This document shows, piece after piece, positions 1 to 48,923 of a DNA stretch of 48,923 bases. A model generated the notes under the pieces. That model made no database searches. It had not been told where the DNA came from and saw nothing but the letters and a program-made list of their open reading frames with translations. Source of the stretch: Atractiella rhizophila (Eukaryota); contig MU271533.1 in NCBI GenBank assembly GCA_021432655.1, positions 1-48,923 on the forward strand, read 5' to 3'. A program made the position numbers and the translations under genes. Every line of letters starts with the position of its first letter. The first letter of the stretch is position 1.

Positions 1-1811
1 CCGAGATCCATTTCGACGCCCTTCCCTATCCGCTCCCAATCTCCCCAAAACCGTCGTTTCGCCTTCCTCCATCCTCTCTCCAGCAACCATGCACTGCCCA
101 TCACGCCGAATGATGCTGTGCCGATGGACGTGCTTGGTTCCACCAAGTTGACCCAGTATGCTGAGGAAGGAAGAGCGAGGGACATGAAGGAGAGGCTGTA
201 TGTTCGAATGAGCAGAAGCTGTGCTTTGCGATGGAGGGAAGAGAGAAGGTTGGAGAGTTGGACGCGGCGTGTCTGAAGGGGGTGATATAGTGAGTAAGGC
301 GTGAATGGCGGGAATGGTGGAAGAGAGCTGAGTAGTGCAGGGCTCAGAAGATAGCTTGAATGCGAATCAATGGTTCTTTTAAGAATTGTTGATTGGGAAG
401 AGAGATAGCCAAGTTGGAATGAAAGCTGTTCGACCCGTTAACTCTGAAACGACGTAGGAGGAAGGACATACTTCTACCTCCAAAGTGCGAAGATAGAGTC
501 CTTCCAGAGCGCTCTTCGTCTCCACTCCCAGATCGTCGCTCCTCCAAAACAGCTTGAACCACGCGAACCTCTTGTCCAACAGGTCCCCCAAGACCTCTTT
601 CGATCGCATGAATAGCCTGTCATCGACCACTAGACTTCCATCTTCGTCCACGCTGAAAACTTGGCAGATATCCTTCTCTTTACCCAAAAGCTCCGCCATC
701 AACCGATCGATAGCCTCCCGCTGTTCGAGTAACCATGCCCGCTGGGAGGCAGAGAGATTGGAGGTAAATTGTAATGCGGAAGAAAGGAGAAAGGGGGTTG
801 CTGAAGAGGAGGATGATATGTGTGAAAGCACGTCTTTGAGCTTCGTGAGGCCGGACGATGACAGTGAGGAAATGTCACCCGGTTTTTCAGCTAAGAGCTG
901 TGTGGATATTTGTAGTACTTGAGCGTTGGGAAGGATTGATGGTGTTACAGGGGAGGCATCTTCGAGGACGAGATAGAGCTGAGGAAAGTTGCGAAGAACC
1001 GAGAGGAGAGGAGAGAGGTGGGTTTGCAGTAGAGTCTGTGTCGACCCGCTAAGACAGAGAACAACCGCTTCAGAGCCGTAGATGACGTCTTCTACTGAAG
1101 AAAGTGTAGTGGTATCAGGACTCTCAACCACGGCTCCGAAATCTGGAAGATGAAGTTCTTGAATTTGGATATTGCTTTGGTTCAGCCATGGGTCGTTGAT
1201 TTGGAGATCCAAGTCTGAAGCGGATGGTTCTGAGGTGGAGTATCTGTAACACCATTCAGTCAGCCGGTTCTAGCGCTCTTGAGGGACACATACCCAATCG
1301 AGCACTTTTGAATGCCCTCTCCAAGATCGGTATATGACCGACTCCTGAGCAACCGAGAGTTCGTTTGGTCACTTGCCAAAGTATCTTCTAGTAAAGCGGT
1401 GACAATAGTCTTGCATTTCACAGCATCACCAAGAACTGCGATTTAGATCGCATTGAGAATCAGAAATTTAAGGCAGATAAACGAGCAAAGTATGTGCGAC
1501 TAACCAACTGTCTTGGACGGGAACGAGTCGCTCTCCTCCTTCCTGAGTGCAAGCTCAAGCCTCCTTTCCCAGCTTTCCACTTCTTCCTTATGCTTTTCTA
1601 CAGATTTGAATCCATGGGCTCTGTCCCCAAGATGAAAGCTCTTGACGCGTTCTTCTTGAAGGAGGAAGCGAAGGTCTTTGAGTGCGCGTTTGCGAATGAG
1701 TTTTGGAGGAAGAGCTATGGTCCTTGACGAGACGTCTCTCGAGCCATCTTGAGTGCCAACGAAGCGCACAAAACGACGCGTGATCGTTGGTCTCGGCTGC
1801 CGTGCTAACAT
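1..1811 (-). CDS. Mmc1-like fungal mitochondrial membrane protein; spliced, 3' end runs off the window
   Basis: ATG at 1811 opens an Arg-rich presequence-like MLARQPRPTITRRFVRF. Later exons give IVTALLEDTL, FAWFKLFWRSDDLG, LYHPLQTRRVQL..LHRKAQ and W..A..RFWGDWERIGKG, resembling the Mmc1 C-terminal domain. GT-AG introns at ~1437-1504, ~1247-1292 and ~427-470. Confidence 0.7.
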
Positions 1812-2740
1812 GAAAGTTTTTGAGTGCAAATGTTGATGAGGATTGAGCGGAACCTAGTTTCAAATAGCCATGTCTTTGCGCAGCATTTATTTCGCCCCTT
1901 AACTGGGCGAGGGGCTGACTGATGCTTCTGGAGCAACGACGAAGTGGTTTGGGTCTCAAAGTCCTGTGCAGTTCTCCTGCCAGGCACACAGGGCTCTGAA
2001 GGCGGAAGCTTTCATCCCAAAGTCGCTGAATCCCGCGGTAAGCGTCTTCACAAAAGATTGGGGCATGTTATGCTGATTGGAACAATCCGTGAAATCAGCT
2101 CTCAGTTGGAGTGACATCCTAGGCTCTCGCTCTCCACAGAAGGAGTGTCGGTACGGTCCAACCGCAGCTCCACATGCTTTAAGGAGTTGTGGTAAGTGTC
2201 TCTTTCTTGCGGTGGGGCAAAAGTTGAGAGTCGGTTTTGCATGGCCAGCTTTCTCATTTACGTTCTGTCGCACACCCATCATCCCGCTGTATCGTCAATC
2301 AGTCTCCCACAAAATCCACGATCGGAATCTTTCTTCCACAGACGGCGCCCCCGACACGCATTCAGTAGTTCGAGAATGTTGCAGTTTCCTCGAGATTGTT
2401 CGCTATCCCTCCTCTAGCCGCTTGTACCCTTGACTTTGGAGATGTATACGCACACCATATTGCTTCATTTCAAGTGGCCGCCGTAGGGTGGCGCATCGCG
2501 GAATGATTCGCAGACGGTCAGTATTCCTCCAGCAAAGTCAACGTCCATGCCTGGATCGCTGTGGATATACGGATTCTCTCTCTTGCTCTGGTAACTACCC
2601 ATCCCTCGACTACCGTCTTCGTACAATGGACACGCCACCCGAAGTACACGTTCCTGGACAATCCCGTCCTATTTCGTGGTCCTCTGCTCGTCCCATCGAG
2701 CTTTCGCTCCTCTCGAGCACTTCCGCTCACCGCGAGCAAT

Positions 2741-3010
2741 TCCCGTCTCGTCAACGCTGAGAGCTGCCCGTGCCTCTAAATCGACCTACCCGTCCAGTCA
2801 ACGGAGGAGTATCAGACTCTGAACCGACCACCTTTTCCCGTTTGGTCAGCGGTGGGAGATTCCAGAACTCTCGAAATCGACTACTTTGCCGTCTTGTCAA
2901 CGGACGGAGCCGCGCAGCTCTAAATCGACTACCCCTTCCCGTTTGGTCAGCGAAGGGAGTGCTTTGCCCTCCAAATCGACCCCTTCCGTATCTGGTCAAC
3001 GTGGAAGGAT
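2741..3010. repeat. Degenerate tandem array of 5 full units plus 1 partial unit (~43-51 bp), each able to form a stem-loop
   Basis: Units start at ~2741 (partial), 2774, 2817, 2868, 2918 and 2968. Consensus CTCY(n)AAWYCGAC-(pyrimidines)-CCGT-NNNGTCA-RCG-(purines)-GGA(G). Spacings of 43/51/50/50 are mostly not multiples of 3. Confidence 0.85.
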
Positions 3011-4429
3011 TGAAGCTTCATCTAGACTGTAGAGGACGCCAGCTTGCTCATCCTTTAGCACGGTCCTCCACCTGATACGTTTTTGCTCTTCGCGACGGGC
3101 ATTATTTTCCGCTCTGTTCGCCTGGTTCGACGATGGCTGCAGACTTCGATTCATCTGGTCAGATTATTCGGCCCCATCTGCAGGCTAATCATCCAAAGAA
3201 CCAACATCATTTGAAATACGTTCTCACAATCGGCTGTATCCACGCATCTCAGCCAGCTCATGAAGTTTCGAAAGGCGATCGCCAACCCGAAACGACCCCA
3301 ACTTTTCAAGATATCGCCCGGGTCGCCACGCACGACCCTTTGACCCCCGGCTCATCTCCCACTCGACGTATTTACATTCTGATCTATTGAGGAAGCAGTC
3401 GCAACCTCGCATTGTGCTCTGGCTCAGTGATTGGTTTGGAGCCGCCTGCTCCCCCACTCTTATGAGCTACCATCCGCGTACAGTCGAAGCTAGAAGCAAT
3501 AGACAGCTGTGTATGTACGAGATTGAGAACTTTGGACCTGATCTCCATGGACGACGGATGCTCTGTCAATCTGCATCCTGATCTCAGTGATGTGGTTCGT
3601 CCATCCTTTTTGGTTAGGGGAGAGTCGTTTATAGCTGACTTCCGACTTAGACTTGATGTTTCTCTCCGTCTTCTCGACATCGACAGCTTGTCCTATCACC
3701 TGTTAACCTTACCAAAACCGACCTCCGAGTAGAATCCTGCCCGTGTTTGCGCCTGATATTACCCTCTCGTGTGCGTTGATCATTGCCTACCTCTTGCAAG
3801 CTCAAACCGATGCTCTAGGCTGAATAGGCGCCAGAACGGCTCAATAAATGCCTCAAATATAACATGGGCACCGTCGTCCTCAGACTCCTACTCGAGATTC
3901 TGCAACTTTGAAATCCTTCAAGTTCTTCAGATCGTGATGAGCAACTCCAGCCTATCTTTCGAAAACTCGATCCATTTTCTCACCCCTTCATCAAAGAGAC
4001 TGCATTCCCGTCGAGCGATGGAGCCGACCGTAGACTCCCGCGCGAGTTTGACGATTCGCCATCCGACGCTGCATCCTTGCTCTCTCTCTTCGCAGAGGAG
4101 TTGCGGGTCAGATCGACCCGCTTAGAAGGATGAGGGTCTTTCTTTCTTGATGGAGGCTTTGTGGGGGCATGAGATTGGGCATTGGAGAAGGGAAGTTGGA
4201 GGAAGGAAGAACGGAGCTTTCATTCTATCGTCAGGTGCCTGGTTTACTCTTGCTTTTATGGGAGAAACAGCGCTGAAATGACCCCACAGCTATCGGGCGA
4301 GAATTTGATTGTTCCTGTACTAGCCAGCGTCATTTCAGTCGGTGGTACAACATGAAACGTCATCAATTTCGGAATCTATCAGTGCCATCTGTAGGATGAA
4401 AGTCGATTTAAGTCTCAACCAAAGTGCAG

Positions 4430-5647
4430 TCAATCTCTGTTCTGCTTCCTCCCAGCTTCATCATACTCTTTCACCTCCTCTTCAGTCAAACTCGGCCAGT
4501 TGTGGCTGAACACTTCCAAATTCTCTCTGAGCCTCTTTTCCTTATCCGTTGTCGTGACGGCAACGATGCCCTTTGCTTTGAGCCAAGCGAGAGCAACCTT
4601 TGCGTCATGAAGCATCAGCACCTAAGATCATTGAGACAGTGAGTAGATCACACCTGTCCTTGGTTTACCTCATATCCTACCTCCCCGCTCAAGCGTTTCG
4701 CAATCCTGGCTGCAACCTCATCAATGGGCCCACCAGGGTATTTGGTAACCTATCGTTGCCGACATTTCAACAAGGCTCGCGAAGAGGACTGCAAAAACGC
4801 ACGGGAGATAGAGGAGAGTAAGCCTCCCAACGGATCCCATATTCCCTGCCAAAGTCGACAGTCTCATCCTGTGTCGCGTGATTGTATCCATGGTATCTGA
4901 CTTGGTTGACAGAAGGAAGGATTGAAGCGATTTTGAGAAGAGGAGTGAGATCAGTAACGTTGTAGTTCGACACTCCTATAGATCTATTCTTCGTATTAGG
5001 CACTGAAAAGAGCAGAATCAAGAACAAACCGTGCTAGACCGCGACGCCTGAGAGACTCCATTTGTGGCCAGACTTTCGTAATATCTTCGACGAGGAACGG
5101 GAAGTGGAGGAGGTATAGGTCGACATAATCGGTTTGAAGCTGTAATCGTGAGCGTACATGAGTCGTTACACCATTCTAGTGAGGCAAGAGCAGACCTTCT
5201 CTAGACTAGCCTTCAGGTTCAGCTCCACATCCTGCCCTTGCAATCCATCGAATTTTGTCGTGATATAGACTTGTTCCCTCTTCAGACCACTAGCTTTGAT
5301 AGCAGTTCCAACGTTCTCTTCATTCCTATAGAATGCTGCATTATCTACACAAGGTTTTCAGTGATGATTCTAAAGATAACGAGGACACGGGAGTGCAGAC
5401 CGATGTGCCTCCATCCCGTCTTCAACGCAAGCAGCACATTATCCGTCACATTAATACCCTTCCATTCGCTTCCCACTCCGTATGCGGGGGAAGGAAGAAA
5501 GGTGCCATCGTTCAGTTCATAGAGTGTATGAGCAGGGAAGCGTGCTTGAGCTTGTGTATAGGAATGGAGGAGTGGGACTTGAGATTGGGAGGGTAGGGGG
5601 AAGGCAATGCCAAAGAGGGAGAGAGAGAACAGGAGGGGAGTCAGCAT
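4430..5647 (-). CDS. Aldo-keto reductase with an N-terminal signal-peptide-like extension; spliced
   Basis: Exons give PSPAYGVG, GWRHIDNAAFYRNE, VYITTKF, DYVDLYLLHFP, SIGVSNY, PSVNQV, AYSPL and VALAW. The D/Y/K/H tetrad is intact. Confidence 0.9.
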
Positions 5648-5899
5648 GGTGAAAAGTCGCAAAGAGAACAAAACCGTCTCAGATGATGAAGGATGATAAA
5701 GGTGGTGTTGGCGTGATTTCGCGCGATGCGATAATAATTCTGCTCAATTTGAATTGTTGCATCTGAGTTCGGCCCGCCTCAAATCGCGGTCGCGATAACT
5801 CTCTGATTGATGCGGCCTATACTCCTTATTCAGTTCAGGCCACTATAAAGTCATACAAAGGACTGAACGAAATGACAAAACATGCACCATTCTGCTACT

Positions 5900-6857
5900 C
5901 TACTCTGCGACCTCACTGGTCGGAAGCCCTAAGTAGCGAATTAAATCGTCGTCCCCAACCCAATCAATTCCGGATTCCAGGATGAGACTCTGCTCCCCAA
6001 ACAGGAAACCCGTCGTTAGTTTCCAATATGATCCCAAATAGCAGACTGAGGGTGAACATACCTGCAGTACGCGTTGGAGGAGCGCTTTTTTATGCACCAT
6101 CAAGTGGTCATAATCTTCTTCCCTACATCAATGATCAATACACAAGTCTTAATTTCAGCTTGAGGTAATGGAAAGCAGGACATACAGTGTGCTGGGAGTT
6201 TCTCCGTTCCTTTTCTGCTTCTCCTTCGAGTCTAGCATAATCTGCAGCTCAGCGTTCACGTCGTGTTGGTCTGCAGAACAAGAGGAACATCGGTTAGACA
6301 AAAAAAAGTAGATCCTAAATAACGCAACGACGTAGGTCTCTCTTCGCTCGAGCGACTTTCATCTCCAGTTCTTTGAGCTTTTCTTCCCGCGAGAGTTTTG
6401 AGCGTGCAAGTTCGTCACAGCGTTGCATCAACGTAGCTATCTCTCTTAGTAAAATCTCTGTCACTGTTTTCCTGGTTAAGAATGAAGATGGGACTGACAA
6501 CGCGCGCGCCGAAGACCCCGAGGTAGCCACAAAGCTAGTTTGTGCTCTGGCAGCTACCCATCAGCGGCTATTACACTAATTTGTATCAATGAAAATGGCG
6601 CACGACTCGACAATTAAATCCCTCGCCAGCCGCCTCTTCAATTCTTCTACTTCTCTCTTCTCCTCATTAGACAGCGAGTTAAGGTCCATAGTGAAATTCT
6701 TCTCAATCAAGTCTACGCGTTTATTCGACAGGCGCGACAGGAGAGCATCGACGTCGGCTTGGAGCGCGTCCAACTCTGCCACTTCACTGACAGTAACATC
6801 CATTGGTTCTTCTCCACGAGGAGACATTTCAGGTACACTGGAAAGTGGAGAGCTCAT
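5900..6857 (-). CDS. Probable centromere protein H (CENP-H/Mcm16/Fta3 family); spliced
   Basis: Coiled-coil-rich exons end in QRVLQ-SLILESGIDWVGDDDLIRYL, matching the CENP-H C-terminal LI.GSG(V/I)(D/N)W..D..L motif as recalled. Confidence 0.65.
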
Positions 6858-7161
6858 GTTTGGCAGCGGTCGCTTTGGATATGGTCGTGGTGAACTTGTA
6901 GCGTTGCGGTCACGTGAGCATGTATAATGAAGCGGAGCGCCATAATCTAAGGAAGTTGGTCATTATTGCAATAGTTTTGCAGCGAAGAATATAAAGTGAG
7001 TAACACATCTTAATTGTTCAAGCGTTCAAGGGGAATTAGGATGGGTCCAAGTTCTCTCGTCGAAGTAGTGGAAGATGATACATTCTAACACTGTCGCCAA
7101 CAATATACACGATAATCGCTCCACATCAAGCATCGTCCAAGACGGTGCCCCAGTCCAACGA

Positions 7162-8643
7162 CTACTTATCAGTTTTAATCCTCTTTCCAATCTGTGCCTG
7201 GTAACCGGTCTTGATAGCAGTGACCGACCGTCTGGAATTACAAGTCTGGCAAGAGACGAAGAAAAGACGGTTGTCTTTCTCCAGCAGTGTATCGGGGGAC
7301 TTGCAGATCTTGCAGGTTACGTATTCCACTAGTTCCCAAACAGTCCACCAGCGTAAGATTCTGTTTATCATCAATAGTAAGACTAGAGGAGGTGACGTAC
7401 GGATATATCGCCTCAGCACGTTCTCAATCTGTTTCCCCTGAAACCTTCCCTTAATGACAAGACTGCCGTTTCCGTCTACACTCCCAGTCGTACCCAATTC
7501 TGCGAAGAGGAATTGAATAACGTGTTCTGGGGATCGATGCATTTTTCGGCAGATCTCTCCCACATTGGTGAAGATTGATCGTTTGTTTCCTTCCTTTTGC
7601 ACTTGTGGAGGAGCGAGGGTGTACTTCTTGGCGCCGGTCGTGGAGTAGGGAGAAAGATTGGGGTGTGAGAGATAGAGGGAGGTGTAAAAGCGGCCCAAAA
7701 GCTATTTTCAAACAGAGCAGTCAATCTGCATATCTCAATTTTCCCATAAAGTGGTGGGACTAACCTCGTTGTATTGATAATCGCGGTCCTCCTTTAGCCA
7801 CTTCTGGTCTCTGGCAGCCTTCAAATACTCCGACATCTCCTCATCATCATCTTCCTTCTCATCTTTGCCTTCCTCTTTCCCTCCATCCTCTCCTCCCAGT
7901 GCTCCAGTGCCCGACACCCCTGAGGCTTGAAGCTCTTTCTCAAATGCATCCAGGTCGAAATCTTTCTTCTTCTTCTTAGTACTTTTCTTCTTCAGGTCTG
8001 AGAAGTCATCCTTTAATACCATACCAGGGTTAGCAAGACAGTGAAGGGGTCAAACGGGACGGCGGCTTACCTCTGCCTCGCCAGACGCCGCTGCAGCTTC
8101 CACTGATCCAGGCTCCGACAGCCCAGCCTCCAGGGGAACATCCAACAGTACCTTTTTCTTTGTTTTCTTCTTCTTCAAATCCGCAAACTCGTCATCATCG
8201 CCTGCGCCAGAAGCCTCGGGGGCAGGTTCTGATAGCGGAGTAGCAGCGGCAGGGGAAGCGTCGTCGAGATCCAGTGCCGGCTTCTTCTTCTTCTTCTTTT
8301 TGAGGTCAGAGAAGTCATCCTCTCCTCCATCTCCTTCCACGCCCCCAGCCACTGGTGCAGCTTCAGAAGCAGGAGCTGGCGCACCATCAACCTCATCCAG
8401 ATCGATCTTCTTCTTCTTTTTCTTCTTTAAATCCGCAAAATCATCCTCTCCTCCATTGGCTTCCTCCTTATCTTTCTTCCCGTCCACAGCAGCTTCTCCA
8501 TCGAGATCAAGGACCTTCTTCTTCTTCTTCTTCTTCAAATCTGAAAAATCGTCCTCTTCAACAGCAGCGGCCGGAGTCTCTGGAGCGTCTTCTGTGACCT
8601 TTTTGGACTTCTTCTTCTTCTTTAGGCCTTCGAAATCGTCCAT
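7162..8643 (-). CDS. SUI3: Translation initiation factor eIF2 beta subunit; spliced, exact start uncertain
   Basis: Poly-Lys boxes, then [63 protein letters not shown] and the C2-C2 zinc finger [19 protein letters not shown]. Confidence 0.97.
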
Positions 8644-9469
8644 CCTGGGCGAAGATTAGTGTGTAAGTGTTGGTTGATTGGTTCTTGCCACCCGTGACTC
8701 AGTCTGACATTGACGGACATGTTGAGAAACACCACCACCAACCACCAACATAAAGTCAAATTAGACCTTGGCGAGAGTGAAATAACGACGAGATTGAACC
8801 GTGAAGCCGGTGGTAGAGAGGAGCTCCATTGGCAGCGAAGCTAGCAGTTATTCAATTGCAAGTGAGTTATCTTCAGGGTTATGATTTCATTATTAGGCTA
8901 CTTGCGCGTTTGTCTTTTGAGCATGCTTATCATTCTAAGTCACTACTGTAATGTCACGATTATCGTGACTCCTCTGATGCTAGTCGTCTTTGCTCAACTC
9001 CGCTCACTGCACTTCGTATATCCTGCTGCTTTAGCATTAGCATTTGATGCACATGAGGAAAAGGTGATGGCGTAATAAACCGTGAAAGTAGGCCTTACTA
9101 AAAGGTGGCACTGACGTCTCGATGTTTCACTGAGACAATGAACCATCGAGAGGAGTAGAAACGTTCTGTCCCAGTCTCTGAGGTGATATTCTGTTGTGGC
9201 GAGCCCATAATGTGGGCCAATGACGAGCTTACATCTTGTCTCGCCAGTGGTCGTAGTTTTTCTAGACACGACCATTAATTGCGCGCAATTTACCAAAAAA
9301 CCAGCAACCTCCTTCATCGGAAATGTGATTGTATGCAAATGTCTGAATCTGCGATCTGAAGCTAGTACGATGACCAATGACCCTCTTCCCTCTCTCCCGT
9401 TTCCTAACTTGTATCAAGAAAGGACGAATTTTCATACCCAGTTGAACAGAGAGACACTGTGTGGCGGCA

Positions 9470-10618
9470 ATGAAACTCCCACCTATGGTCTACGGTACTG
9501 CCTGGAAGAAAGAGGCAACCGAATCATTAGTGCTGCAAGCATTCAAAGCAGGATTCGTTGGCGTCGACACGGCATGTCAACCCAAGGTCAGGCGCTTATA
9601 GCAACCCATCTCAGACTAACTCTAGAGCCAGCACTATCATCAACCGGGAGTTGGAGCAGCACTTAAAGCCTTCGGTGGACGACGGGAGGACGTATGGATT
9701 CAGACGAAATTCACCTCGATCGACGGACAGGACCTGAAGAAACCTCTGCCTTATGATAAGAATGCGAGTGTGGCTGAACAAGTGCGTCTCCGCTAAAGTT
9801 ATCGAGAGCGTACGAATTTGCAGCAGGTTCGCCAGTCCCTCAACAAATCTTTCGAGCAGATAGGCACGCAGTTTCTCGATGCATTACTTCTCCACTCCCC
9901 TCTTCCTACATTTGAAAAGACGCGAGAGGCGTGGACTGTTCTCGAAGAAGAAGTAGATAAAGGTCGCGTAAGTGTTTCACGATTGTTTAAGTTGCATACT
10001 GATCATATTGCACAGATTGGCGCCATTGGAATCTCCAATTGCTATGATGTTTCTTACCTCCAGCGATGCTTCTCCGAGTTTCGAATACCGCCATCTATCA
10101 TGCATGTATTCCCTCACTGTTTCCTTCGTAGACTGATTTCTGCTTCTTCGTTTCGGTAGTCAGAACCGATTTTATGGTGCAACACAGTACGAGAAAGAAA
10201 CTCTCGCGTTTCTACAGAAGCAGCCGAACAAACCCGTCCTGCAGACGTTTTGGACTTTGACAGCAAGTCCGTTTGCACTCCTTTCAGCTTTCTTGAAAGT
10301 AAAGCTTATTGCAGCGTGATCGTAGATCCTGACGTTCTCTCCTCCAAACCTTTAGGAGATCTGAAAGGCTCCTATAGTACTCTATCTGGAAAGGAGCTGA
10401 CAAAAGAGCAAACACTCTACATTTTCTTGATGCGACACGGTAAGTTGTTGCTCTATCACATTTCCTTAGCTAATGCAGTGTTAGATATCTGTCCTTTGAA
10501 CGGCACAACAAATCCCAAACACATGGAGCTAGGCATTGAGTGCATCCATCTTGTCGACAAGCTGAAGGGGAACACAGTGCCAGAGGAAAAGCAATTGGCG
10601 GAAATGCTATGGGGTTAG
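9470..10618 (+). CDS. Aldo-keto reductase family protein; spliced
   Basis: MKLPPMVYGTAWKK..GFVGVDTACQPK, HYHQPGVG, WIQTKFT, LDALLLHSP, IGISNCY, QNRFY, QTFWTLT, PLNGTT. Confidence 0.9.
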
Positions 10619-10849
10619 TCAATGAAGGAAAGCAGAAAGCACATTCAATGGTAGTATTGCATACGTTCAAAACAATGTCTGGATGTAAACACGATGTACG
10701 CTCTTAATAAATATCTTGAATGGGCCTCTGTGTAAAAAATGAGTTCAATAAAGAAGCAGAATAAAGAAAGAAATGGACAAGGCACGTGATATGTTGTCGG
10801 AAACTCGGCCGGCACTCGACAGCTCAATCAAAGACTGAACAACGGCATC

Positions 10850-12126
10850 ATGGACGCGATAGATCCCTCTCTTCCATCTTTTGCTTCATTTCTGCCCAAT
10901 CCAGCTCCTCCTCCACCAGGCACAGAGCAAATCACGCTTCCCCTCGTCGACTGGGATGCTTGGTGGGCGGAGGAACAAACGAAACGGGCTTGGAAGATTC
11001 AGACGGTACGAGATGATAGGAGGGACCCGAATAGGGCCAGGAAGGAGCGTAGCAAGAAGGCTAGGGAGGAGAAGGCCGCTATGAATGCAAAAGGTGAGTC
11101 TTCGTTGTTGTTGATGAGGTTCCTCGGATGGCATTGGATGAAGGAAGTCGATGTGGATTGATGAAAATGTTACCGAGTTCCTTCGCCAAAATCAACATTA
11201 AATCATCAGGAAAAGACATCAGGAGCAGTTTGAATATGATTGCGCTTCTCAGGAACAACGTGTTCTCTCTTTCCTACCCTGTTTCATGTGCAATTTTTTC
11301 GTTCGTGGTGGCGAGGAGCCACCCAGGAAAACGATTCAAAGCTCAGAGCCACATTGTGCTAATAATGGTCTATGTATGATGGGTAGAATCTGACAAATAC
11401 TCGCCCTACCCTACTGACCGTCAACTCGGCGGAGCGAAGAAACGATATGACTGGACTCGCAACTACGTCTGTACTCGATCAGGAGTTCCACGAGGGAGAA
11501 AGTCCAAACCTTCATCCTCTCAGGAGGCAGCTACGAGCGAGCAAGAACTAAAAGTGGGCTGCAAAGCCCGTCTGGTGGTGCACAAGCTACATGGACAAGA
11601 GATGCTGCAGATCACGAAGTATGACGTGCATTCGGGTCATGATCCCGACGCGGACATGAAGGAGATGTGGGGTGCTCTTGGTGGATCAGCAGCAAGAGCT
11701 GGAGGATCTGGAGAAGGAGGACCAATACCTGGTTCGTTGGGTCAAATCCCAATCTCGACGGTGGATCATGCTCCGAGCGCGGCGAATCAGCGAATCGAGT
11801 CCTTCTCCCACGCTCAAGCACTCACTCATCCTCACACCCATAACAGTGCTCAACCAGAAGAGTTGTCGCTGCAGATGGAGACCGACATCCCCGTCGATGG
11901 TCACGAACCAGACATGGAATCCTACCTCGACCCCTTCCTCGCTGACCCACAAAACGAAAGTGATCCAGACTGGAGGTTGACGCGTGATAGCCTCGTGGCA
12001 CACTTGAAGGCGATTGGAGGCAGTATTCGAAGTGTCGCCGAGTGGGATATGGCTAGGGTGTCAACGGACGCGTTGAGAGAAATGACGAGCAGTGCCGAAG
12101 AATTGCGAGCGCTTCTTCATGTATAG
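10850..12126 (+). CDS. WRKY/FAR1-like (WRKY-GCM1 fold) zinc-finger protein, copy A; 2 exons, intron ~11094-11386
   Basis: The spliced product contains WTRNYVCTRSG...KVGCKARLVVHK...YDVHSGHDP (C..C..H-x-x-H), the pattern of FAR1/MULE-type DNA-binding domains. No transposase DDE domain follows. Confidence 0.7.
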
Positions 12127-12465
12127 CAGTAGCTGTTTGTCCTTGTTCTATGTAATGATCTGGTTTCTACTTGAGCTCTCATATTTTGGATGTGCAATCG
12201 GTAAAAGGGTTTATGGTATAGACAGCCACAGATCTATGACTGGTAAATCTCCTGCTGCGCTTAGGACATCTTCCAACGTTTTTAACCTGGCGGCTTTGGC
12301 CCTTACCGCGGGGCAGTATCTGTGACAGGGAAGTGGAAAGCACAATGGAACCACAGTCGATGAGGTGGTCTTGTGAATGTGGATCGAGGCTAATGGTAGA
12401 TTGAATTGTGCTTTTCATTAGAATGAGCTGTGGATATGCGTGTGCTGTACAGACATAGGAGATGA

Positions 12466-13519
12466 CTATAACGGGTCGTCACCAAATTGTGCTTTCCGTC
12501 GATAGGCGTTTTGATCCCTCAGCCTGGGCTTTCATCAACACTTTTTACTTCGAAAACTGTTGAAGACGTACCACTGCCTGTACCCTTTTATCGAATGCAC
12601 CTTTTCGCCATAATAATCTGGAACCTGCACAATTCCATCAGCTCACGAAAAATGGAGTTGGAAAGATGAGTTTACAGGGTTTGAGAAGCTTTGCCGCACT
12701 GGGTCCGCACGGTTCTTGATGAGGTGGGTATGGAACTCCTTATCCTTCAAATCCATTTGTCCCAGTGCATCCTTGTTTCTCATGCGCCATAACATCGTTC
12801 CCAGAGGTGGACCAAGAAGGTATCCCAAAGCAATGCATCCGATGGTTCCTCCACCATATCTAGTAACCCGAGAATCAGAGCCTTAGCTCTTCTGGACTGC
12901 TGAGGGAAATATTTGTGAAAGGAGGGACAAACACGAATAGAGGGTCAATGCCAAATACTTGTTCTGTTGGATTGGACTCTACGCTTCCGAAAGTCGATAA
13001 TCCAGCTGCACCTCCTAGTAGTGATGTGGGAATGCTCCATATGATACCGTGGCGATGCCTGGAGCGACGAAGGGCGAAGTATTCGGGCCATGTCAACGTG
13101 GACTTCTCAACTAAGGGACTGGACGCGGTGGAGGGACCTGCTTGATCAGATCAGCTCAAGAAGGAAAATTTGATGCAGAGAATATCTCTTTCAAGATGAG
13201 CGGTCGATATTAGCTAGGACTCGCCCATGTGCTCAAGCTCAGCATGTCAAGGCGCTTGCTGCTTTCCATTCCAAGCGCTACCTCACTCATCGGCCACATC
13301 ACCGCACGCAATCTTACACCTGTTGGGATTCACGCTCAAGCAGTTCCAAACCCAAGGGACTCCAGGACACAACCCAGTCAACCTTGCAACCAAAAACTCA
13401 CCAGCTTCCTGCCCCTCCTTCCCCCCCGACTTCCTCCCTGATTTAGTAGCAAGCGTCCTCTTCGCAACACCTGCTCTTTTGAGCGCTATTGCCGTTTGCT
13501 GAGATATTCTATAGCTCAT
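12466..13519 (-). CDS. PAM17: Mitochondrial import motor protein Pam17; spliced
   Basis: Presequence-like N-terminus, LTWPEYFALRRSR, FGIDP, GYLLGP, KDKEFHTHLIKNRADP..QSFSNPVPDYYGEKV.SIKGYRQWLRDQNAYRRKA. Confidence 0.95.
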
Positions 13520-13707
13520 AACTTTTCTTGATTCTGGTTAGTTCGTGGTTGATGCTGGTTAATGACAAGCACATGCAAGGAACAACCAAAACATGGTCCA
13601 AGGATCTCACCAATCAATCTTATTTCAAACGGCGGCCAGACCGCATGAGTCAGTGACAGCCCCAGCTTTCTTAAGGGTCCATTCATGGTCAAGTTGTGCT
13701 CCAAAAC

Positions 13708-15915
13708 ATGACCCAGCTCTTTCTTCCGCTGTTGTGCCTCGTGTCCTCGGGCTATGGAGCTCAGTTCCCTTTCAAGGCGTCTTCAAAACCCACTCTCATC
13801 AACCAGGAGCTCAGATCCTTCGTTGAAGCAATCCAAAATTTGACTGGGTTGCCTGGTATTGGATTGGGAGTCGTGAAACTCGTAAATGGCAGCTGGGTTG
13901 AAGAAAGTGCTGGGTTTGGGAAGGCGTCGGATGTCGAGGGACATGTTGTGGACGGAAACGTGAGCAGTTCCTCTTGCGTTCCTTGTTGAGAGCAATAACC
14001 TGATGCTGGGACTGAATTAGACACTGTTCAATATTGGGAGCAACTCAAAAGCGTTCACCGCACTTGCATATTCTTTCTTGCAGCACGAAGACGGAACGGA
14101 GTTCTCGTACCGTGAGAAAGTGAAGGATCTCCTCCCAGATTGGAACTTGGTCGACCCTGTGGCAGAAAGACAAGCTAGCGTCCTTGATATATTAAGTCAC
14201 AGACATGGCGTACCGAGGCATGTCATCCTCTTACGGGCAAAGAGTATTCTGAAACCTGCATCACAGGCATGACCTTGCTTATAGTCACGAAGATGATTTC
14301 GCGTCGAATCAACATAAACTCGGAGCATTGTATCCCTCAGCTGAGTTCAGAGAACAGTGCGTCTTGTTGTTTATTCCCTTAAAAAAGCTGAGGAGGTCCG
14401 CAGCTGGCAGTACAACAATATGATGTACGTTACGGCAGGGCGAATCATCGCTCTCCATTCTTCACATACTCCTCTTCATCCCCTAAACTCATCCAAATCA
14501 ATGGGAGATGATGCCTATCAATCCTTTATCCACAGCCATATCTTTACCCCTCTGCACATGGAGCACACGTCCTTCTCACCAGACCTCTACCCCGATCGAA
14601 TGGCGAAAGGCTACATGTTACTCTCGAACCGTACCTCCTTCGAGATCCCTTACGTTCCAGAAACCGAATCCGGACAGAGATACATCGCGCCCGCCGGAGG
14701 TATCATCAGCTCTCCTAATGACCTCAATATCTGGACCAAGTTTCTTGTGGATTCGGCGAGAAAGGCAGAGGGATGGTCATATACCTCCGAGGCTGATTTC
14801 CTTCGACCTGAAGCAGTACGCCTTTTACTTTGCAATCTATCATGGCAAACCCCGATGGATGAATAGGTGAAAGAAATGGTTTCTGGTCACATGGTTGGAA
14901 ACTCGAGAGCAGTCAACCCCTATGCTTCTTCTGAAATTTATGGAATGGCACTCTCGAGGCGTCATTACAGAGGAAAAGATTTGGTTTGGCACGGAGGTGC
15001 GTTTCGCTTGTGACTTATGTCTGCAACGAATTCTGACTGTTGAATCTCCAGGTGCCGTAGATGGTTTTGGTTCTCAAATTGCTTGGAGCCCGATGGAAGG
15101 GGTGGGTATAGTGGCACTCACTAACAATATGGGGTAAGTATCCCATTAAAATAGGAATTGTGTGTCTGAATGAAGAGCAGCGTCGGCAACCTGGTCGCGA
15201 ATTTGATTACATTGCGAGCCTTCGAGGAGCTAGTAGGCCTAGAACCTTTGATCAAATTGTCCGAATTCGAAGCTGCGTGAGGCTCTCTGCTACAGCTCCT
15301 CAAGTGAGGTATTGACAAGATGCGAACTATAGATCTGGCAACCAACTCGCTCAAATCTCTTCCGCTTACCCTATTTCTTCAATGACCGGACCAGCGCCAT
15401 ATCTTCCACCGCCCTTCCAAAAACAATCCCCAACGTCGAAGGTAACAGCTACCTGGACTGGGCCGTCCCTCCCTCTCTCCGCTTTCGAAGGAGTTTACGA
15501 ATCGCAAGGCTACGGCACAGCACATCTCTGCCTTGCCAAACCTCACCACTCCGCCCTATCCGCCTGCAATGACCTCTACTCCCACCGAAAAAACAGCACG
15601 CTGATCGTCGACCCTTCGCAAGAGGGGGAACCTGTGGAACAATCCCTGCTTCTGACCAAAGACAGCATCTGGTTCACCTACGCCGGTCTGTCGCAGATTT
15701 CGGAACGGGAGTTCAGAGTCGTTGAAGTGGCCAAGATAGTCGATTATAAGGGAGTCAAGCGCTCATTCGCAAGTGTAGAAAGCACAGACATGTTCCTCAA
15801 CTTCAAAATCGAGGGCGAAAACGTGGGAGGTTTCGCCATGAGTGGCGTTTGGGGAAGTGGTGCAGACGTGGAGGATGGAGGGAGAGAGGAGGCATATCTT
15901 GTAAAAGTGGGCTAA
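13708..15915 (+). CDS. Secreted beta-lactamase/transpeptidase-like serine hydrolase, copy A; spliced
   Basis: Signal peptide MTQLFLPLLCLVSSGYGA, TLFNIGSNSKAF (SxxK), LSHRHGVPRH, WQYNNMMY (YxN), PAGGIISS, WHGGAVDGF. Confidence 0.92.
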
Positions 15916-16040
15916 GTAACCGTCTGGGTACAACAGACAATGTGGGATAAATCCTGGAATTCCGATTGTTACATGCTTATTTTACACGCCTTTCGCGTAT
16001 TGGGTACATTGTTGATGGCGTTCAGTTCTGGACCATCCCT

Positions 16041-16889
16041 TCATTTCTTGTGCAACCCAGTAACTAATTGAATCTGGCCATACTTTCTCAACTTTCAGCC
16101 TTTGGAGTAAAGAAGAAACGTACCTCATTTTCGGTCAGCATGAACAAGTCCCCCAGATCACTCGTTTTGCCCAACGCCGCATTCACCTGTCCGTACGGAT
16201 GAGCTCCTCTGTCAATCCTGGAGAAAGAGATGTACAGTGTTGGTTGCCGTTCTGGCAATCCCACTCCCGCTGCTTCCACCCACCCAAAACCTGATTTCGT
16301 TGGGCACAACCTCAATGACAGACACACGAGGGTCGTTCTCGTCTCCTTTATGAGTTCCGTCCTTGAGATCTCCAAAGTAGGCTTTCATGCTGTCCAAGAG
16401 GCCAAAACACTCATCTCAACGCCGCCGTTTTGCCAAGAATAAGACAGACTCACGAGGAATGCCAATGTTTCTTGATCAACTCTTTATCCTGCGAAACTGT
16501 TGCCGTTCCCGAATAACTGGCCCAGTTCGTAGTTTTGGGATCATAGAACGAGACGTTGACGTTGTGGTCGTTTTGGATCTCGTCAAACTTGTGAGAGGCA
16601 TTATTGGCCAGAAAGTAGAGTGTAAGGCTCGTTGGAGTTTCTGGAGAGGCGGGATGCATCGCTCTTGAGTTCGATCAATGTTACTGTTACAACCGATTCC
16701 CTCCAGTCTTTAAGGAGGAGAAACGCACCTAGAGTGCAGATGTCCGGTAGAGCTACGCGTCACCAACATTCCCGTGGAAGCAGCTTTGAGGATTTCATGA
16801 AGTTTCGTGATTTTGTCCTGAGGGGAGGTGTGGCTATCTTCTGCCTTGTGAGTGAAGGGATCAAGGTCTTGGGTAGCTGAGGAGGTCAT
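16041..16889 (-). CDS. bli-3-like general stress protein (pyridoxamine 5'-phosphate oxidase-like FMN-binding split barrel); spliced
   Basis: GMLVTRS..HLHSRAMHPA, YFLANNASHKFDEIQNDHNVNVSF, WASYSGTA, KAYFGDLKDGTHKGDENDPRVSVIEVVPNEIRFW. Confidence 0.88.
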
Positions 16890-17904
16890 CTTTGCCGTTT
16901 GTTGTGCTATATGTTCGTTCTGGCCAATCTGACAGGTTCATGAGGACAACGACTCTTTTATACAAAGGGTAATGTGAGGGGATAAATGCGTGATGTAATT
17001 CTAATTCCCAGATCTCCATTGCATTGTTGGGAATGCATTGGTGAGCATCTCATGACGCACGCGACGCGACGCGTAACCCTAACTCCCTTTGTGATCGCGA
17101 CTCCCAAAAGAGGAAGAACGAAAATGACAAGGAACTGGATATCAGCGTTTTGGTCCACATAAATAGAGTACTTGTGTTGTGGCAGCTTCAGATGTTTGCG
17201 TGGCATCATGGAGGTGTCCGCTAAAGTAGGACGAATTGGAGTGGAAACAGGTTGCTGAAATCAATGCCTACACCATATTGGTAAGTTCTTTGCTACCTGC
17301 TCACCTGGTTATCATGAGATGTTGAGTAGCGAGACATCGGAGTGTCCAGGGCTAAGTCCTTCAAGTTCAGTAGGTCCTTGCAGAAATGGCTGGACTATGC
17401 CAGATACCCATTCACAAAATTGCGCATTCGAACGCCCAAGCTCTCTTGGTTTGTGTCTGCCGCATGTTTTTCTGTTATAACAGACACTTATGGAGTATGC
17501 CCCGGTGAAGTATTGGTAACAAGCTTCGTCAGGGCTCGCCTAAAAGCCTCGGCACTGTTTGGTTTCCTTCAGTCAGCAAGAGAAAAATGCCGCGAATTCT
17601 GAAGTAATATTTTCTGTGTTACAGCCGAGCGTTGGGCTGAGTGCTGGCATCGAGCCACAACTCCGCTCCTCCGTCAAGGGTTTAATTTCCTCCACATCCG
17701 CAGCAGAGTTGAGCAACTCGGTCAATGCTGTCAATGCTGTCAAGAAATTCAACATCCGCGACCACGCCGCCAGAATCCGCGGCCATTTGGTTGGCCCAGC
17801 AACTTTAGTCCGTTGATGATAAAATCGTGAACCCCACAAATTGTCCTCGTCTTTAGCCACATCCAACGACCATCTCACCACTCAGTTTCTTGCTTGCTGT
17901 CAAA

Positions 17905-18610
17905 ATGAGAGCCTATTACTTCGAGCAGTCGGACGCTGACCAGCGAGACCCTCATGACTCTGGAATTCCGTGTCCTTCTTCGAAACTCGATGAGCTCGGC
18001 GTGCTACACTTTCCTGCGATTGGGAGACAGAAATTGGATGAAGTTGCGGTTCAAAGGAGTTATAAGAACAGGGATATCATGGAGGTGGGCCACCCATTTG
18101 CGACCGAAGGGAAAAGCCAAGCTAATCGTAACTATCGGGGGACCGAGTAGTTGAGCAAAGACACCTTGAAGGACGAATACGAGAAGAAACTTCAAATGTT
18201 CTATGCTGAGCATTTGCACGAAGACGAAGAAATTAGATACATCCTCGAGGGCTCTGGCTACTTCGACGTTCGGGGTATGCTTTTTGGAAGGCTCCAACCT
18301 CACCTTTTCTGATATGGTTGTTTGGCTTAGACAAAGGAGACTCCACCTGGATTCGCATTCATTGCGAACTGGACGACCTCATCATCCTCCCAGCTGGTAT
18401 TTATCATCGCTTCACACTTGATCATGGAAATTTCGTCAAGGTCATGCGATTGTTCAAGGTTTGTCCTTGTCCCGACCGCTACACACTTTCTAAAGCTCCT
18501 TGTCGTCGTAGGAGGCACCAATTTGGGTCGCTTTGAACAGGGGAGACCAAGCTGATGCTGTTCCTTGCAGAAAGGAATATCTTCACTCTCTAGTTCCCAG
18601 CGCTGCTTGA
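17905..18610 (+). CDS. ADI1: Acireductone dioxygenase (ARD/ARD'), methionine salvage pathway; spliced
   Basis: [70 protein letters not shown]. Confidence 0.97.
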
Positions 18611-18794
18611 AATCGGACACACAGTCCGACGTTGTTTCTATTGATTTCTTGATCACCTTATCAGAAGTGCCTCTTAAAGAATATTTGAGTTAAATGACCC
18701 CTTTTGCTTTGCTGCTTGGAGGGTCCAAGAGTTGTATTATTCCGTGTTTCCGTGATACATACAACAATACAAGATGCAAGCCGTGATGTTTACA

Positions 18795-20851
18795 CTAATC
18801 GATCTTGACGAGGTAGTCTTCTACCGTGTCGGTTGTTACGTCGACGTCCTCTCCAGCTCCCCAAAATCCACCAGTCAGAGCCATTCCCTTCACTTGTTTA
18901 CCCTCCACGTCGAATATCAACTTCCAACCTAGTACCGTCACGTCGGTCAAGAAATTTCTCTTCACGCCTTTATAATCCACAATCTTCGAAGCATGTAGAA
19001 TTTGAAAGCTTTCTGGAGTTATTTGAACGAAACTAGCGGACGTGATGGAGATGCTGTCTTTCGTAATCAGAAGGTCAGCTGGATGTATCTGAGAAGGAGG
19101 ATCCATGATGATAGTGCTGTTGGAATTAAGGGCGTAGAGCGCTGTACAAGCAGGAAGGGGAGACGTGGACGGCCTGCAGCCATGAACGGTGCCGTATCCT
19201 TCGGATCGATAGGTTCCTTCGAAAGCATCGATGGGAAGAGAGAGACCGCTCCACCGGGGCTCAAAGGAAGGACGGTGGAGGGAAGGAAGTAATCCTGAGG
19301 GAATCGTTGTTAACGGCCCAGCCCATGGATTTGATGGGTAGATTGATGTAATGTTTTTCACAGACCTATGTATTCTCAGCTTGTTTGCCGAAAGCGTAGC
19401 GTTGCTGGGAGAGGGAAGACGCACATCAAGTTGACGACAGCTTCAGGACGAGGTGCCAAGCTGGTCAGCTCCTCAAACGCCTTCAAGGTGATGGCATTTG
19501 CAACAATGTTACCAATACTATGACCCGTCGTCATCAGTTCCCTCGAGCGGCTGCGAAACAAACCCCATAGTATTAACCAGGACCACGATGCCTATGCCTT
19601 CCATCGGGCTCCAGGCAATTTGAGACCCGAAACCATCAATTGCACCTGCAGTTATCGGTATTTCGTTTCATGAGCACAAGGCGTGTTGGTAGATGGTATG
19701 CCTACCTCCGTGCCAAACCAAATCTTTGCCTCGATAGCGAAACCTTGAAAATCCCATCCCATAAATTTCGGAGGAAGACAGCGGATCAGCTGCTTTGGAA
19801 CTGCTAATCATGTGTCCAGAGACCATTTCTTTCACCTGGATGATACAATTATTGAGAGATTCACACAGAAAAGCAAAGAAACGGCGTACAGCTTCCGGAC
19901 GCAATAAGTCTTGGTTTGAACCAAACGACAAACCTTCCGCCTTCCTAACTGAATCAATGAGAAACTTTACCCAAAAGTTCAGCTCTTTTGCTGAGCTTAT
20001 AACTCCTCCNNNNNNNNNNNNNNNNNNNNNNNNNNNNNNNNNNNNNNNNNNNNNNNNNNNNNNNNNNNNNNNNNNNNNNNNNNNNNNNNNNNNNNNNNNN
20101 NNNNNNNNNNNNNNNNNNNNNNNNNNNNNNNNNNNNNNNNNNNNNNNNNNNNNNNNNNNNNNNNNNNNNNNNNNNNNNNNNNNNNNNNNNNNNNNNNNNN
20201 NNNNNNNNNNNNNNNNNNNNNNNNNNNNNNNNNNNNNNNNNNNNNNNNNNNNNNNNNNNNNNNNNNNNNNNNNNNNNNNNNNNNNNNNNNNNNNNNNNNN
20301 NNNNNNNNNNNNNNNNNNNNNNNNNNNNNNNNNNNNNNNNNNNNNNNNNNNNNNNNNNTATCAAGCACACTGGCTTGTCTCTCCGCCACAGGGTCGAGCA
20401 AGCTCCAATCTGGGAGGAGATCCTTCACTTTCTCGCGGTACGAGAATTCAGTCCCGTTTTCGTGTTGCAAAAAGGAATATGCAAGCGCGGTGAACGCTTT
20501 TGAGTTGCTGCCTATATTGAAAAGTGTCTGTACCCAATCACAGCGTCAGCAACATGAGACTGTCACTCTCAATAAGGAGCACAAGAAGAAGCGCTCACGT
20601 CTCCCGTCCACGACATGTCCCTCAGCATCCGACGCCTTCCCAAACCCAATACTTTCCTCAACCCAGCTACCATTGACAAATTTCACGATCCCCAGCCCAA
20701 TACCAGGTACCCCTGTCAAGTTTTGAAGTGCCTCAATAAAGGATCTGAGCTGGGGGCTTATGAGAGTGGGTTCTGAAGCCGCCTGGAGAGGGAGCTGAAC
20801 TCCATGGGCTAAGGAAGTGAAGCATAAAACTGGAAGAAAGAGCTGGATCAT
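18795..20851 (-). CDS. Secreted beta-lactamase/transpeptidase-like serine hydrolase, copy B; spliced, interrupted by an N gap
   Basis: Colinear paralogue of 13708-15915 with the same intron positions: MIQLFLPVLC.., TLFNIGSNSKAF, GGVISS, VWHGG, KIVDYKGVKR. Confidence 0.9.
20010..20358. other. Assembly gap (349 N)
   Basis: Run of N inside beta-lactamase copy B. The equivalent stretch of copy A is ~510 bp, so the gap size is likely underestimated. Confidence 0.99.
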
Positions 20852-21102
20852 GTTTCGGAGAGCGTTTCGCCCATAACTCATCGAGGGGGGTTCAAGTTCT
20901 CGGCAAGACCATGCATGATATATGGGCTTGAGGAATGAACGTGACTATGACTCTTTGCGTCCGTCACCGCTCTTTGAAAGGTCTTTTCCTTTCTAGATAT
21001 ATGACCCGTTTCCATTGAAATTGTCTAAGAGTATTAATTAATCGCCAATGCAGTAGTAATCATACAAAACGAAAAAGAAAATGGCAAACATGCTTAGACC
21101 AG

Positions 21103-22394
21103 CTAGACACCGAGCATCCTTCTCAAGCCCTCTGCCCTGTTTACAATATCTCTCAAGTCCTCTGTCGATATCTTCTCTGCATCCCACTCGCTGACCGACC
21201 TTACGCTCTCCCCAACAGCCTTCAGATGGTCTACTAATACCTCTCTCGTCAGTCTCCAATCTGGATCGTTTCCAGCGGGAGGTTCGGCGAGGTAGGGATC
21301 AAGGTATGACTCCATGTCTGGTTCGTGGCCATCCACAGGAATGTCAGTCTCCATCTGTAGTGACAGCTCTTCTTGTTGAGCACGGTTGTGGACGTGAGGA
21401 TGAGCGAGAGCTTGAGCGTGGGAGAAGGACTCGATTCGCTGGTTCGCCGCGCTCGGAGCATGATCCACCGTCGAGATCGGGATTTGACCCAACGAACCAG
21501 GTATTGGGCCTCCTTCTCCAGATCCTCCAGCTCTTGCTGCTGAGCCACCAAGAGCACCCCACATCTCCTTCATGTCCGCGTCAGGATCATGACCAGAATG
21601 CACGTCGTACTTCGTGATCTGCAGCATCTCTTGTCCATGAAGCTTGTGCACCACCAGACGAGCTTTGCAACCCACTTTTAGTTCTTGCTCGCTCGTAGGT
21701 GCCTCCTGAGAGGTCGAAGGTTTGGACTTTCTCCCTCGTGGAACTCCTGATCGCGTACAGACGTAGTTGCGAGTCCAGTCATATCGTTTCTTCGCTCCGC
21801 CGAGCTGGCGGTCAGTAGGGTAGGGCGAGTATTTGTCAGATTCTAACCCATCATTCGTAGAGCATTATTAGCATAGCACAATATGGATCCTCTGGGGCCT
21901 GGATCAATTTCATCAAGTTGCCGCCAGCCACCAATGAAAAATTCATATTAAACTGAGTGGGAAAGAGAGAACACGTTATGGCTGAGAAGCACCATCATAT
22001 TCGAACTGCTCCTGATGGCCTGATGCCTTTTCATGGATGATTTCAATGGTTGATTTGGTGAAGGAGGTCAGTAACATTTTCATCAATCCACATCGACTTC
22101 CTTCATCCAATGCCATCCGAGGAACCTCATCAACAACAACGAAGACTCACCTTTTGCATTCATAGCGGCCTTCTCCTCCCTAGCCTTCTTGCTACGCTCC
22201 TTCCTGGCCCTATTCGGGTCCCTCCTATCATCTCGTACCGTCTGAATCTTCCAAGCCCGTTTCGTTTGTTCCTCCGCCCACCAATCCTCCCAGCCGATGA
22301 GGGGAAGTGAGATTTGCTCTGTGCCTGGTGGTGGAGGAGCTGGATTGGGAAGAAATGAAGCGAACGATGGAAGAGAGGGGTCTATTGTGTCCAT
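21103..22394 (-). CDS. WRKY/FAR1-like zinc-finger protein, copy B (inverted paralogue of 10850-12126)
   Basis: Near-identical protein over the N-terminus and zinc-finger region with a divergent C-terminus; same intron position (~21844-22150). Confidence 0.75.
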
Positions 22395-22719
22395 GTCGTT
22401 GTTGATGCAACCGAGCATTTACAGAGCACGTGATACTCACCGACTGGGTTTCTTCCTTTTCGTTATTTATCATGGGAGGTCGTGTCTCTTGTGCCTCTTG
22501 CCTTATCTTCTATCATCACAATGGCAAGATGCAGTTGTTCGTTCTTGCCCGCTGAATTAGCTTTGTTCCACATTGTCTGGTCAATATGAATATTGAATGT
22601 GCTGGCAATGGTCCCCATCCCAAAACTGTCAATGCGTTTCCACACCTAACCCACGTCTACGACGGACTCCATTGAAAACCGAACGAAGTTGCATGCCCGA
22701 CAAAATATTAATCCAAAGA

Positions 22720-23943
22720 TTAAAAAACAAACACCTGGTCCTCCATCTTACTGATAGTCTTAGCCTTGGGGAATCCGATATCCTCAAGGTGCTTCTTCAT
22801 GGCAGACATCATCGGAGGGGGACCTAAAACCAGTTACTCAATACGTCTTGCCGCAACAGCTTGGAAAGGAGGACTGACCGCAGAGAAGGACCTTGACTCC
22901 TTCAGTCGAAGGAGATGAGATGTGCTTCTCAATCATTGTACGAGAAACGAATCCAACACCGCCTTCCCACTTTTCAGGCGGGTTGTTAAGGACGTAGTAG
23001 ACCTATCCGAAACCTTTAATAAGAGATTTCCACGGCAGAGGTGAGGAACGCATACGTTGAACCGCTCAGGATGTGTCTCGACCAAATTGTCCAAGTCTTG
23101 TCTGAGCAGGATATCCTCCGAATTGACGTTTGCATAGATGAGAGAAACCTTTGTTTTGTCTTTCGGGTTCTTGAGGATAGCACGAATGATTTGCTATGCA
23201 AGAGGTCATAATCAGCGGTCGTGAGAAGGGGTAAACTGGCTGGCTGGCTTACAAGCATCGGGGTGATACCTGTCCCGCCGGCTATCATTCCTATCTCGTT
23301 CGCGTAACCCGGTGCATATTTCATTTGTCCCTTCGGCCCTTTCATTTCGACATATTCCCCAACCTTGAGCTGTGAAACGTATTTCGAAATGTTTCCCTGA
23401 GGATAGCTCTGTGAAACATAACATTGGTGTCAGCATTGATCCCTGAATGAGCTTGTCTCAAAATGTATGGTTTAGCTCTTTATTCCAGCTCATACTTTTG
23501 AAGCACAAGGCGTAGAAGCAGCCCAAAATAATATTTACGAAAGGCGCACCTTGATCATGAAGTCTACGTAACCCTTGTCATCATCGCTGCTGATAGGCGT
23601 GTAACTCCTCATAATATCCTTCCCTCCAATCTTTCCCCTGATTTGAATATGTTGTCCAATGGGTAATCCAAGCACGGAAGTGTCCTTTTTCAGCGCAAAA
23701 CGGTAAATGGCCGTGTTGGGCGAAATGGTTATTATCTTCTGCAGGGGGTACTTGAGCCATTCCGTGCTGGACAGCGACGGCGGAACTGCACGACACGAAG
23801 CATCAGCAAAGGCGGTGAGCTGGGAAGAAGGATATACCTTCGCTCTTCCTATTGTACCACCAGAGAAAGAGTGAGGTAATTGACATGCCCAAGACGAGGG
23901 AGATGATTTGGGCGAAGGCGCCTGGTCCTTCTTCGGCTGTCAT
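22720..23943 (-). CDS. CBR1: NADH-cytochrome b5 reductase; spliced
   Basis: N-terminal TM anchor, [71 protein letters not shown]-terminal DQVFVF. Confidence 0.96.
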
Positions 23944-24245
23944 TTTGGTGGCCTAGTGCTCTCTAAAGGTCTATAAATGTGTGGTATTCCTCCTATATGA
24001 ACCTCTTCCTGCGCTGAACCAGGCTGCACCTCAACTTTTGAACCCCAACAAGCGTTCCGCGCCAAAATTCTTTTGGCGGACGTGGAAGCGCGGAATGTTA
24101 CCGACGGCCATCCGACGCATTCAGCTGCCTTCGGCATTCGGCATTGTCGAAAAAGGAAACACCTCCCGCTCGCCACTTTGACCAACTTTTCAACGCGACT
24201 GAGATTCTGAAACTGGACTTAGACTCTGATAACCACTGTATCGGA

Positions 24246-24585
24246 ATGAAACCCTCTCTCCCTCGTCTTCGTTCTCTCCCGCTCTTTCTACCAGCGACAG
24301 CGTGGCTTCCAATCGCCAGCTCCACCATCGCTTCCTCCTGAAGAACAAAAGGAATTCGAGCGTCTACAACGTTTAGCGAACCAGTCGTTATCTTCTCAAC
24401 CTTCACAGACGAGCGCAGAGGAGACGCATCCTGACTTCTACAAGAAGCCGAAACCCGAGTTCGATGGCGAAACGAATCCGAATACGGGAGAGGTTGGGGG
24501 ACCGAAGAATGAGCCGGTGAAGAGGTGGGTCGATGGAGAGGGAGGAGGAGAGTGGAGCTTTGGTGGGAAAGTCAGCGACTTTTAG
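24246..24585 (+). CDS. SDH8: Succinate dehydrogenase assembly factor 4 (Sdh8/DUF1674); start unresolved, missing from the ORF track
   Basis: The frame from 24250 reads ...PAPPSLPPEEQKEFERL...PEFDGETNPNTGEVGGPKNEPVKRW..GEWSFGGKVSDF*, the typical SDHAF4 C-terminus. Confidence 0.9.
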
Positions 24586-25031
24586 TCCGCATCGGTGCGT
24601 TTTCCCGCGTCTTATCATTGGACCTGGAAGTCGACGGCTACGGGCTGGATAGCCTATTCAGCACGAGTTCTCCCTTGTTGCGCACCGTAAATTATTGCCA
24701 TGTTTACGCATTCATTTGGGCCGTTTCTACGTAAAAACAAGTTCTGTCCGGATCGTGATGTCAGGTTCTTGACAGGACTCTCCTGCATCGACAATTACAA
24801 TTTGGAGCAACCAAACAGCTTCATTCACAGCAGTAAGCCGTGTCGATGGTCTTGCGAAAGCAAGGACTGAAACCAGCAGTTTACGCGACAAGTAAGAATC
24901 GCTCCTAAAATGAATCTGTGCGAAATCTATTCTGCAGCAAGTCTGGGAGGAAAGCAATGAGAGGGAACTATATCATTACTTCAAGATGTGATCAGATTCA
25001 CAACATTAGAAGGCTTTCAATGGCTTTCACA

Positions 25032-26368
25032 TTAGTACATAAGGTTGCCGACAGCAGATGGGCCTCCCGCATCGGTGTACCTGTTTTTCCTGTTAAGAAA
25101 GAAAGGAGGATGGCGAAACTGGAGACTCACAGGCAAGAGCCGGTGCCTACGAAGTCGGCAGCGCCGTTGCCGTTGGCGCGGAGGAGAGAGGGGGAGGTAG
25201 CGACCTGTTATGCATCAGCGCTTACCACTAGCAGTGAGAGGGAAGACGAACGAAGGGGAAGTAGAGCTATTTCCAACCACACAGCAGTGAGACCTCCTTG
25301 TTGGTGATGATGACATGAAGGAGAAAGACGCACGATAACCCAAGACTGTGAATCAAGCCAGGCAAAGGCTTGTCTGAAGAAATCCACCTGTGCTGCTTGT
25401 CCCCCGGAAGGATTTTGTAAAGCGAACTCAGAAATGATCACTCCGTATTGCGGGAAGCGGTTGTGTGCGTTCGTGACATGTGCTTGGAATTGGGCGAAGT
25501 TTTGGCCTTTCCAAAAGATGTCAGTTATTGTATATTCTGATAGATCACGAGGGATATGCTCACCATACCAGTGCTGTGCACATCATCACCATATTCAACA
25601 TTATCACCGCTGAGGAATGGGATGCTTTACCAAGTTGATGTAATCAGCATAGCAGCCGCCAGCACAGGCGTTCACCATCTGTTGAAGCCAGTCCAGTCCG
25701 CGACCTGCTGATGTGTCGCTCGTGATTGCAGGGAGGGCCTTCTTGATGGCTTTACCCCATCCCAAAGATATCAGGAAAACGCCAGGAGGAGTTGTGGGAG
25801 ACTGAAGTATGTGACGTACAAAGGGGATTGATGTTGGTCTTGTACCAGTTGGCGGTGTCGGCGGGCGAGTGATATGTCGCTGGATGGTCGGGCTCGTTGA
25901 CAGAGAAGACAGCTGAGTTGAAAGAAGCAGAGGTCAGGATCCGTTGGCACCACTTTGGGTCGAATGAAAGGAGACGCACTCGACCATCCGTATTGCCTCC
26001 ATCGGTTCTGCAGCTGGTTCAAAGGACTAGATTGACAGTCCCAACAACCTTGCATGCCGATCCATCCGTACCCTCCCAGGTTGTTTTTGAACGTTGGTGG
26101 TGGGTAGGTTTCCTGCATGAAAGTGTCACCTGAATTGTCAAGAAGCAGCGAGGAAAGAAAGACGGACCCAGTCGTAGATCGCTACAACTTGGCCTTGACC
26201 GTTGTTCAAGACTCCAGGGTCGAGTGGTTGGTTGTCTATAAACCTTTCAGACTTGTGTACTGGTTTCAGGGTTCAGGGACAAGACTTACACCATGGCCAG
26301 GCAACACCCCTCTTTCCCGCCTGAACGGCAGAAGCAGCCAAAAGCGCAGACAGAACAAAAGAGATCAT
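25032..26368 (-). CDS. Secreted glycoside hydrolase family 128 (Asl1-like beta-1,3-glucanase); ~9 exons including micro-exons
   Basis: Signal peptide plus GKRGVAWPW, YDW, FSVNEPD (acid/base Glu), GLDWL, HWYG, IISEFA (nucleophile Glu), YFPF, ending PSAVGNLMY*. Confidence 0.9.
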
Positions 26369-27887
26369 TATGTTGGGATCACCGAGCTTCGACTGCGAGT
26401 AATGGGAAGATAAAGAGGATCTGCGAAGCCTGCCTTTTGTACTCTTAAGGTACCACACACTTCACCCCACCTTATACACCTTGGAAGTAAATGTCCTCGA
26501 GTCCTGCTGCGGCTAAGGACGGAAGTCGTGCTTCTTGGGGCACCTTGGTCTTTCCATCGTCTTTTTCTTCTGCGGTGAACATAAAACAACATCCCGTCCT
26601 CATCCACGGGAGTGCAAAGAGGAATGGCATGCCTGCGATCAGCGGGCTGATGGAGAAACGTAAACGCATGAATGGGGCATGTCAGCGTGTCAAGACACGT
26701 TGATGCGGCAACCAAACGTCCAAAGCGAGCGCCGAGTGACAAGAAAGAGATGGCGAGGATGAACCAAGGTAATCCAGAACCTAACCAGTTATCCCGCATA
26801 TCCGAGGACTGAGCGAAATTTTGAGAAACGTCGCAAGGTGTAGCATGGTGAAGAAGTAGACACTTTAGACATCGCGTCCTTGTCGAGAAAGGTATGGATG
26901 CCAGTGGTGTACAGGGAGAAACGTTGGCGTCTGTCTTCGTGTCTTCCACTGATTTTTCCGAAGTTTTTTTGTTGTTCTTTCTTTCAGTAACATGTTACTC
27001 ATTCGGTGTTGGCCCGGGCAAGAGTGAAAGCAGCTCAGTTAGCAAGGCATATATCGAGAGAATTGTGTTTCAGAGCAGTCTGTGCCTTCTAAGCACTCCT
27101 GGCATAGGTTGCCTCTAGAACTAAGCATTCAAAAGTCCAAACAAGCAGTGGTCATAAAACATTGCTTCGCCATAGAGAAGCGGAAGTGGCACGGAAGAAG
27201 ACGCAAGGAGATGAAAGGAGAAACTCAGACGGCATTACTATAGAACTTGAATGTAGGGGAATGATTGGATAGCTGTTTCGAAGCAAACATAGTTTTGCTT
27301 GTCAGCGAGTGACAGCTATTCCAGTAATCACAAAGTCTTAATGGATGATACAATCCATAAATTACAACATTCTATGCTGTTCCCAGCCTAGAACATTACA
27401 TTCCATTTCTCGGCAAGTGTATTGTTGTCGTCGGAAGAACCACGTGAGTGTACGTCAGCCGTTGCTGCGCTGTCGGTGGGAGATCTTCTTGGACAGCGAG
27501 TGCATGTTAGCAGAAATATCGTTAGATAGCTACTAAGTAGGCTTCTCTAAGAGGTGAGTTGCTCGGTGCATTGCTTGGGTGTTGTTGCGTGGCTGTAGTG
27601 TAATCTGGAGAACAACTTCCGCAGATGGGAGGGAGTCGAACGGGACTCTCTAGAAGTTCCCACGAGAGCTTTACTGGCCTACACTGATGCAATGTACCCC
27701 ACGTCCATGTAATAGCTGATATCAGCGTTTATACTGCTACGGTGAAAAGCAGGTGCCGTCGTCCCAGATGTGCCTTGTGGCAATGTTTATGCCGTCCGAG
27801 TTTGCTCACCTATGATCTACTCTAGTCTTTCTCCGTGTCTCTTTCACGCACCCATTACATCTATTGACTCTCAAATTTCCAGGCATC

Positions 27888-30663
27888 ATGGACCCAAGCA
27901 AGCTCAAACTCTCGAGCTACTCGAGCTCGCTCCCCGCCGCGGGTGCGCTCTCCACCGCCAAAATGTCCTTCTTCACTTCCGGCAGTTCCAAGAAGTCGAA
28001 ACACGAGAGGGAGAAGGAAGCGGCTGAAAAGAAGCGGAGGGAGGAGGAGGAAGCGGCTGCGGAAGCATACAAGGACTTTCTGCAAGCGTTTGAGGGAGAC
28101 GGTGAGGAAGGACCGATGGCGGCGAGCGGTAAGGTTAAAGGAAGGGGATTTGTGAGGGCTGGTGGAGAGAGATATGAGGGGACGAGAAATGTTGGTGCTG
28201 GGATGGGAGGGATGTTTGGTGAGGAAGAAGAGGAGGTAAGTCTCCCTTTTTTATCTTTGTTTGAGTGGATGGTGAGCTTGATTGTGTGGGTGCACAAGAT
28301 TGCAAAGCCAGTGAGAAGAGGGCCACCAACTGGACCCTCCAGGGAGAGGGAGAGGGAACTGGAACGCGAACGAGATAGAGAGAGAAAAAAAGAGAGGGAA
28401 AGGGAAAGGGAACGTGAAGCTGCAGCCGCCCTTGCTGGGAAGAAGGCAAGCACCATGAGTTCTTTTCTAGCTGAATTGAAGAGGTGCGTCATTCATTCCC
28501 CTTCATTATCACGCATTCTGAGCGATTGTTTACGCGCAAGCAGAGATTCAGCGGACAGGGATCGGTATGCCAAAAGAACGGCACCAACTAGTACGCTTCC
28601 CCTTCATCCTCTCTTTGCTGTTAAGCTGTTTCAAGGCTACGAACGCCCGACCACAATGGGAAGCCACGATATGGGAGATCCATCGACGACAAATATTCAT
28701 GTTGGGAACTTACCCACCACCATAACCGAACAAGCTCTTGGTTTCTTCTTCTGTCAGTACGGTGCAATTGGGTCACTGAAAATCATGTGGCCACGCGAAC
28801 CGGTGTGTTTGTTTACCCACCCACCACGTCATCAAGAAGAGTTTTGTTGAATAAGCGATAGGGACCTTCGCGGAATTTGGGAGGATTCGTAGCTTTCATG
28901 AAGAGAACGGATGCGGATCTAGCGCTCAGGAAAGCGGATGGAGCGGATTTGATGGGGAATAAGTTGAGGTGTGGATGGGGAAAGGCGGTCAATCTGCCGC
29001 CAAAGTGTATAATCGGTGTGTATTCTTGTTTCCTTGTAGAAGCAGGTACTGAAAGGCTGTTGCAGAGAGCAGAAAAGAAGAGAGAGAGGAAAGGGGTCGA
29101 AGCAAGGATAGAAACGTTGGTTCATTCATCGCATGCTTCAGATATGGAGACCTGACAGTCTGCATTCAGAGGACGAGCCGGAAGCGTAAGAGTTCCTACG
29201 ATTCTAGAAGTCGTTCTCGCGATCGTGATCGTGATCGCTCTCGATCTTATTCGCCAACTCGCTCACGTTCACGATCGCGCTCCCGAGGACGCGCGCCACA
29301 TTCTTCCAAGAGAGCCCGCTACTCATCTCGCTCTCGATCATACTCTTGTTCTCGCTCCCACTCTCGCGGTAGATCGCCATCGTACTCTCCTCGTTCTCGC
29401 TCCTACGCTCCCTCCCGCTCCCGTTCACGTTCGCGCTCTCGTTCTCGTTCTCGTTCGAGAGATAGACGTCTATGGCCGAAATTGGATCCAGCTGAGGAAG
29501 ACATTGTCCGTATCGTCGCAAGAAAGGTGAAGGAACAAGGATCGCGGTCTGAAGATGCGATCAAGGAGCGTGAAAGAGATAATCCCTCATATGCCTTCCT
29601 ACGGGACAAGTCTAGCAAAGGTTACATCTACCTGCGAATGCTTTTGGATGACCGATGGAGGTGTGCGACGCCAGATATGTGGTTTGATGATGACGGCGCC
29701 AACAGTACATACAGCACTGACAGTGCAGAAGAAAGTGAAGATGAGCGAATGAAAGATAGGAGGCGGGGAAAGTTGGGGAAGCTGGGGAGGCAAAGGTTTG
29801 AAAGTATGCTTAGAGGGATCACGAATACGCGAGAGAAGGTTGCGAGGTGTATGGCTTTTGCTATCAGACATGCTGACGCGTGTGACGAAGTATGTCATAT
29901 CAGTCTATGATGCACGGGAAAAATTGATTCATCTTGTCAGGTTGTGGATATTCTCATCAAATCACTTACAATTCCATCGACACCAATTCCTCGAAAGATT
30001 GCACGGCTTCACGTCATCTCTGACATTTTGCACAATTCCTCCGCGTCGATCCAAAACGTCTGGCGATTCAGAAGTGCTTTTGAATCTCGCCTCCAAGTTG
30101 TATTCGACCACCTGAACCTAATTTACCGCTCGTTCCCGTCCCGTCTCAAAGCAGAAGCGTTCAGGATGCGCATCATGGGTTGCGTCGGCGAATGGGACAA
30201 GTGGCTTGCCTTCACCCCAGGAAGGATTGAGGAATGGGAGGCCCGACTTTTAACCAAAGGGAATGGAGAGATCATTCAAATTGTGGAGGGACCCGATTTA
30301 TCGCATGAGCCAACGAGAGATCATTCCAGAGGAGCCGCCCACATTTCAGCCGTACCCTCAGTCACCGCCGTGAAAAGCAATCCTATTATTGGACGTCTCG
30401 ATGGAACAGTAATGGAAGATGACATGGACGGTGCACCTATGCCAGTCGAAGGAGAAGTTGATGGCGCGCTTGTGAACCAAAACCTTGACGGAGCGGCGAT
30501 GGATGAAGATGTAGACGGAGCCCCAATGGATGACGACATAGATGGAGCCCCAATGGAGGATGATGTAGACGGAGCCCCAATGGAAGAAGACGTTGACGGA
30601 GCTTTAATGGAAGAAGAAGTCGATGGCGCGCCAATGCAGGACGGTGCCAATATGTTTGAATAG
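27888..30663 (+). CDS. U2SURP: U2 snRNP-associated SURP motif protein (SR140-like): RRM, RS tract, SURP, CID; spliced
   Basis: GSHDMGDPSTTNIHVGNLP..YGAIGSLKIMWPR, GFVAFMKR..LRCGWGK, ERDNPSYAFL, MAFAIRHADA, KIARLHVISDILHNS, DxDGAPM repeats. Confidence 0.93.
30411..30650 (+). repeat. Coding 24-bp tandem repeat encoding (M-D/E-D/E-D-V-D-G-A-P)n
   Basis: About 8-9 copies of atgga(a/t/g)ga.ga.gtagacggagcccca in the last exon of the SR140-like gene. Confidence 0.9.
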
Positions 30664-31006
30664 TTCCTTCAATGCCTGAAAGGAATGCATTACTTATCAA
30701 CTGGGAGAACTTTTCACTCGCCAATCTTTGCAACACTTGAAACGTAGAGAAAGGAGGTTCCAACGCCCCTAATCCCTGTTGTGCGTTTAACACGGCGACA
30801 GTGTCCTTATACATTCGGATGGCGCACGGGTGAAGCTTACGTGCACAATACCTCCTGTCCGAGCGGAGCGGATGGCGGTCACGATCAAATGCTTCTGTCA
30901 GGAGTTGTATAAAGGGTACTCAGGAATGTCGACCCAGACAGGGACGTATACCGTTTAGTTAGCTCACTAAACATTGCGGTATCAAGGAGCAAAAGCTACT
31001 ATCACA

Positions 31007-31700
31007 ATGGCTTTGAACACTTCCGACACCATCACCTTCGAAGGTTTGTTATGACCTCGTAGTTCATAGACTGACCGTTATACAGAGTTTATTGCGTGTA
31101 CCGGGGCCATGACTGAGTGGGCAATGAGCTTTGACACAAAGGTAAGCGTCCCTGCTGGCATGCTGGCACCGCACGCCCATTGCTTACCTAAACACAAGGA
31201 CTGGAACCGATTGAGAAGTTGTATCGCTCCCAATATTCGAGTGTGCTGCATGATTCATGCGATAACAAGTTCTAACGTCGAAACAGATCGTGTACAAATT
31301 CCTAGATAAGCATTGGGATGCTCTCCCAGCCGAGGAGTACGTGGCGATGACGGCCAAACTGTTTGGAGATCAGAGACTTGCCACCCAACACTTGTTTGGG
31401 TCCAGCCGGTGGGAGAAGACTTCAGATGATTCCATAACAGGGTATCATCAGATTCGAGTAGCTCAGCAGAAGTACAAGGACAGCTCGAGGAAAGAGCTGG
31501 ACATCAAAGGTCAGTCGATGATTGATTGCTGCAACGCTTTTTTGCCTCACATGTTGGCGACAGGTCATGCGCATGGAGAGAACATTCACTGGTACAAAAA
31601 AGTGAACGGTGTTTGGAAGTTCGCTGGATGTCAGCCGGAAATATGGTGGGGTGAATACAATCTCGAAAAATTCTTCGCTTCCCTTTCCCTGACAGCATGA
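31007..31700 (+). CDS. Scytalone dehydratase-like protein (NTF2-like fold); spliced
   Basis: ITFE..EWAMSFDTKDWNRLRSCIAP..YKFLDKHWDALPAEEY..TQHLFGSSRWEK..GYHQIRVAQQKY..KGHAHGENIHWYKKVNGVWKFAG, colinear with fungal scytalone dehydratases. TATA-like tataaag at ~30908. Confidence 0.92.
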
Positions 31701-32069
31701 AGGCAAACAATGGGAACTCTTAATATTACAAGGAAGAATCGTATCCTAGTACAATCATGCACCGCTAACTAAAACACCAAACCATTCTGCCGTTCATGCA
31801 CGAATGTCCAAGGCATGAGCGGCCTGGAGCGGCCTGGAGAGGGATAGGCTCGGGGACCGCTCAGTGGGTCATGGTAGCTCTGAACAACGACAGTTGCTCC
31901 AATATTTGTTTCTTCAACGGCGAGGGGACTCCAAACATGGTTGGCTATCCGTTGTGTGCCGAGCTGTGGCTGCCTTGTGATATAAAGAGCGTGGAATTGT
32001 TCGTTTATTTCTGAAGCCTCCTTCCTTCTCAGACGTGCAAAGCTTTGGACCCATTTAGCAACAATCAAA

Positions 32070-32576
32070 ATGTCCCAGCGTCTCCTTTCAATCATCCTGT
32101 GCGGCAAAAAAGTGGCGATCGGCTCTCAAGTCATTGCTGGCTTGAAACCAGAGTACGAAGGTGAGTTGGTCTTTCTTCCTTCACAAGAATCTGACGAACC
32201 ACTACAAGTGATCGAATTTGTCACATCCGCCGAAGAAGGTTGTGTTGTCCTCCCCAAAATACTCCAGGGCCAAGGACATTTAGTCTCCACCAGCAATGGG
32301 CTCGGCACGCACAACTACTCTGTCGAACCACAAGGGATCATGCTTGGAGCAGGGTTTGAGGAAGCAGATGTGCAAAAGATGATGGATGCTTGCAAAGGAG
32401 AAGATATTAGGAGAGTGCTTTGGTTGAGAGCGCGGAGGCCAGAAAACGTGAATGAAAAGCTTGAACCTGGCACACCTGCATATATTCAAGCCTTTGTGGA
32501 ACGAGCGAAGGCATGTTTGCACCAGTTGAATGCGAATGGGAAGTTACGGAGCGCTGATGAAATCGTTTGGTTTTGA
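32070..32576 (+). CDS. Small conserved fungal protein of unknown function, tandem paralogue 1; intron 32161-32208
   Basis: IILCGK..IG..VIAGLKPEYE|VIEF..LP.IL.G...LGT.NYS..P..IMLGAGF..W.R..RAK.CL..L...VWF*; homologous to the next two genes. Confidence 0.85.
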   Translation: MSQRLLSIILCGKKVAIGSQVIAGLKPEYEGELVFLPSQESDEPLQVIEFVTSAEEGCVVLPKILQGQGHLVSTSNGLGTHNYSVEPQGIMLGAGFEEADVQKMMDACKGEDIRRVLWLRARRPENVNEKLEPGTPAYIQAFVERAKACLHQLNANGKLRSADEIVWF

Positions 32577-33404
32577 TGGTATACCCAAAGGGAGCAACCG
32601 GCTTTTATGTAGCGTGGAATGTTCACGCGGACGAAGAGGAATTGATTCATTGGATTTTTTATCTCAAGACTCTGCTGTTTGAGTCTGCGAGGAACAGTGT
32701 TTACATCACTCGACCTGCTTCACGGGAGCCCTTGCTGCAGAGGCCCCGGGCGCAAAACCTGCAACAAGACCAAGTGAGGGGTGACGATTGCTGAGGAGTG
32801 AATTGTTAATGTCGCAATATCTTCTAGCGTATAACGCCCCCATGGACATCCGCAGCTGGTATTTTTTGAATCGTGCCGAAAAGGCGTTTCTCATCAAACG
32901 AACAGCAGCCAAAAAAAACTCCTCTTGAACGTTTGCAACGCACAAGCAACTCTTCTCTTTGCTCTCCTTGAACGATGCCGTGCCCAACGAACACCCGTGA
33001 ATGCCTGTATGGAGGCATGAGCGTCCCTTGCGGAGAGGAGGAGATTGGAACAACAACAACACGATGGAGGGCACACACCCTCCATCCTTGAGTGTGGGGA
33101 ATTATGCTCCAACTTTCCCATTCGCCTGCTTACGAGAGCAGGCAAAGTCGAACTCCCATATTTCCCGATGAATGTAAAATGATCGTGATGGCGTATTGTA
33201 GTTCATTCAACCTATATACAAACGGCTGGCAGTGTTATTTCACAGATGAGCCCAAAATAACACAATGCAATTATGAAAGCTGCCAGTTCAAGCTGAACCC
33301 CAGACTGTCTTCTGACATAAAAGAGCAGAGAATGGCTCGCCTCCTTCCAGTTGTTTGCTGAGCCCGTCTTTTTCAAACGCACAAACAGAGAAGCCAGCGT
33401 CAAA

Positions 33405-33917
33405 ATGACACACGGTCCAATTCCAATCGTTCTTTGTGGCAGAGCAGCTGTCATTGGCTCCAAAGTCATAGCTGGCTTGAAACCAGAGTACGAAGGCGAG
33501 TAGCTCTCTTGTTTTCTTCACTGAGGACCTGACTAGTCGCTCGCACAAGTGATCGAGTTCATCACATCCACAGAAGAAGGTTGTGTTGCCCTCCCTCAAA
33601 TCCTCCGAGGCCAAGGACATCTGGTCTCCTCCAGCAACGAGCTCGGTACACACAACTACTCCGTTGAACCACAAGCAATCATGTTTGGAGCCGGGTATGA
33701 GGACGAAGACGTGGAAAAATTGAGGGACGCTTGTAAAGGAGAGGGGATCAAGAGAGTGCCTTGGTTGAGAGCGAAGAAAATAGAAGATGTGACCACTGAA
33801 AAGATTGAGCCAGGGCCGGCATATGCTCAAGCTGTTCTGGGACGAGCGAAGGATTGTTTGAACAAGTTGAACGCGGAGGCGAAGTTGGGAAGCAATGATG
33901 AGACTGTTTGGTTTTGA
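33405..33917 (+). CDS. Small conserved fungal protein, tandem paralogue 2; GC-AG intron 33496-33549
   Basis: MTHGPIPIVLCGRAAVIGSKVIAGLKPEYE|VIEFITS...ETVWF*. Confidence 0.85.
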
Positions 33918-34448
33918 TTTATATTCGAGGACTTGAAACAGCAAACTTTTTGTGTTACAACATGGCCTTTGTATGAATGAAATGGAGTTGACGAGAGGAA
34001 AGAATGTTTCGTTTTCCTGATCAATCTGCATGGTTTCTAGACTTAATTCACCATGGCTTTCCTTCAGCTCCATACCTAGAGATCGGGAGCCAGTCGCGAC
34101 TTTTCTTTTTCAGGACACAGTTGCACGAACTTCGAATTACACCTCGGGAAGTTAACAGATAGCATCAGTCATGCTCTTGAACCACGAGGGTGTCCAACTG
34201 TCTAAGATGCCGTCTGTCCGACACGGCTCTCCAATGGCGCAACAACGATGCGCAGAATTGCACGTAACGTACCCTTCTTTCATCTCGTCGGGCCATTTTG
34301 ATATGTCATTTTGGTAAGCTGAGCAAGCCATGTCTTCTATGTACGTAGTAAACTGAATAAGCAATTGAATCACTGGTGGCTTCATAAGCTCATACCAGTG
34401 AGAATCCACGCAAATAGAATACTAAAGTCGATAACTGGCACTTCAACA

Positions 34449-34963
34449 ATGTCTCCAGGTCCAGTTTCTCTCATTCTCATTGGAAAAACAGCTGCCATTG
34501 CTGCCAAAGTGGTAGCAGGTTTGAAACCGGAATACGAAGGTACATAAATTCGCTTCTCAATATACAGACAGTGGATGACGTTGAAAAAACAGTGCTCCAT
34601 GTCATCTTGTCCATCGACGAAGGTGTAGCTGCCATCCCCCAAATTCTTCGAGGAAATGCACATCTCATAACCTTAAACAACGAGCTTGGGACGGCGAATC
34701 ACTCCGTCGAACCGCAAGCAGTACTGTTAGGAGCCATATACCCAGATGAGGAGGTGAAAAGACTCAGAGATGCATGCCACATAGATGGAGGAAAACAAGT
34801 TCCTTCGTTGCGGGTAAAGAGGATAGAGGATCTAACAGCAGAAGATGTCAAGCCTGATTCTCCGGATTATCCTCGAGCCGTTCTGAAGCGCGCAAAGGAT
34901 TGTTTAGATAAGATGAGTGCTGAAGGGAGACTAGGTGATAATGACGAGACGGTTTGGTTTTGA
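34449..34963 (+). CDS. Small conserved fungal protein, tandem paralogue 3; intron ~34540-34591
   Basis: MSPGPVSLILIGKTAAIAAKVVAGLKPEYE|VLHVILS...ETVWF*. Confidence 0.85.
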
Positions 34964-35621
34964 AGTGTAGAATGGAACGATATTGATATCACGTAGCATC
35001 CAACTGCCTTGCAAGTCCATCAATCAAGGGTGAATCTACTGATCTCCAACTCCTGGTTGTCCAAAAACAGGACATCTAAAATTAATGACGGATGAAGCAG
35101 AACCGGCTGTTCCTTTCACGCCGAGAGTATATTCAGAGCATCCAACTCCTTAAGGCAGTACTCAGCACTAAATGCTCAACAGTCAACTCTCAACCATCAT
35201 CCTAAGTAGAATCCCCCCCAAAGAAATATACGCACCTTGAATCTCTTGTCCCCAATATAAGATCAGTGCGTACCAAATAAATACAGGTTCCCTCTTTCTT
35301 CTCTTCATTGCCATGCCGTCGTAAAATTAACGCGCATTAACACGCATTGTTCGGTTTGCTCCCGTTCATGTACGTTCATACATTCACAATTCAAATATTC
35401 TAAAGCTAATTTGGTTGTGACAAAACAGCGCAAGATGAGCCGAGACGATGAGCGCCTTTGAGAAGTATATCGCTGTGGAGGGATACATATCAGTCCGACA
35501 TGAGAAAGCATCTTTACACGAGGACAAAAGTGATTGCCATCCGGTGTTCCTGCAAAGACAAAAGGAACGTTGGCGGAGTAGAGATACCAAACAGCTTGTA
35601 ACCATCAGCTGTGAATTGAAG

Positions 35622-37415
35622 CTAGCCTTGAAACTCTTCGCCTCCAATTGGTGGCCATTCTGCTCTGAACTCTCCTCCCAAATAGTCGACCATTCCAACA
35701 CTACGATAGATCCATACTTCGCCCTGTTGCATTCCAGATAAGTTGTAAGTTTGGCGTTTAGGAGCCTTTCCAAGGCTCTGTTCTATCACTTCCAGCGAAC
35801 CAAAGGAAGTCGGCAGAAGCGTGTCACCATCGTTTGGAGGAGATCCCGATGACAAGGTGGGCGAAGAAGTGGAAACAACAATCGCGGTATGCTTCCAGAA
35901 TTTTAATTTTCAGCTGTCAGAAGAACGGAAAAGAGAAGCAGATGAATGCGTACGTCAGGATTTCCTAATGAGAACGTGGTGAATCCATCCTTAATGGTCA
36001 CTCTTCGCCACTCGACAATGTCACCACGTCTCACAACACCATCTCCGCCGCGCCATCGTCCAACCGTACCTTCTCCGCCAACACGGCCATAGTAGATCCG
36101 ATGGCCATGACAACGTCCTGTGGAATAGGCAGGCTCAGGCATGTCCGGATACGACTTCTGAATGTCCCGGATGGCTTCATTGGCCATATCCCAACATTCT
36201 CCTCTGCCGACAGGGCGTCCTTCAGCCTCAGCACGCTCCGCAAACTGGGCAATTATCTCTCCAAAACTCTCTGCCCATCCAGCTAGCAATTCACCGTCCC
36301 ACGGTTCAGGTATGGGGCGATAAAGGCCTTCCTTCGAAGCAATGACTCCAGTCCGTGTATCGAAGGCGACGCGATACGTGATTCTAGAGCAATCTTCGAA
36401 GATAGCCGCACCAAGAACTTCCTTGCTCGTTCCTCTATGGGACCACGAAGCCGTCCACATCATGTCTTGCCGATTAACAAGAATCGGAGGGAGTGGGTTG
36501 TCGGATTGATACCAGTTTTCCGACGGGGACCAAGCTGAGGAAAAGTACTCGGAGACTGTACGAGCTGAGCAAGTATGTGGATCTTCAGGGGGGAGTTCCA
36601 CCGTCTGGGTGGTGGACAGTGCCGGAGTGGAGGACTGCGACGGTCGTGCCCAGAGCACGGGAGGTGGCTGTCAAACGTTATATTGAGCATCACAGCGTAC
36701 AAGTCGAGATGATATGAACCACGCACAGCGTCGTCGTGAGCAACCTCGCGTTCTGCTGGTGCTTCTTCTTTCTTTCCCCACCTACTCTGCAGTGAAGAAG
36801 CGATACCCGACGCCTTCTCTGTCAATCCTGCAGGGATCTTGGATGTCAGTGAGCTCTTCGGTCCATTGGAATTTGACGGAATAAGTTGTGAAGAGGCGGC
36901 AGTTTGGGATTGTGCTGGCGCAGAATCGGACCGAATGAGGGTGTAACCACGAGAGTTGAAGAACTGACACATTTTTGAGCAAGCTTCAGGAGAACTTGAA
37001 AGAATTGTCTCACCTCGTCGAGGAGCGAAAATAAGCCTTGCTTCTCTTCCACAGACAGATTCCGAAAATCGATCTTTCCTTGCCCTGTCTGCGGCTGGTA
37101 GGAGGAAGTGGAAGCGAGTGGAGTGGTTGGTCTGAATGCTGCTCTCGGTGCAGCTGGTGGCGGAGGCGGTTCTTCAGTTGATTGGACTGTGTTCGTCGAG
37201 GCAGGAGGAGGAATGGCAGCCTTCCGTGTCGGAGGTGGAGGCGCTGGCTTCTTTCCAATAGGTGGCGCATCGGGAGAGTGGACGGATGTAGGTCTACCAT
37301 AGGATGTGTCGCCTGAGTGAGGGGAAGTGTGACGATCTTTCCACGCGTTTGCTTTCTGCGCTCCGGAAGAGGCAGCATTCTGAGCCGCCGCTCGTAGTTC
37401 TGCAAATGTTGGCAT
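35622..37415 (-). CDS. Proline-rich protein with a C-terminal BBC1/AIM3-type cysteine-proteinase-fold (CHAP/NlpC-like) domain; spliced
   Basis: N-terminal PPPPP tracts; C-terminal VGRGECWDMA, RRGDIVEW, LGNPD|HTAIVV, LEVIEQS, GEVWIYR. Confidence 0.75.
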
Positions 37416-39050
37416 TGTGTATTAACCGGGATTTACCTGCAAAGGTTGATGTCAGTGACTATGATCATGGATCCGATTTAGGCACGTTCATTCTTTTGGC
37501 ATATGCACCGTGAAGCAAAAAAAAAAAGAATAGAATGTCGTGAATTCGTTCATTAGTATGCAAACGAAAGGGATGATGTTCTATAGCTGGTTCTATAGCA
37601 ATAGAGAACGGGTGAGAGCGACGAGAAACCTTGCCCTCATTTCACGTGACAAGGGACAGCTCGCACTCCCCACCAGCAACCGGTAACCGGTCAGTCTTCA
37701 TCCAACAGCACCAGATGGTCCCATATCTCTTTGCTGCACAATTGAAGCAAAAAGTTTAATCGAGACAGATCAAGGTGTACCAAGTATCAAAATGCTTGCG
37801 CTTTGTCAGAGGCCGAGCAGTGGCGGAACCACTACCATCCGTTGAAGGAGGCACAATTCTATCTGATCATCTCATTATACTGTCATAGATGCGCAAACAA
37901 CGATAGCGAAACACCCATAGTACTCGGTCAATTAATGTAACAACCTGTGATCCCGTCTTTCAACTTCGAGATTGAGGAGCATCTTAAATCGCAAATCGAA
38001 CGAAATAAGGTAGTCAGGATACACACCGTAGCGAGATGACTTTGATCCAAGGTTTCCCCTTATCCTTATTCTCTGTGTTGCACTACTGTCTTCGTCGTCT
38101 GTAGTTTCGTGTCGTTGTTCAAGTTGATCGATGATCTGTGGCTGATCTGTGCAAATTCCGAACGCCGGATTAGGTAGTTCCGTCGTCATTCTCAAAGGCT
38201 GCAGGCAACGCTTCCCGCTCAGTCCTCAAGGCCTCAGGCCTCAGGCTCCATGCCAGGCTTAAGCGCTTCAGGCAAATTCTGGCACTGCGTGTTGCTACTT
38301 CATGGGCCACATCAGTTAGGGTAGGAGCACAGGTACATCATAGAGACTCCTTTCTAAGCAATACCATACGGCCAACTTCATGTTGAATGATACACATCGA
38401 TGGACGTGGAGCCCAAAAACAACTACCCTCCAAGTCACCCAATAAAGAAACCACAAATTTGAGGAGGAAGGAAGGGAGAAGGATGAATGGGAACATGTAA
38501 AGGTCAGGGTTATTTATCACATATTTGATATCGATACGAAATGAGAACTGATTTCCGAGCGTTTGAAGGTAACTATGTAGTTGAAGAATTGAAGGTATTG
38601 ATGAAGACGAATGGAAGATGAAACATGGTTGACATATTGAATAAGGGTAAAGAAACCGGATATTCCTTATAACAAACATTGATACTGATTCCAAATCCAA
38701 CAATCCACAAGAGAAATTTGACTTACACACTCTCCACCGCTTCCTCCTCTTCGAGATTCGGATAAGCAACGATAGATAACGATAGTCTATTGCTGATGGT
38801 CCGGATTCGCAATCACCAACGCCATCTGGACAACGTCCGCTCCCAACCCTGGACTGCCTTCAAAGCTTCCATCCTCGACCTTCTCTCCAAAGCCCTCAGG
38901 CGGTGTACCGAGGGCCACGCTGGGTGGTCTACTTCCCAAAGCGATGTCCATGGCTAACCTCTCCGGGGTCATCGGCGTCGGTGTGCCTCTCAAGCTCCCT
39001 CTGCCGCCTTCCAATCCGTCAACGTCGATTCGTCTCCTTTTCGCTCCTCG

Positions 39051-39094
<44 letters not shown>

Positions 39095-40793
39095 GTGACG
39101 ATCTTTCCACGCGTTTGCTTTCTGCGCTCCGGAAGAGGCAGCATTCTGAGCCGCCGCTCGTAGTTCTGCAAATGTTGGCATTGTGTATTAACCGGGATTT
39201 ACCTGCAAAGGTTGATGTCAGTGACTATGATCATGGATCCGATTTAGGCACGTTCATTCTTTTGGCATATGCACCGTGAAGCAAAAAAAAAAGAATAGAA
39301 TGTCGTGAATTCGTTCATTAGTATGCAAACGAAAGGGATGATGTTCTATAGCTGGTTCTATAGCAATAGAGAACGGGTGAGAGCGACGAGAAACCTTGGC
39401 CTCATTTCACGTGACAAGGGACAGCTCGCACTCCTCACCTTTAAGCGGTCACCGGTCAGTCTTCATCCAACAGCACCAGATGGTCCCATATCTCTTTGCT
39501 GCACAATTGAAGCAAAAAGTTTAATCGAGACAGATCAAGGTGTACCAAGTATCAAAATGCTTGGGCTTTGTCAGAGGCCGAGCAGTGGCGGAACCACTAC
39601 CATCCGTTGAAGGAGGCACAATTCTATCTGATCATCTCATTATACTGTCATAGATGCGCAAACAACGATAGCGAAACACCCATAGTACTCGGTCAATTAA
39701 AGTAACAACCTGTGATCCCGTCTTTCACCTTCAAGATTGAGGAGCATCTTAAATCGCAAATCGAACGAAATAAGGTAGTCAGGATACACACCGTAGCGAA
39801 ATGACTTTGATCCAACGTTTCCCTTTATCCTTATTCTCTGTGTTGCACTACTCTGTAGTTTCGGTTTCGTGTCGTTGTTCCAAGTTGATCTGTGGCTGAT
39901 CTGTGCAAATTCCGAACGCCGGATTAGGTAGTTCCGTCGTCATTCTCGCTGCAGGCAACGCTTCCCGCTCAGTCCTCAGGCCTCAGGGCCTCAGGCTCCA
40001 TGCTAGGCTTAAGCACTTCAAGCAAATTCTGGCACTGCGTGTTGCTACTTCATGGGCCACATCAGTTAGGGTAGGAGCACAGGTACATCATAGAGACACC
40101 TTTCTAAGCAATACCATGCGGCCAACTTCATGTTGAATGATACACATCGATGGACATTGAGCCCAAAAACAACTACCCTCCAAGTCACCCAATAAAGAAA
40201 CCACAAATTTGAGGAGGAAGGAAGGGAGAAGGATGAATGGGAACATGTAATGGTCAGGGTTATTTATCACATATTTGATATCGATACGAAATGAGAACCG
40301 ATTTCCGAGCGCTTGAAGGTAACTATGTAGTTGAAGAATTGAAGGTATTGATGAAGACGAATGGAAGATGAAACATGGTTGACATATTGAATAAGGTAAA
40401 GAAACCGGATATTCCTTATAACAAACATTGATACTGATTCCAAATCCAACAATCCACAAGAGAAATTTGGCTTTACACTCTCCACCGCTTCCTCCTCTTC
40501 GAGATTCGGATAAGCAACGATGGGTAAGCTTATTGCTGATGGTCCGGATTCGCAATCACCAACGCCATCTGGACGACGTCCGCTCCTAACCCCGGACTGC
40601 CTTCAAAGCTTCCATCCTCGACCTTCTCTCCAAAACCCTCAGGCGGAGTACCGAGGGCCACGCTGGGTGGTCTACTTCCCAAAGCGATGTCCATGGCTAA
40701 CCTCTCCGGGGTCATCGGCGTCGGTGTGCCTCTCAAGCTCCCTCTGCCGCCTTCCAATCCGTCAACGTCGATTCGTCTCCTTTTCGCTCCTCG
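37325..40793. repeat. Direct tandem duplication: copy 1 at 37325-39050, copy 2 at 39091-40793, joined by A42 (39051-39092)
   Basis: The two ~1.7 kb copies align end to end with only scattered SNPs and small indels. Each carries the 5' end of the AIM3-like gene and the 3' end of the Rua1-like gene. Confidence 0.97.
38787..39181 (-). pseudogene. Chimeric junction fragment: duplicated first ~30 codons of the AIM3-like gene, poly-T, then duplicated last ~87 codons of the Rua1-like gene
   Basis: MPTFAELR..KDRHT followed by the A42 run, then RGAKRRRIDVDG..NPDHQQ* in a different frame. Confidence 0.7.
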
Positions 40794-42571
40794 TTCCTCG
40801 CTCCCATCCCTCACTCCCATCAGCTCTCCTACACCACCACCACCACCTCCTCCTAATGCGACCCCGACTCCGTTTTCAACGGCATCGCGCTCCGCCTCCC
40901 GCTTCAGCGTCCGTCCCCACTTGACGCCTTTCACCTTGAGCGTGTCCCTATTCGTCATCCGCACAAACTTGTCCACCGGCGTGCCGTCCTCGTTGAAGGC
41001 GTTAACGGCATGTACGGCGTCGACTATGAAGGTGTTAGGTGTCTCGCCTGCCAGACGCGAGACCGCATGTTGGGCGAGGACGGTTCGGGCGCCGTGAATG
41101 TCAGATAGGCGAAGGACGTGACATTCCGTCGCGTGCTATCCAATACAAACGGTCAGTATCCCGCTAGAGACTCGTGATGGGAAGGGGAAACGGACTCGGT
41201 ACCAGGTCTTGTATGCCTTGGGCAGGAAGTTCTCTGGTGCGTGAGGGGAGAGGTTCGCCATCTGCCCTTGTCCTTCTTGGTTGATTGATGGACGCTGTCG
41301 TTTCAGCGTGCAGGTATCGACGAGCTCGATCTCTTTCTTGCACTATTCACACTACCGCCTCAGTATGGACAACACGAGACAGGTCATCGAGAACCGACCT
41401 GATGGCACATAGCCATATATTTCGTTCCTCTCTCCTTCTTCCTGCTCCTCACTGGTATGCTCTCCACCTCCCTAATCTACTCACCACATTTGTTAGCGCA
41501 TGAAGAGAGACAGAGGGAGGGAGGATGGCGTACAGTCACCGGACAACTGTAACCCCCACCGTCAATCGTGCTTATCCCATGCTTCTCAATCATATGTGCT
41601 CGATACTTGGACGTAGGAAGGCCGTGCCAAACAACCTTTGATTCTCCTCCCCGCTCCGGTGGTTCCTACCATACGAACGTACGCACCCAGGTCAGCATCA
41701 GCTGACGTGAAGGATGAAGAGTCGACAGGGTGACGCACGAAACAAATCGGACATAGGCCCATCTTCTCCCTGCCTCTTCCTTTAGTGATCCTCGGCGTAT
41801 ACAGGCTATTCCTCGGCGAAGGGTCTTTGTGACAAATTTGTTCGCAGGGTACCAAGTCCTGCCCTGGCACCATGGCTGCAGAAGGAGATGCAGGTGTAGA
41901 ACTACCGTTGGCGGAATGGTTGAGGTGTGCATGGGCGGGCATGGGCACACAATGACATGTCGTTGCGCCGGCGCAAGGAGAGGCGGGAAAGGCGAGCTTA
42001 GCAGCTTGATCATTGGGGGTGTAGAATGCACGGTAGAAAGCAGCTATTGGGAGCACGTTAGCACAAGTCTACATTCTGAGAAGTAAAAAAGGCGAGATGA
42101 AGAGAACGCACGGAAAAGAGCGTGCATGACCACCTCTTGTCCTGGATCCCTCCTCGCGCTTCCATCTGGAGCCAAATGGAAACCGGGCGCAAGACCTCCT
42201 GCCCCCATATACCCTCCCGTCCCTGAACCTCCCTCAGGGGCAGCGAGAGGTAAGGGTTCGACGGAGAGACATGCGTCTGCGAGGTCGGCCAGAGAATGGG
42301 TGGTGGCGACAGAGGTTTCGCGAACGTTTTGTGCGATGGGAGAGGGTGGTTGTTGTTGCGTCGGTTGTTGATGTGGTGGAAGTGGAAGCGCGAGAGAGGT
42401 GGTCGGTAGAGAGAGGGGGGACGTTGGAAGAGCGAGAGTGGTAGATGGGTGAGACGGTAGGGAAAGAGAGAGACCGGCACCTGGTCCTGAGAGGAGAGGA
42501 TGGATTGGGCTGGACATGTTGTTCTGTTGGTGCTGTGAGGGGGCAGAGATGGGGAGCGATAGCGAAGTCAT
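40530..42571 (-). CDS. Rua1-like transcription regulator (Rua1 C-terminal/DUF4451 domain); spliced
   Basis: Low-complexity N-terminus, then LYTPRITKGRGREKMGLCPIC, SKYRAHMIEKHGIS, MCHQ|CKKEI, KTWYR|HATECH. Confidence 0.85.
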
Positions 42572-43695
42572 TTTTGTTTACCCTTCGTGAGTGCAAATTG
42601 ATTCTGTAAATACGATCGAATACGATAGAAGTTCAGTCGTCGCGATTGGAAGGATGTTGGAAGATTGCGAAGATGGGAGCACGGTTGTGATTATTTATTC
42701 GCCGTGTGCCAGTGGCAGGAAGGGACAAGGAGCGCGCTCCGATCTTCCAAGGTGCAAGGCGACTTGCTTCCTCCTTCCGCAGGGCAAACGGTACTTAGAA
42801 TGCGCGTTTGTTGTGAGAGCAAATGGCGAAAGAACAAAGGGCGTTCGATCTGCGTCTGCCACCCATCGCCCAATCAGTCCTGGTCACATTTCAGGGCCTT
42901 TCAAAGGGAGATTTCCGTACCCTTTGTGCTTCTTGTTTGAGTGTGATGGTGGTCCCTGCTCAGAATCCCGGCAGACTGGATTTTGGGATACTGGAAAGGG
43001 ATGCGAGGCGAATGATGGAGGATGCGATGGGGAAAGATGCGAGGTCCTTGTTTTTATAATGCGGCGGATGTGCAACAAGGTTAGCGTGCATCGTTAAGGT
43101 TTATGCCCACGCGTAAACCTGGATTTGTTTGCTCGCTTGTCACTTTCAATATCACCATCATCAATCACATTAATAACTCTGCCCATGTCATGTTCTAGTG
43201 AAACGATAACTTCTTGAAATCCTGAGTTAAGGTCTGAGTCTAGGCAAGCACTGTTATTATGACATCTCGGTATATAAATTGGACTGAATCCTTTTTTCCA
43301 TCGATTGCAGCTTCCTTCACCTTGTCCCCCGCGCCACATCTCCTCAGTAGACAGCTTAATTAGCTGTATCACCTATAAATATGTAAAGAGAATCACATTT
43401 TTTCAACTGTTTTTCGAGAGAGCTTGGAGAGGAACTGCTCTATCTTGCATTCCTTCCTTCTCCCTTGCTTCGTCTGTAGACCGCATGATTCGTTGACGTA
43501 GAATGCTCTATAGACTATACTTTCACAGAGACATTTATCAAAGGGACGATCTCTGTACAGTTGCAGGTAGCGGAGGGAAACACTATGTTGATGACGGGAA
43601 GATCCGACCTGTGAGGCAGCTGTTGAGGTTTCCACGCTGAGATTTAGACAAATACCATGCATGGATAGAAGTACACATAAGCAACGATACACAGG

Positions 43696-46211
43696 TCATG
43701 CCATCCTGCCTTTGTCATCCAAATTTTCGACATCCCCATCCTTCTCACTCAAATCACTAACGCTGCTAATCGGCGAGCCTGGAGCTTTTTCCAATCGATC
43801 GTCCTGTTGAACCGAATCGATGGTGTGAGCGCCTTGCGAATCAAACTTGTAACCTGAACAAGAAAGTCTTCAGCATCGTTGCAAGGCAGAGAAAAGAAAG
43901 GTGAGAACACATACTTTGGAAGTGACGAGCTCCGACTCTCTCTTGGAAGAGAACGTCGAGTTGTTCGAGAGTGAGATTCTTCGTTTCGGGCAACCAGAAG
44001 ATTATGAAGATGAAGGAGATGATACAGCTTCCTCCCCATATGTACGTAACCTTCGCTCCCCAATTCAACGACTGCTCACAGAAATGAGCTCTCTTCATTA
44101 TAAAAAATAAAGCACTGACCTGAGGGTTGATGAAATATGGCGTGGTGAAGACCTGTTCAAAGCCTGAGCTTCGGGAGACATCCATCAAAGAGCAGAATAT
44201 TTACTGTGAGCCATGCAAAGAAGAAACCGACTGAATAAAACTTTAGCATATAACCACTGTTACACAGCGGAGACACGTACTAGCCATGCCCACTCCAAAC
44301 GTGTATGATCTGAGTCTATTGGAAGACATCTCTCCAGCGGCGACCCACTGCATCCATCATCAGAAAGAGCAGCTGAAGGTCACGGGATTACTGACAGCAG
44401 TGGGACCAACTAGAGTGGACAAAGTCAAACGTCAAGACCGATCAGGGCGACTACACGAGACTTACTCGAGTAAGAGTATCCGAATTGGAAAAGACACAGG
44501 ACTGTTGAAGCGACCGTTACGTTGAATAACGAGAAAAGGAATTCAGTCTTACATGCAACCATCCCTCGACCTGAAGCCTGGGAATCAGGAGCGACCGTGT
44601 ACCTGTTACGATGGGATGTTTCAGTGAAAAAGTGCCAGTTCAAGAAGTAACACTGACAAGATGCCACAAACAAACATGGAGACACCACAGATCGCGAATC
44701 CAGAAGAGAGCAGGCTTTTGCGTCCGAACCATTTTGCAAAGGGGATGCCAGCCAACGCTCCAGCCGTTCCAACGCACTTCAGGATGATTGAGTCAACGAA
44801 CGGATTCGAAGTGCCTTTGTAAACGATCAGAAGTGTGCCTGCAAAGTGCGAGGAGGTATATACCAGCAATCTACAAGGACTTTAGCCACAAAGGGTAAGA
44901 ATAGGCAAAGAGAGTACGAACGACAAAGAAAACCGTAGCGTAGCCGACAAGAAAGTTGACTCCCGAGGAAGCATGGAACGTAGTGCAAGCAATGGTGAGC
45001 AAGGTTCGGCGCTGCCATACACGTCAGTTCAATCCTCCATGACGGGAACCGTCTACAAGATCTGTGCCCCGGAACATTTCTCGCCAATCACTCGTAGCAG
45101 CGAGTCGTCTTTCCGCCTCAATGGCGCGATTGATGGTGGCGAGTTCTTCGGCTACTGAGATGTCGTCCACAGGTTTAGCCCTCAAACGCGCAAGCGCTTT
45201 CAGAGCATCCTCTGAACGATTTTGTGTTGCGAGCCAACGGGGGGACTCTTTGGTATGTTTTTAGCATGAATTCCTCGCTCTAAATTGACGGACCTGGAAT
45301 GAACCTAAACCAACCAATCAGAAGACATAGGAAGGATTGGAAAAGGTCAGAAACTGACCAAACGTAGAAACAGAGCCACACAGGAACGATGAAGAGGACG
45401 CCTTTCCACCTGGATGAGCAAAGGACGACGTCGAGATAAGCAACGCTACCTAATTGTATTTGATAAGACTCTCTGCCTAGATGTGTCTTGAGAGCATTGT
45501 TGATGACGGCCCCAACAACACCTCCTACGCTGACAAATGGTTGGAAAGTTGACACGATCGCTCCACGGAGAGCAGGAGGGGAGGCTTCGCTCATGTAAAG
45601 GACTACAAGATTGGTATACATTCCATTTCCAATGCCTGAATTCATTCGTCAACATCGCTGTTAATCTCACGATAAAGAGAATTGTACCAAGGAGCAGTCG
45701 TCCAACATAGATCGGTCGAATGTCAGTTACTACGATCTGGATGACGATGCCAACACAGGAAAGAACGCTAGCCACGAAAACTCCAGCTCGTCGACCCCAG
45801 AATCGTGAGAAAGGGCCGGTAATACATGACGCTACGATGAGACCAAGCTGAAGCAGTGAAGTGATGAGTTGCTGTCGATCCGTAGGTATAATGTAGAATC
45901 CAGGTTTAGTCTTGCTCTCCACGCCAAAGACTCTCAGAAATCCTTGCATCGCTTGAAATCTATGGTGGCAAACGTTAACTTCCATGCATAATGGCGGAAC
46001 ACAGATTGGCGTACCCGTTAATAATACCAGTATCGAGGCCATATTGGAAAGTCGAAGTCTGTCCCATTCCATTCCTCTTAATTGGTATGAATGAAGTGAC
46101 GAGGCAAGAGCTCACAGCAAGTAATATACAGATGATCACACACTTTCTGCTCTCCCACATCGTCACCTTCTTGACCGGAGCATTTCCAGATGTTGTCGCT
46201 ACTCCTACCAT
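43696..46211 (-). CDS. MFS sugar porter (hexose/alpha-glucoside-type); many exons
   Basis: FQYGLDTGIING, QQLITSLLQLG, FWGRR, YVGRLLLG, YMSEASPPALRG, PESPRW, FGRK, WGAKV, LPETKNLTLEQLDVLF. Confidence 0.93.
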
Positions 46212-46396
46212 CCCGAAGGTTCCTATCCAGGGTCGTAATCACAAAAAGCTCGTTGGCTGGAACGCGACACGAAACTTTGCTCCGACTTTTGAAGGGGTCA
46301 TCTTTTAAGATGTCGCGTTTCGGCCGTGAATGAATGCAGGAATGATGCGCAAGAAGAGAAGAGGAGAAAGCAAACTTGCAATCGTGCCAAGCCTCG

Positions 46397-46436
46397 AAAT
46401 GGCGGGGTGATTTGATTTCTTCCCCGCGATTTTTAT
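46397..46436. promoter_or_regulatory. Inverted pair of CreA/Mig1-type SYGGRG sites upstream of the sugar transporter
   Basis: GCGGGG at 46402-46407 (+) and CCCCGC at 46422-46427, which reads ATAAAAATC-GCGGGG on the minus strand; ~200 bp upstream of the ATG at 46211. Confidence 0.45.
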
Positions 46437-47914
46437 CGTTCGGCACCAACGGTCGGCACCATGTCTGTGCGCAAGGAATTGCGAAGGAGGGATCAGCGCT
46501 TGAAAAGATCCGAAAGCCAGAGGTTGTAAAGGATCCATACAAGGAGCCAAGCAGAGGGACAGGAAGGACGGATGCATGGATGATGCTGGGAAAGCGTGTA
46601 ATTAAACTTCCAGAATTTCGGATTTTGTCCCTTGGATAGGATAAACATTGTTGTTTTACGTTATTATCATATGTCCTCTCACCTGCGCCAGTTCAGTGAC
46701 ATGTCTGAAATATAGAGATAAATTTTCTCCATGTACATGTCCTTTGAATGTGACAGTAATTTCTGTTCCTAGCTACAACAAAGTTTGTCCGTATCGTGTC
46801 AAACCAAGATATTAATCAATTTATGAGTACTTGTGAATTGGTTATATGTTTGGAACCTCATGAAAAATATCTACCGTGCAATATTAATGCACAGAACGTG
46901 GAGTTATAAACTACCTGTGGGCAGGCGACTACGTTCGTTTCCATCAAATCAATTGATGCGGAGCGTTGCGAAAGAAAGGAGTCTGCGGCTAAAGTGCCAA
47001 TTTCAAGGCGTCAAAGTGAACATTCCGACATCTTGTCATGTACCCTTCCTCTTATTCAACCTCAGGGCTAACTATGAGCTGCCAGTCCATTCTACTTGAT
47101 GGACAGACTGAAGGATATCTGTATTTTTTACCCTTGCCTACTCGGGTATACATTATCTCGGAAGGAGTGTTGAACTCGGTGTTGTGATGTGGATTAGGGT
47201 AAATTAATCGTTGTCTGTTTGCTTCCCTCAAATGATCCAAGAGCTGTTTCAAAACTTCACTTTGGTGACGGCTTCTTGGTATGAGAAACGACATTTCTTT
47301 TGCATTTCCAAGTAGCCTTCCTACTAAATGGACGGTACAAGGTGCGTCACCATTAAGGAGCTCAACGTAAGAACGTAAAAGACTGAACTGGTAGCTCGGG
47401 ATGATGTAACTAGGCTATGCTATGACCTGAAAGAACAGATTTGTTCCTGTCCTGACGTTGCACAAAACTATGAACATTCACATGTGAATGTCGTGAACTC
47501 GGATTTCGACCAATTATTCAGTCATTGGGCAACATTTTAAGTAGGTCTCACGGTGTTAGATTTCTCGTTTGTGTTGCTACTGCTCCCCAACCTGCTTAAG
47601 CGGATGCTCACTTTGTCGGCGTGAATTTGCATTGTTACTCTCCTCGCTTCCATCTTGCTATTCTGAATTCACTCCAAGTAACACTTTTCCATCCAATTCC
47701 CATCACATCCATCCATCCTATCCAACAGTTTGGGAGCCAAGGTGTTTGGCTGTGGCAATAGGGTCAGGGGTTCGCAGCTAGTGCGACGAAGCAGAAAGGA
47801 AGAGGAAACGACCACGCTCCTTTCCTCTCGACTCTGACTTTTATCTTTCTTTCAAAGATATTCACCTGCCTGAAGGGGTCACCACGCTCATTATCTCGCA
47901 GTAATCCAGTATTC

Positions 47915-47982
47915 AATATCGACAATATCCAAATATCACCAATATCACCAATATCGACATATCAACATCAACATCAACATCA
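47915..47982 (+). repeat. Short degenerate microsatellite (aatatcacc / atcaac) in the Rax2 leader
   Basis: aatatcgac aatatccaa atatcacc aatatcacc aatatcgac atatcaacatcaacatcaacatc directly before the ATG. Confidence 0.75.
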
Positions 47983-47989
47983 CTACATC

Positions 47990-48923
47990 ATGATTGGGCT
48001 ACTCGCCCTCTTGCTGTCGCCAGCGGCCGCGCAGACGCCGCAAGTCGACTACTCCTCCCTCGGCCTCGTCCTCCTCACCGGCTCCTACAGCGGCCTCACC
48101 TTCTCCGGCTCCTCGCTCTCCATCCCCCCGACCTCCGCCAACAGCACCTCCATCCTCTCCCGCTCCGCCGACGGCACCCTCTCCGTCCTCGGCAGCACCA
48201 ACAGCGGCGGGTCCATCTCCGTCCTCTGCGTCTCACCCGACCAGGGCACGCTCTATGTCGGCGGCAGCTTTGAGAGCGTGGACGGCGTGCAGGCGAAGAA
48301 CGTGGCGAAGATGGGCATGGGCGAGACGGAGGGACGGTGGCTGGATATGGGTGGAGGACTGGGTGGAGAGGTGAAGACGATAGAGTGTTCGGATCCGGAT
48401 TCCGTCTGGGCTGGAGGCAGCTTCGACGGTGGGGTCTCTGTGTTTTCGACCCAGGAAAATACTTGGTCTGCTCCTAGTTTTGGAGGGTTCAACGACGCGG
48501 TCGACTCTATTTCCCTATCCCCTGATAAAAGTTCCATCTTCTTCGGAGGCGCTTTCTCCGTCTCTTTCACCGGCGTTCCATCCTCTTCTTCATCATCGTC
48601 CTCTTCTAGTTCGGCAACAGGATCCACCATCCCCGCCTCCCTCGGCTCCTCGTACACCCCCATCTCCCTCAACACGTCCGAATATAGAGACCCGACCGGC
48701 CCTACCACATACATATCAGGTTTCGGGAGACCGCAATACGTCTTCTGTCCTGGAGACGTCGATGGACCTGGTGACAGTTGGTGGCTCGTCGATGGAGCCA
48801 CAGGGTTCTTTACCGTCAGACTCTTTAGGGCTGTACAGGCTGGAGGAATCCGGTTGGGAAATACTTTTATTGAGGTATGTCGATCTTTCTTGGTTTTTCC
48901 TTTTGTGGGAGATGGGACGGGTG
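47990..48923 (+). CDS. RAX2: Rax2-like cortical polarity marker; first exon 47990-48875, gene continues beyond the window
   Basis: Signal peptide MIGLLALLLSPAAAQ, PQVDYSSLG.V..TGSYSGL, LYVGGSF, VWAGGSF, FGGFN..V.SI, IFFGGAF, CP..DGPGDSW, GIRLGNTF. Intron donor gtatgt at 48876. Confidence 0.9.
   Translation, partial: MIGLLALLLSPAAAQTPQVDYSSLGLVLLTGSYSGLTFSGSSLSIPPTSANSTSILSRSADGTLSVLGSTNSGGSISVLCVSPDQGTLYVGGSFESVDGVQAKNVAKMGMGETEGRWLDMGGGLGGEVKTIECSDPDSVWAGGSFDGGVSVFSTQENTWSAPSFGGFNDAVDSISLSPDKSSIFFGGAFSVSFTGVPSSSSSSSSSSSATGSTIPASLGSSYTPISLNTSEYRDPTGPTTYISGFGRPQYVFCPGDVDGPGDSWWLVDGATGFFTVRLFRAVQAGGIRLGNTFIEVCRSFLVFPFVGDGTG

Follow-up and report, generated by a model that had tools for sequence, protein, structure and literature searches.

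We asked what kind of element lies near the start of contig MU271533.1 of Atractiella rhizophila, where a row of short, similar blocks occupies positions 2741–3010, and in what form it might act. The window, meaning the whole stretch of 48,923 nt that was analysed, begins at the contig start (assembly of 51.5 Mb in 1,998 contigs, from a basidiomycete); its genes are fungal in character and rich in introns. A 100-residue fragment encoded by an eIF2-beta exon has a rust fungus (75%) and Rhodotorula (69%) as its best named matches, which suggests a basidiomycete, perhaps one of the Pucciniomycotina. A first-pass annotation, made from the letters alone, had described the blocks as a non-coding array of covarying stem-loop units, probably acting as a + strand RNA of no recognised family.

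The repeat array and its locus

The array of five full units and one partial unit with shared motifs was confirmed on the + strand at 2741–3010, where the units run head to tail with a period of about 49 nt. The leader A-W-Y-C-G-A-C was located five times (at 2779, 2822, 2875, 2923 and 2974) and the element CGT-N3..5-GTCARCG six times (GTCA at 2750, 2797, 2845, 2896, 2946 and 2995). Partial unit 0 (2741–2763; CGT-CTC-GTCAACG, without a leader) is followed by unit 1 (2774–2809; the shortest, with a linker L1 of 4 nt), unit 2 (2817–2858), unit 3 (2868–2909), unit 4 (2917–2960) and unit 5 (2968–3008; with a 5-nt insert before GTCA), units 1 to 4 being delimited by the pattern, a covariance model and the drawn fold described below. 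Successive loops are spaced by 47, 48, 51, 50 and 49 nt and successive leaders by 43, 53, 48 and 51 nt; the earlier statement that the period is mostly not a multiple of three holds only loosely, since 4 of the 9 spacings are such multiples. The distance from leader to loop word varies from 11 to 16 nt.

The combined leader-loop pattern occurred in the whole window only within the array and only on the + strand, and its strict form matched seven times in the genome, always in the array or its allele (control, 0). One such unit arose once in 20 million letters simulated with a second-order Markov model of the window, so that five within 270 nt are far beyond chance. The covariance model built from the five full units recovered those units and unit 0 (13.5 bits, E 0.06), and nothing else in the window scored above 10.5 bits; the best match outside the array (3354–3397, + strand, 10.5 bits, E 0.57) belongs to the exon that carries the array and could be a decayed unit. 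Tandem Repeats Finder did not report the array. The array is a product of tandem duplication in which 18 letters are kept per unit and the linkers drift.

The array locus has one second genomic copy, 99% identical and on another contig, which we read as the allele. Within the window, the array lies between two minus-strand genes that are about 2.5 kb apart. One is Mmc1-like (379–1811, with a putative start at 1811 and a provisional lower end; weak match to Pfam PF23868, E 8.6e-5, below the cut-off; joints in run X19) and is divergent from the array-bearing RNA; the other encodes an aldo-keto reductase (4314–5650, limits approximate; Pfam PF00248) and is convergent. Both carry CT-AC joints, as expected for minus-strand genes. 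Elsewhere in the window are a direct duplication of about 1.7 kb (37325–40793, 96% identical, with a run of 42 A between the copies) and two inverted duplications that include paired ORFs (10838–11948 / 21281–22403, 90% identical; 13699–14189 / 20359–20860, 81% identical, with an assembly gap at 20010–20358).

Searches for relatives found no distant homologue beyond near-identical strains among metagenome contigs, viral contigs and the organism's own genome. The two-unit pattern, which misses relatives with different motifs, picked out 43 stretches of metagenome contigs, each having two loop motifs at most in its vicinity, with a single blastn match (E 0.22) among them; we read these as chance, and the best of the 28 that were scored by a sequence model reached 18.8 bits, compared with 29.8–38.8 for the allele units. 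The one-unit pattern gave at least 119 stretches in viral contigs, with one match each among the 80 listed, and these also look like chance. In the own genome the dispersed loop motif gave 452 matches versus 631 for the control, and the leader-plus-loop pattern outside the array was not enriched (35 versus 36 for the control); 20 genome sites (18 of those 35 plus 2 loop-motif sites) scored at most 12.7 bits against 47–53 for the units.

A spliced host RNA and its variants

The first-pass annotation had suggested looking for transcription, and a spliced transcript covering the array locus was found in four public runs. These were the 4 of 24 candidate runs that were compared with positions 1200–5000 (X1, X4, X7 and X19; one from each of four studies); X4 is on record as a root metatranscriptome, two were guessed to be RNA and one is unlabelled, and splice joints were seen in all four. 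No weight is given to the word shares (0.21–0.26) of the other 20 runs. The source of X4 places the host RNA outside the laboratory. The contigs put the array inside a transcribed stretch of about 2100–4340, giving a host transcript at 2100–4343 on the + strand (spliced length about 2.0 kb, or about 2,030 nt; ends approximate, with X4 reaching 1948) that contains no coding ORF. Its introns are all GT-AG and measure 48–57 nt: intron 1 (2192–2248, 57 nt; joint in X4, X7 and X19, i.e., 3 of 4 runs), intron 2 (3595–3650, 56 nt; X1, X4 and X19), intron 3 (3771–3827; two acceptors 9 nt apart and in frame, 3818 in X1, X4 and X19, and 3827 in X7 and X19) and intron 4 (4235–4289, 55 nt; X19, and in X1 and X7 as a joint with the next exon letters between). 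The contig joints define a 1.35-kb exon 2 (2249–3594) that holds the array. The 3' ends of this RNA and the convergent aldo-keto reductase transcript overlap at 4314–4343 in run X19.

In two runs, contigs extend from one side of the array to the other (X7, 2722–3321; X1, 2689–3024). Since no single contig links the array to a splice joint, one molecule read on the + strand across the array is inferred from the chain of overlapping contigs and from the GT-AG joints up- and downstream. The proposal of a transcribed, non-coding + strand RNA was thereby supported. Its original basis, the T-G variant pairs, fared less well: the U-G pairs are present, but structure alone gives no strand, and it is the splice sites that do. 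An antisense RNA as the working molecule is disfavoured: the minus strand folds better (swap rank 9 of 120), but all transcript-internal joints are GT-AG on the + strand, the contigs themselves being unable to show strand. In X19 the five listed pieces of the host RNA had contig depths of 951–2600 versus 64 and 189 on two neighbour genes; contig depth measures expression poorly, so this is only a hint that the host RNA is abundant. The X19 pieces on the flanking genes had no other letter relative to the window. In X4 and X7 these genes lacked cover, to which we attach no weight.

Two further features of the RNA were noted. Immediately before the array (2637–2736, + strand) lies a group of short hairpins that folds better than any other 100-nt window along the RNA (z -3.42), and several run variants cluster there. 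A telomere-like word lies in intron 2 (3613–3621); its minus strand resembles 8 nt of template, probably by chance.

The statement that no convincing gene overlaps the array was upheld, as the overlapping frames had no coding signature. The longest ATG frame of the window allele has 85 codons, a length reached by 54% of 300 shuffles, and the RNA contains 21 ATGs. Seven single-base indels fall in exons among the four runs (2668, 2932, 3172, 3173, 3344, 3507 and 3545); each long frame through the array or its flanks contains a single-base indel and has more changing than silent variants (listed variants only, 86 further variant rows lying outside the count). The last long frame (3757–4125) has no listed indel, with 4 silent versus 7 changing variants. 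The coding tests covered peptides of at least 25 codons: Pfam gave no match for any transcript frame among 15 ORFs, frame 3820–4122 had no homologue candidate in the protein collection, and frame 3912–4130 (73 codons) had no match in the Atlas. The allele carries G3769A, which creates an ATG spanning intron 3 and thereby gives this last frame 102 open codons; this start is absent from the window allele. The host RNA does not look coding. It thus shows the generic attributes of an lncRNA, being transcribed, longer than 200 nt and free of a coding signature, with its continuity as one molecule resting on the contig chain noted above.

The number of units also varies. An X1 contig passes directly from 2749 to 2896, a step of exactly three periods (47+48+51), so that a 146-nt stretch (2743–2888, + strand) is missing from a second form in which unit 0 is fused to unit 3, the breakpoint being ambiguous within the shared repeat. 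In X1 this short form had a depth of 19.8 versus 15.2 for the full form, and the single-base deletion at 2932 also had 19.8. A contig of X19 has a loose end at 2889 that corresponds to window 2727–2742, the same junction as in X1. We take the short form to be a second haplotype, one that has two full units plus a partial one; alternatively it could represent a reverse-transcriptase jump between repeats, the evidence coming from runs with splice joints. The spliced host lncRNA of about 2 kb and the form with three fewer units are new here, and both had been missed by reading the sequence alone.

Folding and constraint of the units

We examined if the units fold as first described. The covarying lower stems were not borne out: on the + strand the units' own 5' and 3' halves paired no better than swapped halves (ranking 54, 73, 43 and 33 among 120 permutations, depending on which of four folding methods was used), and the pair count of the CGU/RCG hairpin was reached in 90 of 500 shuffles. 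Both tests used the five paralogous units, and parts of units 1 and 5 are misaligned by MAFFT. All 3 runs that cover position 2787 carry a variant there that disrupts the cct/agg stem of unit 1; at 2836, a variant makes the lower stem of unit 2 more stable by 1.8 kcal/mol. Folding of the + strand was no better than that of shuffles (z -0.03 for the array as a whole and between -0.44 and +0.56 for its six units), and the minus strand folded better in units 4 and 5 (z -1.70 and -2.42).

The other pairings that had been pointed out are present. The extended complementarity of GAC and GGTC was found in units 2, 4 and 5 (the GAC/GUC helix being extendable to 5 bp in units 2 and 4), the outer CTCY/GGAG stem exists as described, and a pseudoknot together with the outer stem could be drawn in 5 of 5 full units. 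RNAalifold chose the outer stem plus GAC/GUC; the GAC/GUC pair count was reached in 166 of 500 shuffles. The drawn fold has an outer CUC/GAG stem of 3–5 bp, a GAC/GUC helix of 3–5 bp and a CGU/RCG helix of 3–4 bp, with an invariant A between the inner helices, a crossing loop of 1–4 nt and a free linker of 4–8 nt; over the five units a longer GAC/GUC helix goes with a shorter crossing loop. By our own reasoning these loop lengths are sterically possible. Of the 18 invariant letters, 14 are paired in this drawing and the other four (A-A, C and A) are free, with the variable parts falling in loops and spacers; on the + strand every R can pair with the U assigned to it, and every Y with its R. 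Two such inner helices were obtained from shuffled invariant letters in 2.0% of 20,000 trials. A compact nested pseudoknot per unit is plausible but unproven, and was drawn post hoc.

A different register places A-A-Y-C-G-A-C opposite G-U-C-A-R-C-G in 5 of 5 units, giving A.G, A.C, Y-R and C.A followed by G-C, A-U and C-G; the Y-R facing pair is C-G in unit 2. The two A-C appositions become G-U on the minus strand, which accounts for the better minus-strand folding; on the transcribed strand, their pairing would require protonation. With a nearest-neighbour model and longer context, units 4 and 5 form one long hairpin (2934–3008) with pair probabilities near 0.99. Units 2, 4 and 5 share the loop word UGGUCA, which is complementary to itself if G-U pairs are counted and could allow loop-loop pairing. 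Downstream, a stable 7-bp hairpin at 4103–4121 (+ strand, z -2.80) contains the two motifs of the units with their order reversed (GTCAG before ATCGAC); about 0.03 such reverse-order motifs are expected in 2 kb from genome counts.

Constraint on the letters was assessed against identity-matched neutral simulations (974 run; a simple model with a star tree and uniform rates). The 10 adjacent pairs of invariant columns (mean 3.8) were reached by 1 of 208 simulations, which indicates that the kept letters come in blocks, and the total of 17 invariant columns was reached by 12 of 208. These letters may be held by selection on the RNA. Avoidance of them by the listed array variants is weak (1 of 8 hits an invariant letter, about 3 expected, P 0.15); the one hit is G3001A in unit 5, found in the allele and all four runs, which removes one CGU/RCG pair. 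The array shows no reduction in variation relative to the remainder of the RNA (in X7, 18 of 599 letters differ).

Proposed function of the array

We give an even chance to the reading that the array is a multivalent protein-docking array, like those of NORAD or CsrB, in a fungal lncRNA. Each unit of about 40 nt would fold, probably only with a partner or Mg2+, into the compact nested pseudoknot, with the invariant A-A-Y-C strand staying free; a cellular RNA-binding protein would recognise the shape of the pseudoknot plus the free letters; and one RNA would hold three to six copies of the protein, making it a possible decoy or scaffold, as NORAD is for Pumilio. A row of docking sites is favoured because helices of 3–4 bp are too weak alone, the units appear additive and partly dispensable, and there is nothing near the array to switch in cis. 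The occurrence of a form shorter by three units at similar depth fits additive, modular sites; that the loss of three units is tolerated counts against docking. Of the three functions originally offered, protein binding fits best; a small-RNA precursor or an efficiently self-cleaving array fits less well, as the contigs that span the whole array argue weakly against cutting into monomers or efficient self-cleavage. A decoy predicts like elements in its target RNAs, and none were found above chance, which argues against the decoy version of docking, bearing in mind that degenerate sites would be missed by this comparison.

The units could instead be neutral, i.e., a decayed minisatellite within an lncRNA exon, whose apparent structure is a by-product of one ancestral unit. 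We regard this as unlikely, though it accounts for folding scores of about zero, for the lack of significant covariation, for a copy number that varies, for a count of invariant columns not clearly above neutral (12 of 208) and for the lack of a homologue among metagenome or viral contigs. It does less well with the blocks formed by the invariant letters (1 of 208, though the neutral model is simple), and with kept letters that form complementary triplets (2.0%) while the spacers and linkers differ in length and sequence.

Slightly less probable still is that each unit senses a ligand or pH as a switch, or is a slow ribozyme, with two folds: the pseudoknot and the long imperfect hairpin. Aptamers and ribozymes typically contain small nested pseudoknots. 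About 0.1–4 kcal/mol separates the competing folds, and 5 of 5 units share the facing pattern, in which there is one double change (C-G, unit 2), but such a double change has 1 chance in 3 (166 of 500). Protonated A-C mismatches with raised pKa drive switches in HIV-1 TAR, according to passages of PMC12714568, and provide a precedent. Rfam gave no match to the array even at E 10 and no hammerhead core was found; contigs run through the array, weakly against efficient cleavage, and neither an ORF downstream nor a splice site near the array offers itself for control. A combination of docking and switching receives the same low credence: a sponge of 40-nt nested pseudoknots might flip to the hairpin with two A-C appositions, capturing or releasing a protein or ligand by pH or metabolite, with a copy number that differs between haplotypes.

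The array might also work as DNA, through composite sites (CCG-N9-CGG-like arms around GTCA plus AYCGAC) that drive the lncRNA or the Mmc1-like gene. Invariant short words, free linkers and the lack of a folding signal are what such sites would show; we nevertheless consider this a doubtful reading, marginally behind switching, since the array lies about 640–900 bp downstream of the transcript start and within a transcribed exon, the words stand at 11 to 16 nt from one another, the word pair shows no enrichment in the rest of the genome, and every degenerate position stays pairable as RNA. Least probable is an mRNA with a very long leader in which the array controls a small 3' ORF (62 codons at 3937–4125, or 102 codons in the allele): the splicing is mRNA-like, the acceptors of intron 3 keep the frame and no indel is listed there, but this stretch has 4 silent versus 7 changing variants, no Pfam match or homologue candidate, a 102-codon start missing from the window allele, 21 ATGs in the RNA and an overlapping 73-codon frame that is without Atlas match.

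The RNA is of practical interest. Few fungal lncRNAs have a known mechanism; here the module is small, repeated and mutable, so that a single 40-nt unit can be probed, pulled down or crystallised, and natural haplotypes with six and three modules would provide a dosage test. If the pseudoknot holds, it would be a new RNA fold.

Comparison with known RNAs

The array was not assigned to a known family, as the first-pass annotation had stated: Rfam gave no match at gathering score in the window and none at E up to 10 in 2200–4500. A tRNA-derived or transposon repeat was rejected on the finding of only two, allelic, copies in the genome and on the lack of any tRNA in the window. A hammerhead array was rejected with no CUGANGA...GAAA core in the spliced RNA, a snoRNA host with introns of 48–57 nt that are not large enough, and a snoRNA guide, or other pairing with or mimicry of the organism's own rRNA, with 15 antisense matches of at least 10 nt versus 11.1 for shuffles (longest 12 nt). 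Compared by eye, a tRNA-Asp codon-anticodon mimic, a She2p zipcode, SRP helix 8, an Ire1 loop, twister and HDV did not fit.

Among bacterial systems, ToxI-type type III antitoxins consist of about 5.5 tandem, near-identical 36-nt pseudoknot repeats, each of which binds one protein, the adjacent toxin cutting the monomers. The present array resembles them in its roughly 5.5 tandem repeats and in the small pseudoknot that can be drawn for each; it differs in that the repeats have diverged, there is no adjacent nuclease gene and no sign of cutting, and Rfam gives no match. CsrB and RsmZ are sponges made of short modules with variable stems and an invariant GGA in hairpin loops, and they act additively. 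A row of short modules with an invariant word is shared with these; here, in contrast, GGAG lies in the 3' strand of the drawn stem and the host is a spliced eukaryotic RNA.

Among fungal RNAs, no paper on the array-bearing RNA was found in a literature search of main texts that took in few subscription journals; the main text of a 2025 review of fungal lncRNAs contains neither "stem-loop" nor "basidiomyc" (PMC12566771), and a screen for structured fungal RNAs covered five ascomycete genomes, as stated in part of PMC8216456. The telomerase RNA of Ustilago maydis is, from passages of PMC9564094, longer than 1 kb, made from a spliced precursor and equipped with a pseudoknot, and like the host RNA it is a spliced basidiomycete lncRNA of more than 1 kb; the genome has TTAGGG arrays, but no template word occurs on the spliced + strand, and this identity was rejected. 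meiRNA of Schizosaccharomyces pombe, an lncRNA of 0.5–1.5 kb, binds Mei2 and Mmi1, and Mmi1 recognises repeated UNAAAC (excerpts of PMC6789587); its decoy role appears in the title of a reference in PMC12566771. Both are fungal lncRNAs, meiRNA being one that binds RNA-binding proteins; its sites are hexamers in an ascomycete RNA specific to meiosis (same excerpts of PMC6789587), whereas the array has candidate structured units of 49 nt. A Mmi1 decoy of the meiRNA type was rejected, with UNAAAC at 0 in the spliced RNA.

A Pumilio decoy was likewise rejected, with 0 UGURUAUA sites in the spliced RNA, and NORAD itself, the RNA whose way of working the proposed array would most resemble, is compared here for its architecture. 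It is an abundant lncRNA with tandem-duplicated units that have kept motifs and stem-loops, as described in sections of PMC4947167. NORAD has 12 units of about 300 nt in mammals (same sections of PMC4947167), whereas there are 5.5 units of about 49 nt here, in a fungus, at one locus and its allele. In NORAD, tandem duplicates keep short motifs and predicted stem-loops as the rest diverges (PMC4947167, in the same sections). The fungal units likewise keep short motifs between drifting linkers, and the many sites for one protein that we propose for the fungal array would be the arrangement found in NORAD.
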